Assembly: GCA_029093185.1 (NCBI GenBank)
Contig: GCA_029093185.1_4348.1
Reading direction: 5' to 3' (one strand)
Origin: a phage
DNA length: 43,655 nucleotides
Shown here: in pieces, positions 1-43,655 of the stretch
Layout: each line of letters opens with the position of its first letter
Position numbering within the stretch: position 1 is the stretch's first letter
Translations under genes and position numbers: made by a program
The notes under the pieces: model-generated
What the model saw: only the letters and a program-made list of their open reading frames with translations
The model's database searches: none
What the model was told of the DNA's origin: nothing

Positions 1-36
1 AAAAAAAAAATACCGACATAGCCATTATATCGGTAT
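1..36 (-). terminator. Rho-independent terminator after the DNA polymerase gene (minus strand)
   Basis: Inverted repeat ATACCGA (11-17) / TCGGTAT (30-36); on the minus strand the stem is followed by the T-run that appears as the poly-A at 1-10 on the plus strand. Confidence 0.5.
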
Positions 37-68
37 TTACATTTTCTACAACGTATTTCCTAAATCTA

Positions 69-2249
69 CTACTTGGCGTATCTGTACATTTCGCTACCTT
101 CTGCTACAAGAGGGAACCCCTCCGCCCACTCCGGTAATTCGCACATCAACCGCTCAAGCTCTGCAACATTGTATTCTGGCGTATCTGGTGTTTCGCAGAT
201 AATTTCGTCGTGTACGTGAAGCACAATAGGATAGCCGTTTGCTTCAACGTTCAGCAGTGCATTGGCCAGCAAATCACGGCACAGCGCCTGAGTACAGTTT
301 TCCACGAGTTTACCAGAGTAGGTGTACTGGAAGCCCCACTGACGGGTTAACTGGTTCTCCCCCTGGTACTTGATGCGTACGTTAGTAGACACTTTTCCAT
401 CTTCGTCTGTTTCTTTCGACACGCTTAACCCGACGCCCGGATAAGACATAACGCGACCCGACGGCAACGTCATGCGCAACCACCAGCCGGCGACTTTGTT
501 GCCGTTGTTGTCTGTCTCTACGTTGCGCGAAAACTTAACCCCCCTAGGCCCCGCGGTGAACTCTTTACCTGGATTGCGGATAGCGGCCATAGCTGCGTCT
601 TCAATATCTCGCCAGAAAGCTACTGTTTCAGGGTGTGACTCTCGCCACATACGCTTGATAGCGTCACAGGTACGCCACACTTTCTTATCAAGAATATACG
701 ATGGTCGGTCATCCTTCTCCCCGGGTCGCGGCGGTCGCTTGGCTTCCTGAATACGTGCCCATTCATAGCCGCGTGCAGTAGCCGCCCAGATGTGGTCCGG
801 GAAAGTACCGTCCATTGTTTTTGACATATCAACAAGGTCAAGTCCGAGGTTCTTAGCAAACTGAACGAAAGCGCCAACACCACCAGCGTAGCCGAGGCCA
901 AGCTCGCAGGCTTTACCAATCTGGCGCAAGTCTTTGCGTTCCTTCTTAATGTAATCCGGCTCCATGCCGAACATCTTACCCGCGGTTACACAGTAAATGT
1001 CCAGCCCGGCGCGGAACGTATCTAGCGCGGTTTCTTCGCCTGCCAGCCACGCAAGCCCCCGACCTTCAACGTTAGAGTAATCGGCGACGACAAACTTTTT
1101 TCCGGCTTCCGGGATAATGCAGCTACGCACCGTCGATGCCGTTAGCTTAGCGACATCGAAACGGCGATGCGCGCGGCCCTTAAGTAACGCTGAAATACCT
1201 TTATCCAGTTCATCATCGTGATAGTACCCACGCGCGAGGTTCTGCGGCTGAAATCCTTTACCGGCAAATCGTAATGTACGCTTGGCTCCGCCGTACTGAA
1301 TGCAACCACGACGGCGGTCGTCCGACGAGCGCCCTAACAGCAGCGGGTTATATTTCGTTGACGCTGTGGACGCGGCCCCGAGGCGCATTTCGATAATCGT
1401 GCGTGCGTCGTCCGGTAAATCATCATCCGCCAACAGGTCGTTAAGCGTAGACTTCTGCGCGTTGTGGATGCGGTGCGCTGGTGCAAGTTCACGCAGAATC
1501 GGCAGGAAGTCTTTACCAGTAAGCGAGCCGCCGTATTTGCGCTGTGCTTCTTCCTGTAGCTGGGCCTTGTGTTTTTCCACGGCTTCAATCGCGGCTTCCG
1601 CCAGCGTCACATCAACCTTAAACCCACGGTCGTTAATCAACTGGTCCAGTTCCAGTACACGGTCTTCGAACTCGGAGTTACCCCAACGCGGCAGCTTATG
1701 GAAGACTTCACGCATCGCAGTGATGTCGCTCACGGCGTACCTGATGAACATCACCCACTCGTCAGGGTGAGTTTCTGCGGTGTAGCGGCGGATTTTGTAG
1801 TTCTTCGGCGTCGGTTTAGAGAAACGCTTAATCAGAGCCTTGCCGCGTTTATCTTTCGCGTTGTCTGCAGACACGCCCAGCACTTCGCACAGCGCATCAA
1901 GAGAACCCGGCAGCGCGTGACGGAACGCCCAAATCATAGTATCAATGGTGTTACTTACCGGAATATCAAAGTCCCAGCAGTGTTTCATGATTAGGCGATC
2001 GAAAAGTCCACCGTTGTGCCACACCATCTTGATGCGGCTGTTGGGCTTAACAAGGCGGCGCAAGGCGCGGTGTAAATCCCCCGGCATGTCGCTGCCGTCG
2101 GTGCAATCCCATACCCGCACAGGTTCGTCGTCAAAAGCATATGTACAGATAAGCACTTCGGTTGACGGGTGTTCGGCGTAAGCGTAAGAACCGACTTTCT
2201 TCAAATCGGCTTCGGAGAATGTTTCAAAGTCCAGGTATAAGTAGCTCAT
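69..2249 (-). CDS. Family A DNA polymerase with 3'-5' exonuclease domain
   Basis: ORF 69..2303; N-terminal Exo I motif (YLYLDFETFS), C-terminal polymerase motif C (VLHVHDEII). Start placed at the internal ATG 2249 (M19) because it has an AAGGA Shine-Dalgarno; the longest ORF would start at 2303. Confidence 0.85.
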   Translation of the reverse strand: MSYLYLDFETFSEADLKKVGSYAYAEHPSTEVLICTYAFDDEPVRVWDCTDGSDMPGDLHRALRRLVKPNSRIKMVWHNGGLFDRLIMKHCWDFDIPVSNTIDTMIWAFRHALPGSLDALCEVLGVSADNAKDKRGKALIKRFSKPTPKNYKIRRYTAETHPDEWVMFIRYAVSDITAMREVFHKLPRWGNSEFEDRVLELDQLINDRGFKVDVTLAEAAIEAVEKHKAQLQEEAQRKYGGSLTGKDFLPILRELAPAHRIHNAQKSTLNDLLADDDLPDDARTIIEMRLGAASTASTKYNPLLLGRSSDDRRRGCIQYGGAKRTLRFAGKGFQPQNLARGYYHDDELDKGISALLKGRAHRRFDVAKLTASTVRSCIIPEAGKKFVVADYSNVEGRGLAWLAGEETALDTFRAGLDIYCVTAGKMFGMEPDYIKKERKDLRQIGKACELGLGYAGGVGAFVQFAKNLGLDLVDMSKTMDGTFPDHIWAATARGYEWARIQEAKRPPRPGEKDDRPSYILDKKVWRTCDAIKRMWRESHPETVAFWRDIEDAAMAAIRNPGKEFTAGPRGVKFSRNVETDNNGNKVAGWWLRMTLPSGRVMSYPGVGLSVSKETDEDGKVSTNVRIKYQGENQLTRQWGFQYTYSGKLVENCTQALCRDLLANALLNVEANGYPIVLHVHDEIICETPDTPEYNVAELERLMCELPEWAEGFPLVAEGSEMYRYAK

Positions 2250-2412
2250 TTCTTTTTCCTTAAATCCAGTGCCTTCGTTTCGCTTAATCTTATTTTCATA
2301 CAATCACGGCAAATCCACACATGCCTGTACCCGGCCCGGTGCCCATCCGCGTACCACGGAAGCGGTTTCATATAGCGATAAACGTGCTTACAGAAAAACA
2401 TTATTTTCGACC

Positions 2413-2441
2413 CCTAGTAAAAAGGCCCAATGAAGGGCCTT
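2413..2441 (-). terminator. Rho-independent terminator between the SSB-like gene and the DNA polymerase gene
   Basis: Stem AAGGCCC / GGGCCTT with 6-nt loop at 2422-2441; minus-strand reading gives the stem followed by TTTTTAC. Confidence 0.5.
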
Positions 2442-2460
2442 AGTTAAATTGATTCAGATA

Positions 2461-3087
2461 TTAGCGGCGGCGACGTTCGCGGCGCGGTGCTTCATCTTCT
2501 TCGTCGTCTTCCAGGTCATTGACGCTCGCAGCGACTTTAGAACCGCCGAACGCTTTGCCTTCGCCAACGTATTTAATCGCCAGCAGGTTAACGCCGAGGA
2601 CTTTGTATTTCTGGCTGAACCAGATTTCAACGCTTACGTTAGCTAAGCATCCGCTGTAAACCTGTTCACCTTCAATCTGTTCGCCGTCTACGTTGAAGTC
2701 CTGCTCTACCTGAGTCTCACCTTTTTTAGAGGTTACAATCAGCGGCTGTTTCTGTGCCTTCGCTTTGAAGTAGAAGCCTTCCGGGAAGTCTTCAAACGGA
2801 TTGTCGCGCTCGGCAATGTCTTTAATCGCGCATTTATCCATGTGCTTACCTTCACCGTAGTTGGACTTCATCCATTTCTCGGCAGCGGCTGCGCCTAACG
2901 CTTCTTCAACTACAGCGTAAACGGTGTCGTAGAGTGCATCGATTTGAGCATGGTCAGACGGCAGGATAATAGTCGCGCTGTACTGGCCTTTAGTGATTGA
3001 GCCATCATCGTTTTCACGGTCTTTTTCGCGTTCGAATACGTTAACCCAAGCAGTGTTTACTTTACGCAGATTCAGTTTAATACCCAT
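2461..3087 (-). CDS. DUF2815-like phage ssDNA-binding protein
   Basis: 208 aa; acidic tail DLEDDEEDE then RRERRRR; sits between a Cas4-like nuclease and PolA, the position this family usually occupies. Confidence 0.5.
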   Translation of the reverse strand: MGIKLNLRKVNTAWVNVFEREKDRENDDGSITKGQYSATIILPSDHAQIDALYDTVYAVVEEALGAAAAEKWMKSNYGEGKHMDKCAIKDIAERDNPFEDFPEGFYFKAKAQKQPLIVTSKKGETQVEQDFNVDGEQIEGEQVYSGCLANVSVEIWFSQKYKVLGVNLLAIKYVGEGKAFGGSKVAASVNDLEDDEEDEAPRRERRRR

Positions 3088-3146
3088 CGTGATTTCTCGC
3101 TTTTAAGTTTCGTTTACTCCGGGAAGCTGCCCGGTCAGTGATTAGA

Positions 3147-3175
3147 ACTATAATAGCTAACTATTCAGGTGTCAA
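3147..3175 (-). promoter_or_regulatory. Sigma70-type promoter with embedded operator palindrome
   Basis: Minus strand TTGACA (rc of 3170-3175), 17-nt spacer, TATAGT (rc of 3147-3152); spacer contains TAATAG-CTAA-CTATTC. Confidence 0.6.
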
Positions 3176-3364
3176 ATAAAATTTCGCAATACGGACTATG
3201 TTCTCGAAATCATTCATATCAACGGGTTCGAATTCATCCTCCACATGGTTGTATCGCACCATCGTGCCGTTCAGGAACGTAAACGATTCCGAATGGATAT
3301 AACCGCCCCAGCGCCATATCATCACAAAATCTTTATCTGTGGGCATTTCATTTACTTGAATCAT
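3161..3364 (-). CDS. Hypothetical protein
   Basis: 67-aa ORF; its ATG overlaps the upstream stop (ATGA) and is preceded by GAGGAGGA. Confidence 0.5.
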   Translation of the reverse strand: MIQVNEMPTDKDFVMIWRWGGYIHSESFTFLNGTMVRYNHVEDEFEPVDMNDFENIVRIAKFYLTPE

Positions 3365-4602
3365 TCTAAATCCTCCTCTGTTACCCTATTCCACTCAGGA
3401 CGTTTGTCGTCTGCCGTTGCAACACATGGTGCGCCTGGCTTACGGGTAATGAAGTCTTTCAGTTCTTCTTCCGGTATGACTTTAACCGCTTCGGTTGGCG
3501 TCATGAGCACTTGCTTCATTAGCGCTATGCCATACTTGCCAGCCACTTTCTCTGCGTCTTTCCACGCACGATTGCCCGGGCGGCCCTCAACCAGCTTGTA
3601 CCCCGGCACTTTCTTACCGGAATGCAACGCGGTGGCCATCGCTTTCTCAACCTTGTCGATGTGCTGGCGCAACAACGGCAACTTCTCATATTCAGCTACG
3701 AGTTGCTCCGGCGTAAGTTCCAGCGCAAAGTCGTCCTCCAGTTCTTCCGCCAGTACAGAGTTAACGGTTTTTGTACGCGCGGCACACTGTTCAGAGAACC
3801 GACACCACTGACAACCATCTACAGACGGCTTGAAATCAGATGCTTTCAGGTTCTTCTTACCGCGGAAATACGCATCAAGCGCCAACAGTGCACGTTTCTT
3901 GGCAAACTTAGCGAACAGTTCCAGACCTTCAACCGAGATGTCCCACTCCGACGCACCGCCAGCGTACGGCTGGAAGATGACCAGGCGCACTACTGTGATG
4001 TTATAACGTCTCTTGAGTCGGCGATAAACACCGAGAGCGTAAAGCATAAGCTGCTTGTTTTCTTTCGCTTCGACGCGATGCCGCCCGGTTTTCAGGTCGC
4101 CGATAATGAGCATGTGCTCGTCGGTGTTTGCCAGTTCCTGTACAGCAACGAGGTCAGCGGTTCCGAACGTCTCAACGCCTTCATACCCCGGATGCAATAC
4201 CTCAGTAAGATTGACACGCATTTCCAGCTTGGCGTAAGTCGCTACGTCTATAATCGCTTTGCAGTAGTCGGTGTACTTGCGCACCTGCTCAATCATGTCC
4301 GCCGTAATCAGTACCGCGCCTTTCATCGGGCTGATTAGCGCCTTAATCTGACCTTTACCCTCATCCAGCACGTAAGCACCGACTTCACGTTCTAACGGCA
4401 GCGCAGTGCCACGGATATGAGCGTTGAGATGGACCTCGGCTATGGTGTGACACGCGGTCCCCGTAACAGCAGCTTTACCGGACGTGTTAGGAATATCTTT
4501 TTCACAGGCCAGTGATGCACTGCACGCCAGCCACTTTTTGGCGCCAGACGGCGACAGTAAGGCGTGCACATCGTTATTGCCACCGCGTTCTTTTAGAATC
4601 AT
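3361..4602 (-). CDS. Cas4/RecB-like PD-(D/E)xK exonuclease (DUF2800-like) with probable 4Fe-4S cysteines
   Basis: 413 aa; RecB-family motifs IIGDLKTG and QLMLYALG; N-terminal Cys pair (WLACSASLAC) plus C-terminal CQWCRFSEQC; C-terminus ends VTEEDLE. Confidence 0.7.
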   Translation of the reverse strand: MILKERGGNNDVHALLSPSGAKKWLACSASLACEKDIPNTSGKAAVTGTACHTIAEVHLNAHIRGTALPLEREVGAYVLDEGKGQIKALISPMKGAVLITADMIEQVRKYTDYCKAIIDVATYAKLEMRVNLTEVLHPGYEGVETFGTADLVAVQELANTDEHMLIIGDLKTGRHRVEAKENKQLMLYALGVYRRLKRRYNITVVRLVIFQPYAGGASEWDISVEGLELFAKFAKKRALLALDAYFRGKKNLKASDFKPSVDGCQWCRFSEQCAARTKTVNSVLAEELEDDFALELTPEQLVAEYEKLPLLRQHIDKVEKAMATALHSGKKVPGYKLVEGRPGNRAWKDAEKVAGKYGIALMKQVLMTPTEAVKVIPEEELKDFITRKPGAPCVATADDKRPEWNRVTEEDLE

Positions 4603-4961
4603 CGTAAACTCTCCAAATACAAGTTTAATGCCTGTAGCTGTTCTTCTGTGGGAATGAAAGAATCATCGCGACGTAAGTCGCTTAACTGTTGCAGCATTCC
4701 TGCGAACTTACGTCTTGCGTCAACAGCGACAATGTGATGCTTTTCACTTTTATATATTAAGGTTTTCGGGTAATCCTCAATCCTGCCAGACGATTTATTC
4801 ACGCGGAGTGCGCGATCTTCATGCGCAATGTGTATGTACTTTTTGCCGTTTTGTAGCACAGTAGCTACACCGCTGTTCTTTCTGCGGTCGCCGACGGTGT
4901 AAACTTTGTCGCCGCTGCGCAAATTAAGCCACCATTTATCAGTCATACCCTGTTCTCCCAC
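4599..4961 (-). CDS. Hypothetical protein
   Basis: 120-aa ORF, 4-bp overlap with the downstream gene; no recognisable motif. Confidence 0.5.
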   Translation of the reverse strand: MGEQGMTDKWWLNLRSGDKVYTVGDRRKNSGVATVLQNGKKYIHIAHEDRALRVNKSSGRIEDYPKTLIYKSEKHHIVAVDARRKFAGMLQQLSDLRRDDSFIPTEEQLQALNLYLESLR

Positions 4962-5215
4962 TGGTCAATTAAATGCCGTGTCTTGTGGTCGCAATGTAAG
5001 GCCCATCCATACATCGACTCGAAGACATAAAAGTCAGGCTTGGCGAAAGTTGTGCGCTTAATCTGTGACACGTGACGGCCTATATCTTTAGGCCGTGGTA
5101 CTTTTCCTAAGTACGCCATCTCTTCCATCTGGTGCGCACCGGACGGAGCACGCAATAGCCATAGCGCCTCTGTGTTATCCCGCCTGTCGACGGCTCGGTA
5201 GAGTTGGTAAATCAT
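4943..5215 (-). CDS. Hypothetical protein
   Basis: 90-aa ORF in the operon; contains HCDHKTRH, a possible metal-binding patch. Confidence 0.45.
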   Translation of the reverse strand: MIYQLYRAVDRRDNTEALWLLRAPSGAHQMEEMAYLGKVPRPKDIGRHVSQIKRTTFAKPDFYVFESMYGWALHCDHKTRHLIDQWENRV

Positions 5216-5227
5216 AATTCCGACCCT

Positions 5228-5251
5228 CAGTTAAAGCGGCCCGAAGGCCGC
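5228..5251 (-). terminator. Intra-operon hairpin, possible attenuator/terminator
   Basis: GCGGCC / GGCCGC stem with 4-nt loop (5236-5251); T-rich tract follows on the minus strand. Confidence 0.35.
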
Positions 5252-5258
5252 GAGATAG

Positions 5259-5759
5259 TTATTCTTCTTCGAAATACTTGTTCTTGATTGCTGTCAGGCG
5301 TTCCAGGTATTCAGCCAGGTCTTCGTCTTTAATCGCTGCAATCTTCATTTTCTTACCTGTGAACTCTTCCAGCAGTTCATCAGAATCATCGCACGCGGCA
5401 TCGCTCGGACCTTCGTTAATTGCATCGTCGATAGCCTGAATCTGGTCGCGCAGAGACTTATAGTCTACTTCTTCTTTCTCTTCTTCCGGCTCTGGCGTCG
5501 TTTCCTCTACTTTAGCTTTACGCGGCTTGCGTTTTGGCTTCTCTTCCTCCGCCGGTTTAGTGTCAACTACGTCTTCACCTTCAACCGGGATTTCTTTTGT
5601 TGCTTCTTCAGCGCACTCAGCTACCGCTTCTTTGGTGTACGATACCGTCTCTACTTCCAGCGGCGTGGCAACCTGAACAACTTGTTTCGCACTGTTCGCG
5701 GCAATCAGTTCGTGCGCAACTACGAAACGTTCCAGTAATACTAAGAATTTCTCTAACAT
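5259..5759 (-). CDS. Highly acidic low-complexity protein
   Basis: 166 aa; central Glu/Lys/Pro-rich tract (EEEKPKRKPRKAKVEETTPEPEEEKEE) and acidic C-terminus. Confidence 0.55.
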   Translation of the reverse strand: MLEKFLVLLERFVVAHELIAANSAKQVVQVATPLEVETVSYTKEAVAECAEEATKEIPVEGEDVVDTKPAEEEKPKRKPRKAKVEETTPEPEEEKEEVDYKSLRDQIQAIDDAINEGPSDAACDDSDELLEEFTGKKMKIAAIKDEDLAEYLERLTAIKNKYFEEE

Positions 5760-5783
5760 TATTTATTCTCCTGTTTATTTGGG

Positions 5784-6011
5784 CTACTCGCCGTCGCCTT
5801 CTGTAAGGCTATCGTCTATTAATTCAAATTTACCGTTTGGGTGTTGAATAGCTTCTTGCCCGCAATGGTCGCAGACAACAAGTTTATCGAACCCATCAAA
5901 CTCATCCCCTACTACGCAAGAAAGTACAAATTTATGTTTTGTGCACACTTCTTGCGGAGCGCCGAAAATTGCTCGAAAACCTTTAGCTATGGCCCCAGTG
6001 ATTGTGTTCAT
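5784..6011 (-). CDS. Small zinc-ribbon protein
   Basis: 75 aa with CTKHK...C and CDHC cysteine/histidine pairs. Confidence 0.5.
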   Translation of the reverse strand: MNTITGAIAKGFRAIFGAPQEVCTKHKFVLSCVVGDEFDGFDKLVVCDHCGQEAIQHPNGKFELIDDSLTEGDGE

Positions 6012-6039
6012 ATCTGCCCCTCTCGTTTGGTATGGGCTA

Positions 6040-6068
6040 ACTATAATAGCGAACTATTCACATGTCAA
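6040..6068 (-). promoter_or_regulatory. Sigma70-type promoter with embedded operator palindrome
   Basis: Minus strand TTGACA (rc of 6063-6068), 17 nt, TATAGT (rc of 6040-6045); contains TAATAG-CGAA-CTATTC. A degenerate second copy (TAATAT-GGTA-CTATTC) lies at 6088-6107 just upstream of the XRE gene. Confidence 0.6.
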
Positions 6069-6132
6069 TGGGCTTTTCTAAAATAATTAATATGGTACTA
6101 TTCACATATCAACTGACTAAGGAGTAATTGAC

Positions 6133-6348
6133 ATGCAACCATCTGAACTAGGCATCCGTGTAGAACAACGCCGCAAAGAACTCGGCATCTCCCAGCGCCG
6201 TTTGGCGGCCCTGACCGGCGTTTCCCAGGGCGCGATTAACCAACTGGCACTTGGAGTAACTCAGGACGTCCGCCCGGCAACGCTGTTCAAACTGGCGGAA
6301 GTTCTGGAAGTAGACGCCAAGTGGCTGGCGTTAGGTGAAGGGGCTTAA
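6133..6348 (+). CDS. XRE-family (Cro/CI-like) helix-turn-helix regulator
   Basis: 71 aa; HTH signature ISQRRLAALTGVSQGAINQLALG; AAGGAG Shine-Dalgarno 9 nt upstream. Confidence 0.8.
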   Translation: MQPSELGIRVEQRRKELGISQRRLAALTGVSQGAINQLALGVTQDVRPATLFKLAEVLEVDAKWLALGEGA

Positions 6349-6364
6349 AGCCCCTTTCTTTTTA
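6338..6364 (+). terminator. Rho-independent terminator of the XRE gene
   Basis: Hairpin GGGGC-TTAAA-GCCCC whose loop contains the XRE stop codon, followed by TTTCTTTTT. Confidence 0.55.
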
Positions 6365-6365
6365 C

Positions 6366-8624
6366 CTATTCCAAATCCTCCTCTGTCACCACCAGCATCT
6401 CATTTGGTTCGTATAGTGTCTTCGGCCTTAATCTATCCCCTATTCTTTCGGGTATACGATATGTTCTCGGTACTACTTCGCCGTTAGCATCGCAACCAAG
6501 CATTAGTTCTCCATCTTTCAACATTTTATCAAGATGGGTGTTAGTCACAGAGAAGTCACCGGAACGAGCCACTATCTGCTGCTGAGTAAAACCGCGACCT
6601 GTGTCATCTGACTGTTGCAGGTCTTCCAGTGCCGAAAGTATTGACTCCTTCCTTACTTCATCCCTGCCGCGTTTAACTTCTTCCTTTACTTTTTGCTTAC
6701 CTTCTTTCGTCAACCCTTCTTCCCGCTCTTTCTCCTCGTCAGTTTTGAACGGCTCGAAACCCCACGGCATCAACACAAGCGCCTTGTGTGGTTCAGGCAG
6801 GTCCAGGTTTACGATTGTGCCGTATTCCTCTGTGCTACCCAGGAACTCAACCGCTCGGTATTCTTTAGGCGGCGGCGCTTCACGGAACTGTACCGACTCC
6901 AGCACCATGCCAACCGTCTTCTGCTGAGGCCCGTGCTTGAATTTCGAGTGATATACGTTTATCTGACGGTCGGTTGCACGTTCGATTGTCAGTTCCACGT
7001 CAACACCCGCATACAGCGCCCCACTGCCGCGTGCTTTCTTTCCACCCTTCGGCGTATGGTGGACAACGCCTACTGCGGCTTTAGTTGCATCGCGTACTTC
7101 TTTCAGAATGGCGATAACTTTACCCATGCCGATTGCTGTTGATGAACTGTTCTCGTCGAACTTATCAATCGTCAGGGCCAGCGTCTGGTTAAGGGTGTCG
7201 AAGGCAACCATGCCAATAGGTTCATCCCCTGCGGTTTCGCGCATCCTGCGGATTAGAGCTGGAATTTTTTTATCACCATGCGTAGCGAGTATTTCGCCCA
7301 TATCGATGACATGTACATAATCTTTACCTTCCTCGCCATATTTAGCCGCGAGTGCATCAATACGTGTTCGTGTAGCTGCACCACCCTCGCCGTCAATATA
7401 GAAATGGTGGCAACGTTGGGTGTCAGCCCCCGCAAACCGGTACCCGGCGGCGCTCAGGTACATCATCCCCAGCGTATAGAATGATTTGTACGTGCCGGAT
7501 TCCCCGACAATATCCCAGATACAATCCGACGGCATGTACCCCTCAACGACGAAATCAGCCTTTACCGGTTCTGGTAACTCGTCCTCCTCTGAGTCCTCGT
7601 CGTCTTCCAGGTCGTCGAGGCTGCATGAGACAGATTCACGCGCCCCCCAACCGATGGCCTCTGCGACTTCACTGAACGGCAGCCCGGTCGCATCGCACGC
7701 GTACTTCCACACCTCTTTCGGTGACAGGCCTTCTGTCGCCGTAATGTCTGTGTCGTGAATCATGGTTACGTTTGGCGCTTCATACCCCTCGCGCGGGAAG
7801 CACAGCAGGAAGTCGTCCGGGCGCGGTGTCGGGTCGCTGTAGTTTTCGGCATGTTCCGGTGTGGCTGGCATCTTAAGGCCGCGCGGCGTCATGACGCCGC
7901 CGTACTCAAACGCCAGTGCTTCAAACGCGTCTGTAAACGCGGTGCGCAGTTCTTCCGGTATCTGGTAATCCGATGCGCTGCTAACGTCAACGGCTGGGAT
8001 GCCTTCCAGTAACTCGTTCGGGTCGATCAGGTCGTTGCGGCGCGACCAGATAACGGTAGCGCCGACCGGCGGCAGGTACATCGGCTGCGACAGAGTGAAC
8101 CCGCTGCGGTCCGCACCCATGCCTTTGAAGAAGTGCTCCAGCAACCCATGACGAACACGGATGATGTCACCACCCTCCACCGGACGGGCCAGTGGCATTA
8201 CGACGCGAAAGCGCGGTGACTCATCAGTATGTGATGCCGTGGTATAGAGGCACATGGCCCAGCGGCTGCGCTTAACCAGGCGCACCGCTTCCTGATACTC
8301 TTCCGGTGTTGTGCTGTCGAAATCCAGATAGGCCAGCGACGATTTGCTTACAGACGCATCGCAGCGGTAGAAAAAACCTTTACGCGCTTGCTTAAAGTCT
8401 CCAGTTTCCGGGTCTTTTACGGTGCTGTGCGTTGAGTCGCACGCGGCGGTGATATAACCGGGCGCGGTCTTAGGGTTAATCCCGTCGCGAACGGCATCGA
8501 GCGGCTGGATTAACTCTTTCAGGTCGTCCAGTGTTGCCGTGTGTGCGGTTCTGACATTTATATCCTTTTTTCCCGCCCGCGCGTTGCGGCGTGACCACGA
8601 GTAGGATAAAATTACATCGGACAT
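6366..8624 (-). CDS. DNA primase/helicase (RecA-like AAA_25-type ATPase with N-terminal primase-like domain)
   Basis: 752 aa; Walker A GESGTYKS; VGVVHHTPKGG motif typical of RepA/AAA_25 helicases; C-terminus ends VVTEEDLE. Confidence 0.65.
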   Translation of the reverse strand: MSDVILSYSWSRRNARAGKKDINVRTAHTATLDDLKELIQPLDAVRDGINPKTAPGYITAACDSTHSTVKDPETGDFKQARKGFFYRCDASVSKSSLAYLDFDSTTPEEYQEAVRLVKRSRWAMCLYTTASHTDESPRFRVVMPLARPVEGGDIIRVRHGLLEHFFKGMGADRSGFTLSQPMYLPPVGATVIWSRRNDLIDPNELLEGIPAVDVSSASDYQIPEELRTAFTDAFEALAFEYGGVMTPRGLKMPATPEHAENYSDPTPRPDDFLLCFPREGYEAPNVTMIHDTDITATEGLSPKEVWKYACDATGLPFSEVAEAIGWGARESVSCSLDDLEDDEDSEEDELPEPVKADFVVEGYMPSDCIWDIVGESGTYKSFYTLGMMYLSAAGYRFAGADTQRCHHFYIDGEGGAATRTRIDALAAKYGEEGKDYVHVIDMGEILATHGDKKIPALIRRMRETAGDEPIGMVAFDTLNQTLALTIDKFDENSSSTAIGMGKVIAILKEVRDATKAAVGVVHHTPKGGKKARGSGALYAGVDVELTIERATDRQINVYHSKFKHGPQQKTVGMVLESVQFREAPPPKEYRAVEFLGSTEEYGTIVNLDLPEPHKALVLMPWGFEPFKTDEEKEREEGLTKEGKQKVKEEVKRGRDEVRKESILSALEDLQQSDDTGRGFTQQQIVARSGDFSVTNTHLDKMLKDGELMLGCDANGEVVPRTYRIPERIGDRLRPKTLYEPNEMLVVTEEDLE

Positions 8625-8681
8625 GTTGTATTTCCTTCAGCAAGTAATTTGGCCTCGGCGCTCTAACGCTGGGGCTTTCTT

Positions 8682-8915
8682 TTATTCCAGGTCTTCTAAA
8701 GTGGCTGTCACCCCACGAACTTCGGCAACAGCACTATATCTCCCGCCAACATTTTTCACGACACCAGATTTAACCAGCACCTTCAACGACCCTTCAATGA
8801 TGGCGGAACTATAGTACCTAAAATAACTGCGGCGCAAGTCCATAACGCTGCACGACCCTTTTTTACGTGTTACCGAAACAACCGCCGTAAATACGCGTGA
8901 CTGGAACTCGGTCAT
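8682..8915 (-). CDS. Hypothetical replication-associated protein
   Basis: 77 aa; C-terminus ends TLEDLE, matching the tails of the nuclease and primase-helicase. Confidence 0.5.
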   Translation of the reverse strand: MTEFQSRVFTAVVSVTRKKGSCSVMDLRRSYFRYYSSAIIEGSLKVLVKSGVVKNVGGRYSAVAEVRGVTATLEDLE

Positions 8916-9106
8916 TTTACATTCTCCTTAATCCACGCTTCTACTTTCTCCGGGTCGAACGTACCAGGCTGCCGGCGGCCCATAATACGGATACAACAAT
9001 CCGGGAACTTCCCACTCTTTAACCAGTTATTCAGCGTGCGACGAGTAACCCCGATACGCTCAGCTACCTCATTCTGTGTCATTCTCAAACCCTCATTATC
9101 AGTCAA
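8912..9106 (-). CDS. AlpA/excisionase-like HTH DNA-binding protein
   Basis: 64 aa; LRMTQNEVAERIGVTRRTLNNWLKSGKFP; first gene of the minus-strand operon. Confidence 0.6.
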   Translation of the reverse strand: MTDNEGLRMTQNEVAERIGVTRRTLNNWLKSGKFPDCCIRIMGRRQPGTFDPEKVEAWIKENVK

Positions 9107-9522
9107 CGAAACTTAGTATACATTGCGAATAATGGGAAATCAAACATAATCGCACCTATTGACATTATGAAAATCTTCGTTTAAGGTGCTTTTGTATCTT
9201 AGTTACTTTGATTCCTGTTCACCTTGTAAAACCGCTTAAAACGCAGCTGCGCGCAGCGCAAGCAAAGTGTTAAGCGAAAGTTTACTGAACATAAGAATTA
9301 TCGTAACTTTCCTTCCTAAGTATCTCCGGTTGCCCTGGGCAAGCTCTATTCTCATCGGCAGCATATCTCTTAAGTATCTGATTTTCTTAATGTGCCGTAG
9401 ATTCGCAACCGTAAAAATGTAACGATTATTGGGCAGGCTTAAGCCTGCCCTTTAGCTACCAAGTAATAAGAATAAAGGCACAACCCTCCCCGAAGAATCA
9501 CAACGGCAACGTAACTATTCTC

Positions 9523-9556
9523 TTGCACACCCCAACATAATAGGTTACTATTCACT
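9523..9556 (+). promoter_or_regulatory. Early promoter (TTGCAC-17-TACTAT) with operator palindrome
   Basis: TTGCAC 9523-9528, 17-nt spacer, TACTAT 9546-9551; TAATAG-GTTA-CTATTC overlaps the -10. Confidence 0.55.
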
Positions 9557-9585
9557 TATCGAAACGAGACATAAGGAATTTAGAA

Positions 9586-9804
9586 ATGAACAAAGCGACC
9601 GCAAGCGTAGTTTCCGCAATCAAACAAGTTTACGGCATCGATATTTCAGAGCGCGTAATTATCGGGAACAAACGCAACTTCTTTACGTTCGGCACCGACG
9701 GTATGGATGGAAACGATTTTAACAACGTACAACGTTTCGCTATCGGTAAGGGGCTTCGTAATGAGCCTGCGGGTTACAAGAAATTCGCTATCTACTTTAA
9801 ATAA
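9586..9804 (+). CDS. Hypothetical early protein
   Basis: 72-aa ORF, first gene after the divergent control region; AAGGAA Shine-Dalgarno. Confidence 0.55.
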   Translation: MNKATASVVSAIKQVYGIDISERVIIGNKRNFFTFGTDGMDGNDFNNVQRFAIGKGLRNEPAGYKKFAIYFK

Positions 9805-9925
9805 ACCCACGGCATCTAATCATGATGCTCGTGCCGACGACTCTGAGGGAGGTTGCCGTGAATAATTACCCGTTTATTTTAATTGTCAGCGCTGTTTATG
9901 AGGCGCACGCGTTGTGGGGGTTGGT

Positions 9926-10120
9926 ATGAGTCCGTATAACCGGTTTCGTCTGGAGCGTCTACGTCACGGATTAAGTAACGCTAAATTAGCTCTCGATATA
10001 TGGGAAAGTACGCCGTATTTTTCCTCGAAGGCATGGTTTGTCGCTCGCGCTACAGCGTCCGTTCAGTACCGGGAATACAAGTTAAACAGTTTCCTTAAAC
10101 ACCATGGGGCTAAGTTATGA
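9926..10120 (+). CDS. Hypothetical early protein
   Basis: ORF 9914..10120 (GTG); the ATG at 9926 has a G-rich Shine-Dalgarno upstream. Confidence 0.4.
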   Translation: MSPYNRFRLERLRHGLSNAKLALDIWESTPYFSSKAWFVARATASVQYREYKLNSFLKHHGAKL

Positions 10121-10278
10121 GAGAAGCATTCGAACGGTGGGCCGTCGTCGATGGTCTGCCGGTTAATAAGGGTTCGAAGAAAGAGTACCTGAACGTTAAG
10201 ACGCGTCTTGCGTGGCGGGCGTGGAAAGCTGGTGCGCAATATCGGGCCGGTGTAACAGGCGGTGTAACAGGTCAATAG
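10117..10278 (+). CDS. Hypothetical small protein (53 aa)
   Basis: ATG overlaps the upstream stop (ATGA); below the 60-aa cutoff of the ORF track, found by reading the frame. Confidence 0.35.
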   Translation: MREAFERWAVVDGLPVNKGSKKEYLNVKTRLAWRAWKAGAQYRAGVTGGVTGQ

Positions 10279-10426
10279 GTTACTATTTGTCTTTGTGTCT
10301 TACGCTGCTACACAGCAGCGTACAACTTTAACTTAGTGTCGTCAAAAGGCGACACTTCCATAAGACACTGTTGGGGCAGGGATAAAGTGTCCCCAGTTAG
10401 CGACACTAAGCACCAATAAAATTTAC

Positions 10427-10455
10427 TTGCACACTAGGATAGAATAGACTACTAT
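10427..10455 (+). promoter_or_regulatory. Internal early promoter with perfect GAATAG-N4-CTATTC palindrome
   Basis: TTGCAC 10427-10432, 17 nt, TACTAT 10450-10455; GAATAG-ACTA-CTATTC. Confidence 0.5.
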
Positions 10456-10486
10456 TCATTTACACGAACGAGAGGAGATACGGAAG

Positions 10487-10636
10487 ATGGTTACTTTGAT
10501 GGTTATGGAATTCGAAAACAGCGCAGCAACTTACCGTGAGATGACTATGGCGCAGGCGTATCACCTGGCCTCAAACGGCAACTTCTACAAGGCGCAAATC
10601 ATCAACGAGTTTGGGGTAATTGACTATGAATTTTAG
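10487..10636 (+). CDS. Hypothetical small protein (49 aa)
   Basis: ATG preceded by GAGGAGA; read manually, below the ORF-track cutoff. Confidence 0.4.
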   Translation: MVTLMVMEFENSAATYREMTMAQAYHLASNGNFYKAQIINEFGVIDYEF

Positions 10637-10898
10637 CAGCTACACCGTTACCGTTGATTTTGAGGGGCTGGAGTTGCCCCTCCCCAACAACTACAGATAT
10701 GTCACGCGCGACCGTAACGGGTTTATCCAGGGGTGGCGGAACAAACCGACAGATACTGAGTTCGGGATGTCGGGCGGCGAAGAGTTGCCTATCACTTTCG
10801 GGCATCAGAGTAGCAGCGAAGAGCTTAAAACTGTGATTCGTAAGTATCGCCGCCGCGGTAACACTGGGCTTATAGCAATAACAGGTGCTGTTGAATAA
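10620..10898 (+). CDS. Hypothetical early protein
   Basis: 92-aa ORF overlapping the upstream small ORF. Confidence 0.5.
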   Translation: MTMNFSSYTVTVDFEGLELPLPNNYRYVTRDRNGFIQGWRNKPTDTEFGMSGGEELPITFGHQSSSEELKTVIRKYRRRGNTGLIAITGAVE

Positions 10899-10927
10899 GC
10901 GAGAGGAGAGACAAAGGTGAAAGAGCT

Positions 10928-11131
10928 ATGACCAGCATCTTATTTATCTGGGTATTGTCCGCAGGCCAGATGCAACTCGCAGCATCGGAAACGTTTTACT
11001 CGATGGAGGCGTGCCAGTCAGCGGCACGCGCTGCAGAGAACGCGCACTTTCTGTTTCAGGGCGACAAGCCCAACGATTCAGAGGTACGCGCTATCTGCTC
11101 ACCTAAGCGACTTGGTAAACAGGAGAAGTGA
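10928..11131 (+). CDS. Hypothetical protein with N-terminal hydrophobic segment
   Basis: 67 aa; N-terminus ILFIWVLSAGQMQLAA looks like a signal peptide or membrane anchor. Confidence 0.45.
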   Translation: MTSILFIWVLSAGQMQLAASETFYSMEACQSAARAAENAHFLFQGDKPNDSEVRAICSPKRLGKQEK

Positions 11132-11325
11132 TTATGGTACGGTTATATGAAGCACGAGGGACTGAATTAGGGGGCGACGCATTCTACGAAGATTGGGTTG
11201 AGGTTGTTCGGTATGAAGATTACGCGAAACTTGAAGCTGAGTTACAGAAATACAAAGACCAGTACCCTGATTACGTCGAGTGCGCGAACTGCGGGTCGGT
11301 TACACATGTGGAAGGGGTGGAGTAA
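11128..11325 (+). CDS. Hypothetical protein (paralog pair, member 1)
   Basis: 65 aa; YEDYAKLEAELQKYK motif shared with the next gene. Confidence 0.5.
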   Translation: MIMVRLYEARGTELGGDAFYEDWVEVVRYEDYAKLEAELQKYKDQYPDYVECANCGSVTHVEGVE

Positions 11326-11519
11326 TGGTGCAGAGATATGAGGTAAAAGCGTGGGGCCTGCCAGAGCCTGAGATGGCTGAGTACGCATACGGCGATTATG
11401 TAGAATATGACGCTTATCTGAAACTTGAAGCAAAGTTACGTGAATTCGCTAAGCAGGTGCTAGATAGCCCGTGTGACTGGAAGACAAATGAATTAGCGCG
11501 CGAGATTCTTGGAATATGA
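11325..11519 (+). CDS. Hypothetical protein (paralog pair, member 2)
   Basis: ATG 11325 overlaps the upstream stop (TAATG); YDAYLKLEAKLREFAK motif. The ORF track's longer version starts at GTG 11280. Confidence 0.45.
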   Translation: MVQRYEVKAWGLPEPEMAEYAYGDYVEYDAYLKLEAKLREFAKQVLDSPCDWKTNELAREILGI

Positions 11520-11809
11520 GCCTTGCAACTGACATCCTGAAACGAAGCGGCCTTGCGCCGCTGTCACCGAGAGCGAAGACACGTATACACAAGCGTCGCC
11601 GTAACGTGCTGTACCCAGAGATACAAGAACGGCGTAAAGCTATCCGCGCCTGTGGATTCCAGAACGGAAAGGCCGTGAATCTCGGTGAGTTTAAAACAAA
11701 GGAACGCGCAGCTATCGCGAACCGGCTATTTAATTACTGGAAATCGCTGGGGTACGATGATATTCCGACGAAACCACAGAGACGACAATACATCTGGAGA
11801 CATAAATGA
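11516..11809 (+). CDS. Hypothetical basic protein
   Basis: 97 aa, Lys/Arg-rich. Confidence 0.45.
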   Translation: MSLATDILKRSGLAPLSPRAKTRIHKRRRNVLYPEIQERRKAIRACGFQNGKAVNLGEFKTKERAAIANRLFNYWKSLGYDDIPTKPQRRQYIWRHK

Positions 11810-12246
11810 CTACTATCGCGTTTGACGGAAAGACAATGGCCTGTGATACCCGTGTTGTGTGCGGGAGTAACTGTTACAACACAGACACAAAGATATACGA
11901 GAACGAATTTGTTGTTATTGGGGCGGCTGGCGATGCAGGGGTTGGTATCCTTTTAGTGGAGGACGATAGTATTTTAGTGCCTAAGCACTACGATTTTGAT
12001 TTCTCTGCCTTGGTGTGGGTTAAAGACATCGAAACGTTGTGTAGGGTGGAGTTCTATAAATCTTGGGATTGTGCTCTTAGTTTGGTTATTCAGATTGCGG
12101 ACAGCTTTTCCGCCGTTGGTTCAGGCGCCCCTTATGCCCTAGCGGCTATGGAATGTGGGTATTCGGCGCAAGGTGGTGTAGCAGTTGCATCGAAGTTCGA
12201 CCCTGACACCGGCGGCAAGATTATTACCAAACAACTATTAGGATAA
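11806..12246 (+). CDS. HslV/proteasome-beta-like Ntn-hydrolase (putative peptidase)
   Basis: 146 aa starting M-TTIAF; DGKTMACDTR (Asp17 region), TDTKIY (Lys33 position), VIGAAGDAGVG, and AVGSGAPYALAAME resembling the HslV GSGGPYA segment. Confidence 0.5.
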   Translation: MTTIAFDGKTMACDTRVVCGSNCYNTDTKIYENEFVVIGAAGDAGVGILLVEDDSILVPKHYDFDFSALVWVKDIETLCRVEFYKSWDCALSLVIQIADSFSAVGSGAPYALAAMECGYSAQGGVAVASKFDPDTGGKIITKQLLG

Positions 12247-12305
12247 TTCCTACCCGTGGTATCCTCCAGTTACTGCATACTTAATACGCACCTGGAGGAT
12301 TCATC

Positions 12306-12614
12306 TTGGATAAATTTACTGAAACTGTGACGGGGTGGCTTCTCGCTGCCGCACTAGCCGGAGGGGTAATCGGACTAAGGCAACATAAGTCCGCTATTTC
12401 CGGCCCTATCGACGGCTTCTGCTTTATTGCAACTGGCTTCACTTGCGCCGTATTTGGCGCACCTCTCGCAGCTCAATGGTTTGGAATCACGGGCGACCGT
12501 GAAATCGCAGGCCTGGGCTTCATTATCGCTATTCTCTGGATGCCTATCTATTCCCGTCTGTCCGGTATCGTCGCCGGAGAATACATCGCACGTCGAGGAG
12601 GCCCGGATGAATGA
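12306..12614 (+). CDS. Putative holin (three predicted transmembrane segments)
   Basis: 102 aa; three hydrophobic stretches and a charged C-terminus; directly upstream of the endolysin. Confidence 0.5.
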   Translation: MDKFTETVTGWLLAAALAGGVIGLRQHKSAISGPIDGFCFIATGFTCAVFGAPLAAQWFGITGDREIAGLGFIIAILWMPIYSRLSGIVAGEYIARRGGPDE

Positions 12615-12879
12615 GTTATTCTGGTTCTGCGGTATGCTGGCAATCGGAGGCACATCGCTGTTTAATGTGTATCATCCCAGCGTTGACGACGGGCTATTTG
12701 GCCGGGTGCTCTATATCCTGACTGCTATTGTCTGCGCCGCAGGATGTATCCACCTGTTACAGGGCAGCATGTCTCCGACGCTGCCTGAGACATTAATCAC
12801 ATTAGTTGCGCTGCGCCAGATTCGTCAGGCGTGGCTGTCATACGGAGGACATAAGCGTGTCTCGAAACATTTCAGATAA
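12607..12879 (+). CDS. Putative second holin/antiholin membrane protein
   Basis: ATG 12607 overlaps the upstream stop (ATGAATGA); two hydrophobic segments; in frame with the ORF-track entry 12427..12879. Confidence 0.4.
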   Translation: MNELFWFCGMLAIGGTSLFNVYHPSVDDGLFGRVLYILTAIVCAAGCIHLLQGSMSPTLPETLITLVALRQIRQAWLSYGGHKRVSKHFR

Positions 12880-13345
12880 TGGATTGCATTTTACCGCTGC
12901 ATTCGAGGGGTTCCGTGGAACTGCGTATCGTGCTACGCCGAACGAGAAGTACCTTACTATTGGCTACGGAAGCTACGGCCCTCATGTGTATGAAGGGCAG
13001 AAGATTACGAAGGGTCAGGGACTCCTGTTACTGAATCGTGATATGGCTAAGGCCGTAGCTGCGGTTGACGCAGCGGCACACCACTCCCTGACACAGGCAC
13101 AGTTCGATGCAGTGTGCGACCTGGTCTATAACGCTGGTGCTGGTGTGATTGCCGCTGCCACCGGTACGGGTAAGGCACTGCGTTCCGGTGATGTTGCGAC
13201 GCTGCGGGCTAAGCTGGCGTTGTTCATCAACCAGAACGGCAAACCATTACTCGGCCTGCGCCGCCGTACAGCTGGTCGTCTGGCGCTGTTCGACGGTAAA
13301 CCGTGGCAGGAGGCAGAGGCTATCGGGCGCGCGGTGAAAGGTTGA
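12857..13345 (+). CDS. Endolysin, lysozyme-like (GH24/T4-lysozyme-like fold)
   Basis: FEGFRGTAY...TIGYG matches the T4-lysozyme catalytic Glu and TIGIG region; GTG 12857 has a GGAGGA Shine-Dalgarno 7 nt upstream (the ORF track starts it at 12806). Confidence 0.7.
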   Translation: MSRNISDNGLHFTAAFEGFRGTAYRATPNEKYLTIGYGSYGPHVYEGQKITKGQGLLLLNRDMAKAVAAVDAAAHHSLTQAQFDAVCDLVYNAGAGVIAAATGTGKALRSGDVATLRAKLALFINQNGKPLLGLRRRTAGRLALFDGKPWQEAEAIGRAVKG

Positions 13346-13411
13346 CACTTAGGACTAATCAGACGATACTTAAGTCACCTCCTGTTCCACCCCTCTGCTC
13401 TCCAGTTTTAT

Positions 13412-13441
13412 CCCGGCCCTGACCCAGCCGGGATTTTTTTA
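13412..13441 (+). terminator. Rho-independent terminator after the lysis cassette
   Basis: CCCGGC (13412-13417) / GCCGGG (13427-13432) followed by ATTTTTTTA. Confidence 0.6.
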
Positions 13442-13462
13442 TCTATTTTCTGCGATGACTAG

Positions 13463-13491
13463 TTGACTATTATCTATGACCATATTATATT
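13463..13491 (+). promoter_or_regulatory. Sigma70-like promoter
   Basis: TTGACT 13463-13468, 17-nt spacer, TATATT 13486-13491; immediately downstream of the terminator. Confidence 0.5.
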
Positions 13492-13525
13492 TACTCCATC
13501 GACAACGAGAACGGAGTAGAGAGAA

Positions 13526-13714
13526 ATGATGACTAAGATTAAGCATACCGATAACTGGGGCGATTCCATGGAGATAGATAAGCTCCGGGACGGGACATTA
13601 CTTATAACTTGTACTGACGTAGATAGCGGCGAATTGGTTAGTGTTAACGTGAGTATGGATGATTTTATGATTATTGTTGGGCAAGTGGCAGCTTTTTACG
13701 GAGATGATAGATGA
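13526..13714 (+). CDS. Hypothetical protein
   Basis: 62-aa ORF; GGAG-type Shine-Dalgarno. Confidence 0.5.
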   Translation: MMTKIKHTDNWGDSMEIDKLRDGTLLITCTDVDSGELVSVNVSMDDFMIIVGQVAAFYGDDR

Positions 13715-13860
13715 AAATCACGGATATCGATGCATTCGAAGACGCACAACTGATGGCACGTATCGCCGTTAGTAACCTGAGCGGCAATATCCCGGCGGAT
13801 GCGTTCTGGTCCGCTGCGATGCAGGCACTGAAAGCAGCTTATGCAGGAGGGGAGAAATGA
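13711..13860 (+). CDS. Hypothetical small protein (49 aa)
   Basis: ATGA overlap with the upstream stop; read manually. Confidence 0.35.
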   Translation: MKITDIDAFEDAQLMARIAVSNLSGNIPADAFWSAAMQALKAAYAGGEK

Positions 13861-14018
13861 GCGAACAAGGTCAAGTAAGCCAACCGTTACGAGTAGGCCG
13901 TAAAGTCAACCACACCCCGTTCCCGACACGCGAGGAACTTATGAAACGCAGCAGTTTCCCGGGGCCGGACAAGAACAAGTATCTCAATCGCATGTGGGGA
14001 GAGCGTAAAAATGACTGA
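13857..14018 (+). CDS. Hypothetical small protein (53 aa)
   Basis: ATG at 13857, 4-bp overlap with the upstream gene; GGAGGGG Shine-Dalgarno. Confidence 0.35.
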   Translation: MSEQGQVSQPLRVGRKVNHTPFPTREELMKRSSFPGPDKNKYLNRMWGERKND

Positions 14019-14196
14019 CCGTGAATACGAAAAGATGATGGTAGAGGCGGTTAACAGCGGCGTAGACATCGGTCATGTGATGCACGTCCTGAATACTAAA
14101 ATCGCGGTAGCCGAGCAAATGGTGGAGTCGCTTTATGAGACGCGCCGCGAACTGATTAACCGCTTCAACCTGAACAAAGGTGACACCAATGCCTAA
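14011..14196 (+). CDS. Hypothetical protein
   Basis: 61-aa ORF overlapping its neighbours. Confidence 0.45.
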   Translation: MTDREYEKMMVEAVNSGVDIGHVMHVLNTKIAVAEQMVESLYETRRELINRFNLNKGDTNA

Positions 14197-14488
14197 AATC
14201 ACAATTGCATCGCTCGAGCGCCGTATTATGGTGCTTGAGTCGGAGAAACAGACGTTAGGCGGGCAACTGTCAATTAACGGTGAGTTTCAACTGGAGGCGT
14301 ATAAAGAACTTCTAGAGGCGTTTAAAGAGCTACAAGCCATCGCGTCTGACATAGAAAATATGATTGGATTGTTGCAATCCGGGGAGTGGGCCGAACACTG
14401 CACTAAATCGGCGTTAGGAAAACGGCTTGAGACGGAGATTACTGACATGCTGAGTTGTCTTGTTGAGGCGCCAGATGAGCACGCCTGA
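14189..14488 (+). CDS. Hypothetical coiled-coil protein
   Basis: ATG 14189 preceded by AAAGGTGA (ORF track starts at GTG 14180); Leu/Glu heptad-like sequence. Confidence 0.45.
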   Translation: MPKITIASLERRIMVLESEKQTLGGQLSINGEFQLEAYKELLEAFKELQAIASDIENMIGLLQSGEWAEHCTKSALGKRLETEITDMLSCLVEAPDEHA

Positions 14489-14657
14489 GCCGGTAGTTAT
14501 CGATGGCGTCCTGTGGAAACCTTACTCGGTTAACCACATCGACGCCGATGGGAAGAAGTTCAGTTTCTACATTTTTGCGATTAGCCGTGAGCACGCTGCG
14601 TGTGTAGTAGACGATATACGAGAAACGGCGTGGCTTGGCGATGAGATAGTGGGGTGA
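14475..14657 (+). CDS. Hypothetical protein
   Basis: Internal ATG (MSTPEPVV) of ORF 14460..14657, overlapping the upstream gene end. Confidence 0.4.
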   Translation: MSTPEPVVIDGVLWKPYSVNHIDADGKKFSFYIFAISREHAACVVDDIRETAWLGDEIVG

Positions 14658-14744
14658 GAGCATGAGTCTTGAGGTTGTTATAAGTCTGGTTGGTCTTAGT
14701 TACTTCATTGGGCTATTGGTCGGTTTTCTGTGGGGTAGATACTA

Positions 14745-14915
14745 ATGTTCAGCGACATCAACGCAGCAATCGAAGAAGCAATCTGGCGCCGTTACAACGG
14801 CGAGCAACAGCGTCACTTCTGCCTGGTGCAACGTGGTAACATGGTCGCCGTGGTGCAGGACCGCGATAACAAATATCCGAATGCGATGTGGACAACGAGG
14901 AATTTCTTAGGATGA
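14745..14915 (+). CDS. Hypothetical small protein (56 aa)
   Basis: Read manually: ATG 14745, stop TGA 14913-14915. Confidence 0.3.
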   Translation: MFSDINAAIEEAIWRRYNGEQQRHFCLVQRGNMVAVVQDRDNKYPNAMWTTRNFLG

Positions 14916-15148
14916 TTACCAGCATTCCTAACCTGATTAAAGAATTTGGTACGATGGCGGAGACATGCCGACAAACCGGTATCAACGAAATGACGATTGC
15001 TAAGTACAGTAAAGACGTTGATTGTGAGCGCCACGTAATTTATAACAATCGTCTGATGACGCACGTTAAGACTAGCCCGGTGTTATTCACGCGCCGTGGT
15101 ATCACTAAAACTGAGCAACGTATTGCTAAAGAGGAGAGTGGGGAATGA
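14912..15148 (+). CDS. Small putative HTH protein just upstream of the terminase genes
   Basis: ATG 14912 overlaps the upstream stop; HTH-like segment MAETCRQTGINEMTIAKYSKD. Confidence 0.4.
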   Translation: MITSIPNLIKEFGTMAETCRQTGINEMTIAKYSKDVDCERHVIYNNRLMTHVKTSPVLFTRRGITKTEQRIAKEESGE

Positions 15149-15251
15149 GACTACTAGTCTTTCCGAATTCCTGGGCTATCGCCGTAGCTAACGACCATTA
15201 CGGCGGCGACGGTAAACGAGCGCCACGCCACGGCCTATATAACTGATACAA

Positions 15252-15274
15252 GCCCTCTACGGAGGGCTTTTCTG
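15252..15274 (+). terminator. Rho-independent terminator
   Basis: GCCCTC-TACG-GAGGGC followed by TTTTCT. Confidence 0.55.
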
Positions 15275-15367
15275 TACATCCCGCCCAATCCCCTTATATA
15301 ATCCCTTTAGACGCGTAGGGCGCGTCTGGTGCGCTCTGATGGTCAGACGCATATGCAAGGGGATTCT

Positions 15368-15913
15368 ATGAAGCTGAAACTTAAGCAGCCATCGCCAGAG
15401 GTGGTGCAAGCTGCACATGAAGAAGCCGTTAGCGCAAACCGTCGCCGTAAACGACCGCGCGGTAAACAGAGCATTTATCAATCATCCCGTAATTCCGCCG
15501 CGTTGTGGGACCCGGACTATTGCGATGCATTGATTCGTTTCTTCGACCGCACGTCATGGGAGCTTGTACCTACGTCTAAGGGTGACGAACGCCCGCTGAT
15601 TCAGGACAAACCGCCGTCGCTGGCCCGCTTCGCATTACACATCGGCGTCACTATCCCGATTATTAAGCTGTGGCTGCGTGAGATTCCCGCATTTGCCGAA
15701 GCCTATGAAACCGCGCAGGCGCTGGAAGATGCTTATTTCACTGAGACAGGGGCCGCCGGTATCTCGGCTACGTTTGCTGCCGCTAAGCTGGGCCTCGGCA
15801 AAGAGAAACCAGTCGAATCCGCCGAAGAAACAGCACCGACTGAGATTATTTTCAGTGTTGCAGAGCCTGTAGGTAAAATCGTAACAACGAATATGGGCGA
15901 GGCAGAGGAATGA
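15368..15913 (+). CDS. terS: Terminase small subunit
   Basis: Directly upstream of and overlapping the large terminase; basic N-terminus (RRRKRPRGK); ATG 15368 has an AAGGGGA Shine-Dalgarno (ORF track starts at 15329). Confidence 0.6.
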   Translation: MKLKLKQPSPEVVQAAHEEAVSANRRRKRPRGKQSIYQSSRNSAALWDPDYCDALIRFFDRTSWELVPTSKGDERPLIQDKPPSLARFALHIGVTIPIIKLWLREIPAFAEAYETAQALEDAYFTETGAAGISATFAAAKLGLGKEKPVESAEETAPTEIIFSVAEPVGKIVTTNMGEAEE

Positions 15914-17160
15914 GTATTCAGCTATCCGCACCACAGGCGCTGTTCCTGAATTGTGATAACAAGTACAAAGCTTATGTCGGTGGGTTCGGCAGCGGAAAGA
16001 CATTCGTAGGCTGCCTTGACCTGCTTACGTTTATGCTCAAGCACCCTGGTACGCGCCTGGGCTACTTCGGCCCGACATACCCGGCCATACGTGACATCTT
16101 CTACCCGACATTCGAGGAAGCGGCTAACCTCCTCGGCCTCGATGTGCTGGTTAAATCCGGCGACAAAGAGGTCGTTGTTACGCGAGGCAAGACGGTGCTC
16201 GGTACGGTTATCTGCCGTTCAATGGATAACCCCGGCTCGATAGTTGGTTTCAAAATCGCTGCGGCGGTCGTGGATGAACTGGACGTATTGAGCCGTGAGA
16301 AAGCCGAGCTGGCGTGGAACAAAATCGTCGCCCGTATGCGTCTGGTTATCCCGGGCGTAATTAACCACATCTCCGTCACCACGACACCGGAAGGGTTCAA
16401 GTTCGTCTACTCCAAGTTCAAGGAGAACCCGACACCGAGTTACTCTATGGTGCAGGCATCAACTCATGAGAATGCGAGGTTCCTGCCGCCGGATTACATT
16501 AGCTCGCTAACAGAGACTTACCCGGCGCAACTGATTAACGCGTATCTGAATGGTGAGTTCGTCAACCTGACATCCGGCAGCGTGTATTACGCCTATGACC
16601 GCCGTAAGCACCGCAGCAAAGAGACAATTCAACCAGGCGACACTTTGTACATCGGGCAGGACTTCAACGTTACGAAGAACGCAAGCGCCGTGTATGTACA
16701 ACGTAAAGACGGCTGGCACGCGGTAGCAGAACTGAAGGGCCTGTTCGATACGCCGGACACCGTGCGCGTAATCACCGAGAAATGGAAGTCGCAAGGCCAC
16801 CGCATCGTCGTTTACCCCGACGCCAGCGGCAAGAACCGAAAAACCAACTCAGCGTCAATCTCTGATATTGCATTACTCCAGCAGGCTGGGTTCGATGTTC
16901 GCGCTAAATCAGCCAACCCCCCGGTTAAAGACCGTGTTTTAGCCGTGAATACCGCGCTGGAAAAAGGTAAGCTGTGGGTTAACGACCACTTATGCCCTGA
17001 GATAGCGAAGACGCTGGAGCAGCAGGCATATGACGATAACGGAGAGCCAGCTAAAGACGGCATCATTGACCATATGGCAGATGCGCTCGGCTATCCTGTA
17101 GTTTACGAGATGCCGGTGGTTAAACCCGTAATCAACATCCCGGTGACTTTCGCACTTTAA
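15910..17160 (+). CDS. terL: Terminase large subunit
   Basis: 416 aa; Walker A YVGGFGSGKTF near the N-terminus, C-terminal nuclease-like region. Confidence 0.85.
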   Translation: MSIQLSAPQALFLNCDNKYKAYVGGFGSGKTFVGCLDLLTFMLKHPGTRLGYFGPTYPAIRDIFYPTFEEAANLLGLDVLVKSGDKEVVVTRGKTVLGTVICRSMDNPGSIVGFKIAAAVVDELDVLSREKAELAWNKIVARMRLVIPGVINHISVTTTPEGFKFVYSKFKENPTPSYSMVQASTHENARFLPPDYISSLTETYPAQLINAYLNGEFVNLTSGSVYYAYDRRKHRSKETIQPGDTLYIGQDFNVTKNASAVYVQRKDGWHAVAELKGLFDTPDTVRVITEKWKSQGHRIVVYPDASGKNRKTNSASISDIALLQQAGFDVRAKSANPPVKDRVLAVNTALEKGKLWVNDHLCPEIAKTLEQQAYDDNGEPAKDGIIDHMADALGYPVVYEMPVVKPVINIPVTFAL

Positions 17161-17172
17161 GAGGATTATTCA

Positions 17173-18654
17173 ATGTTAACTATGAACGGTCAGAATCAGG
17201 GTGTTAAGACAAAACACCGGGAATGGCTGCATCACTTCGATAAATGGCAGAAGGTGCGCCACGCACTGGAAGGCGACCTTATTCGCTACCTCCGTAATGT
17301 AGGGAAGAACGAGCCAGACCCTACCTACGCAGCCCAGCGCCAGGAAGAATACGAGAACGGTGCTATCTGCTACAACTTCACAAAACGTACCCTGGCCGGG
17401 ATGGTGGGGTCGGTGATGCGCAAAGACCCTGAGCAGATTATCCCGCCTGAACTGGAGTACCTGTTACGCAATGCTGACGGTTCCGGTGTCGGGCTGTGGC
17501 AGCACGCGCAGGACACTTTGATGGAGATTGATTCTGTGGGTCGTGGCGGGTTGCTGGTGGACGCCCCGGAGACAGCCGCGGCAACGGCGGCAGAACAGAA
17601 CGCGGGGTTATTAAACCCGGTCATAGCATTCTACACCGCTGAGAACATCATCAACTGGCGACTGACTCGCATCGGTTCTGTTAACCGTGTGACGATGGTT
17701 GTGTTGCGCGAGGTATGGGAATACTCGGAACCGGGCGCAGAGTTCGAAACAAAGTTCGGGGAACAGTATCGTGTTCTTGACCTGATTAAGGGCCGCTACC
17801 GCCAGCGCATCTACCGCTTCGATGCCGAAGGTGGCGCACAGGATGAAGTAATCGAAATCTTCCCGGAACTCGGCGAACAGTTGCGCGGTAAAATCCCGTT
17901 CACGTTCATTGGCGCAAGCAACAACGACGCCACTATAGACGATGCGCCTTTACTGCCGTTAGCTGAGCTAAATATAGGACACTTCAGAAATTCGGCCGAT
18001 GTGGAAGAGGCCAGCTTTATAGTAGGTCAACCGACACTGTTCATTGCCCCCGGCGAGAACATGAGCATGGAGCAGTGGAAAGAAGCCAACCCACACGGCA
18101 TACGCATGGGGTCGCGTTCAGGCCACAACATCGGCTCCGGCGGAAATGCGTTTCTGGTTCAGGCGGCGGAAACTAACCTCGCCAAACAGAATATGCTGGA
18201 TAAAGAGAATCAGGCCATCCAGATTGGCGCGCAGCTTATCACCCCGACGCAGCAAATCACCGCGGAATCGGCCCGCCTGCAACGCGGCGCCGACACGTCA
18301 GTCATGGCAACAATAGCACGTAATGTAAGCATGGCGTATACCGATGCGTTGCGCTGGGTTGCGGGTATGCTTGGGCTTAGTGAAGATACTGAGATTGAGT
18401 TCAAGCTGAATATGGAATTCTTCCTGCAACCTATGACAGCTCAGGACCGCGCTCAGTGGATGGCGGATATTAACGCTGGCCTGCTACCCGCCACCGCTTA
18501 CTATGCTGCGTTGCGCAAGGCAGGTGTGACTGACTGGACAGATGAGGACATTCAGAACGCTATTGAAGACGCACCTCTGCCGTTGGGTTCTGTTGCTCAG
18601 GTAGCGGGAGAGATTCCGCAGTCGGCGCAGCAACAGGACACCACTCAGCAGTAA
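17173..18654 (+). CDS. Portal protein
   Basis: 493 aa immediately after the large terminase; acidic C-terminal tail. Confidence 0.7.
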   Translation: MLTMNGQNQGVKTKHREWLHHFDKWQKVRHALEGDLIRYLRNVGKNEPDPTYAAQRQEEYENGAICYNFTKRTLAGMVGSVMRKDPEQIIPPELEYLLRNADGSGVGLWQHAQDTLMEIDSVGRGGLLVDAPETAAATAAEQNAGLLNPVIAFYTAENIINWRLTRIGSVNRVTMVVLREVWEYSEPGAEFETKFGEQYRVLDLIKGRYRQRIYRFDAEGGAQDEVIEIFPELGEQLRGKIPFTFIGASNNDATIDDAPLLPLAELNIGHFRNSADVEEASFIVGQPTLFIAPGENMSMEQWKEANPHGIRMGSRSGHNIGSGGNAFLVQAAETNLAKQNMLDKENQAIQIGAQLITPTQQITAESARLQRGADTSVMATIARNVSMAYTDALRWVAGMLGLSEDTEIEFKLNMEFFLQPMTAQDRAQWMADINAGLLPATAYYAALRKAGVTDWTDEDIQNAIEDAPLPLGSVAQVAGEIPQSAQQQDTTQQ

Positions 18655-18664
18655 GTTCACCTAT

Positions 18665-18687
18665 AGCCCCGAAAGGGGCTTTCTTAT
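18665..18687 (+). terminator. Terminator-like hairpin after the portal gene
   Basis: AGCCCC-GAAA-GGGGCT followed by TTCTT. Confidence 0.4.
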
Positions 18688-18723
18688 AGTATGCTATTAA
18701 CTTTAGCGCCACAGGGTTGATCT

Positions 18724-19767
18724 ATGAGCTTACTTACATCCCTAATCAGCCATCAGATATGGCTGCAACGCACCGCATCCGGTGAGGTGAAAGACCTCAC
18801 GCCGTTCATTCAGGAGATAAGGGATGAAATCAAACGGCAGGTGCTGTTATTCGGTGACGACGGTCGCAGCACTGCGCGACTGAATAAACTGTTACGCGAC
18901 CTGGAAGAAGCACTAACCGGTATTACGGGTGACTGGCAAACAAAGCTAACAGACGACCTTAAGGAACTGGCGGCGTACGAGGCTGAGTGGAACGTAAAGA
19001 CACTGACCGCCAACGTAGACGCGGAATTTGTTACGCCTACCGCTGAGCAGGTATGGGCCGCTGCCGAGTTTCAACCATTATCATTGAGCGACAAGCCCGT
19101 TGATTTCACCAAGCTGATGTCTGGATGGGGCGAAACGGAAGTAGCACGTCTTGTAACTGGAGTTAAGATGGGCTTTGTGCAAGGTCAAACCACACGGCAG
19201 ATTGTTAAGAATGTTGTTGGCGCTGGTGGACTAGCCGACATCTCAGAACGTAACGCGACTACGGTAATCCGCACCGCGCTGTCCCACGTATCCAACGAGG
19301 CCCGTAACGAGACGTACCGCCAGAACGACGACATCATCGAGAAGTACGAGTGGGTGTCAACGCTTGACAGCCGCACCAGTACGATTTGCAGGGTCAGAGA
19401 CGGGATGACGTGGGAAATTGGTAAGGGGCCGATGCCCCCAGCCCATCCGAACTGCCGGTCGTGCACGGCTCCGGTAATCAGTTCCGAGTTCGACTTCCTC
19501 GATAAAGGCGCAAAACGCGCGGCTAAAGGCGCGGAAGGTGGCACTCAGGTAAGCGCAGACACCACTTACTACGAGTTCCTTAAACAACAACCGGCGTGGT
19601 TTCAGGACCAGGCGCTCGGCCCGGTGCGAGGTAAGATTTTCCGTAACAGCGGTATATCGCCGGAAGAGTTTCGCGTAATATCTGTAGATGGTTTCGGGAA
19701 TCCGCTCACGCTTAAGCAGATGGCGGAACTCGATAAACGTGTTGCTGATTATCTGAAAGGGGAATAA
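18724..19767 (+). CDS. Head morphogenesis protein (SPP1 gp7 / Mu F-like)
   Basis: 347 aa after the portal, the usual position for this family. Confidence 0.55.
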   Translation: MSLLTSLISHQIWLQRTASGEVKDLTPFIQEIRDEIKRQVLLFGDDGRSTARLNKLLRDLEEALTGITGDWQTKLTDDLKELAAYEAEWNVKTLTANVDAEFVTPTAEQVWAAAEFQPLSLSDKPVDFTKLMSGWGETEVARLVTGVKMGFVQGQTTRQIVKNVVGAGGLADISERNATTVIRTALSHVSNEARNETYRQNDDIIEKYEWVSTLDSRTSTICRVRDGMTWEIGKGPMPPAHPNCRSCTAPVISSEFDFLDKGAKRAAKGAEGGTQVSADTTYYEFLKQQPAWFQDQALGPVRGKIFRNSGISPEEFRVISVDGFGNPLTLKQMAELDKRVADYLKGE

Positions 19768-20228
19768 TGATGGGCTTTTTCAAAGTAACTGACGTACCGT
19801 CTCGTCGCGTAGTCCAGTACGCCCGCGTGTCTGGCTCTGGCGAGAACGTGGTATTTATTGAGGACGAAAGTGTACTCGGTACACCGGTAGATGATATGCC
19901 GTTTGCAGATAAAACCGGTATTGCGTTGCCCGCCGCCGGTATGCTTTATGAAATTCCGTATCTGGCGGACGCTGGCGACGTGTATTTCTCTGCGCAACCG
20001 CAGGACGCTGAACTGGCGGGCGGCAGCGCAACCATCACTGTCGAGGTTAAGGCAGGCAAAGCGCCGTATTCTCTGACCTGGTACAAAGACGGTAAGGAAG
20101 TGGTGAATGCGCCTGAGGAGGCTCTGTCTCTGACGGTTAATGCGGTCGGCGAATACTTCGTTAAAGTTACTGATGCCGATGGAGTAGAGGCGGTAAGCAA
20201 AGCGGCGAAGGTTACTAAGCCAGAATGA
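19767..20228 (+). CDS. Virion protein with C-terminal Ig-like domain
   Basis: 153 aa; YSLTWYKDGKEV...GEYFVKVTD resembles an immunoglobulin-like repeat. Confidence 0.5.
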   Translation: MMGFFKVTDVPSRRVVQYARVSGSGENVVFIEDESVLGTPVDDMPFADKTGIALPAAGMLYEIPYLADAGDVYFSAQPQDAELAGGSATITVEVKAGKAPYSLTWYKDGKEVVNAPEEALSLTVNAVGEYFVKVTDADGVEAVSKAAKVTKPE

Positions 20229-20231
20229 TAA

Positions 20232-20258
20232 AAGGCCCCATTATGGGGCCTTAGTTTT
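20232..20258. terminator. Bidirectional rho-independent terminator
   Basis: AAGGCCCC-ATTAT-GGGGCCTT flanked by a T-run on the plus strand and an A-run upstream; sits between convergent genes. Confidence 0.6.
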
Positions 20259-20461
20259 CAACGGAATCTTGTGTTTAAATCCTGCTCATGGACAACCCTC
20301 AGAACAGTGTCATAATCCCCGTATCTTCCAGGTTCAAATATATCTAATGCCTTGTAAGCAGACATTGCGTCAGGGAAAACCTGCAGAACCTTTTTAACCC
20401 GGCACAAGTCACCGTCGAACTCTTCATCGAACTCTTGAACTACTTCGCAAATTGCATACAT
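20258..20461 (-). CDS. Small acidic antisense moron protein
   Basis: 67 aa, about 14 acidic versus 8 basic residues; strong AGGAGGTG Shine-Dalgarno; own promoter and terminator. Confidence 0.6.
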   Translation of the reverse strand: MYAICEVVQEFDEEFDGDLCRVKKVLQVFPDAMSAYKALDIFEPGRYGDYDTVLRVVHEQDLNTRFR

Positions 20462-20488
20462 TTTTCACCTCCTGTTTAAGTTAACTGA

Positions 20489-20517
20489 ATAGTACCCTAT
20501 TATATTGGGGTGTGCAA
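20489..20517 (-). promoter_or_regulatory. Early-type promoter with operator palindrome driving the antisense moron
   Basis: Minus strand TTGCAC (rc of 20512-20517), 17 nt, TACTAT (rc of 20489-20494); TAATAG-GGTA-CTATTC. Confidence 0.55.
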
Positions 20518-20569
20518 ACTATTTATTTACGTATTCCAGTTATTCCTCCGAATTGTAAATGTTGGAATA

Positions 20570-20585
20570 AACTATTCGAATAGTT
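20570..20585. promoter_or_regulatory. Perfect 16-bp palindrome AACTATTCGAATAGTT
   Basis: Same half-sites (CTATTC/GAATAG) as the recurrent operator but abutting with no spacer; adjacent to a TTGACT hexamer. Confidence 0.4.
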
Positions 20586-20836
20586 GACTTTTCACTAAAA
20601 ATATGATAAGCTCCACCTGAGCTTGTGAAGTATGAACAAGCGACCGCGGCGCGGGCAGGTAACGGAGCGGGACGTAAGTCCTGAGTGTAGTTACGCTGAC
20701 GCGTTCGGAAGGGCCATACTCTATTGCTTGTGTAAAAAGTAACTGGTTTACTGAGATTACGCCGTTTCTATGTTTAAATGATAAGGACTAGCGCCCCGCT
20801 TTATGGCGGGGCTTTACTTATCGAGAAAGGGGAAAC

Positions 20837-21223
20837 ATGAATCTTAAAGCAACTGTCGTAGCAGGAGCATGTTTCATCATCCTGGTTTACGCACACGGCA
20901 TCTACCAGTATCGCAGCGGATGGAACGAAGGCCGGGCTAATCTCGTTTCGCAGCAACAGCAGAAAGCACAGGCTGAGTTAGCGAAGAAAACACAACGGCA
21001 GCAGCAGGATGAATCGAAGGCCGCCGCCGCTGACAACGAAGGCAAGACGAAATCAGAGGTGATTACCCGTGAAGTCGTTAAGTACATTAAAACGCCTGGT
21101 CGCAGCGTGTGCACTTTTGACCCTGAGCGCGTGCAGCTCAAGTCCCGCGCCGTCGCCAACGCCAATTCCATCCCCGGATACGACGATGATGCAGCCGCCG
21201 TGCAAACTGGCGCAGCCAAGTAG
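20837..21223 (+). CDS. i-spanin (Rz-like)
   Basis: 128 aa; N-terminal transmembrane segment (ATVVAGACFIILVYAHGIY) followed by a Gln/Ala-rich periplasmic region. Confidence 0.65.
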   Translation: MNLKATVVAGACFIILVYAHGIYQYRSGWNEGRANLVSQQQQKAQAELAKKTQRQQQDESKAAAADNEGKTKSEVITREVVKYIKTPGRSVCTFDPERVQLKSRAVANANSIPGYDDDAAAVQTGAAK

Positions 21224-21332
21224 CGACGCTGATGAGGATTTGGCCGTCGACGTTCAGAATGCTGAATGCGTACGGCAACTGAGACTGAAAGTGTTCATGT
21301 TGCAGGATTACGTGAGGAATATTCTGGAATAG
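21069..21332 (+). CDS. o-spanin (Rz1-like lipoprotein), overlapping the i-spanin in another frame
   Basis: 87 aa; signal peptide with lipobox LTLSAC, then a proline-rich mature region; starts inside the i-spanin gene and extends past it. Confidence 0.6.
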   Translation: MKSLSTLKRLVAACALLTLSACSSSPAPSPTPIPSPDTTMMQPPCKLAQPSSDADEDLAVDVQNAECVRQLRLKVFMLQDYVRNILE

Positions 21333-21414
21333 TTGCCTTGCATGTTGGAATAATTTATTCTTGACATGTAAATCCGGGTGGCCCGGATTCCAACGTCCAG
21401 GGGACATACTGACT

Positions 21415-22116
21415 ATGAATCGTTTTTTACGTTATCCGTTCCAGGAAGAAGCTGGAGCAGAAGATAAAGCTGGTGGCGGTGACGCTCCTAAAATGTTCAC
21501 CGCTGAAGAAGTTCAGGCGCTGATTGAGAAAGAAGTTGCCGGGCTTAAGGCTAATCAGGAAGCATTGTTGGCGGAGAAGAAAGAAGCCGCTCGCAAAGCA
21601 AAAGAGGCCGAAGAAGAACGGCAGCGCGCGCACCAGGAGGCGTTAAAAGTCGCTGGTAAGATGGATGAGTTCGAAAAGACGATTCGTAGCCAGTACGACC
21701 CTGTGTTAGCCGAGAAAGACGGTCGCATCTCCAGAATGGCAGAGCGTATCCTCGGCAGCGAACGTAAAGCGGTGCTAGGCTCTTTCGCGGGTGACTTTAT
21801 TACCCCAGAAGCAGTGGACATTCTTGCGCCGTTCGTTAAGACTGAGTTCGAAGGCGATGATGTGGTTACTAAGTTTGTTGGTGCAGACGGTAACGTAATC
21901 ACGACTGACCCGGAACAGTTCCGCAAATACCTGCGCGAACACAAGGCGTTTTCGCATTTGATCAAAGCAAATGCAGCTTCCGGCGGCGGGGCTTCCGGTA
22001 GCAAAGGCGGCGGGGCCGCACCAGCGTTTAAAGACATGAGTGAAGCAGAGCGTTTAGCCCTGTATAAATCGAACCCTGCCGAATTTGAACGGCAACTTAA
22101 AGCCCTGAGGAAATAA
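21415..22116 (+). CDS. Scaffolding protein
   Basis: Ala/Glu/Lys-rich coiled-coil sequence directly upstream of the major capsid gene; ATG 21415 with AGGGGA Shine-Dalgarno (ORF track starts at TTG 21361). Confidence 0.55.
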   Translation: MNRFLRYPFQEEAGAEDKAGGGDAPKMFTAEEVQALIEKEVAGLKANQEALLAEKKEAARKAKEAEEERQRAHQEALKVAGKMDEFEKTIRSQYDPVLAEKDGRISRMAERILGSERKAVLGSFAGDFITPEAVDILAPFVKTEFEGDDVVTKFVGADGNVITTDPEQFRKYLREHKAFSHLIKANAASGGGASGSKGGGAAPAFKDMSEAERLALYKSNPAEFERQLKALRK

Positions 22117-22118
22117 TA

Positions 22119-23168
22119 ATGGCAATTACCACTATCGGCGATATCGTAACTGGCAACATCCCGGTCCTGGCGTCTTATATGACCGAGGACCCGGTAGAAA
22201 AAACCGCGTTCTTCCAGTCTGGTATTCTGACCCCGACCCCGTACGCTGCCGAGATTGCCCGCGGCCCGTCCAACGTCGCTAATATTCCTTTCTGGAAAGC
22301 GATTGATACCTCTATCGAGCCGAACTACTCGAACGACGTATACCAGGACATCGCCACCCCGCGTAACGTGCAGACCGGCGAGATGATGGCGCGCGTTGCG
22401 TACCTGAACGAAGGTTTCGGTCAGGCGGATTTGACCGTTGATCTGACCAGCCAGAACCCGCTGCAATCCGTAGCGTCACGTCTGGATAACTTCTGGCAGC
22501 GTCAGGCACAACGCCGTCTGATTGCTACCGCGCTCGGGCTGTACAATGACAACGTAGCCGCTACCGACGCATACCACGAGCAGAATGACATGGTAATCGA
22601 CGTGTCTGCTACTCTGGGCTTCGATGCGGGCGCGTTCATCGACGCTACCCAGACTATGGGCGATGCTCTGATGGGCAACGGCGGTGAAGTGCTGGGGGCT
22701 ATCGCGATGCATAGCTTCGTTTATGCGCAGGCACGTAAGCAGCAGCTTATCGACTTCATCCGTGACGCGGACAACAACACCATGTTCGCCACCTACCAGG
22801 GCTACCGCGTGATTGTTGACGACAGCATGACCGTAGTCGGCACTGGCCCGACCCGTAAGTTCATCTCCATCATCTTCGGCAACGGCGCTATCGGTTACGG
22901 TGAAGGTTCTCCGTCCAACCCGCTGGAATACGAGCGCGAAGCGTCCCGCGGCAACGGCGGCGGCGTTGAAACCCTGTGGACCCGTAAGACCTGGTTGCTA
23001 CATCCGTTTGGTTACAGCTTCACCAGTGCAGTAATCACTGGCAACGGCACCGAGACTACCCCGCGCTCTGCTTCCTGGCAGGACCTGGCGAACGCCTCCA
23101 ACTGGAACCGTGTGGTTGACCGCAAGCACGTACCGATTGCCTTCCTGGTAACTGGTGTCGGTGCTTAA
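22119..23168 (+). CDS. Major capsid protein
   Basis: 349 aa after the scaffold, followed by a strong terminator. Confidence 0.7.
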   Translation: MAITTIGDIVTGNIPVLASYMTEDPVEKTAFFQSGILTPTPYAAEIARGPSNVANIPFWKAIDTSIEPNYSNDVYQDIATPRNVQTGEMMARVAYLNEGFGQADLTVDLTSQNPLQSVASRLDNFWQRQAQRRLIATALGLYNDNVAATDAYHEQNDMVIDVSATLGFDAGAFIDATQTMGDALMGNGGEVLGAIAMHSFVYAQARKQQLIDFIRDADNNTMFATYQGYRVIVDDSMTVVGTGPTRKFISIIFGNGAIGYGEGSPSNPLEYEREASRGNGGGVETLWTRKTWLLHPFGYSFTSAVITGNGTETTPRSASWQDLANASNWNRVVDRKHVPIAFLVTGVGA

Positions 23169-23183
23169 GGTTAAGCTATAATC

Positions 23184-23210
23184 GAGAGGGACTTCGGTCC
23201 CTCTTTTCAT
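23184..23210 (+). terminator. Rho-independent terminator after the major capsid gene
   Basis: AGAGGGAC-TTCG-GTCCCTCT followed by TTTCATTT. Confidence 0.6.
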
Positions 23211-23227
23211 TTACTAAGAGGTAAATT

Positions 23228-23527
23228 ATGGCTAAGACCGGAAAAGGCTTGCCGCGCAGCCTTCAGAATGTCGACTTCGGTGACTTTGATATCCCAGTCA
23301 CGCCTGCTACTACCAGCGTAGTTGGTGGGGTTAAAAAGTCAGCTCCTGTGACTGCACCTGGGGCCATTACCGCCGCCGCCGGGGTGCAGTCCGCCGCGGC
23401 ACCGACTAAGGAAGAGTTCGACGCCCTTGTAGCGGGGTACAACACACTCCTAACCAATGTTACCGCGCTGCGCGGTACCGTAGTAAAGCTGGTGACTGCG
23501 CTTAAAGGCGCAGGAACTGTAAGCTAA
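23228..23527 (+). CDS. Hypothetical virion protein
   Basis: 99 aa, Ala/Thr-rich. Confidence 0.5.
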   Translation: MAKTGKGLPRSLQNVDFGDFDIPVTPATTSVVGGVKKSAPVTAPGAITAAAGVQSAAAPTKEEFDALVAGYNTLLTNVTALRGTVVKLVTALKGAGTVS

Positions 23528-23539
23528 AGGAGCTTAAAA

Positions 23540-23890
23540 ATGGTTGATGTAATCAAACGTCGCATTACCGGTGTTTCTGATGATTCTCCTGCCGATGGTC
23601 AGGTTGAAATCGATATGGCGAATATCTCGCCAGCGTCTTTTTCTGCCGCGCTTGCGGCTACCACCGCAGTTACGGTGGGGCAGACTATGACTCTTACCGT
23701 AGTGGTAACTGGCGGTCTGGAGCCGTATTCCTACCAGTGGTACAAAGATAACAACGCCATCGACGGAGCCACCGCAGCTACCTATGCGAAGGCGTCCACT
23801 ACTACCGCAGATTCAGGCACGTATAAAGTGGTTGTTCACGATGTGTATGGTAATATTATCTCCAGCAGCACCGTAGCAACTGTGTCTTAA
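23540..23890 (+). CDS. Ig-like domain protein
   Basis: 116 aa; YSYQWYKDNNAIDGATAATYAKAS...DSGTYKVVVHD, an I-set-like motif. Confidence 0.55.
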   Translation: MVDVIKRRITGVSDDSPADGQVEIDMANISPASFSAALAATTAVTVGQTMTLTVVVTGGLEPYSYQWYKDNNAIDGATAATYAKASTTTADSGTYKVVVHDVYGNIISSSTVATVS

Positions 23891-23926
23891 TACAACGGCC
23901 CTTCGGGGCCGTAATAAGGAAAGGTC

Positions 23927-24106
23927 ATGGCAGATAATTACGTAATCCGCGAAAAGTATACCCACGTTGATATCGTTGACGGACAGGTGATGCCTGTTCG
24001 CGGTGTGGTAGAAGCGGATGAACTGGTTGCAACCCAACCAGACAATGAAGAAGCGCACAACAACGGCGGTGGTACTAAGCGTCGTCGCCGTAAGTCAGAG
24101 GAATAA
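23927..24106 (+). CDS. Hypothetical small protein (59 aa)
   Basis: Read manually; AAGGAAAGG Shine-Dalgarno; basic C-terminus (KRRRRK). Confidence 0.35.
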   Translation: MADNYVIREKYTHVDIVDGQVMPVRGVVEADELVATQPDNEEAHNNGGGTKRRRRKSEE

Positions 24107-24109
24107 TTT

Positions 24110-24622
24110 ATGCCGCTAATCGTGGAAACTGGGGTGATCGTCCCAAATGCCGACAGTTACATTAGTCTGGCTGACGCCCGCGCGTTAGCGGCTAATTATG
24201 GCCTTGAGCTGCCGGAAGACGATACCGCAGCAGAGGTGGCCTTACGCAACGGTGCTACTTATGTAGGGCTTGCAGAACCGCAGATGTGCGGTCGTCGAGT
24301 ATCCGCCGAACAGTCTCTTGCATACCCCCGCACCGGCGTTACGTTAAACGGGTTCCCGGTGGTCAACAACGCCATTCCGAAACAGGTGATTCTTGCGCAG
24401 GTAATCGCTGCCGCTACATATGGCGAGGGCACCGAAGTCCGGGCTAACTCAGACGGTCGCGCCGTGCAGACTGAGCGTGTCGAGGGTGCGGTAACAGTAA
24501 CATACTTCAACAACGGCAACAGTGGCACTACAACTTCTATTACCGCTGCGGACGACGCCTTACGCCCGTTACTGTGTGGTGGGCTTAACAATGGATTCTC
24601 GTTTAACGTGTACCGGGGTTAA
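24110..24622 (+). CDS. Putative head-tail connector/adaptor protein
   Basis: 170 aa; position in the module and an N-terminus resembling connector families. Confidence 0.4.
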   Translation: MPLIVETGVIVPNADSYISLADARALAANYGLELPEDDTAAEVALRNGATYVGLAEPQMCGRRVSAEQSLAYPRTGVTLNGFPVVNNAIPKQVILAQVIAAATYGEGTEVRANSDGRAVQTERVEGAVTVTYFNNGNSGTTTSITAADDALRPLLCGGLNNGFSFNVYRG

Positions 24623-24624
24623 AA

Positions 24625-25239
24625 ATGGCGAAGACTAAGTCAGAGATGTTTACCCTTATCGGAGCGAATCTTCCCGATAACACTACCGGGCTTATCACCC
24701 CCGCGAAATTACGCGAAGTAATGACGCAGATGGCTGACTCGCCTATTTACGCCACTCCGGGGTTTAAAGAGGTTGAAGTTCTCCGCGCTGCGTCTACCGT
24801 AATACAAGCGCCTACCGCGGTAGATACAGCATTGCAGTTAACTTTCGGCGCTGCGCAGGGTAGTGCATCCGGCCCGGTAATGATTAATGCCGCTGGCCTG
24901 GTTACATTTAACACCGCTGGCAACTACGCCGTTCGCATCAAGTTACAGGCGGGGCGCACAGGGGCCAGCGGCACGTCCATCCTGTTATCGCGCATTCTTC
25001 TTAACGGAGCTCAATACGGCTCACCAGCTGCCACGAAACTGGTAAGCGCCGATGTAACAATCCCGATTGAATCCCGCGTCGTTATTAACCCGACCGCAGG
25101 CCAGACGTTTGCCGTTCAGATTATGCGGGATAGCGCCGGGAGTAACTTCGGCGGCGTATACCCGCAAGCGGCTACGGTAACTGCATGGGGCACAGCACCA
25201 TCTGCGCTACTGGTTATTTCGAGACTGGAGGCTGCGTAA
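24625..25239 (+). CDS. Hypothetical virion structural protein
   Basis: 204-aa ORF in the head-tail joining region. Confidence 0.45.
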   Translation: MAKTKSEMFTLIGANLPDNTTGLITPAKLREVMTQMADSPIYATPGFKEVEVLRAASTVIQAPTAVDTALQLTFGAAQGSASGPVMINAAGLVTFNTAGNYAVRIKLQAGRTGASGTSILLSRILLNGAQYGSPAATKLVSADVTIPIESRVVINPTAGQTFAVQIMRDSAGSNFGGVYPQAATVTAWGTAPSALLVISRLEAA

Positions 25240-25370
25240 TGCGTAAAATAATTAATATGTGGATTAACTCTGATTTTTTGTGGAAGTACGAATTTTTGGT
25301 ATCAGTGTTTGCGCTGGTATCAACAACAGCTCTAATTATATTTTTAGCGGTTTGCGGGGAGTCAACATGA
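25239..25370 (+). CDS. Small membrane protein (43 aa)
   Basis: ATG overlaps the upstream TAA; GGAGG Shine-Dalgarno; single hydrophobic helix FLVSVFALVSTTALIIFLAVCG. Confidence 0.35.
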   Translation: MRKIINMWINSDFLWKYEFLVSVFALVSTTALIIFLAVCGEST

Positions 25371-25726
25371 GCACCGCTTTCAGCAAACGTATGCAGGGCG
25401 TGGGTACACGCCTGCTAACCAAATTCGGTAGCACGGTAGCTCTGGTTCGCGCTGGCTCGAAAGTGTGGGATGAAGTTCTCGGTGAATACGTCTGGTCTGC
25501 GGATGAAGCGCTGCCGTTGAAGGCCGTTCCGGTTCCGGTAAACGCTGGGCTGGTAAACGGTACGACGATTCAGGCTGGCGACATGATTGTTAAAGCGGAT
25601 TGTAGTGTCGTTCCGAAGATGGAAGACAAGGTACAATTCGGCGGCGAGCAATGGTCGGTCGTAGCCATTGAGAAGAAGATGGTTAACGATGATGTCGTGG
25701 CATATTTTATTCAGGTGAGAAAATGA
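25367..25726 (+). CDS. Putative head-tail joining (head closure) protein
   Basis: ATG 25367 (ATGA overlap); about 120 aa; position in the module. Confidence 0.4.
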   Translation: MSTAFSKRMQGVGTRLLTKFGSTVALVRAGSKVWDEVLGEYVWSADEALPLKAVPVPVNAGLVNGTTIQAGDMIVKADCSVVPKMEDKVQFGGEQWSVVAIEKKMVNDDVVAYFIQVRK

Positions 25727-26223
25727 GTTTCGCGCTTGATGTCTCTAAGTTCGTGGAAAAGGCGAAGAAGAACCCAGAGAAGGTGATGCGTCAGGTGTCT
25801 ATTAAGCTGTTTTCCGCTATTATAAAGGCGAGTCCGGTAGATACAGGCCGATTCCGTATGAACTGGATGGCCTCTGGCGGTACTCCTGCTTCCGGTACGA
25901 GTCGCGGTACCGACCCTAGCGGGGCTAACGCAATAAGCGCTATGGTTTCTACGGTGTCAGGTTTACCTGACTGGAGCGAGTTTACCCTGACAAATAACCT
26001 GCCGTATGCGGAAGTTATAGAGTTCGGGGGCTACGCTACTGGCTTCCACGGCCCTAAGCGCCCTTCTAACTTAGGCTCTAAATTTGTTGGCCCATTGAGG
26101 CCGAAAGCGCCCAGCAGAACAACCACAGACGGATATTCCCTTCAGGCTCCGCAAGGTGTTGTCCGGGTTAACGTTCAGCGATTCAATAAACTGCTCGAAG
26201 AAGAAGCGAGGAAGTATAAATAA
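25723..26223 (+). CDS. HK97 gp10-like neck/tail component
   Basis: 166 aa; SPVDTGRFRMNW resembles the gp10-family motif. Confidence 0.45.
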   Translation: MSFALDVSKFVEKAKKNPEKVMRQVSIKLFSAIIKASPVDTGRFRMNWMASGGTPASGTSRGTDPSGANAISAMVSTVSGLPDWSEFTLTNNLPYAEVIEFGGYATGFHGPKRPSNLGSKFVGPLRPKAPSRTTTDGYSLQAPQGVVRVNVQRFNKLLEEEARKYK

Positions 26224-26636
26224 TGGGCTACTTTGAGGACTTAACAAAAGCGTTCGATGTTCCGCTGGTAGCCTTCGGAACCGCCAACGGCATCAAGGTT
26301 GCGCTTGAAAACATCGACGCGCCGACGTCAACCGATACGCCGTATCTGGCGAGTTACATGCTACTGGCAGATACCGAGCAGGCGGATTTGTTCTTCACTG
26401 AGCAACGCTCTGGTATTTATCAGGTAGACATTAACTACGCATCGGTGAAAGGTAGCGCGCCAATCAATAAAATGGCAGACTTACTTAACACGGCGTTTAA
26501 AGCAGGTAAGTCATTTTCGCGTAACGACATCTGCGCCGAGGTTCAATCGGTTAGCCTGGGGCCGCTGATTGTAGAAAACGGATGGGCCAAACGGCCATTG
26601 TCAATTAACTTTATAGCATTCACCAAGAGGCTGTGA
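26223..26636 (+). CDS. Putative tail terminator/completion protein
   Basis: 137 aa immediately upstream of the major tail protein. Confidence 0.4.
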   Translation: MGYFEDLTKAFDVPLVAFGTANGIKVALENIDAPTSTDTPYLASYMLLADTEQADLFFTEQRSGIYQVDINYASVKGSAPINKMADLLNTAFKAGKSFSRNDICAEVQSVSLGPLIVENGWAKRPLSINFIAFTKRL

Positions 26637-27805
26637 ATATGGCTACAACTCCTTTTAAGGGCGCGAATACCGCGCAATTCTATGTGGCGGAAGTGACCCC
26701 GGGTGTAACACCGACTAACCCGGTCTGGTCACCATTACGTAACACGGGCGGTGTTCCTGCCATTACCCGTGACACACTGACCTCCAACGAACTCGACGGC
26801 AGCCGTGAAACTACATCCATCCGCACCGGTAACAAACAGGTTAGCGGTGAATACGCAATTGAGCTTAGCTCTAAAAGCCAGGATGACTGGTTGGCAGGTG
26901 CTTTAGGCTCTACGTGGCAATCCGGTGTTTCTCTGCCAGGACTATCGATCACCGTCGCGCCCGCGGGCAAGACGTTCACACGCGCTACCGGCAGTTTTAT
27001 CACTGACGGAGTTGGGGTAGGCGACCTGATTGCGTTTACCGACTTAACAGGCGATAACGCAAAACCATTTATTGTTACCGCAGTAACGGCTACCGTTGTT
27101 ACTGGTGCAGGCATCCAACACACCCTGACCACCGAGACAAAAACTAGTAAGGCTAAAACTGGCGACACGCTGGAAACCGGTAACACATGTAAGACGTTCT
27201 CTATTCTCACCTGGTACAAAGGACAGTGCGGCGGGACTGACGCATACACACTAACCAAAGGTGTGGAAGTTTCCGGTTTCACCGTTGAGCAGGCCGTTAA
27301 CGCGATGGTTACAGGTAGCTTCCCGTTCATCGGGCGCAGCCAGGAGATTCTTACTACGCCGCCGTCTGGTTCCAACTTCTCCTCTGTCACGTTTGGTGAT
27401 GAGCCATTCTCCTCGGTTGACGTTTCTGTGTTTGACGGCTATACGCCGTTGCGTTGCGACAGCCTGACCATCACCAACGACAACAGCGCATCCGCGCAGT
27501 TCGAACTCGGCAACACTAACGTAGCGTTTGTAGAACGTAGCCGCGCGGCTAACACCTTCTCCATCTCCGGCAAGCTGTATGACATGGCGATGATTCAGAA
27601 GTTTATCAACGAGCAGCAGGTAGAGATTAACTCTATTCTGGCGGGGGTAAACGGGGCTATGTCTTTCAGTTTGAAACGTGCGGAGCTTACGGCAGTTACC
27701 CCAGAGATTGGCGGACCTGAGTCAATCACTCAGTCCATTGAAGGCCAGGCTACTGGCAACCAGTACCAGTCGTCTATTGTTATTCAGCGTATCACCTACG
27801 CATAA
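26633..27805 (+). CDS. Major tail protein
   Basis: 390 aa, Thr/Gly/Ser-rich, followed by a terminator. Confidence 0.6.
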   Translation: MNMATTPFKGANTAQFYVAEVTPGVTPTNPVWSPLRNTGGVPAITRDTLTSNELDGSRETTSIRTGNKQVSGEYAIELSSKSQDDWLAGALGSTWQSGVSLPGLSITVAPAGKTFTRATGSFITDGVGVGDLIAFTDLTGDNAKPFIVTAVTATVVTGAGIQHTLTTETKTSKAKTGDTLETGNTCKTFSILTWYKGQCGGTDAYTLTKGVEVSGFTVEQAVNAMVTGSFPFIGRSQEILTTPPSGSNFSSVTFGDEPFSSVDVSVFDGYTPLRCDSLTITNDNSASAQFELGNTNVAFVERSRAANTFSISGKLYDMAMIQKFINEQQVEINSILAGVNGAMSFSLKRAELTAVTPEIGGPESITQSIEGQATGNQYQSSIVIQRITYA

Positions 27806-27809
27806 AACT

Positions 27810-27835
27810 AAGGCCCCGAAAGGGGCCTTTTTTAT
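27810..27835. terminator. Bidirectional rho-independent terminator
   Basis: AAGGCCCC-GAAA-GGGGCCTT followed by TTTTTTATT; also terminates the convergent antisense operon. Confidence 0.65.
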
Positions 27836-28065
27836 TACTCATCAATGTTACTCCTGTACTCCCGTAACTTTTCCAGACTTTCAATTGCTTCCGCTAAGTC
27901 GGTTCCGGTGTCCTTGTGTCCACGTAAACCCATGCACAATAGCTTCTTCAATGCGTGCTGTAACGCCGGGTCGCGGATGTCGAAAGCGCGGAGCACATCA
28001 TAAACGTCTACTGTCATAGTGCTGCCGTGAGTATTTGTCATTGTGCGGTTGTATTTTGAAGTCAT
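27835..28065 (-). CDS. Hypothetical small protein (third gene of the antisense moron operon)
   Basis: 76 aa; ATGA overlap with the phosphoesterase gene. Confidence 0.55.
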   Translation of the reverse strand: MTSKYNRTMTNTHGSTMTVDVYDVLRAFDIRDPALQHALKKLLCMGLRGHKDTGTDLAEAIESLEKLREYRSNIDE

Positions 28066-29192
28066 CCCAGCATCTCCGGTGAAATAGTTAAACGTGCGAC
28101 CTCGCCATATTCGGCGCTATAAGTAATTACATTTGCACTGCGGCCTGACATCCACCCGCCGCGGGAGGCATAGGCGTCTTTAGCCGCTAAGGTGCGGTGT
28201 TGCTCAACAATCATGTTACGGCTTTCTACAATCTTCTGGTGGTGCAGGTGGCCTACGTGGGCGTAGCTATAGACACTCTCACCGAACGCTTTGCGGAATT
28301 TGGCAATCATAACCGGTTCGATAGCATCGAATCGCGCCTTATGCCCGTGGTGAAAGAACAACGTCGTTTTTCCGTGTTGCACCATCTTGTAAACATCCGG
28401 CGACGTATCGACAATCACTCGGCTGTCGTTCGAATATAAAACTGTGAACATTTCAGCCAGCCATACAGAGCCTACAGGGTCATGGTTCCCCTGTACGATA
28501 AGCAAGCGAACATTTTTATGTTTAACCAGTGCCATATCTACAACACAGCGTACCATACGAATCATGTAGCGGACGAGTTTCTGGTAGCGAGTGTCTGCGT
28601 CCAACACGTGACGCGACTCAGGTGTAACGGCATCCAGACTATCGAAGTGCGCGAAATCACCCAGCAGGTTAATAACTCCTGTTCCTGCATCCGGTGCTTT
28701 CTGAAACGCCGCGTCGAACCAACGAGAGAACAGGTCTTCCGCAATCTTTATATCCCAGTCGTCGCCGCTCTCGTCGGCCCAGGCAAGCATACCGAGATGG
28801 AAATCAGATACCGTGTAAAGATTGAGTAGCTTGTCGTCGCGTTTGGCTCGAGTCGCTTTAGCCGGCGCAACTGGCGTAATCTCTGACTTCATGCCTTCAA
28901 TCACGGCTTTCATCAACTCGACCTGACGTTCAGCGTCGGTGTCTGTCTTAACCCATTGCAACTTAGTATTGCCGAACTCGTCTACCAGAGACGACGTTCC
29001 TTTAATCTTGTAGCCGTCTGGCACAAGGTGGCTAACGTCACGCCCGTGGCCTACACCTTTCTTAGCCAGCTTCGCTTTACGGATACGAATAACTCGGTCT
29101 GAGATGCCGTATTTACGGGCGATGTCTACATTCTTCATCCCGGCGTTCAATTCTTCCTGTAACTGTTCGTCGGTTATTTTCTTCTGGGCCAT
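28062..29192 (-). CDS. HTH-fused calcineurin-like metallophosphoesterase
   Basis: 376 aa; N-terminal HTH (VDIARKYGISDRVIRIRKAKL); phosphoesterase motifs VSDFHLG (DxH), LGDFAHFD (GDxxD), VQGNHDP (GNHD), HHGH and GHLHH. Confidence 0.7.
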   Translation of the reverse strand: MAQKKITDEQLQEELNAGMKNVDIARKYGISDRVIRIRKAKLAKKGVGHGRDVSHLVPDGYKIKGTSSLVDEFGNTKLQWVKTDTDAERQVELMKAVIEGMKSEITPVAPAKATRAKRDDKLLNLYTVSDFHLGMLAWADESGDDWDIKIAEDLFSRWFDAAFQKAPDAGTGVINLLGDFAHFDSLDAVTPESRHVLDADTRYQKLVRYMIRMVRCVVDMALVKHKNVRLLIVQGNHDPVGSVWLAEMFTVLYSNDSRVIVDTSPDVYKMVQHGKTTLFFHHGHKARFDAIEPVMIAKFRKAFGESVYSYAHVGHLHHQKIVESRNMIVEQHRTLAAKDAYASRGGWMSGRSANVITYSAEYGEVARLTISPEMLG

Positions 29193-29257
29193 GCTTACTT
29201 CCTCGTGTTTAGGATTTGTCCTATTTAACCACAGTGGATTCCTTTAAATAAAGGCAA

Positions 29258-29584
29258 CTATTTACTTTCTGCGCCTATCGCCCACCCTGTCATTACCATT
29301 TGCAGACGGGTGGCTGTCAGTAGGCTATAGAAAGCATCTCCGTTTTTCTCTACCGAACGTATCACTGTGTAGGTTACGGCCTGCGGGGGTAGGCCCGATT
29401 TACCAACCTCCACGGCGGCCTCACACTCGCGAACTGTAGAGTCCTTGAACGCCTTTACAATAGTAGGGTCGGCTTTCCCGAGCACACCAGAAGTCATAAG
29501 AACAGATTCACTAAATACCTGTTCGCACGGGGCTCCAAAAGTAGCAAAAGACATAAACCCCAGAGCTAATACTAATTTACGCAT
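29258..29584 (-). CDS. Small secreted protein with cleavable signal peptide
   Basis: 108 aa; MRKLVLALGFMSFATFGAP signal-like N-terminus; two Cys in the mature part; no lipobox. Confidence 0.55.
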   Translation of the reverse strand: MRKLVLALGFMSFATFGAPCEQVFSESVLMTSGVLGKADPTIVKAFKDSTVRECEAAVEVGKSGLPPQAVTYTVIRSVEKNGDAFYSLLTATRLQMVMTGWAIGAESK

Positions 29585-29612
29585 AATTATACCCTCAGTA
29601 AGTTACTGGTGA

Positions 29613-29641
29613 ATAGTACCCTATTATATTGGGGCGCGCAA
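29613..29641 (-). promoter_or_regulatory. Early-type promoter with operator palindrome driving the antisense moron operon
   Basis: Minus strand TTGCGC (rc of 29636-29641), 17 nt, TACTAT (rc of 29613-29618); TAATAG-GGTA-CTATTC; a 24-bp identity with the promoter at 20487-20510. Confidence 0.55.
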
Positions 29642-29748
29642 GTAGTGTGTTAGAATAAGTTTGCGCCTAGTGTCGCACACGAAAAGCGGGTGGTTCCCGT
29701 CTGGCGCATTAACCATAACCAGTAACCTCTTAACCAAAGGACTAAAGA

Positions 29749-30165
29749 ATGAAACTTTCTGATTTTTATTTTGCCGACCGCCACGCTGCCGGTACTAAAA
29801 TGCCTATCCTTCTGCCGAGTGGTAAAGATTCCGGTGAATGGCTACAGGTCATCGGCCCTGATTGCGACGCGGGTGTTCGTGCAGGCCGCGCCTACACAAC
29901 GGCAATTCGACGCCTTACGGAAGAACTTGCGCCCTTAGATAAAGAGTGTGAGGCACTGAATAACTGGGCGCGCTATAACGATGAGAAGGGCTGGCGGGTG
30001 ATGGACCTGAACAAGCAGCTTGCCGTGGAAATTGTCACCGGTTGGTCATTCGACGAACCATTCAGCAAAGAGGCGCTGGCTAACCTGTTCGACCAGTACA
30101 GTGGACTGGCTGAGGCGGTAGTTAAGCACCACACCGACAGCCGCGAGAAACTATCGGAAAAGTAA
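29749..30165 (+). CDS. Tail assembly chaperone (G-like)
   Basis: 138 aa immediately upstream of the tape measure gene; a -1 frame stays open past its stop. Confidence 0.55.
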   Translation: MKLSDFYFADRHAAGTKMPILLPSGKDSGEWLQVIGPDCDAGVRAGRAYTTAIRRLTEELAPLDKECEALNNWARYNDEKGWRVMDLNKQLAVEIVTGWSFDEPFSKEALANLFDQYSGLAEAVVKHHTDSREKLSEK

Positions 30166-30527
30166 AAGCGCTGTATGAATTTGCGCAATGGTGTTTTGTT
30201 GACCGCCACAAACGTAAGCAATTCGACGACATCGCGGCAGGGCACCAGGCGGCTTTGATTGCAATGGGCGTGATTAAAGAACCGCAGATGAAAGAAACGA
30301 CGGGGCCTGAATGCCCCGTTTCTCTTATCGACGTGTTCGAGAAATACCGTGCCATTAAATTCCTACAGCGCGAAACAGATGATACTATCGTTATAATCCC
30401 GCGCGATGCGCTCAAATGGCAAGATTTGGTAGCGTTTCGTGATGTCGCCGGTTACGGCATAAGTTTGTTCGAAGCCGAGGTTATCATGGGCTTAGACGGA
30501 ATATTTGAGGGCAGAGAAGATGGCTGA
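30126..30527 (+). CDS. Tail assembly chaperone frameshift extension (GT-like; -1 frame, no independent start required)
   Basis: Frame open from 30126 to 30527 and overlapping the last 40 nt of the G-like ORF; GAAAAG (30157-30162) is a candidate slippery site. Confidence 0.4.
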   Translation, partial: APHRQPRETIGKVKALYEFAQWCFVDRHKRKQFDDIAAGHQAALIAMGVIKEPQMKETTGPECPVSLIDVFEKYRAIKFLQRETDDTIVIIPRDALKWQDLVAFRDVAGYGISLFEAEVIMGLDGIFEGREDG

Positions 30528-32832
30528 TACGGCTTCCCTAATTGCCAGAGTAAAAACAGAAGGCGCTGATGTAGCCGCTAAACAGCTTGACGCTATGGCG
30601 GCATCCGCAGACCGTGCGGACACATCCGTAAACAAACTAACGCCGGATGTTAATAAAGTAAACTCCGCTACGTCTAAAGCGGCTTCTGACGGTTTCGCTA
30701 AGTTCCGTAACGCCGCAGGGCAGGTGGGCTTCCAGGTACAGGACATGGTTGTCCAGTTGCAGTCCGGTACGTCTGCATTCGTGGCAATTGGTCAACAAGG
30801 TTCGCAGCTTGCGGGTGCTTTCGGCCCTGGTGGTGCGGTGCTTGGAGCTGTAATTGCTCTTGCGTCCGCAATCGGCGGTGTCCTGTATAAATCGCTAACC
30901 GAAGCAGAAGGCAGTTCAAAAGACCTCGAAGCCGCGCAGAAGCAGTTAAAAGATACTTTCCAGCAAACGGCATCCGGTTCTCTTGAACTGACAGACGGCC
31001 TTATTCAGCTTACCCAAATCAGCAGAGAAGCAGCAGAGACTCAGCTTGCTCTGGCTAAGGCTAACGCGGACCTTATCGCTCAGCAAACAGCTAAAGCCGT
31101 TCGGGAGGACGCAGAATCGTGGGAAACGTGGAAAGCCTCCACGGCATCGGCGATTAGCCAGTACGATGCGCTGGTATCTAAGGGCGCGGATGTAGGCGAC
31201 ACGTTAGAAAAACTCGGTGGCACTTACGAGGGTAACATCGTAGGCGTCAACATGCTGGCGCAGAATATCGCGGAGCTTAGCAGTAAGTTCGGAGTTAACC
31301 GTGACCAGGCGCTGGAGATGATAGCGGCGCAGAGTGCGTTTAACAAAGAACCAACCGCCGAGAATGCCCGCCGCATCGCCGATGTGTTTACCGACTGGCT
31401 CGGTAACACAAAACAGTTGAATCCGGAACTTATCCGCCTGACTGACAATGCCAATAAGAACGCCACGGCACTAGAGAACGCAGAGAAGTCGGCAAACGCG
31501 GCGGCAGAGGCTCAAAAGAATCTTGGCCGTAACGTCAACTCAACCACGCAGAGATTCCAGGAACAGAACGAAGCTATCGTCAAGAATCAGCAAATTGCCA
31601 TCTTAAGCGACCGTGAGCGCATCCGGGCGCAAGCTGAGATGGATAAACAAGCGTTCGCTAAACGTGAAGCTGTCACCAAAGAACAGATCGCCGCGTATAA
31701 CGCCGCCCGCGACACAGAAGCACAGCAAGACATCGCTCGCATCGACGCGACCGAAAAAGCTAAGGCTGACCGCGAGGCTAAATCGAACGAGAAACGTCTG
31801 GCGGCGCAGGCCAAACGTGAAGAAACGGCGGCTGAACGACAGAAAAAAGCGGCGGAAGATTTCCTGGCTACTGTCGACCGCACAACCGGAGATGAGATTT
31901 CGCGCATTACCGCTGCGGAAGAACAGAAACTGGCGAAACTGGAGGAGTTCAACCGCGCCGGAACGATAAGCCAGCAGCAGTATGAAAACGCCAAAACTCA
32001 AATTATGCTCACAGCCGAGCAGGCCAGACAGGAAGAACTGGATAAGAAAAGAAAAGAGCAGCAGGAAAAGCAGCAGAAAGGCGAGGACTTCATGGCGCAG
32101 ATTATGGGTCAGAACGCTACTGAGCTTGAGCTTCTCGACATCCAGGAACAGCAGAAACTGGAGGTAGCGGATAAGTACCGTGAGCAGGGGCTTATTAGTG
32201 AGAAGCAGTACCAGGCGGCGCTTAACGCCATCAATGAGCAGTATGCTACGAAGCGTGCCGACGCAACGGCAACCGCCTTCGGTAACATGGCTTCAAACAT
32301 CGGTTCGGCTTTGGGCGAGGCTTCTGGCGCGTATAAGGCATTCGCTATCGTACAGGCCACTATCGCCACGTACACCGCGGCTATCGAGGCGTACAAGTCC
32401 ACAGCGGCTATCCCTGTAGTTGGTCCGTTCCTGGCTCCTGTAGCTGCCGCCGCTGCCGTTGGGGCGGGTATGGCGCAGATTTCCGCTATCAGGTCCGCAC
32501 GTGAACAGGGCGGACAGTTATCAGCCGGGCAGGCTTCCACCATCGCTGAACGTGGTAAACCAGAAGTTATCATGCCCGCTGGTGCGTCACGTGTACGCAC
32601 CGCACAGCAGATGAAAGAAATTATGGGGCAAAACGGGTCTTCTTCCGGCCCATCTAATGTTACCATTGTAAATAATACATCGAGTCAGATTGGCAACGTA
32701 TCCACCGAGCAGGATGATGAAGGCCGTCTGCGTATCATCATAGAAGAGCAAGTTGCTGCATCTTTGCAGAACAGCAACAGTAAGATTAGCAAGGCCCGCA
32801 AGGCCACAAGAAACGCGCCGGGGTTTAAATAA
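30505..32832 (+). CDS. Tail tape measure protein
   Basis: 775 aa, long Ala/Gln/Glu/Lys-rich helical sequence after the chaperone pair. Confidence 0.8.
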   Translation: MRAEKMADTASLIARVKTEGADVAAKQLDAMAASADRADTSVNKLTPDVNKVNSATSKAASDGFAKFRNAAGQVGFQVQDMVVQLQSGTSAFVAIGQQGSQLAGAFGPGGAVLGAVIALASAIGGVLYKSLTEAEGSSKDLEAAQKQLKDTFQQTASGSLELTDGLIQLTQISREAAETQLALAKANADLIAQQTAKAVREDAESWETWKASTASAISQYDALVSKGADVGDTLEKLGGTYEGNIVGVNMLAQNIAELSSKFGVNRDQALEMIAAQSAFNKEPTAENARRIADVFTDWLGNTKQLNPELIRLTDNANKNATALENAEKSANAAAEAQKNLGRNVNSTTQRFQEQNEAIVKNQQIAILSDRERIRAQAEMDKQAFAKREAVTKEQIAAYNAARDTEAQQDIARIDATEKAKADREAKSNEKRLAAQAKREETAAERQKKAAEDFLATVDRTTGDEISRITAAEEQKLAKLEEFNRAGTISQQQYENAKTQIMLTAEQARQEELDKKRKEQQEKQQKGEDFMAQIMGQNATELELLDIQEQQKLEVADKYREQGLISEKQYQAALNAINEQYATKRADATATAFGNMASNIGSALGEASGAYKAFAIVQATIATYTAAIEAYKSTAAIPVVGPFLAPVAAAAAVGAGMAQISAIRSAREQGGQLSAGQASTIAERGKPEVIMPAGASRVRTAQQMKEIMGQNGSSSGPSNVTIVNNTSSQIGNVSTEQDDEGRLRIIIEEQVAASLQNSNSKISKARKATRNAPGFK

Positions 32833-34232
32833 TGAGCGACTTATATTTCCCACGTAGCCTTAAGCCGGTGGTATCGAAAGGCTACTCAATGACCAGACGT
32901 AACAACGTCTGGAGTGTAGATTTAGCTGGTGGCGGTGTACGTCAGGGGCGCGACACGTATTACGACGTGTTCCCGATAAGCGTAACTCTGATTACATCGG
33001 CACTGGGACGGCAGGCGTTTCTGTCGTTCCTCGAAAAAGTAGACGGCGGTGCGTCAAGTTTCTGGATGGCGCACGACTTCGGCATGGGTATTGAAGATTA
33101 TCAGGTAACCATCACGTCCACCATCGCGGAGTCCACCGAAGACGGCATTAACTGGACGATTACTTTCACGGCAACCGCCGAGAAATCCCCGTTCCAGGAC
33201 CTCGAGAACCAGTGTCTTGTCAATAATCTGCCGGATTTGTATGGTTGCTATGGTGACGGGCTGGGGTGTTTCCTGAAAATATACGCGAACTATGAGACAA
33301 CGTTCCCGCGAATCTGGAGTAATGAAGGCCCTGCCGGATATCCGCCGATTAACCTTCTGGCGTCGACTCTTGATAGCCGCATTGTGTATGAAGGGCCGCA
33401 GGTTTATTACATCAACCGCAACGGCAATCTTGTGCAGTCCGCCACTAATGAATGGCCTCTTACGTTTATTGACGGAACTGCAGTTGGGCGTGTGCCGCCG
33501 GAAAAGGCTGCTACCAATGTGGTAGAACATTCTAACAACTTACTATCTACATCATTTTCACGTACCAGAACAACAACCACGGCGAGTTCTTTGGCGTTAT
33601 TCCAAGAAACTTATGCTGCTAAATTAACCGCAACGTCGGTATCAGGTAACCATTATATAAACAAGGCAGAGGCCCCAGAACAAGAAACAAGATACTCTAT
33701 TAGTGCTATTATAAAAGCAGATGAGTACCAGTCGGCAGCGGTAGCCATCGGCAACCGAGCCGCTTTAGATAATTTCCAGTATGCCTATGTTGACTTAGCC
33801 TCCGGCTATTTGATATCAGGCGACACCTCAAGGTCGTTCGTAAGCAATCTTGGTGGTGGGTGGTATCACGTTTCAATGTCAGCGGACACTAACGACTCCG
33901 GCGGATTGATTTATTCGCAGATAAACATGTTGTCTCCGTCTAACTCCCTCACCTTCACAGGGGATGATGTCAGTGGGTTCATTATAGCCCTAATCCAGAT
34001 GGAGCCTTCAGAGTTTGCCTCCTCCCCGATAGTGACCGAGGAGTCACCGGTAACTCGTCCAACGGCATCAGCAAAAGTGGCAATGAACGGCGCGACAAGC
34101 ATCGACATTACCTATTCCGACGGCTCTGTGGTAAACGTTCTGGCGGCAGATGATTACGCAACCATCCCGCAGGCTGATTCCGCGTGGGGTAGCAAGTACA
34201 TCACTCGTATTGATTTTAATGTGGACGGTTAA
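32832..34232 (+). CDS. Minor tail protein (distal tail/tip component)
   Basis: 466 aa directly after the tape measure gene. Confidence 0.5.
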   Translation: MSDLYFPRSLKPVVSKGYSMTRRNNVWSVDLAGGGVRQGRDTYYDVFPISVTLITSALGRQAFLSFLEKVDGGASSFWMAHDFGMGIEDYQVTITSTIAESTEDGINWTITFTATAEKSPFQDLENQCLVNNLPDLYGCYGDGLGCFLKIYANYETTFPRIWSNEGPAGYPPINLLASTLDSRIVYEGPQVYYINRNGNLVQSATNEWPLTFIDGTAVGRVPPEKAATNVVEHSNNLLSTSFSRTRTTTTASSLALFQETYAAKLTATSVSGNHYINKAEAPEQETRYSISAIIKADEYQSAAVAIGNRAALDNFQYAYVDLASGYLISGDTSRSFVSNLGGGWYHVSMSADTNDSGGLIYSQINMLSPSNSLTFTGDDVSGFIIALIQMEPSEFASSPIVTEESPVTRPTASAKVAMNGATSIDITYSDGSVVNVLAADDYATIPQADSAWGSKYITRIDFNVDG

Positions 34233-34235
34233 TTT

Positions 34236-34751
34236 ATGAGCCAGGAATCTGTAGAAGCCGCCTATCGCCGTAAGCTGGCCTCAAATCCCGACGGCGAGAT
34301 GGACTACATCACGTTGCAAATCAGCCACCCGTTGTTGTCAAAGACGTACTATCTTGTTCGTGGGCTACAGGAACTCACGGCAACACTGGAGACAGGCGAA
34401 ATTATCACGTTCGAGCCAACCCCGATGGAGGCGTCGGGGGCGGCTAACAACAGTGATATGGACCAGACGACTACGTTTACTTTACCGGATATTCTCAATC
34501 AACTTGACGATGAGATGGATAAAATCCCTATGAGTAACACCGAGTTGCCGAAGTTCGTCTTCCGTCGTTACGTCAGCACAGACCTGTCTTATCCGGCTGA
34601 CGGTCCTGTCATGTATGAGTTGCAGGCCATCAACCAGGAGAAGGGCGAGTTCTCCGCGGATGTTGGTACACCTATGCTGAACCAGCGAAGCACTGGTATA
34701 CTGATGACACCTAAAGAGATACCGTTATTACGCGGCCTGTTGACCACATGA
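34236..34751 (+). CDS. Minor tail protein
   Basis: 171-aa ORF in the tail-tip cluster. Confidence 0.45.
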   Translation: MSQESVEAAYRRKLASNPDGEMDYITLQISHPLLSKTYYLVRGLQELTATLETGEIITFEPTPMEASGAANNSDMDQTTTFTLPDILNQLDDEMDKIPMSNTELPKFVFRRYVSTDLSYPADGPVMYELQAINQEKGEFSADVGTPMLNQRSTGILMTPKEIPLLRGLLTT

Positions 34752-35113
34752 ATATTAACGACTACACGGGCATACCTTACGACTTTCGCAAGCGCAATTG
34801 CTGGCATCACGTTCGCATTGTACGGGCCGATGCCGGGTTAGAAACCCCGGCGTTCGACGTTACAAGCCCAACGGCGATTAACGAAGCGTTCGACGAAGGC
34901 CATCGTGACACGAAGGGGCTTACAAAAATTGATAAGCCTGAAAACTTCTGTGCGGTTCTTATGGGGTATCGCCGTGGCGGTCGTATCGTGTGGCACGCGG
35001 GAGTTTACTTCGACGGGATGGTGAGTCATTGCGAGCTTGCGTCCCGTCAGGTACGGCTTGACAGGCTGGCGGATCTCAGAGACACGTACACGGAGATTGA
35101 ATTTTGGCGATAA
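34748..35113 (+). CDS. Tail protein with NlpC/P60-like Cys-His motif (lambda gpK-like)
   Basis: 121 aa; RNCWHHV...HAGVYFDGMVSHC. Confidence 0.4.
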   Translation: MNINDYTGIPYDFRKRNCWHHVRIVRADAGLETPAFDVTSPTAINEAFDEGHRDTKGLTKIDKPENFCAVLMGYRRGGRIVWHAGVYFDGMVSHCELASRQVRLDRLADLRDTYTEIEFWR

Positions 35114-37671
35114 TCCTGCACTACACGCGAAACGCTGATGGCGCTTTCAACCGTACAAAACACGTCGGGATGCCGATGGAGTTTGTCGTTAACCGTATCC
35201 CGGACGGCGTTCCGGTACGCGTCTATCTTGGCGAGATTGGTGATGATACTGATGTTACAGACGACTTCGACGCGCTCAAAGACGAGGACGCCGTGTACCA
35301 CATTATTGAGGGCGCTGGCGGCGGCATTGGCGACGCCATCGGGAGTGTATTCAGTTTCATCCTTAAGCCAATCGCCAAATTGTTCGGGCTAAACACAGCG
35401 GCTAACGCTAATTATTCCGCTACCAACAATCAGGCTACGTCGCCTAACAACAGTCTCACCGACCGCTCAAACAAGCCACGACCTTATGAGCGTTCCTATG
35501 ATATCTGCGGGACAGTGCAGACCATCCCCAATGACCTGATGCAGACATATAAGGTGTTTAATGCCGCGGGTGCGCTTATTGAATATGCGTACTATGACGC
35601 CGGTCGAGGGTATCTGCATATTGAGGAAGACGGTGTAACTGAGGCAGATACCCGAATCAGCGAGATAACTGGCTCGTCGGTGACGGTGTATTCTCCTTAC
35701 ACTTCGCCGAATAACACCAGCACACCACAATTGCATATCGGCGACCCTATAGACCAGAAATTGTACGTTACATTTAAAATCGCCGATGTCGATGGCGCTG
35801 TTCTTCCCGCCCCTAATGATATCGCTATAGACGTGCAGGACTACACTGTCCAGCGGCAGGGAACAACCGGCGTTGTAGTAGGCGATGACGCTGGTTTCGA
35901 TGAGTTTTTGGCGGTCGGGGACCTGGCATACTTCGATAACGTATATGCAGATACAACCCCAGGGTCTTTGGGTAATGAGGTTAACCTGGACGGGAGGTAC
36001 ACGGTTCTTTCGGTTAGTGAAACCACCCTTATTGTGGACGTCAGTACAAATCAATCAGTATGGAACCAGCTAGGGGCGTCTGTGTGGTTTATAGGTGAAG
36101 AGGGTAACCATCTTATAGGCCCGGCGGACACTTACGCGGCTTCTCTCTCTGAATGGGCGTACATCACCCGCGGTACTGTCGACCGTGTTGTAGCCAATGT
36201 CGCCGCCAGCAACGGCATGTATAAATACAACGGCGACTATAACCGCGCTTCAGTGACAGTGGAACTGCAATACCAGATGGTTGATGAGCTGAAACAGCCT
36301 GTAGGTGATATATTTACTGTACAAGGAACCGTAACAGGCCGGAACACGGATTACACAGGTATTACTCTTTACGGAAGTTTACCAACTGCTTCCAGATTCC
36401 GCGCCCGTATGCGTCGTGTTTCCGACACCGATAAAGATTTTGAAGGTACTGTTAGTGATGAGGTTACTTTCACTAATCTGTACGGGCAGTCTCTGGACAC
36501 AACCCCACACTACGGCAACAGAACCACCGTACACTGCGCTCGTAAACAAACGCCACGTGCCGCGGAGGTGTCAGAACCGGAACTACGCATGATAGCAACC
36601 GAGATGTGTTACAAATACTTAGGTAACGGCATATTCGATACTGTAATGACCACAAATACTCAGGCGGTGCAGTCGCTAATCAGACTGGCCCGTGACCCGG
36701 CGGTAGGTAACTTAGAACTGACAACCGCAAACATGGACAAGTTACTCGCTGTGCAGGAAGAAATTGAGTCCTATTTCGGCAGTGAATTAGCGGGACAATT
36801 CTGCTACACGTTCGACGACTACGACACCACGATGCAGGACATCGTTCAGACTATAGCGGAAGCCGTGTTCTGTACTGCGTACCGTAAAGGTGCGGATATT
36901 ATGCTGCGATTCGACCGTCCGGTTGCTGGGCCTGAGATGGTGTTCACCCACCGCAGCAAAACTACTGGTACAGAGAAATGGACGCGCACGTTCAACGATT
37001 CGACAACCTATGATAGCCTGTCGTTCTCATACATCGACCCGGATACTAACGTACAGGAAACGATTTATATCCCGGAAGAACTCGGAGCAAACACCGAGGA
37101 ATATGAATCGAAGGGCGTACGTAACTATCAGCAGGCATATTGGCTGGCGTGGCGTCGCTACCAGCGCAACGCGTTAAGTAAAGTTGTCGTAGAGTTCGAA
37201 GCTACCGAAGAGGGGGCACTCGCTACACCGGGCGGCGTAATCAGCGTGGTTAAAGGCTCACGCATCGCGCCGCAGGATGGTTATGTTGTTGCCGTTAACG
37301 GGCTTACGCTTACGCTGTCTCAGCCAGTTACGTTTACCCCCGGAGACGACCACTCCATCATCCTCAAGAAGCGCGATGGCTCTGTGCAGAGTATCTCGGT
37401 TATCAAAGGAAGCCACGACCGCGAGGTGATTATGCTCTCCGCGCCGGAAGAAGCAATCTACACGGGGAATAGCGCGCTAAAAACTGAGTTTTCATTCGGC
37501 AACGAAGCAAGGCATAATGCTCAGAAGATAGTTGTTTCTTCAATCGACCCCGGCGACGACCGCACGGTCAAGATTACGGGCTACAACTATGATGACGGAT
37601 TCTATAAATACGACGGCGTCGCGCCATACGGCAGCGGTTTCTCCGACGGATTCAGCAATGGTTTTAATTAA
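35104..37671 (+). CDS. Tail tip / central tail fiber protein (host-specificity-like)
   Basis: 855 aa; TTG start with GGAGA Shine-Dalgarno (an internal ATG at 35170 is the alternative); C-terminus GFSDGFSNGFN. Confidence 0.5.
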   Translation: MAIILHYTRNADGAFNRTKHVGMPMEFVVNRIPDGVPVRVYLGEIGDDTDVTDDFDALKDEDAVYHIIEGAGGGIGDAIGSVFSFILKPIAKLFGLNTAANANYSATNNQATSPNNSLTDRSNKPRPYERSYDICGTVQTIPNDLMQTYKVFNAAGALIEYAYYDAGRGYLHIEEDGVTEADTRISEITGSSVTVYSPYTSPNNTSTPQLHIGDPIDQKLYVTFKIADVDGAVLPAPNDIAIDVQDYTVQRQGTTGVVVGDDAGFDEFLAVGDLAYFDNVYADTTPGSLGNEVNLDGRYTVLSVSETTLIVDVSTNQSVWNQLGASVWFIGEEGNHLIGPADTYAASLSEWAYITRGTVDRVVANVAASNGMYKYNGDYNRASVTVELQYQMVDELKQPVGDIFTVQGTVTGRNTDYTGITLYGSLPTASRFRARMRRVSDTDKDFEGTVSDEVTFTNLYGQSLDTTPHYGNRTTVHCARKQTPRAAEVSEPELRMIATEMCYKYLGNGIFDTVMTTNTQAVQSLIRLARDPAVGNLELTTANMDKLLAVQEEIESYFGSELAGQFCYTFDDYDTTMQDIVQTIAEAVFCTAYRKGADIMLRFDRPVAGPEMVFTHRSKTTGTEKWTRTFNDSTTYDSLSFSYIDPDTNVQETIYIPEELGANTEEYESKGVRNYQQAYWLAWRRYQRNALSKVVVEFEATEEGALATPGGVISVVKGSRIAPQDGYVVAVNGLTLTLSQPVTFTPGDDHSIILKKRDGSVQSISVIKGSHDREVIMLSAPEEAIYTGNSALKTEFSFGNEARHNAQKIVVSSIDPGDDRTVKITGYNYDDGFYKYDGVAPYGSGFSDGFSNGFN

Positions 37672-37683
37672 AGAGGACTCTAT

Positions 37684-39864
37684 ATGTCAAGCGGATGCGG
37701 TGACGTTTTAAGCCTGGTGGATTTACAAACCGCCAAGAAACACCAGATTTTCGAGGCCGAGGTTATCACCGGTAAAGCTGGCGGTGTAGCTACGGGTGCT
37801 GATATTGATTACGCAACTAATCAGGTTACGGGACAGACACAGAAGACGTTGCCAGCCGTGTTGCGTGACGCCGGGTTCAGACCTGCGCCATTCACATTCG
37901 AAACAGGTGGGACTTTGGGCGTTAACGACGCTGACCTGGCGGTGTTGTGGCCAGGGCCATCAGGCGACGGCAACTATTATGCATGGAAAGGTGCCCTGCC
38001 AAAAACCATCCCGGCATCTTCAACCCCGGCGTCTACGGGCGGAGTAGGCCAGACCGCATGGGTTGCCGTTAGTGAAGCTGCATTGCGCCGTGATTTGGCC
38101 CTAAGCACTGGCGCAGGGTTAGTTGGGACAACATCCGGCAGGACCGTACAGGCAGAGTTTGACTACCGCAAGACTCAAGCAGCAAAAACAGAGATAAACA
38201 TACTTGACTACCTTCCAGCTAACGTGATCGCAGCTCTAAACGATGTTAACGCGTCAAAAGCACTAGGAAGCGTAAGGACATACATTGAGCAGGCTTTAGC
38301 GGCAGCAACTAGCGAGAATATCGGTACTGGGGTTACTTTACGTTTCCCGGCTGGGTTCTTTTGGCTTGATTCTACTCTTAACCTTCCAAAAAGGACGCGT
38401 ATTGTTGGGGTCTACCCAGAAACATACTTTATGGCTCTCCCTGACTTTACTGGCACTAACGTAATTGCCGGTTCAACAGGACCCGCTATAGTCGCTATTG
38501 ATAACACAGGACAAGACCCGTTTTATATTGAAGGTTTCCAGATAAACGCAGATGGTTCCCAGCCGAATGTGGTTGGGCTGCACATTGGCGGCTGCCGTAA
38601 TTCCGTCGTCCGTCGGATATCTGTATCTGGAACCTTCGATGCTGCTGTTGTTATCCACCCTAAAAACGCAACATCTGGAGCCGTGGAGAACCTGGAATTA
38701 AGCCACGTATGGACATTAGGCGGTGGGCTTGTGCTCAGGACTAATACAGATATCGACCGTGGAAATTTAACAGGCCTGTCATTCCGGGATTGTATGTTTT
38801 TCAGCACAATCGACAACAACCCTTCATGGGCGACATCTGGCAACCCTAGTATCAGGTTCTCCTGCCATGTAGACCGACAGATTTTTGCATGTACATTCGA
38901 CCGTGTAGGATGGGCGAGTCGCGCAACATACGCCATCTATTCAGAAAGCCTAGCCGGAAATAGTGCATCTGATGTCAAGGGCTTCCGCGATATTCATTTT
39001 ACAGATTTCCACGGAGAAGCCCACAATGCCGATGGGTCATTAACAGCGGACTGTACTTTTGCCCTTCTTGCGAATATGCGTAACAGTACATTTACTAATA
39101 TCCAACGCTCCGGCGCTGTGACTCGCGGCGGCATTATCATGGATGGGTGCGAATACGTAACATTCAACTCAGTATCATTTGCGAACCCTAATATCACAAC
39201 AGGAACAACGACACCTTGTTGCGTATACCAGAACTCCACCAACAGATTTAATAGATTTATTAACTGTGACTTAACAGATGCAACCGGGAGCATGTTTGAT
39301 TTAGCCGGTTGGACCGTGTCATCCAGTGTAATGTATTATTTTAAGGGTCTTTTTTGGGACGATAGTGGGACAAGTACCTGGGAGAGTGAACAAATGTCTT
39401 CAAAACCATTTGTTCTTTTTAAAAGGTCTGCGCTTAACGCCAATAACGGTTCTGCTTACCCGCAGGAATCAGGCGTAACTATGGCTACTTCTGGTGATAA
39501 TCTACAGGTTACCTTTGCACGAGACGCTACCACAAAAACATTCACAATACCAATCACAACTACAAACGCGGTTTTCAACAATCACGACCGCGTTTATGTT
39601 CTTTTCCGTCATCAATTTACCAGTTATGGGACAAATACTGTCGTAAAAATAGGACTAGGAACCTCATATGTGACTATATCACCACAGACCGGTAACGATT
39701 ATTTTGCAGCCATCAGTCTTGCCAGAAGCCAGGCAACTAGTTTTAATATCCAAGTTACCTATAGCGGCGCATCTGCAGACTGCGGCATATTAATCAGAGA
39801 TTTAGTAATTTCTGACAGGATGCCGTGGGTGCCAAACTTCACCAAATCCTTACTTTGCGATTAA
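37684..39864 (+). CDS. Tailspike / tail fiber receptor-binding protein
   Basis: 726 aa; conserved-looking N-terminal anchor region, then a long region rich in N/G/T/S repeats consistent with a beta-helix; last gene before the terminator. Confidence 0.55.
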   Translation: MSSGCGDVLSLVDLQTAKKHQIFEAEVITGKAGGVATGADIDYATNQVTGQTQKTLPAVLRDAGFRPAPFTFETGGTLGVNDADLAVLWPGPSGDGNYYAWKGALPKTIPASSTPASTGGVGQTAWVAVSEAALRRDLALSTGAGLVGTTSGRTVQAEFDYRKTQAAKTEINILDYLPANVIAALNDVNASKALGSVRTYIEQALAAATSENIGTGVTLRFPAGFFWLDSTLNLPKRTRIVGVYPETYFMALPDFTGTNVIAGSTGPAIVAIDNTGQDPFYIEGFQINADGSQPNVVGLHIGGCRNSVVRRISVSGTFDAAVVIHPKNATSGAVENLELSHVWTLGGGLVLRTNTDIDRGNLTGLSFRDCMFFSTIDNNPSWATSGNPSIRFSCHVDRQIFACTFDRVGWASRATYAIYSESLAGNSASDVKGFRDIHFTDFHGEAHNADGSLTADCTFALLANMRNSTFTNIQRSGAVTRGGIIMDGCEYVTFNSVSFANPNITTGTTTPCCVYQNSTNRFNRFINCDLTDATGSMFDLAGWTVSSSVMYYFKGLFWDDSGTSTWESEQMSSKPFVLFKRSALNANNGSAYPQESGVTMATSGDNLQVTFARDATTKTFTIPITTTNAVFNNHDRVYVLFRHQFTSYGTNTVVKIGLGTSYVTISPQTGNDYFAAISLARSQATSFNIQVTYSGASADCGILIRDLVISDRMPWVPNFTKSLLCD

Positions 39865-39868
39865 AACT

Positions 39869-39892
39869 AAGGCCCCAAACGGGGCCTTTTCT
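39869..39892. terminator. Bidirectional rho-independent terminator
   Basis: AAGGCCCC-AAAC-GGGGCCTT followed by TTTTCT; ends both the late plus-strand operon and the convergent minus-strand operon. Confidence 0.65.
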
Positions 39893-40030
39893 CTACTCTT
39901 CTGATAACTTCTCCAGCACAAACGCCAGTTGCGCATTAGCGGCGTCTCTTTGCTGCCGTAGTCGTAGAACCTCTTCTTCCAGTTCCTTGATACGTTTTTG
40001 CAATGCTGGAATAGGAGCTATGATGTTCAT
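39893..40030 (-). CDS. Small coiled-coil protein (45 aa)
   Basis: Read manually (MNIIAPIPALQKRIKELEEEVLRLRQQRDAANAQLAFVLEKLSEE); ATGA overlap with the SNF2 gene stop. Confidence 0.35.
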   Translation of the reverse strand: MNIIAPIPALQKRIKELEEEVLRLRQQRDAANAQLAFVLEKLSEE

Positions 40031-41451
40031 TTCTTACCTCGTCTCTTCATGTAATTAAGCAACTCTTCCTGGACCGATTTCTTCTCGTCCGTACGCGCCG
40101 CAACAACCTCATCCAGCGTGTCTTTAGCAACGATGTGATAGAGGAACACCGGGCGCTCGTGGCCCGCCTGTTTCTGACGGACCGGGCCTATACGCTCGAC
40201 AACCTGCAAATAGTGCTCAAGGTTCCAGCCTTGTGAGATGAATGCCAGATGATGTCCGCCGTCTTGTAAATTCAAACCATGGCCCGCTGACGCAGGATGT
40301 ACGCATAAGATTTCTACTTCACCGCGGTTCCACGCTTCCATCTGCTTATTACCCCTGGCACCTTTGGCAAAGGCCTGTGCTTGTGGGAATCGCTTAAGGA
40401 TGCGCTCCAGTTCGTGCTTGAACTGATAGGCCACCAGTAACGGTGCCCCCTGTAACTCCTCAACAATGGACTCGAGCGCATCAAGTTTCGTGTCGTGCAC
40501 TTTCTCCCATTCTTTGGTTGATTCGCCATCTGGCCCCGATACATACACGGCACCGGAGGCAATCTGTAGGCACTTCGACGTCTTCGCCGCAGCGTTAGCC
40601 GCTTCAACTTCTCCGCTTTCCAGTTCCGCGAATAACTTCTCCTCCATATCGATGTACGCCTGACGTGCTTTCTTCGGCAGGTCGATTTCAACCGGCACAA
40701 TAATCGGCGCTTCACACCCGAACCACTCGGCGGCGTCAATCGTGAGACTAATGTCCTTCATCTTCTGGTGAATTTCATTATCCGCACCCGGGCGTGCGTG
40801 GTATTCACGGGCCATCGCAGATTTCCCTTTCTGTACCGAGTTAAACCAGCGGTCGGTGAATGCTGTGTACGATGACCCCAGGCGCTCGCCTGCGTCGATA
40901 AACCAGTTCTGCCCCCACAAGTCCTTGAGGCCGTTTGGTGACGGCGTGCCAGTCAGGTTAATGAAACGCTTAACTTTGCCAAATGCCACTTTACTAAGCG
41001 CCTTTGCCCTCTTGCTGCCGCCTGAACGGCTGCGGAATGACTTCAGTTTCGTGCTTTCATCGGCGACGATAACCGTAAAAGGCCAGTCGTCTTTGCCGTA
41101 GTAGTCAATAAGCCACTCGATAACTTCGTAGTTCGTGCACACCACGTTAGCATCTGACTCCAGCGCCGCGATGCGGCGCTTCTCCAAACCAGTCGCATCG
41201 ACGACACGCAGACACGGGAAACCCCACTTAGTTTGTTCAGCAGGCCATGTGCCGGACGCAACACGCAACGGGGCGAGGATTAACACACGGTCCTCTTCCG
41301 TAAGCTTCCCGTTGCGGAACAAGCGGTTTAGCACCCACATAGTGGAGGAGGTTTTACCCCCTCCCATGCCGCACCAGATATTACAGCGTGGATGCTGCAG
41401 CATGAACGAAGTCATGAGCTTTTGGTACTCACGCCTTTGAAACTTACTCAT
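40027..41451 (-). CDS. SNF2-family ATPase/helicase
   Basis: 474 aa; Walker A GMGGGKTS, DExx box VIVADES, LTGTPSPN motif. Confidence 0.7.
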   Translation of the reverse strand: MSKFQRREYQKLMTSFMLQHPRCNIWCGMGGGKTSSTMWVLNRLFRNGKLTEEDRVLILAPLRVASGTWPAEQTKWGFPCLRVVDATGLEKRRIAALESDANVVCTNYEVIEWLIDYYGKDDWPFTVIVADESTKLKSFRSRSGGSKRAKALSKVAFGKVKRFINLTGTPSPNGLKDLWGQNWFIDAGERLGSSYTAFTDRWFNSVQKGKSAMAREYHARPGADNEIHQKMKDISLTIDAAEWFGCEAPIIVPVEIDLPKKARQAYIDMEEKLFAELESGEVEAANAAAKTSKCLQIASGAVYVSGPDGESTKEWEKVHDTKLDALESIVEELQGAPLLVAYQFKHELERILKRFPQAQAFAKGARGNKQMEAWNRGEVEILCVHPASAGHGLNLQDGGHHLAFISQGWNLEHYLQVVERIGPVRQKQAGHERPVFLYHIVAKDTLDEVVAARTDEKKSVQEELLNYMKRRGKK

Positions 41452-42241
41452 TTACTGCCCCCATGAACGCCTTTATAAATTCAGCGGCTACTTGCGGGAC
41501 GATGGCATTGCCGTAACCGCGCAATCGTCCCACTCTTGCGGATACCCCATGAGTTGCCTCGCAAAATCCGCCTGGTATGACTCTAGTTTCCTTATCTGCT
41601 CCATGGTTGGGTTTCCATGAATCCCATAAACATGAAGCCACATCTGGCGATAAAGAGTATCGTTCCTGAATTTTCCGTCCTTTCTGTAAAATGTCTTGCT
41701 GAGATCCCCGTAATCCTTCCATCCTCGCGCCGTTGGTGTCGCCCATCCTCGCGCCAAAGATGATTCTTTTCCTTTCCTGTGGAGAGCCGACGCTGCAAGC
41801 TGGCAATACTGACGCCCCGCAGGCGTAGCCTTTGTCTTCCAGGTTAAGGAATACAAAATCGAGCCAGTGCTTCCCAATTGCTGCTGCAACCTGCTCTCCA
41901 AACAGCAATTCAGGCTTGCACTCTCTGATGAGCCTGAGAAATGCTGGGGCAAGGTGTCGATCGTCGTCAAATCCGAGAGACTTACCGGCAACGCTAAACG
42001 GCTGGCAAGGTGGTGATCCTGTCCAGAGTCGAGTGCTTTCTGGTATTCCTGCCAGCTGGAGTGCAAGGGGCCACCCTCCGATTCCGGCAAAGAAGTGACA
42101 CTGTGTAAATCCTTCCAGGTCTGAAGGGGTGACTTCGGTGATTGATCGTTCATCGACATATCCGTAAGGAATTAGTTTATTGTTAATTAATTCACGCAGC
42201 CACGCGGCTGCGCCTTTATCCCATTCGTTGTAATAGTTCAT
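41444..42241 (-). CDS. Orphan DNA cytosine-5 methyltransferase
   Basis: 265 aa; motif I FFAGIGGW, motif IV SPPCQPFS, FGEQV (ENV-like), C-terminal GNAIVPQVA; no adjacent restriction endonuclease. Confidence 0.75.
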   Translation of the reverse strand: MNYYNEWDKGAAAWLRELINNKLIPYGYVDERSITEVTPSDLEGFTQCHFFAGIGGWPLALQLAGIPESTRLWTGSPPCQPFSVAGKSLGFDDDRHLAPAFLRLIRECKPELLFGEQVAAAIGKHWLDFVFLNLEDKGYACGASVLPACSVGSPQERKRIIFGARMGDTNGARMEGLRGSQQDILQKGRKIQERYSLSPDVASCLWDSWKPNHGADKETRVIPGGFCEATHGVSARVGRLRGYGNAIVPQVAAEFIKAFMGAVNE

Positions 42242-42429
42242 TTCGCCACCAGAACTAACTCTTTACGCCCGAACGCCGTAACGTTACCGGTTACGTCTTC
42301 AATAACCAGTTTACCGTTCGACTCGACGAACACCGTATCAACGGCAACAGGACGACGGGTCTTAACGTTGAAAATCATGTCGCCTGGTACGATGTCACGT
42401 GCTGGTTTGCGGTCATATTCGTGTTTCAT
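42238..42429 (-). CDS. Hypothetical protein
   Basis: 63-aa ORF, first gene downstream of the promoter at 42463-42491. Confidence 0.5.
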   Translation of the reverse strand: MKHEYDRKPARDIVPGDMIFNVKTRRPVAVDTVFVESNGKLVIEDVTGNVTAFGRKELVLVAK

Positions 42430-42459
42430 TTCTCAATTCCTTATATTGTTGGTGTAGGA

Positions 42460-42747
42460 CTAACTATAATAGTTCGCTATTAGGTCGTCAACCTGTTTAA
42501 ACGAACCAACGACAAAAACATTTGCACCACGTTTACGCATCCGCTCGTGCTCTCGTATCTGGTGCGGGTCTGGCTTCGTGTTTTCGTCTTTCTTAACCTC
42601 GACGAACCAGACGATGCCGCCGGGGAGAATTACCAGCAGGTCGGGGGCGCCGGAGCGCCCCTCATAAGACAGCTTACGAACGAGGCCACCAATGGCCTCG
42701 AATCGCTCTTTTGCGTATTTCTGGATGCACCCCTCAGGCGTACTCAT
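42460..42747 (-). CDS. VRR-NUC domain nuclease
   Basis: 95 aa; PD-(D/E)xK-type pattern GAPDLLVIL...VEVKK. Confidence 0.6.
   Translation of the reverse strand: MSTPEGCIQKYAKERFEAIGGLVRKLSYEGRSGAPDLLVILPGGIVWFVEVKKDENTKPDPHQIREHERMRKRGANVFVVGSFKQVDDLIANYYS
42463..42491 (-). promoter_or_regulatory. Sigma70-type promoter with embedded operator palindrome
   Basis: Minus strand TTGACG (rc of 42486-42491), 17 nt, TATAGT (rc of 42463-42468); TAATAG-TTCG-CTATTA. Confidence 0.55.
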
Positions 42748-42828
42748 CTACGCACCCCTCTCGTTTCGTGTGCTCAATCCCGCAGCGTGGACAGATTCGG
42801 CAGTCTTCTTCATAAAACCAGTAAATTT

Positions 42829-42960
42829 TCATTCCAGCACCCACAGATAAATTGCGATGAATATACCCAATACGGCAACCATCATGCCGTACTGACCCTC
42901 ATGACAGTAAACACCGGCGGCGAATCCAGCCAGTACCGCGATAATCAGTTTACTTGGCAT
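42829..42960 (-). CDS. Small hydrophobic peptide (43 aa)
   Basis: Read manually (MPSKLIIAVLAGFAAGVYCHEGQYGMMVAVLGIFIAIYLWVLE). Confidence 0.25.
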   Translation of the reverse strand: MPSKLIIAVLAGFAAGVYCHEGQYGMMVAVLGIFIAIYLWVLE

Positions 42961-43645
42961 CTCTACATTCTCCTTCAGGCCACCTATTAGGAAAAGACGG
43001 TATATGTGAAACTTCTCTCGCCGCTTTTATTCTTTTAATGGTGGGACCTATCTCCGTAACCATTTCAATGAATGTAAACCGGTGTCCTCTGGTAAGATTA
43101 CATGTCTGACAACAAGAAACGCAGTTAGATACTATGTGCCCGCTTGTATTATCTATGCGGTCTACCCCGACTTTTGTAGTGCTTCCGCAATAATGGCATG
43201 GCTGTGATATTAGTTTAATAACGCTTTCCAGTGTTAAATCGCAGATAAGCCCTTTTCCTGAATCTGCTCTTTTGTATCCTAACAAAAGCGCGTACGCCCG
43301 CGTCCTTTGGTCCTTATTCACCAGTTCCCTGCGTTGCTTGTTGAGACACTCCCGGCAATCTTTCCTGATATGAGAGCCATTACTTTTATTTCCTTTCCTG
43401 AAGTTTTCCTCTGTTAAAGGTTTTACCTCCCCACACTTTCTGCATTTAACAGGCTTCCCAGTGAAAACATACCAAGGGCTTTCTCGTCTGGATTTACCTT
43501 GTAATTTAAGTTTTTCGTCATACTTTTCCTTCCTGTTAGCATTTACACACTCTTTACACCAGCGTTGCAGCCCGAGGCGCGTTGACTTTGAAAAATACTC
43601 TGTAGTCGCCGGTTTATCTTCGCCGCATCTTGAACACTTTTTCAT
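42950..43645 (-). CDS. Zinc-ribbon / HNH-like endonuclease
   Basis: 231 aa; two CxxC...CxxC repeats (CSRCGEDK...CKEC; CRKCGEVK...CREC) and an HNH-like C-terminus CHYCG...DRIDN...H...N...CCQTCN. Confidence 0.45.
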   Translation of the reverse strand: MKKCSRCGEDKPATTEYFSKSTRLGLQRWCKECVNANRKEKYDEKLKLQGKSRRESPWYVFTGKPVKCRKCGEVKPLTEENFRKGNKSNGSHIRKDCRECLNKQRRELVNKDQRTRAYALLLGYKRADSGKGLICDLTLESVIKLISQPCHYCGSTTKVGVDRIDNTSGHIVSNCVSCCQTCNLTRGHRFTFIEMVTEIGPTIKRIKAAREVSHIPSFPNRWPEGECRDAK

Positions 43646-43655
43646 TAATAACTCC

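What the first reader, a model, noticed from the sequence alone, without database searches (positions are those of the whole stretch)
30126..30527. Candidate programmed -1 frameshift in the tail assembly chaperone
The -1 frame relative to the chaperone ORF (29749..30165) is open from 30126 through 30527 and overlaps the last 40 nt of that ORF. GAAAAG at 30157-30162, just before the stop, could allow the Lys-tRNA to slip back one base. This is the conserved G/GT arrangement upstream of tape measure genes, but the site is not a canonical XXXYYYZ heptamer.
Basis: partly seen in the sequence, partly recalled or inferred. Interest (0 to 1): 0.4.

Follow-up and report, generated by a model that had tools for sequence, protein, structure and literature searches.

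The report
Tail chaperone -1 frameshift, non-canonical signal
This is the usual phage trick of making a longer tail-assembly chaperone by a -1 ribosome slip just before the tape-measure gene; it is already annotated in near-identical phages, but here it uses a minimal A-AAG slip site at the stop codon and probably a long-range RNA helix.

Summary
G (29749..30165, 138 aa) ends GAA-AAG-TAA, and the -1 frame is open over 30126..30527, ending inside the tape-measure start.

The window is a Kagunavirus-like coliphage, 95-97% identical to K1H and Bas70-76. The 259-aa fused product is already in the databases: K1H YP_009168853.1 equals my predicted junction ...LSEK|VKALYEF, and PHROG 15027 has 259 positions. 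The frameshift itself is therefore known, although GenBank annotation is inconsistent and the Shashou genome paper reports "no canonical slippery sequence".

Comparison of about 85 unique relatives shows:
- A_AAG followed by TAR is invariant, while the bases before it vary.
- One lineage leaves only 7 nt of overlap, which pins the slip to AAG.
- Codon periodicity switches frame exactly at the stop.
- Several relatives have no -1-frame start codon for 149-323 nt.

A new point is that synonymous sites are frozen only at the slip site and in GCGCUG, 5 nt downstream. That hexamer begins a covarying long-range helix (window 30168-30183 with 30356-30371). Other lineages pair the same 5' arm with a closer partner, and no sequence has both.

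Best reading: tRNA-Lys slips -1 on A_AAG, helped by this helix and possibly the stop codon. No experiment has tested this. Interest is modest.

The parts
29749..30165 (+). Gene G: tail assembly chaperone, 138 aa, the product of standard (0-frame) translation
   Evidence: ORF. Pfam PF08748 Phage_TAC_4, 35.9 bits against a cut-off of 21.1. PHROG 15027 positions 1-138.
30156..30162 (+). Slip site G_GAA_AAG. The conserved core is A_AAG at 30159-30162, where tRNA-Lys re-pairs from AAG to AAA.
   Evidence: A_AAG is invariant in 85 unique relatives, while the preceding bases vary: GGAAAAG 62, CGCAAAG 9, AGCAAAG 5, GGTAAAG 4, AAAAAAG 2, and GGGAAAG, GGCAAAG, GTCAAAG 1 each. The penultimate codon always ends in A whatever amino acid it encodes. 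In L038 and L040 the -1 frame overlaps G by only 7 nt.
30163..30165 (+). 0-frame stop TAA immediately 3' of the slip codon. Its TA also forms the first -1-frame codon, GUA.
   Evidence: The stop is adjacent in 85 of 86 contexts (TAG 58, TAA 27, never TGA). The one exception, L021, has A_AAG_UUA_UAG.
30162..30527 (+). T extension in the -1 frame: 121 codons plus TGA. The full GT coding sequence is join(29749..30162, 30162..30527), giving 259 aa.
   Evidence: Pfam PF23812 Phage_TAC_18, 64.3 bits. PHROG 15027 positions 136-259. The fusion length equals that of the K1H and Shemara annotated products. Codon periodicity switches frame at the stop.
30168..30183 (+). 5' arm of the predicted long-range stimulatory helix (GCGCUGUA-U-GAAUUUG). 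It starts 5 nt after the AAG slip codon.
   Evidence: GCG and CTG are two of the only four invariant-residue codons with no synonymous variation. Synonymous conservation peaks at codons 137-143. Pair counts, RNAalifold and MFE folds support the pairing.
30356..30371 (+). 3' arm of the long-range helix (UAAAUUC-C-UACAGCGC), lying within T codons K-F-L-Q-R
   Evidence: In the window the helix is 8 bp, a U.C mismatch, then 7 bp. Across 42 relatives, 87.6% of cells are paired, against 22-50% when the partner is slid. Four pairs show compensatory changes, and 0 of 500 shuffles reach the covariation score. There is a second peak of synonymous conservation at codons 204-209. It is the only consensus structure RNAalifold finds.
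30520..32832 (+). Tape measure protein gene. Its ATG overlaps the T stop (ATGGCTGA).
   Evidence: ORF. PHROG 1538 'tail length tape measure protein', E = 2.6e-198.

Best explanation
Most ribosomes translating G terminate at TAA (30163) and release the 138-aa chaperone. A minority slip back one base at A_AAG (30159-30162). E. coli has a single tRNA-Lys (anticodon mnm5s2UUU), and it re-pairs from AAG to AAA. The next codon read is then GUA, and translation continues in the -1 frame to TGA at 30525-30527. The product is a 259-aa G-T fusion with junction ...LSEK-VKALYEF... By analogy with lambda gpG/gpGT, this fusion would link the tape measure protein to the tail tube subunit during tail assembly.

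The slip site is a tetranucleotide / NNA_AAG type, not a canonical heptamer. In the window the P-site tRNA-Glu could partly re-pair from GAA to GGA, but that option is not conserved in the family.

Two flanking features probably raise the frequency of slipping. The first is a long-range RNA helix whose 5' arm (30168-30183) starts 5 nt after the slip codon and pairs with 30356-30371, closing a domain of about 170 nt. This places a duplex at the ribosome's mRNA entrance when AAG is being decoded. The second is the adjacent 0-frame stop codon, which may hold the ribosome with tRNA-Lys in the P site.

Shown by sequence and comparison: the two-frame coding arrangement, the position of the shift, and the conservation and covariation of the helix. 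Inferred: that the slip occurs in vivo, how often it occurs, and that the helix or the stop stimulates it. The confidence of 0.8 applies to the -1 frameshift at A_AAG producing the fusion; the stimulatory role of the helix I put at about 0.55-0.6.
For: 1. Protein family. G and T each match tail-assembly-chaperone Pfam families above threshold. One 259-position PHROG covers G (positions 1-138) and T (136-259).

2. Prior annotation. RefSeq K1H (95% nucleotide identity) and Salmonella phage Shemara annotate a joined CDS of 779 nt. My predicted K1H fusion is letter-for-letter ADA82316.1 / YP_009168853.1, and the Shemara fusion is QEA10354.1.

3. Translation of the -1 frame from the stop onward. 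The most variable codon position changes from G-frame position 3 to G-frame position 2 (that is, -1-frame position 3) exactly at the stop. The stretch VKALYxFAxW upstream of any start codon is conserved at 57% overall protein identity. L003, L032, L033, L037, L042 and L043 have no ATG/GTG/TTG in the -1 frame until +149 to +323.

4. Position of the slip. A_AAG is invariant in 85 unique contexts while the three preceding bases vary. The penultimate codon is GAA, GCA, GUA, AAA, GGA or UCA, always ending in A. L038 and L040 allow only a 7-nt shift window.

5. Cis element. Of 45 invariant, degenerate amino-acid columns, only K138 AAG, V139 GTA, A141 GCG and L142 CTG have zero synonymous variation.

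6. Helix.
- Distal pairing: 87.6% of cells paired against 22-50% when slid, four pairs with compensatory changes, and a covariation score of 0.122 against 0.087 in shuffles (0 of 500 reach it).
- RNAalifold returns this helix as the only consensus structure.
- It appears in both the MFE and the centroid fold of window 30157-30380, z = -3.8.
- Synonymous conservation peaks at both arms.
- In Jerseyvirus- and Shashou-like lineages the same 5' arm pairs instead with +124..+135. Five pairs there show compensatory changes; one example is column 21/144 with CG in 19 sequences, UA in 12 and none unpaired.
- Of 80 unique sequences, 43 have only the distal partner, 31 only the proximal, 6 a weak proximal, and none both.
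- In L021 the stop is displaced by one codon, yet the 5-nt spacer from AAG to GCGCUG is kept.

7. Precedent from the literature.
- A_AAG is the most shift-prone tetramer in E. coli. It gives 5.6% frameshifting with a structure placed 5 nt downstream, and about background level without one (Sharma 2014, PMC4066793).
- NNA_AAG sites are used by IS1222 and occur in B. subtilis cdd (Atkins 2016, PMC5009743).
Against: - No experiment on any member of this phage group was found. The fusion exists only as annotation.
- The window's own helix is not exceptional as a single sequence. About 11.6% of 20-mers in this genome find an equally stable partner within 390 nt, and the shuffle p is about 0.012. 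Support for the helix is therefore comparative.
- Both arms lie in conserved protein motifs, and the sequences are phylogenetically related, so the shuffle controls overstate significance. The measure 'pairs with a change on both sides' is not significant: 28 of 500 shuffles reach it for the distal helix and 301 of 500 for the proximal one.
- Six relatives have only 6-7 bp of pairing.
- No known frameshift element in Rfam matches.
- No conserved local hairpin and no conserved upstream Shine-Dalgarno-like element is present.
- Whether the slip happens with tRNA-Lys in the A site or the P site cannot be decided from sequence.
Confidence: 0.8

Rival explanations
1. T is a separate protein made by its own initiation. 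It would start either at TTG 30255 or ATG 30264, or by termination-reinitiation at the conserved CTG 30171 (TTG in Shashou-like phages) just after the G stop. This is how Bas70-76, Eta and Shashou are annotated.
For: GenBank records annotate a separate CDS starting 8 nt after the stop. An ATG at +101 is present in many relatives. A weak AGG lies 6 nt upstream of TTG 30255. The CTG/TTG at +8 is conserved.
Against: - -1-frame codon periodicity and protein conservation start at the stop, not at +92 or +101.
- Six relatives lack any canonical start for 149-323 nt.
- CTG is a very poor bacterial start codon, and lineages ending GCA-AAG have no Shine-Dalgarno-like sequence upstream of it.
- Reinitiation does not explain why the base before AAG is always A across six different penultimate codons, nor why Lys is always AAG.
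- In the lambda model (Atkins 2016) T must be fused to G in order to bridge the tape measure and the tube protein.
Confidence: 0.06
2. The frameshift is real, but the adjacent stop codon is what drives it. This would be a 'shifty stop': tRNA-Lys slips in the P site while the A site waits for a release factor. On this view the long-range helix serves some other purpose, such as stabilising the rarely translated T region, blocking Rho, or tuning transcription into the tape-measure gene.
For: The stop is adjacent to A_AAG in 85 of 86 contexts. The fourth base is A or C in 84 of 85; by general knowledge, these are weak termination contexts in E. coli. Shifty-stop frameshifting is an established concept (Weiss 1987, as cited in Atkins 2016). 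A terminator-like hairpin sits inside the helix-enclosed domain.
Against: - In L021 the stop moved one codon downstream, while the 5-nt spacer between AAG and the helix was preserved.
- The spacer of 5 nt is the same as the 5-nt spacer before the pseudoknot in the IS3-derived constructs of Sharma 2014.
- The 5' arm always has exactly one partner even though the partner's position differs between lineages. This points to selection on a duplex starting at that position.
- The TA of the stop is also needed to encode GUA in the -1 frame, so adjacency of the stop is partly a coding by-product.
Confidence: 0.2
3. The fusion arises from transcriptional slippage by RNA polymerase on the A run, not from ribosomal slippage.
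For: The window has a run of four A (30158-30161), and loss of one A in the mRNA would give the same fusion protein.
Against: The run is only 3 to 4 A in nearly all relatives (GCAAAG, GGTAAAG). By general knowledge, this is far below the roughly 7-9 residues needed for appreciable slippage by E. coli RNA polymerase. The invariant G after the run and the conserved downstream helix with a 5-nt spacer are hallmarks of ribosomal frameshifting.
Confidence: 0.02

Closest known systems
Lambda gpG/gpGT and the conserved tail-assembly-chaperone frameshift of dsDNA tailed phages (Levin 1993; Xu, Hendrix & Duda 2004, as cited in PMC5009743)
   Same: Two overlapping ORFs lie immediately upstream of the tape measure gene. 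The second ORF is in the -1 frame, has no conserved start of its own, and is expressed as a C-terminal extension of the first. Both halves belong to tail-assembly-chaperone protein families.
   Different: Lambda uses the canonical heptamer G_GGA_AAG, a few codons before the G stop. Here only A_AAG is conserved, it is the last sense codon, and a long-range helix follows. The tail tube gene is also not adjacent: a minus-strand module (27835-29584) lies in between.
Escherichia phage K1H ORF19A/ORF19B (YP_009168854.1 / YP_009168853.1) and Salmonella phage Shemara gp024/gp025
   Same: This is the same locus in the same phage subfamily (Guernseyvirinae). K1H is 95% identical in DNA across the queried stretch (window 29700-30600), with an identical slip site and an identical junction. 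The window's fusion differs from the K1H protein by one residue.
   Different: None of substance. Those records annotate the join but do not describe the signal.
Tetranucleotide / hexanucleotide -1 sites A_AAG and NNA_AAG: IS1222 (G_CGA_AAG), B. subtilis cdd (A_CGA_AAG), and the synthetic E. coli series of Sharma 2014
   Same: A single tRNA-Lys re-pairs from AAG to AAA without conserved P-site re-pairing. A downstream structure is needed for percent-level efficiency, and the spacer is 5 nt, as in the IS3-derived constructs.
   Different: Here the site is the terminal codon of a phage structural-assembly gene. The stimulator is a helix closing a domain of about 110-180 nt, rather than a compact hairpin or pseudoknot.
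E. coli dnaX (A_AAA_AAG with an upstream Shine-Dalgarno-like sequence and a downstream stem-loop)
   Same: -1 slippage on AAG by E. coli tRNA-Lys, with a downstream RNA structure and the 0-frame stop shortly after.
   Different: There is no heptamer in the window and no conserved upstream Shine-Dalgarno-like element. The structure is long-range, not local. A distant relative, L071, does use A_AAA_AAG followed by 5 nt and a local 7-bp hairpin.
Long-distance frameshift stimulators of plant RNA viruses (for example barley yellow dwarf virus; from general knowledge, not checked here)
   Same: Sequence adjacent to the slip site pairs with a distant downstream segment.
   Different: Those act over kilobases, in eukaryotic translation, and with canonical heptamers. 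Here the distance is 110-190 nt, in a bacterial polycistronic mRNA.

Membership tests
Phage tail assembly chaperone G/GT programmed -1 frameshift | Two overlapping ORFs directly upstream of the tape measure gene, the second in the -1 frame relative to the first | tested here: met
   G is 29749..30165. The -1 frame is open over 30126..30527. The tape measure ATG is at 30520.
Phage tail assembly chaperone G/GT programmed -1 frameshift | Both parts are homologous to known tail assembly chaperone proteins or fusion products | tested here: met
   PF08748 (35.9 bits against 21.1) and PF23812 (64.3 bits against 27). PHROG 15027 spans both parts. The exact K1H and Shemara fusion proteins are in the databases.
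Phage tail assembly chaperone G/GT programmed -1 frameshift | The downstream ORF lacks a conserved start of its own and is under coding constraint from the overlap onward | tested here: met
   The periodicity switch falls at the stop. There is no start codon for 149-323 nt in six relatives. The pre-start peptide is conserved.
Phage tail assembly chaperone G/GT programmed -1 frameshift | Canonical X_XXY_YYZ slippery heptamer in the overlap | tested here: not met
   The window has G_GAA_AAG. Only 3 of 85 unique relatives have a true heptamer: AAAAAAG in two and GGGAAAG in one. This feature is typical of the family rather than obligatory, since non-canonical motifs are common among annotated tail-chaperone frameshifts (PRFect paper).
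Phage tail assembly chaperone G/GT programmed -1 frameshift | The fusion protein is produced in vivo at a low fixed ratio and is required for tail assembly | not testable with these tools
   No experimental report for Guernseyvirinae was found.
Z_ZZN tetranucleotide / NNA_AAG -1 frameshift sites (IS1222, cdd, Sharma 2014) | [quoted passage not shown] | tested here: met
   A_AAG at 30159-30162 is in frame and invariant in 85 contexts.
Z_ZZN tetranucleotide / NNA_AAG -1 frameshift sites (IS1222, cdd, Sharma 2014) | A downstream RNA structure about 5-8 nt from the motif acting as stimulator | tested here: inconclusive
   A covarying helix starts 5 nt downstream. Its stimulatory activity has not been tested.
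dnaX-type cassette | A_AAA_AAG heptamer, an upstream Shine-Dalgarno-like element and a local downstream stem-loop | tested here: not met
   The window has no heptamer. No conserved upstream element or local hairpin was found. Rfam gave no hit.

The most novel reading that the evidence does not exclude
Guernseyvirinae phages drive their G-T frameshift with a minimal A_AAG site at the terminal codon, plus a long-range RNA helix that begins 5 nt downstream. The 3' partner of that helix has moved during evolution: it lies about 190 nt away in Kagunavirus and Cornellvirus lineages and about 120 nt away in Jerseyvirus- and Shashou-like lineages, and no sequence has both. This would be a previously undescribed, evolutionarily mobile long-distance frameshift stimulator in a bacterial virus. 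It may be feasible because the T region is almost free of ribosomes. It may also be coupled to the terminator-like hairpin enclosed by the helix, and so help set the relative amounts of G, GT and tape measure protein.
Probability: 0.55. Interest if true: 0.5.

Novelty: new member of a known kind. Interest (0 to 1): 0.3.

Why it matters
In practical terms, the window should be annotated with join(29749..30162,30162..30527). It should not carry a separate 'hypothetical protein' starting at CTG, TTG or ATG. Hundreds of Guernseyvirinae records, many of them therapeutic or phage-typing Salmonella and E. coli phages, are annotated inconsistently, and at least one paper states that no slippery sequence exists.

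Mechanistically, the family is a natural, well-sampled example of frameshifting on a bare A_AAG tetranucleotide. It carries a covarying long-range helix, so compensatory-mutation tests are easy to design. The result would show how much a stop codon and how much a distant pairing each contribute to recoding in bacteria.

Tried and rejected
- Local stimulatory hairpin or pseudoknot. Single-sequence folds of +3..+60, +3..+100 and +3..+160 gave inconsistent partners, and RNAalifold on +3..+95 gave essentially no structure. Rejected in favour of the long-range pairing.
- Conserved upstream Shine-Dalgarno-like stimulator. Nothing upstream of position -7 is conserved at the nucleotide level.
- Known RNA families. 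Rfam at E <= 10 gave only chance-level hits.
- Significance of the helix from the window alone. It is not exceptional, so I do not claim it from a single sequence.
- The GGGGCC...GCCCC hairpin at 30299-30320 as a universal element. It is absent from several lineages.
- Literature evidence for this phage group. Searches found only the Shashou genome announcement. The Jerseyvirinae paper (PMID 25663216) is not held in the library.
- Tandem (two-tRNA) slippage as the shared mechanism. It is rejected because the P-site codons GCA, GUA and UCA cannot re-pair in the -1 frame.
- Not run, because Pfam, PHROG and the exact-sequence look-ups already answered the question: protein structure prediction, and the large homology searches (search for homologous proteins, the search of protein representatives).

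Full report
**What is in the sequence.** The ORF 29749..30165 encodes a 138-aa protein ending ...TCG GAA AAG TAA. The -1 frame has a stop at 30123-30125 and is then open from 30126 to the TGA at 30525-30527. Its first ATG/GTG/TTG is TTG at 30255, followed by ATG at 30264. The next gene, the tape measure protein (PHROG 1538, E = 2.6e-198), starts at ATG 30520 and overlaps the end of the -1 ORF. Every coordinate in the finding is correct. From base composition, an open -1 frame of this length has a probability of about 0.002.

**What the region is.** The window is a Kagunavirus-like siphophage of the subfamily Guernseyvirinae. The stretch 29700-30600 is 95-97% identical to E. coli phages Bas70-76, BUCT789 and K1H, and 484 phage records match it overall. 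G matches Pfam Phage_TAC_4, and the -1 ORF matches Phage_TAC_18; both scores are above the curated cut-offs. PHROG 15027, a 'tail assembly chaperone' profile of 259 positions, matches G at positions 1-138 and the -1 ORF at 136-259. Fused proteins of exactly the predicted length therefore already seed a database family.

**Prior annotation.**
- RefSeq K1H annotates ORF19A (138 aa) and a two-piece joined ORF19B of 779 nt. Salmonella phage Shemara annotates a 'tail assembly chaperone frameshift product'.
- I built the fusion by reading G through AAG and then re-reading its last base (GUA...). An exact-sequence look-up shows that this K1H fusion is ADA82316.1 / YP_009168853.1, and that the Shemara fusion is QEA10354.1.
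- The window's own fusion differs from the K1H protein by one residue.
- Other records are annotated differently. Bas76 and Eta call a separate CDS starting at the CTG eight bases after the stop. [quoted passage not shown]

**Is the -1 frame translated as an extension?** I collected 68 and then 78 related loci from IMG/VR, plus several GenBank records. Apart from a few relatives with 134-144 aa, G is 138 aa and the extension is 120-122 codons. Three results bear on the question.
- The codon position with the highest variability changes from G-frame position 3 to G-frame position 2, which is -1-frame position 3. The change happens exactly at the stop codon, about 90 nt before any start codon in the window.
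- The peptide VKALYxFAxW..., encoded just after the stop, is conserved between the window and Shemara at 57% overall identity.
- Six relatives have no ATG/GTG/TTG in the -1 frame for 149-323 nt after the stop.

Together these results argue strongly against independent initiation at 30255 or 30264.

**Where the shift occurs.**
- In 85 unique sequence contexts the four bases A_AAG before the stop are invariant, while the three before them vary: GGAAAAG 62, CGCAAAG 9, AGCAAAG 5, GGTAAAG 4, AAAAAAG 2, and GGGAAAG, GGCAAAG and GTCAAAG once each.
- The penultimate codon encodes Glu, Ala, Val, Lys, Gly or Ser, but always ends in A. Lys is always AAG.
- In L038 and L040 a -1-frame TAA lies only 7 nt upstream of the G stop, so the shift must occur on GCA-AAG.
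- Only tRNA-Lys can re-pair (AAG to AAA). P-site tRNAs on GCA, GUA or UCA cannot. The shared mechanism is therefore a single-tRNA slip on a tetranucleotide or NNA_AAG site.
- In the window the P-site tRNA-Glu could also partly re-pair (GAA to GGA, with a G.U pair in the middle).
- This class of site is established. A_AAG is the most shift-prone tetramer in E. coli, and NNA_AAG sites are used by IS1222 and occur in B. subtilis cdd. E. coli has a single tRNA-Lys that pairs poorly with AAG (PMC5009743; PMC4066793).
- In the Sharma study A_AAG alone was barely above background (about 0.15%) but reached 5.6% with a pseudoknot placed 5 nt downstream. A stimulator is therefore to be expected here.

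**Cis elements.**
- Among 45 alignment columns with an invariant, degenerate amino acid, only four show no synonymous variation: K138 (AAG), V139 (GTA), A141 (GCG) and L142 (CTG). All the others have 0.56-2.36 bits of codon entropy. The conserved signal is A_AAG-UAR-NN-GCGCUG.
- Short-range folding gave no consistent hairpin.
- The segment from +5 onward is complementary to +193..+208, counting from the first base of the stop. In the window this is 30168-30183 with 30356-30371, forming 8 bp, a U.C mismatch, then 7 bp. In other lineages it is 10-16 contiguous pairs.

**Support for the distal helix.**
- On an ungapped alignment of 42 sequences, 87.6% of cells are paired, against 22-50% when the partner is slid by 1-3 columns. 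Four pairs carry compensatory double changes, in at least four lineages (L013/14, L023/26, L039, L067). Several pairs use G.U, which is compatible only with the sense strand. The covariation score exceeds all 500 shuffles.
- RNAalifold, given no hint, returns this helix as the only consensus structure of the 238-column alignment.
- It is present in both the MFE and the centroid fold of window 30157-30380 (z = -3.8), and in L039.
- Pairwise synonymous identity has two peaks, at codons 137-143 and at codons 204-209, against a background of 0.55.

**The proximal helix in other lineages.**
- In the Jerseyvirus-like and Shashou-like lineages the distal complementarity is absent. The same 5' arm instead pairs with +124..+135.
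- There, 80.9% of cells are paired and five pairs have compensatory changes. Examples are column 21/144 (CG 19, UA 12, none unpaired) and column 24/141 (UG 18, UA 7, CG 6). The covariation score is 0.255 against 0.143 in shuffles (0 of 500 reach it).
- Of 80 unique sequences, 43 have only the distal partner, 31 only the proximal, 6 a weak proximal (6-7 bp), and none both.

**Two informative outliers.**
- In L021 the stop is displaced by one codon (A_AAG_UUA_UAG), but the 5-nt spacer to GCGCUG and the distal helix are retained.
- A distant relative, L071 (27% identity), uses a canonical A_AAA_AAG followed, after 5 nt, by a local 7-bp hairpin.

**Caveats.**
- The helix in the window alone is not statistically remarkable. 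About 11.6% of 20-mers in the genome find an equally good partner within 390 nt.
- Both arms lie in conserved protein motifs, and the sequences are related by descent, so the shuffle controls are generous. The count of pairs with double changes is not significant on its own.
- No experiment on this phage group was found, and Rfam has no matching family.
- Whether tRNA-Lys slips in the A site (classical geometry, helix at the mRNA entrance) or in the P site opposite the stop codon ('shifty stop') cannot be decided from sequence. The stop is adjacent in 85 of 86 contexts, is never TGA, and is followed by A or C in 84 of 85. However, its TA is also needed to encode GUA in the -1 frame.

**Verdict.** The frameshift is an ordinary member of the conserved tail-assembly-chaperone G/GT class and is already annotated in sister phages, so its novelty is low. 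What this analysis adds is:
- the exact shift site and junction, with the coding sequence join(29749..30162,30162..30527);
- the recognition that the site belongs to the known A_AAG / NNA_AAG class rather than the heptamer class;
- comparative evidence for a long-range helix, with a partner that differs between lineages, as the likely stimulator.

The helix claim is a testable hypothesis, not a demonstrated fact.

Noticed in passing
window 30299-30320 (+ strand), inside the T ORF and inside the domain closed by the long-range helix: An intrinsic-terminator-like hairpin, GACGGGGC-CTGAAT-GCCCCGTT, followed by a T-rich TCTCTTAT. It is present in many relatives but not all. In the Jerseyvirus-like clade it is a 9-bp GC-rich stem followed by UUUUUAUAU. 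It could attenuate transcription into the tape-measure gene or stabilise the G mRNA. Neither was tested.
   Followed up: partly
related loci L051-L069 and L075-L095 compared with the window clade; alignments A2 and A5: The 3' partner of the conserved 5' arm differs between lineages, at about +193..+208 or about +124..+135. Of 80 unique sequences none has both partners.
   Followed up: yes
GenBank records PQ850632 (Bas76), KC460990 (Eta), MK931440 (Shashou), NC_027994 (K1H), MN070121 (Shemara): The same locus is annotated in three incompatible ways. K1H and Shemara have a joined frameshift CDS. Bas76 and Eta have a separate CDS starting at CTG, 8 nt after the stop. Shashou has a separate CDS starting at the corresponding TTG, with a published statement that no slippery sequence exists.
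   Followed up: yes
window 27835-29584, minus strand: A minus-strand module lies between the tail tube gene (26633-27805, Pfam Phage_tube_2) and the chaperone gene. It holds a metallophosphatase-like 'DNA repair exonuclease' (28062-29192, PHROG 704) and two small ORFs (27835-28065 and 29258-29584, the latter with a hydrophobic N-terminus). The tube gene and G are therefore not adjacent, as they are in lambda.
   Followed up: no
locus L071 (IMGVR_UViG_3300000976_000042), around the G stop: A distant homologue (27% identity) has a canonical A_AAA_AAG heptamer eight codons before its stop. After 5 nt it is followed by a local 7-bp hairpin (GAACUCU...AGAGUUC). This shows a different signal at the homologous position.
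   Followed up: partly
window 30163-30166 and the same position in 85 relatives: The G stop codon is TAG (58) or TAA (27), and never TGA, even though TGA would still give a Val codon (GUG) in the -1 frame. The base after the stop is A (71), C (13) or T (1). This may be a constraint on termination context. It remains unexplained.
   Followed up: no

Follow-up and report, generated by a model that had tools for sequence, protein, structure and literature searches.

M.EcoHK31I (YGGCCR) is a heterodimeric C5-methyltransferase belonging to a type II R-M system of E. coli. Its beta chain is encoded wholly inside the alpha gene in another frame, and the enzyme requires the two chains together (Lee, Kam & Shaw 1995, as reported in PMC3404938 and PMC2836561). 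According to these reports, the N-terminal 42 residues of beta are dispensable, and the TRD was placed in alpha by the authors. In contrast, M.HhaI (PDB 1MHT and others) is monomeric. M.AquI is naturally split into two polypeptides needing assembly; the split is linear, as alpha carries motifs I–VIII and one of the variable region's two halves, and beta carries the rest together with motifs IX–X. The multispecific C5-methyltransferases of the Bacillus phages SPR, phi3T and rho11s carry, between motifs VIII and IX, a tandem series of several short target-recognising modules that are interchangeable.

The window analysed here, a 43,655-nucleotide stretch of phage DNA, corresponds to a Kagunavirus-like E. 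coli siphophage, the closest relative of which is Bas74. It carries a methylase gene in which two overlapping reading frames, A and B, are both conserved.

Two reading frames in the methylase gene

Frame A (41444..42241, minus strand) encodes a C5-methyltransferase catalytic chain of 265 residues, the proposed alpha subunit. It matches DNA_methylase (78 bits, cut-off 22), aligns with M.HhaI, TIGR00675 and DruM2, and belongs to a family in which at least 7,997 clusters bear the name DNA cytosine methyltransferase. The AF2 model of this chain has a pLDDT of 36. The order of motifs appears to be permuted: II (YYNEWD, residues 3–8), III (SITEV) and I (FFAGIGG, residues 50–56) precede IV (PPCQPFS), VI (GEQV) and VIII (PQERKR), which an unconstrained linker (approximately residues 166–203) separates from X (GNAIVPQV, residues 244–251). 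Frame A and M.HhaI share motifs IV (PCQ), VI, VIII (QxRxR) and X (GNxV), as well as the FxGxG AdoMet loop. Residues 75–167 align with M.HhaI residues 76–171 (E 3e-15); motifs I and IV–VIII match, and the alignment is gapped where M.HhaI has motifs II–III. Frame A differs from M.HhaI in that II–III lie ahead of I, motif VI reads EQV rather than ENV, and neither a TRD nor motif IX is apparent. The stretch between VIII and X is short, differs in length between loci and shows no constraint (amino-acid identity 0.17–0.18); judging from this, frame A alone seems to have neither a selected target-recognition region nor a motif IX. A simple single-chain enzyme is a description that does not suit this dual-coding gene.

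Frame B (41488..42159, minus strand), the proposed beta subunit, spans 223 residues in the +1 frame and is nested wholly inside frame A. Its likely start is either ATG 42159 or ATG 42153, the latter having GGA 7 nt upstream, a weak SD-like motif (GGA only). Across homologous loci, frame-B start codons cluster at frame-A residues 26–40, and an SD-like motif precedes the candidate start in 67 of 70. The protein comprises a disordered leader (residues 1–78), a conserved core (GSILYSLTWKTKATPAGR), one ‘W(P/A)TP’ cassette and an LMGYPQEW end, which matches the motif IX pattern L.P....R.LMG(F/Y)P..W. AF2 likewise renders the leader as disordered and the core as structured. The sole match to M.HhaI is in motif IX and carries little statistical weight (E 0.031, probability 1.6%); searches of Pfam, NCBIfam, PADLOC and PDB returned no match, and no fold match was obtained.

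The frame-B family includes 27,561 representative clusters, and the translations, for which 309 homologs were word-indexed, are conserved over their full length down to ~30% identity. Some of these proteins (P0010, P0295) feature 3–4 ‘WPTP’ cassettes, resembling in layout the tandem modules of the SPR, phi3T and rho11s enzymes, which are single chains read in one frame, whereas the phage locus uses two. At locus L089, frame B includes a genuine HNH domain (phrog_1035, E 1.9e-26), and frame A is open throughout the ~190 extra codons of this insert. In-frame beta-Dam and beta-nuclease ‘fusions’ also exist among frame-B ORFs; these may be read-through ORFs. Most annotation pipelines ignore the frame-B ORF.

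Among 78 diverse homologous loci, 72 have a +1 frame that stays open across more than 80% of the gene (median 89%). In contrast, the +2 frame behaves as expected by chance, with 8–30 stops and a longest run of ~17%. When the window gene was shuffled among synonymous codons, the open run averaged 74 codons and never exceeded 135, compared with the 227 observed (0/300 shuffles); in 45 of 70 genes, the observed +1 run lies beyond all 300 shuffles. In Mu-like, P2/186-like and other phages, neither frame is broken by a stop from one end to the other, despite lengths that range between 265 and 362 residues. Selection was measured by codon-position entropy and pairwise identity. Frame A is constrained at residues 1–120, 151–165, 204–218 and 234–263, frame B at 166–203 and 219–233, and both frames at 121–150. 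Purifying selection acts on frame B precisely at the positions where it does not act on frame A, and the two conserved, stop-free ORFs are selected in complementary segments.

The region 41551..41874 (minus strand), which corresponds to frame B's core and its variable region, has no nucleotide match in Bas74. Apart from 13 nt at 42736–42748, this cassette region is the only segment of the gene block described below, and the only sizeable one, that is unmatched. The genus carries three methylase alleles, and frame B is kept in all of them.

Possible roles of the nested frame

We consider it probable that the locus encodes a two-subunit C5-methyltransferase built like M.EcoHK31I, which methylates phage DNA. 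Alpha would supply the AdoMet-binding, catalytic large domain (II-III-I-IV-VI-VIII, linker, X). Beta, read in the +1 frame, would initiate internally some 27 codons further downstream and supply a dispensable-looking disordered leader, the conserved core, the ‘WPTP’ cassette and the motif-IX-like end; the exchangeable cassette probably recognises the target. By analogy with M.EcoHK31I, the two chains would assemble into an active enzyme acting on phage DNA. Translation of frame B, the heterodimer, its activity, its target motif and a narrow anti-restriction role are all inferred on this basis. The likeness, which includes internal start codons, is one of published layout. Compared with M.EcoHK31I as reported, the phage leader is longer (~78 disordered, unconstrained residues against 42 dispensable ones), the variable region is placed by selection in beta rather than in alpha, the alpha motif order appears permuted (II-III-I), and the enzyme is an orphan rather than a member of an R-M system. 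The resemblance to M.AquI lies in the natural split into two polypeptides; unlike in M.AquI, motif X remains on the catalytic chain.

Frame A might instead be a complete methyltransferase, and frame B an unrelated overprinted gene serving, for instance, anti-defence or regulation. Viral overprinted genes are often novel accessory proteins, and frame B matches neither curated families nor solved structures, its similarity to motif IX being weak. However, frame B is constrained exactly at the unconstrained VIII–X stretch of frame A and has a motif-IX-like end, and the proven M.EcoHK31I has an equivalent layout; we hence find this reading unlikely. Even less probable is a single canonical chain produced by two programmed frameshifts, the first moving from A to B past motif VIII and the second returning to A ahead of motif X. 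The A-B-A pattern of selection would fit one chain carrying I–VIII, TRD, IX and X, but such a chain needs neither an open frame B ~95 codons upstream of the core nor an open frame A through the cassette region or the 190-codon HNH insert of L089, and all of these are open. Moreover, the start codons of frame B are its own and lie at a conserved position; only 3 of 70 loci have a canonical slippery heptamer at the B-to-A switch, and an A/T run of at least 7 is likewise present in only 3 of 70.

It is scarcely credible that the nested ORF has no function and simply results from amino-acid and codon composition. Shuffles that keep the frame-A protein do give +1 runs averaging ~39% of the gene, and annotation pipelines mostly pass over the ORF. 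A chance ORF is nevertheless effectively refuted by the behaviour of the +2 frame, by the observed runs, which beat every shuffle in most genes, by the full-length conservation and frame-B-phase purifying selection, and by the true HNH domain in frame B of L089.

The surrounding operon

The methylase gene belongs to a block at the promoter-distal end of a long minus-strand replication/recombination operon. This operon continues from the DNA polymerase gene (69..2303, minus strand), directly upstream, across the window ends. These ends are contiguous in a circularly permuted genome: the last 400 and first 400 nt together align collinearly with Bas74 (96.4% over 800 nt). The genes are ordered as follows: primase-helicase, exonuclease, annealing protein, DNA polymerase, the HNH gene (variably present), small ORFs, VRR-NUC, 63-aa ORF, methylase, SNF2, 45-aa ORF and terminator. 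The last is an intrinsic-terminator-like hairpin, AAGGCCCCGTTTGGGGCCTT, with a T-rich tail (39869..39888, minus strand; 8-bp stem, 6 GC pairs), set within the 28-nt gap before the convergent tailspike gene.

The 45-aa coiled-coil-like protein (39893..40030, minus strand; phrog_5915) has an ATG that overlaps the SNF2 stop (ATGA), in agreement with the translational coupling proposed in the first-pass annotation. A second ATGA overlap joins the stop of the conserved hypothetical 63-aa ORF (42238..42429, minus strand; phrog_4879) to the methylase ATG, and the methylase and SNF2 genes overlap by 8 nt. All ORFs named earlier are present on the minus strand at the coordinates given for them; the earlier list missed the hairpin, the nested 223-aa ORF and two small, conserved minus-strand ORFs (36 aa, 42734..42844; phrog_38225, and 43 aa, hydrophobic, 42829..42960; phrog_10404). 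The earlier family assignments (SNF2, C5-methyltransferase, VRR-NUC, HNH-like) likewise hold by Pfam, phrog or PDB matches.

The SNF2-family ATPase (474 residues; 40027..41451, minus strand) matches Pfam SNF2-rel_dom (6.3e-12; 45.6 bits, cut-off 24.9) and phrog_62 (5e-166), and the motifs GMGGGKT, DEST, TGTP and QVVERIGPVRQ can be read from its sequence. It is a bare two-lobe core, aligned with PDB 1Z63 across residues 28–450. As in this Sulfolobus SWI2/SNF2 core and the eukaryotic Snf2/Ino80 motors, all helicase-like motifs are present; the phage protein differs in having no accessory or targeting domains. Only generic matches to ZorD, DpdE and DrmD were found. The protein would act as a dsDNA translocase core, possibly remodelling forks or branches.

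The VRR-NUC nuclease (95 residues; 42460..42747, minus strand; phrog_93, phrog_5702) falls below the Pfam VRR_NUC cut-off (19.4 against 23.8). It is, however, ~88% identical over 92 residues to saNUC of Salmonella enteritidis typing phage 3 (SETP3; PDB 4QBN, E 2.6e-52) and has active-site residues PD...EVK...Q. saNUC was crystallised and found to be a dimer, and it cleaves four-way junctions in vitro (PMC4103454). Both proteins are stand-alone domains with equivalent gene neighbourhoods in Guernseyvirinae phages, and we noted no notable difference between them. By analogy with this ortholog, the phage nuclease would resolve branched and four-way DNA. The mechanism of the SNF2 and VRR-NUC pairing had been called not well defined; for VRR-NUC, this does not apply, the saNUC ortholog being a dimeric four-way-junction cleaver.

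The HNH-type, endonuclease VII-like protein (231 residues; 42950..43645, minus strand; phrog_1035 ‘endonuclease VII’, E 2.3e-29) features two N-terminal CxxC...CxxC zinc-ribbon repeats and weak HNH/PacI similarity, and has no Pfam match. Its gene, which separates the DNA polymerase gene from the 43-aa ORF, is not a conserved block member: at an identity of at least 99%, it occurs in only 4 of 50,697 phage records. It is missing from Bas75, where the 43-aa ORF directly adjoins the DNA polymerase gene. Inserted sporadically, the HNH gene behaves like a free-standing, mobile homing-type endonuclease.

Orphan status and role of the methylase

The HNH protein was rejected as a restriction partner of the methylase, because its gene is gained or lost independently of the methylase gene, which in Bas75 is identical to that in the window. 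The methylase is flanked by the 63-aa ORF and the SNF2 gene, and the annotation of the complete Bas74 genome (81 genes) lists no restriction endonuclease, in line with the earlier description of the methylase as an orphan.

Self-protection against restriction, the role suggested in the first-pass annotation, is plausible. In the BASEL study, Kagunavirus isolates, Bas75 included, are described as having ‘a high sensitivity to RM systems’ (PMC11990801); any restriction protection would therefore be narrow. The same sensitivity, in a carrier of the identical gene, favours an active methylase with a role other than classical restriction evasion, such as marking replicated DNA (for timing or packaging) or acting against another defence, as does the location of the gene inside a replication/recombination operon, beside SNF2 and a resolvase. 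We regard such a role as rather unlikely, as cassette swapping within the genus is the pattern expected of an arms race over target specificity, and the RM systems tested were only a handful.

A methylase encoded in overlapping frames had been proven for one bacterial enzyme, M.EcoHK31I. What is new is that this arrangement is conserved across thousands of phage genes, in which it is almost never annotated.

A second reading frame within the methylase gene

The 265-aa C5-methyltransferase ORF of the block (frame A, or alpha; 41444-42241, minus strand) wholly contains a second ORF of 223 aa (frame B, or beta; 41488-42159, minus strand), which is read in the +1 frame. Over the nucleotides encoding frame-A motifs IV-VIII, the frame-B translation matches phrog_1008, a family labelled 'DNA methyltransferase' (E 1.3e-20). 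A word-indexed search retrieved 309 frame-B homologs with near-full coverage, down to ~30% identity, and an exhaustive profile search retrieved 27,561 representative clusters with E<=1e-3, of which 8,236 reach E<=1e-30. Homologs have in common the sequence GSxLYxLTWKxxATPAGR, at least one WPTPxxxD cassette and a C-terminal QLNPxxSRWLMGFPxEWDxCAV. Frame B has no match in Pfam, NCBIfam or PADLOC, its profile has none among PDB sequences, and a Foldseek search of its model against the PDB gave none at E<=0.001. In the AF2 model, residues 1-78 are disordered, and residues 79-125 and 150-217 are structured.

An ORF of this kind might be a chance opening in a conserved gene. Both frames are open end to end in a Mu-like phage (330 aa in frame A, 293 aa in frame B), in a P2/186-like prophage (268 and 218 aa) and in a third phage (362 and 357 aa). 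Of 78 loci with frame-A homologs at 42-71% identity, 72 have a +1 frame that is open across more than 80% of the gene (median 89%); in the +2 frame of these loci, the longest open run is ~17%, and 8-30 stops occur. Synonymous codons were then shuffled 300 times, keeping the frame-A protein and its codon usage. The +1 run of the window gene, 227 open codons, was reached in none of the 300 shuffles (mean 74, maximum 135), and no shuffle reached the observed run in 45 of 70 genes. Chance opening was rejected on these two grounds, openness across the 78 loci and the outcome of the shuffles, and frame B is very probably a real, selected coding frame.

Variability was measured by codon position in a codon alignment of 70 non-identical genes. 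Along frame-A residues 1-120, 151-165, 204-218 and 234-263, codon position 3 varies most, denoting selection on frame A. Along residues 166-203 and 219-233, the most variable position is position 1, which is position 3 of frame B, denoting selection on frame B; along residues 121-150, positions 1 and 3 are equally variable, and both frames are selected. Pairwise amino-acid identities agree with this pattern, whichever frame guides the alignment. For instance, identity over frame-A residues 30-64 is 0.76 in frame A and 0.35-0.36 in frame B, the corresponding values being 0.17-0.18 and 0.24-0.30 over residues 166-203, and 0.55-0.56 and 0.60-0.62 over residues 219-233. Constraint is therefore split between the frames: in frame A it falls on the catalytic motifs together with motif X, and in frame B on the conserved core, the variable cassette region and the C-terminus. 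Elsewhere, in the first ~95 codons of frame B and in the middle of frame A, stops are kept out but the sequence is otherwise free to vary.

The two frames may be translated as two independently initiated proteins or as a single chain that is frameshifted twice. In ~90% of loci, the first frame-B ATG falls within frame-A residues 26-40. An SD-like motif lies ahead of a candidate start in 67 of 70 loci, and the median distance from the end of frame B to the frame-A stop further downstream is 9 codons. In the window, the ATGs at 42159 and 42153 come after a frame-B stop codon, and GGA is found 7 nt upstream of 42153. One methylase locus, L089 (metagenome contig ERZ28617863 scaffold_95, 2913-4688), carries in frame B an HNH domain related to phrog_1035 (E 1.9e-26). 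This insert of ~190 codons is located between the beta leader and the core, and represents a domain insertion into a dual-coding gene. The 591-aa frame A of L089 matches phrog_363 end to end and is open across the insert, between motifs VI and VII/VIII; both frames are therefore read through. Conserved slippery heptamers or homopolymer runs are absent from the points at which selection switches frame, and each ORF is open along its whole length; on these grounds, double programmed frameshifting was rejected. Start positions, SD-like motifs, the L089 insert and the lack of slippery sites thus favour, at the sequence level, two independently initiated proteins.

In some homologs (P0241/P0383, from a Pantoea ananatis chromosome, and P0272), frame B runs in frame into either a Dam N6-adenine methyltransferase domain (PF05869, E 4e-53) or a DUF2800/PD-(D/E)xK nuclease (E 5e-50). 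These ORFs may be true fusions or read-through ORFs. As NCBI annotates only the 189-aa Dam part in Pantoea, they were downgraded as proof of frame-B translation.

Distribution of methyltransferase motifs between the two frames

Frame A scores 78 bits with PF00145 (cut-off 22), which places it among the C5-methyltransferases, and 63.2 bits with TIGR00675, under the cut-off of 100.65. Motifs FFAGIGG (I), PPCQPFS (IV), GEQV (VI), PQERKR (VIII) and GNAIVPQV (X) are present; in motif VI, the N of ENV is replaced by Q, which is invariant in the family. In alignments to the monomeric M.HhaI, frame-A residues 36-65 correspond to HhaI 3-32 (motif I), and residues 75-167 to HhaI 76-171 (motifs IV-VIII, E 3e-15). 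HhaI residues 33-68, which include motifs II-III, fall in a 36-residue gap. The frame-A N-terminus, YYNEWDKGAA...SITEV, matches HhaI 37-46 (YSNEWDKYAQ) and the motif III region, and the TIGR00675 and DruM2 profiles begin to align at profile positions 25-33, past motif I. On account of the gap, the N-terminal match and the late profile starts, the predicted motif order of frame A is II-III-I-IV-VI-VIII...X, a non-circular permutation of the canonical I-to-X order, with motifs II-III at residues 3-37 and motif I at residues 50-56. Because motifs II-III precede motif I, PF00145 covers residues 67-169 only. The helix that follows motif I is separated from motif IV by only ~8 residues. The AF2 model of frame A is unusable (pLDDT 36), probably as a result of a shallow alignment in which all sequences are at least 67% identical.

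The selection pattern of the 70-gene alignment reveals no constrained target-recognition domain (TRD) or motif IX in frame A. The sole alignment of frame B to M.HhaI, which is weak (E 0.031), pairs residues 191-211 with HhaI 270-290, corresponding to motif IX (KTRKLHPRECARVMGYPDSYK), and includes the C-terminal LMGYPQEW. The match sits where motif IX is expected; residues P197, L203, M204, G205, P207 and W210 are near-invariant, and the pattern L.P....R.LMG[FY]P..W is nearly invariant in the frame-B family.

A similar arrangement is found in M.EcoHK31I, a heterodimeric C5-methyltransferase of E. coli. In reports on M.EcoHK31I (PMC2836561, PMC3404938), the alpha chain is described as carrying motifs I-VIII plus X, and the beta chain motif IX; activity requires both chains, and beta can do without its first 42 residues. 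In the phage locus too, the second ORF is located wholly inside the gene of the catalytic subunit, in another reading frame. Because the architecture appears to match, we provisionally filed the phage locus as one that works like M.EcoHK31I. The phage alpha and beta chains probably form the enzyme together. The two systems differ in that the phage methylase has an orphan context, the N-terminus of the phage alpha chain is permuted, and selection puts the variable, presumably target-recognising region of the phage locus in beta.

The nested ORF has been recorded before. PHROGs already contains it as phrog_1008, and the GenBank records of phages K1G, K1ind1 and K1ind2 annotate it as 'putative Mte8-like protein' (in K1G, GU196277.1 26630-27322, or 401-1093 of methylase locus L088). 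In literature searches, this name was found as a GenBank label only, and no paper interpreting the nested ORF or tying phage C5-methylases to a nested gene was retrieved. The closest relatives, Bas74, Bas75 and XY2, annotate frame A alone, and Bas75 calls it hypothetical. In a large protein collection, at least 7,997 frame-A clusters are named DNA cytosine methyltransferase; frame-B entries are almost all unnamed. A tblastn search of plasmids gave only 8 matches, all of them covered by annotated DNA cytosine methyltransferase genes. The phage locus is probably a very widespread case of the rare nested alpha/beta C5-methyltransferases.

Genome setting and neighbouring genes

The region has matches in 501 phage records, chiefly of Guernseyvirinae, siphophages of Salmonella, Escherichia and Klebsiella. 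Escherichia phage SonjaBuckley_Bas74 ranks first, covering 91% of the region at 93% identity. Put together, the two ends of the window (its last 400 and first 400 nt) form one collinear 800-nt alignment with Bas74, at 96.4%. Judging from this alignment, the window is a complete and circularly permuted genome, with an arbitrary start in the DNA polymerase/HNH spacer. The block (39893-43645) forms the promoter-distal part of a long operon on the minus strand. The upstream genes of this operon, from 8624 down to 69, encode a primase-helicase, an exonuclease, a Gp2.5-like annealing protein and the DNA polymerase. A strong hairpin terminator (39869-39888) marks the operon end and faces the convergent tailspike gene. 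The six ORFs listed in the first-pass annotation are all present at the coordinates it gave and bear the family signatures it proposed, and overlaps suggestive of the translational coupling it described are real at gene junctions. Two small conserved ORFs are located on the minus strand between the VRR-NUC and HNH genes, at 42734-42844 (36 aa, phrog_38225) and 42829-42960 (43 aa, hydrophobic, phrog_10404).

Outside the block, long antisense ORFs lie opposite structural and exonuclease genes at 21555-22466 (minus strand, 303 aa), 26680-27390 (minus strand, 236 aa) and 3622-4338 (plus strand, 238 aa), and may simply reflect a common antisense-frame effect. A short minus-strand island (28062-29192 and neighbours) interrupts the plus-strand structural module; its Bas74 counterpart encodes a DNA repair exonuclease, a superinfection immunity protein and small ORFs.

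The 95-aa VRR-NUC protein is ~88% identical to PDB 4QBN (E 2.6e-52 over residues 3-94), and the D...EVK...Q residues of the PD-(D/E)xK active site of stand-alone VRR-NUC proteins are conserved in the alignment; the Pfam VRR_NUC score alone, 19.4, is under the cut-off of 23.8. This structure shows saNUC of Salmonella enteritidis typing phage 3. According to Pennell et al., three stand-alone VRR-NUC proteins, saNUC among them, are similar to Holliday junction resolvases, form dimers in solution and cut four-way junctions (PMC4103454). The mechanism of the SNF2 plus VRR-NUC pairing had earlier been called ill-defined; that of the nuclease itself is biochemically established for this ortholog.

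The SNF2 protein is a bare ATPase core that aligns over residues 28-450 to the Sulfolobus SWI2/SNF2 core (PDB 1Z63). It belongs to the SNF2 family by its SNF2-rel_dom score (45.6 bits, cut-off 24.9) and matches phrog_62 (E 5e-166); the Helicase_C score, 19.2 bits, is under the cut-off of 23.5. We infer that it may remodel forks or branches upstream of the resolvase.

The HNH protein matches phrog_1035, 'endonuclease VII' (E 2.3e-29), and has no Pfam match; its CHYCG...DRIDN...CCQTCN residues align weakly to the HNH nuclease 9K32 (E 0.05) and to PacI. At 99% identity or more, the gene is found in four phage records only (Bas72, Bas73, Bas74 and KMB35). Homologs next in rank share 49% identity and belong to unrelated siphophages (Gluttony, Envy, SO-1, JLBYU60 and others), in which they too have a VRR-NUC/resolvase gene as their direct neighbour, suggesting a preferred insertion neighbourhood. 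In Bas75, which lacks the HNH gene, the 43-aa ORF abuts the polymerase gene. The HNH gene had been assigned to the accessory block and is present there; it is not a constant member, being absent from Bas75 and near-identical in four records. Such a distribution is typical of a free-standing homing-type endonuclease rather than of a constant part of the module.

The methylase is an orphan, as first annotated: it is flanked by the 63-aa ORF and the SNF2 gene, and no restriction endonuclease is annotated among its window neighbours or in the complete Bas74 genome. The HNH-like protein, encoded in the same block, was considered as a restriction partner and rejected, as its gene is missing in Bas75, the methylase of which is identical. 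The combination of SNF2 and methylase genes might also denote a DISARM-like or other defence module. PADLOC yielded only generic SNF2 and methyltransferase matches, similarity to the ZorD, DpdE and DrmD models is generic and far below threshold (31.6 bits for DrmD, cut-off 950), and the annotation of the complete Bas74 genome includes no DISARM, Zorya or Dpd partner genes; this alternative was also rejected. For the orphan methylase, we consider the chances of an anti-restriction role to be about even. Any such protection would be narrow, since high sensitivity to the tested restriction systems has been reported for Kagunavirus isolates, Bas75 among them (PMC11990801).

Overall, this is an ordinary block that has already been annotated in relatives. 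Apart from the methylase, it consists of a resolvase of proven type, a generic SNF2 motor and a mobile HNH gene.

Alleles and cassettes of the methylase locus

Three methylase alleles were identified within the genus, and frame B is kept in all of them. The window allele is identical in Bas75 and XY2, and its frame B is 99.5% identical in the Skatevirus Bas77. The Bas74-type allele shares 60% identity in frame A and 39% in frame B; the K1G-type allele shares 59% and 43%, respectively. The segment at 41551-41874, which corresponds to the frame-B core and cassette region, is the sole part of the block with no nucleotide match in Bas74, besides 13 nt at 42736-42748. The sharing of the window allele with Bas75, XY2 and Bas77 indicates exchange of cassettes or alleles across genera.

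Unrelated phages contain the same cassettes, and in some frame-B proteins three or four of them follow one another in tandem. Multispecific methylases of Bacillus phages have tandem target-recognition domains, an arrangement that the tandem frame-B cassettes recall by analogy. We tentatively propose, as a possibility rather than a probability, that a very large and overlooked class of phage C5-methyltransferases is built of two chains, with beta as the specificity subunit, and that the WPTP cassettes are interchangeable target-recognition modules. Cassettes in tandem would then confer multispecific target recognition, and the catalytic alpha chain would merely read through the cassettes as an unconstrained linker.

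The locus is an unusually clean and deeply conserved long (~220-codon) same-strand overlap with interleaved selection, useful as a model of dual-coding evolution. If both chains are needed, thousands of phage and prophage "DNA cytosine methyltransferase" annotations describe half an enzyme, and methylome-to-gene assignments, methylase cloning and knock-out designs that ignore the nested frame would fail or mislead. The cassette structure may offer a natural platform to re-target C5 methylation. If the proposal is true, phages could swap methylation specificity by cassette exchange inside one dual-coding gene while the catalytic subunit is untouched, and the pair would be among the most widespread long same-strand overlapping genes known in prokaryotic viruses.
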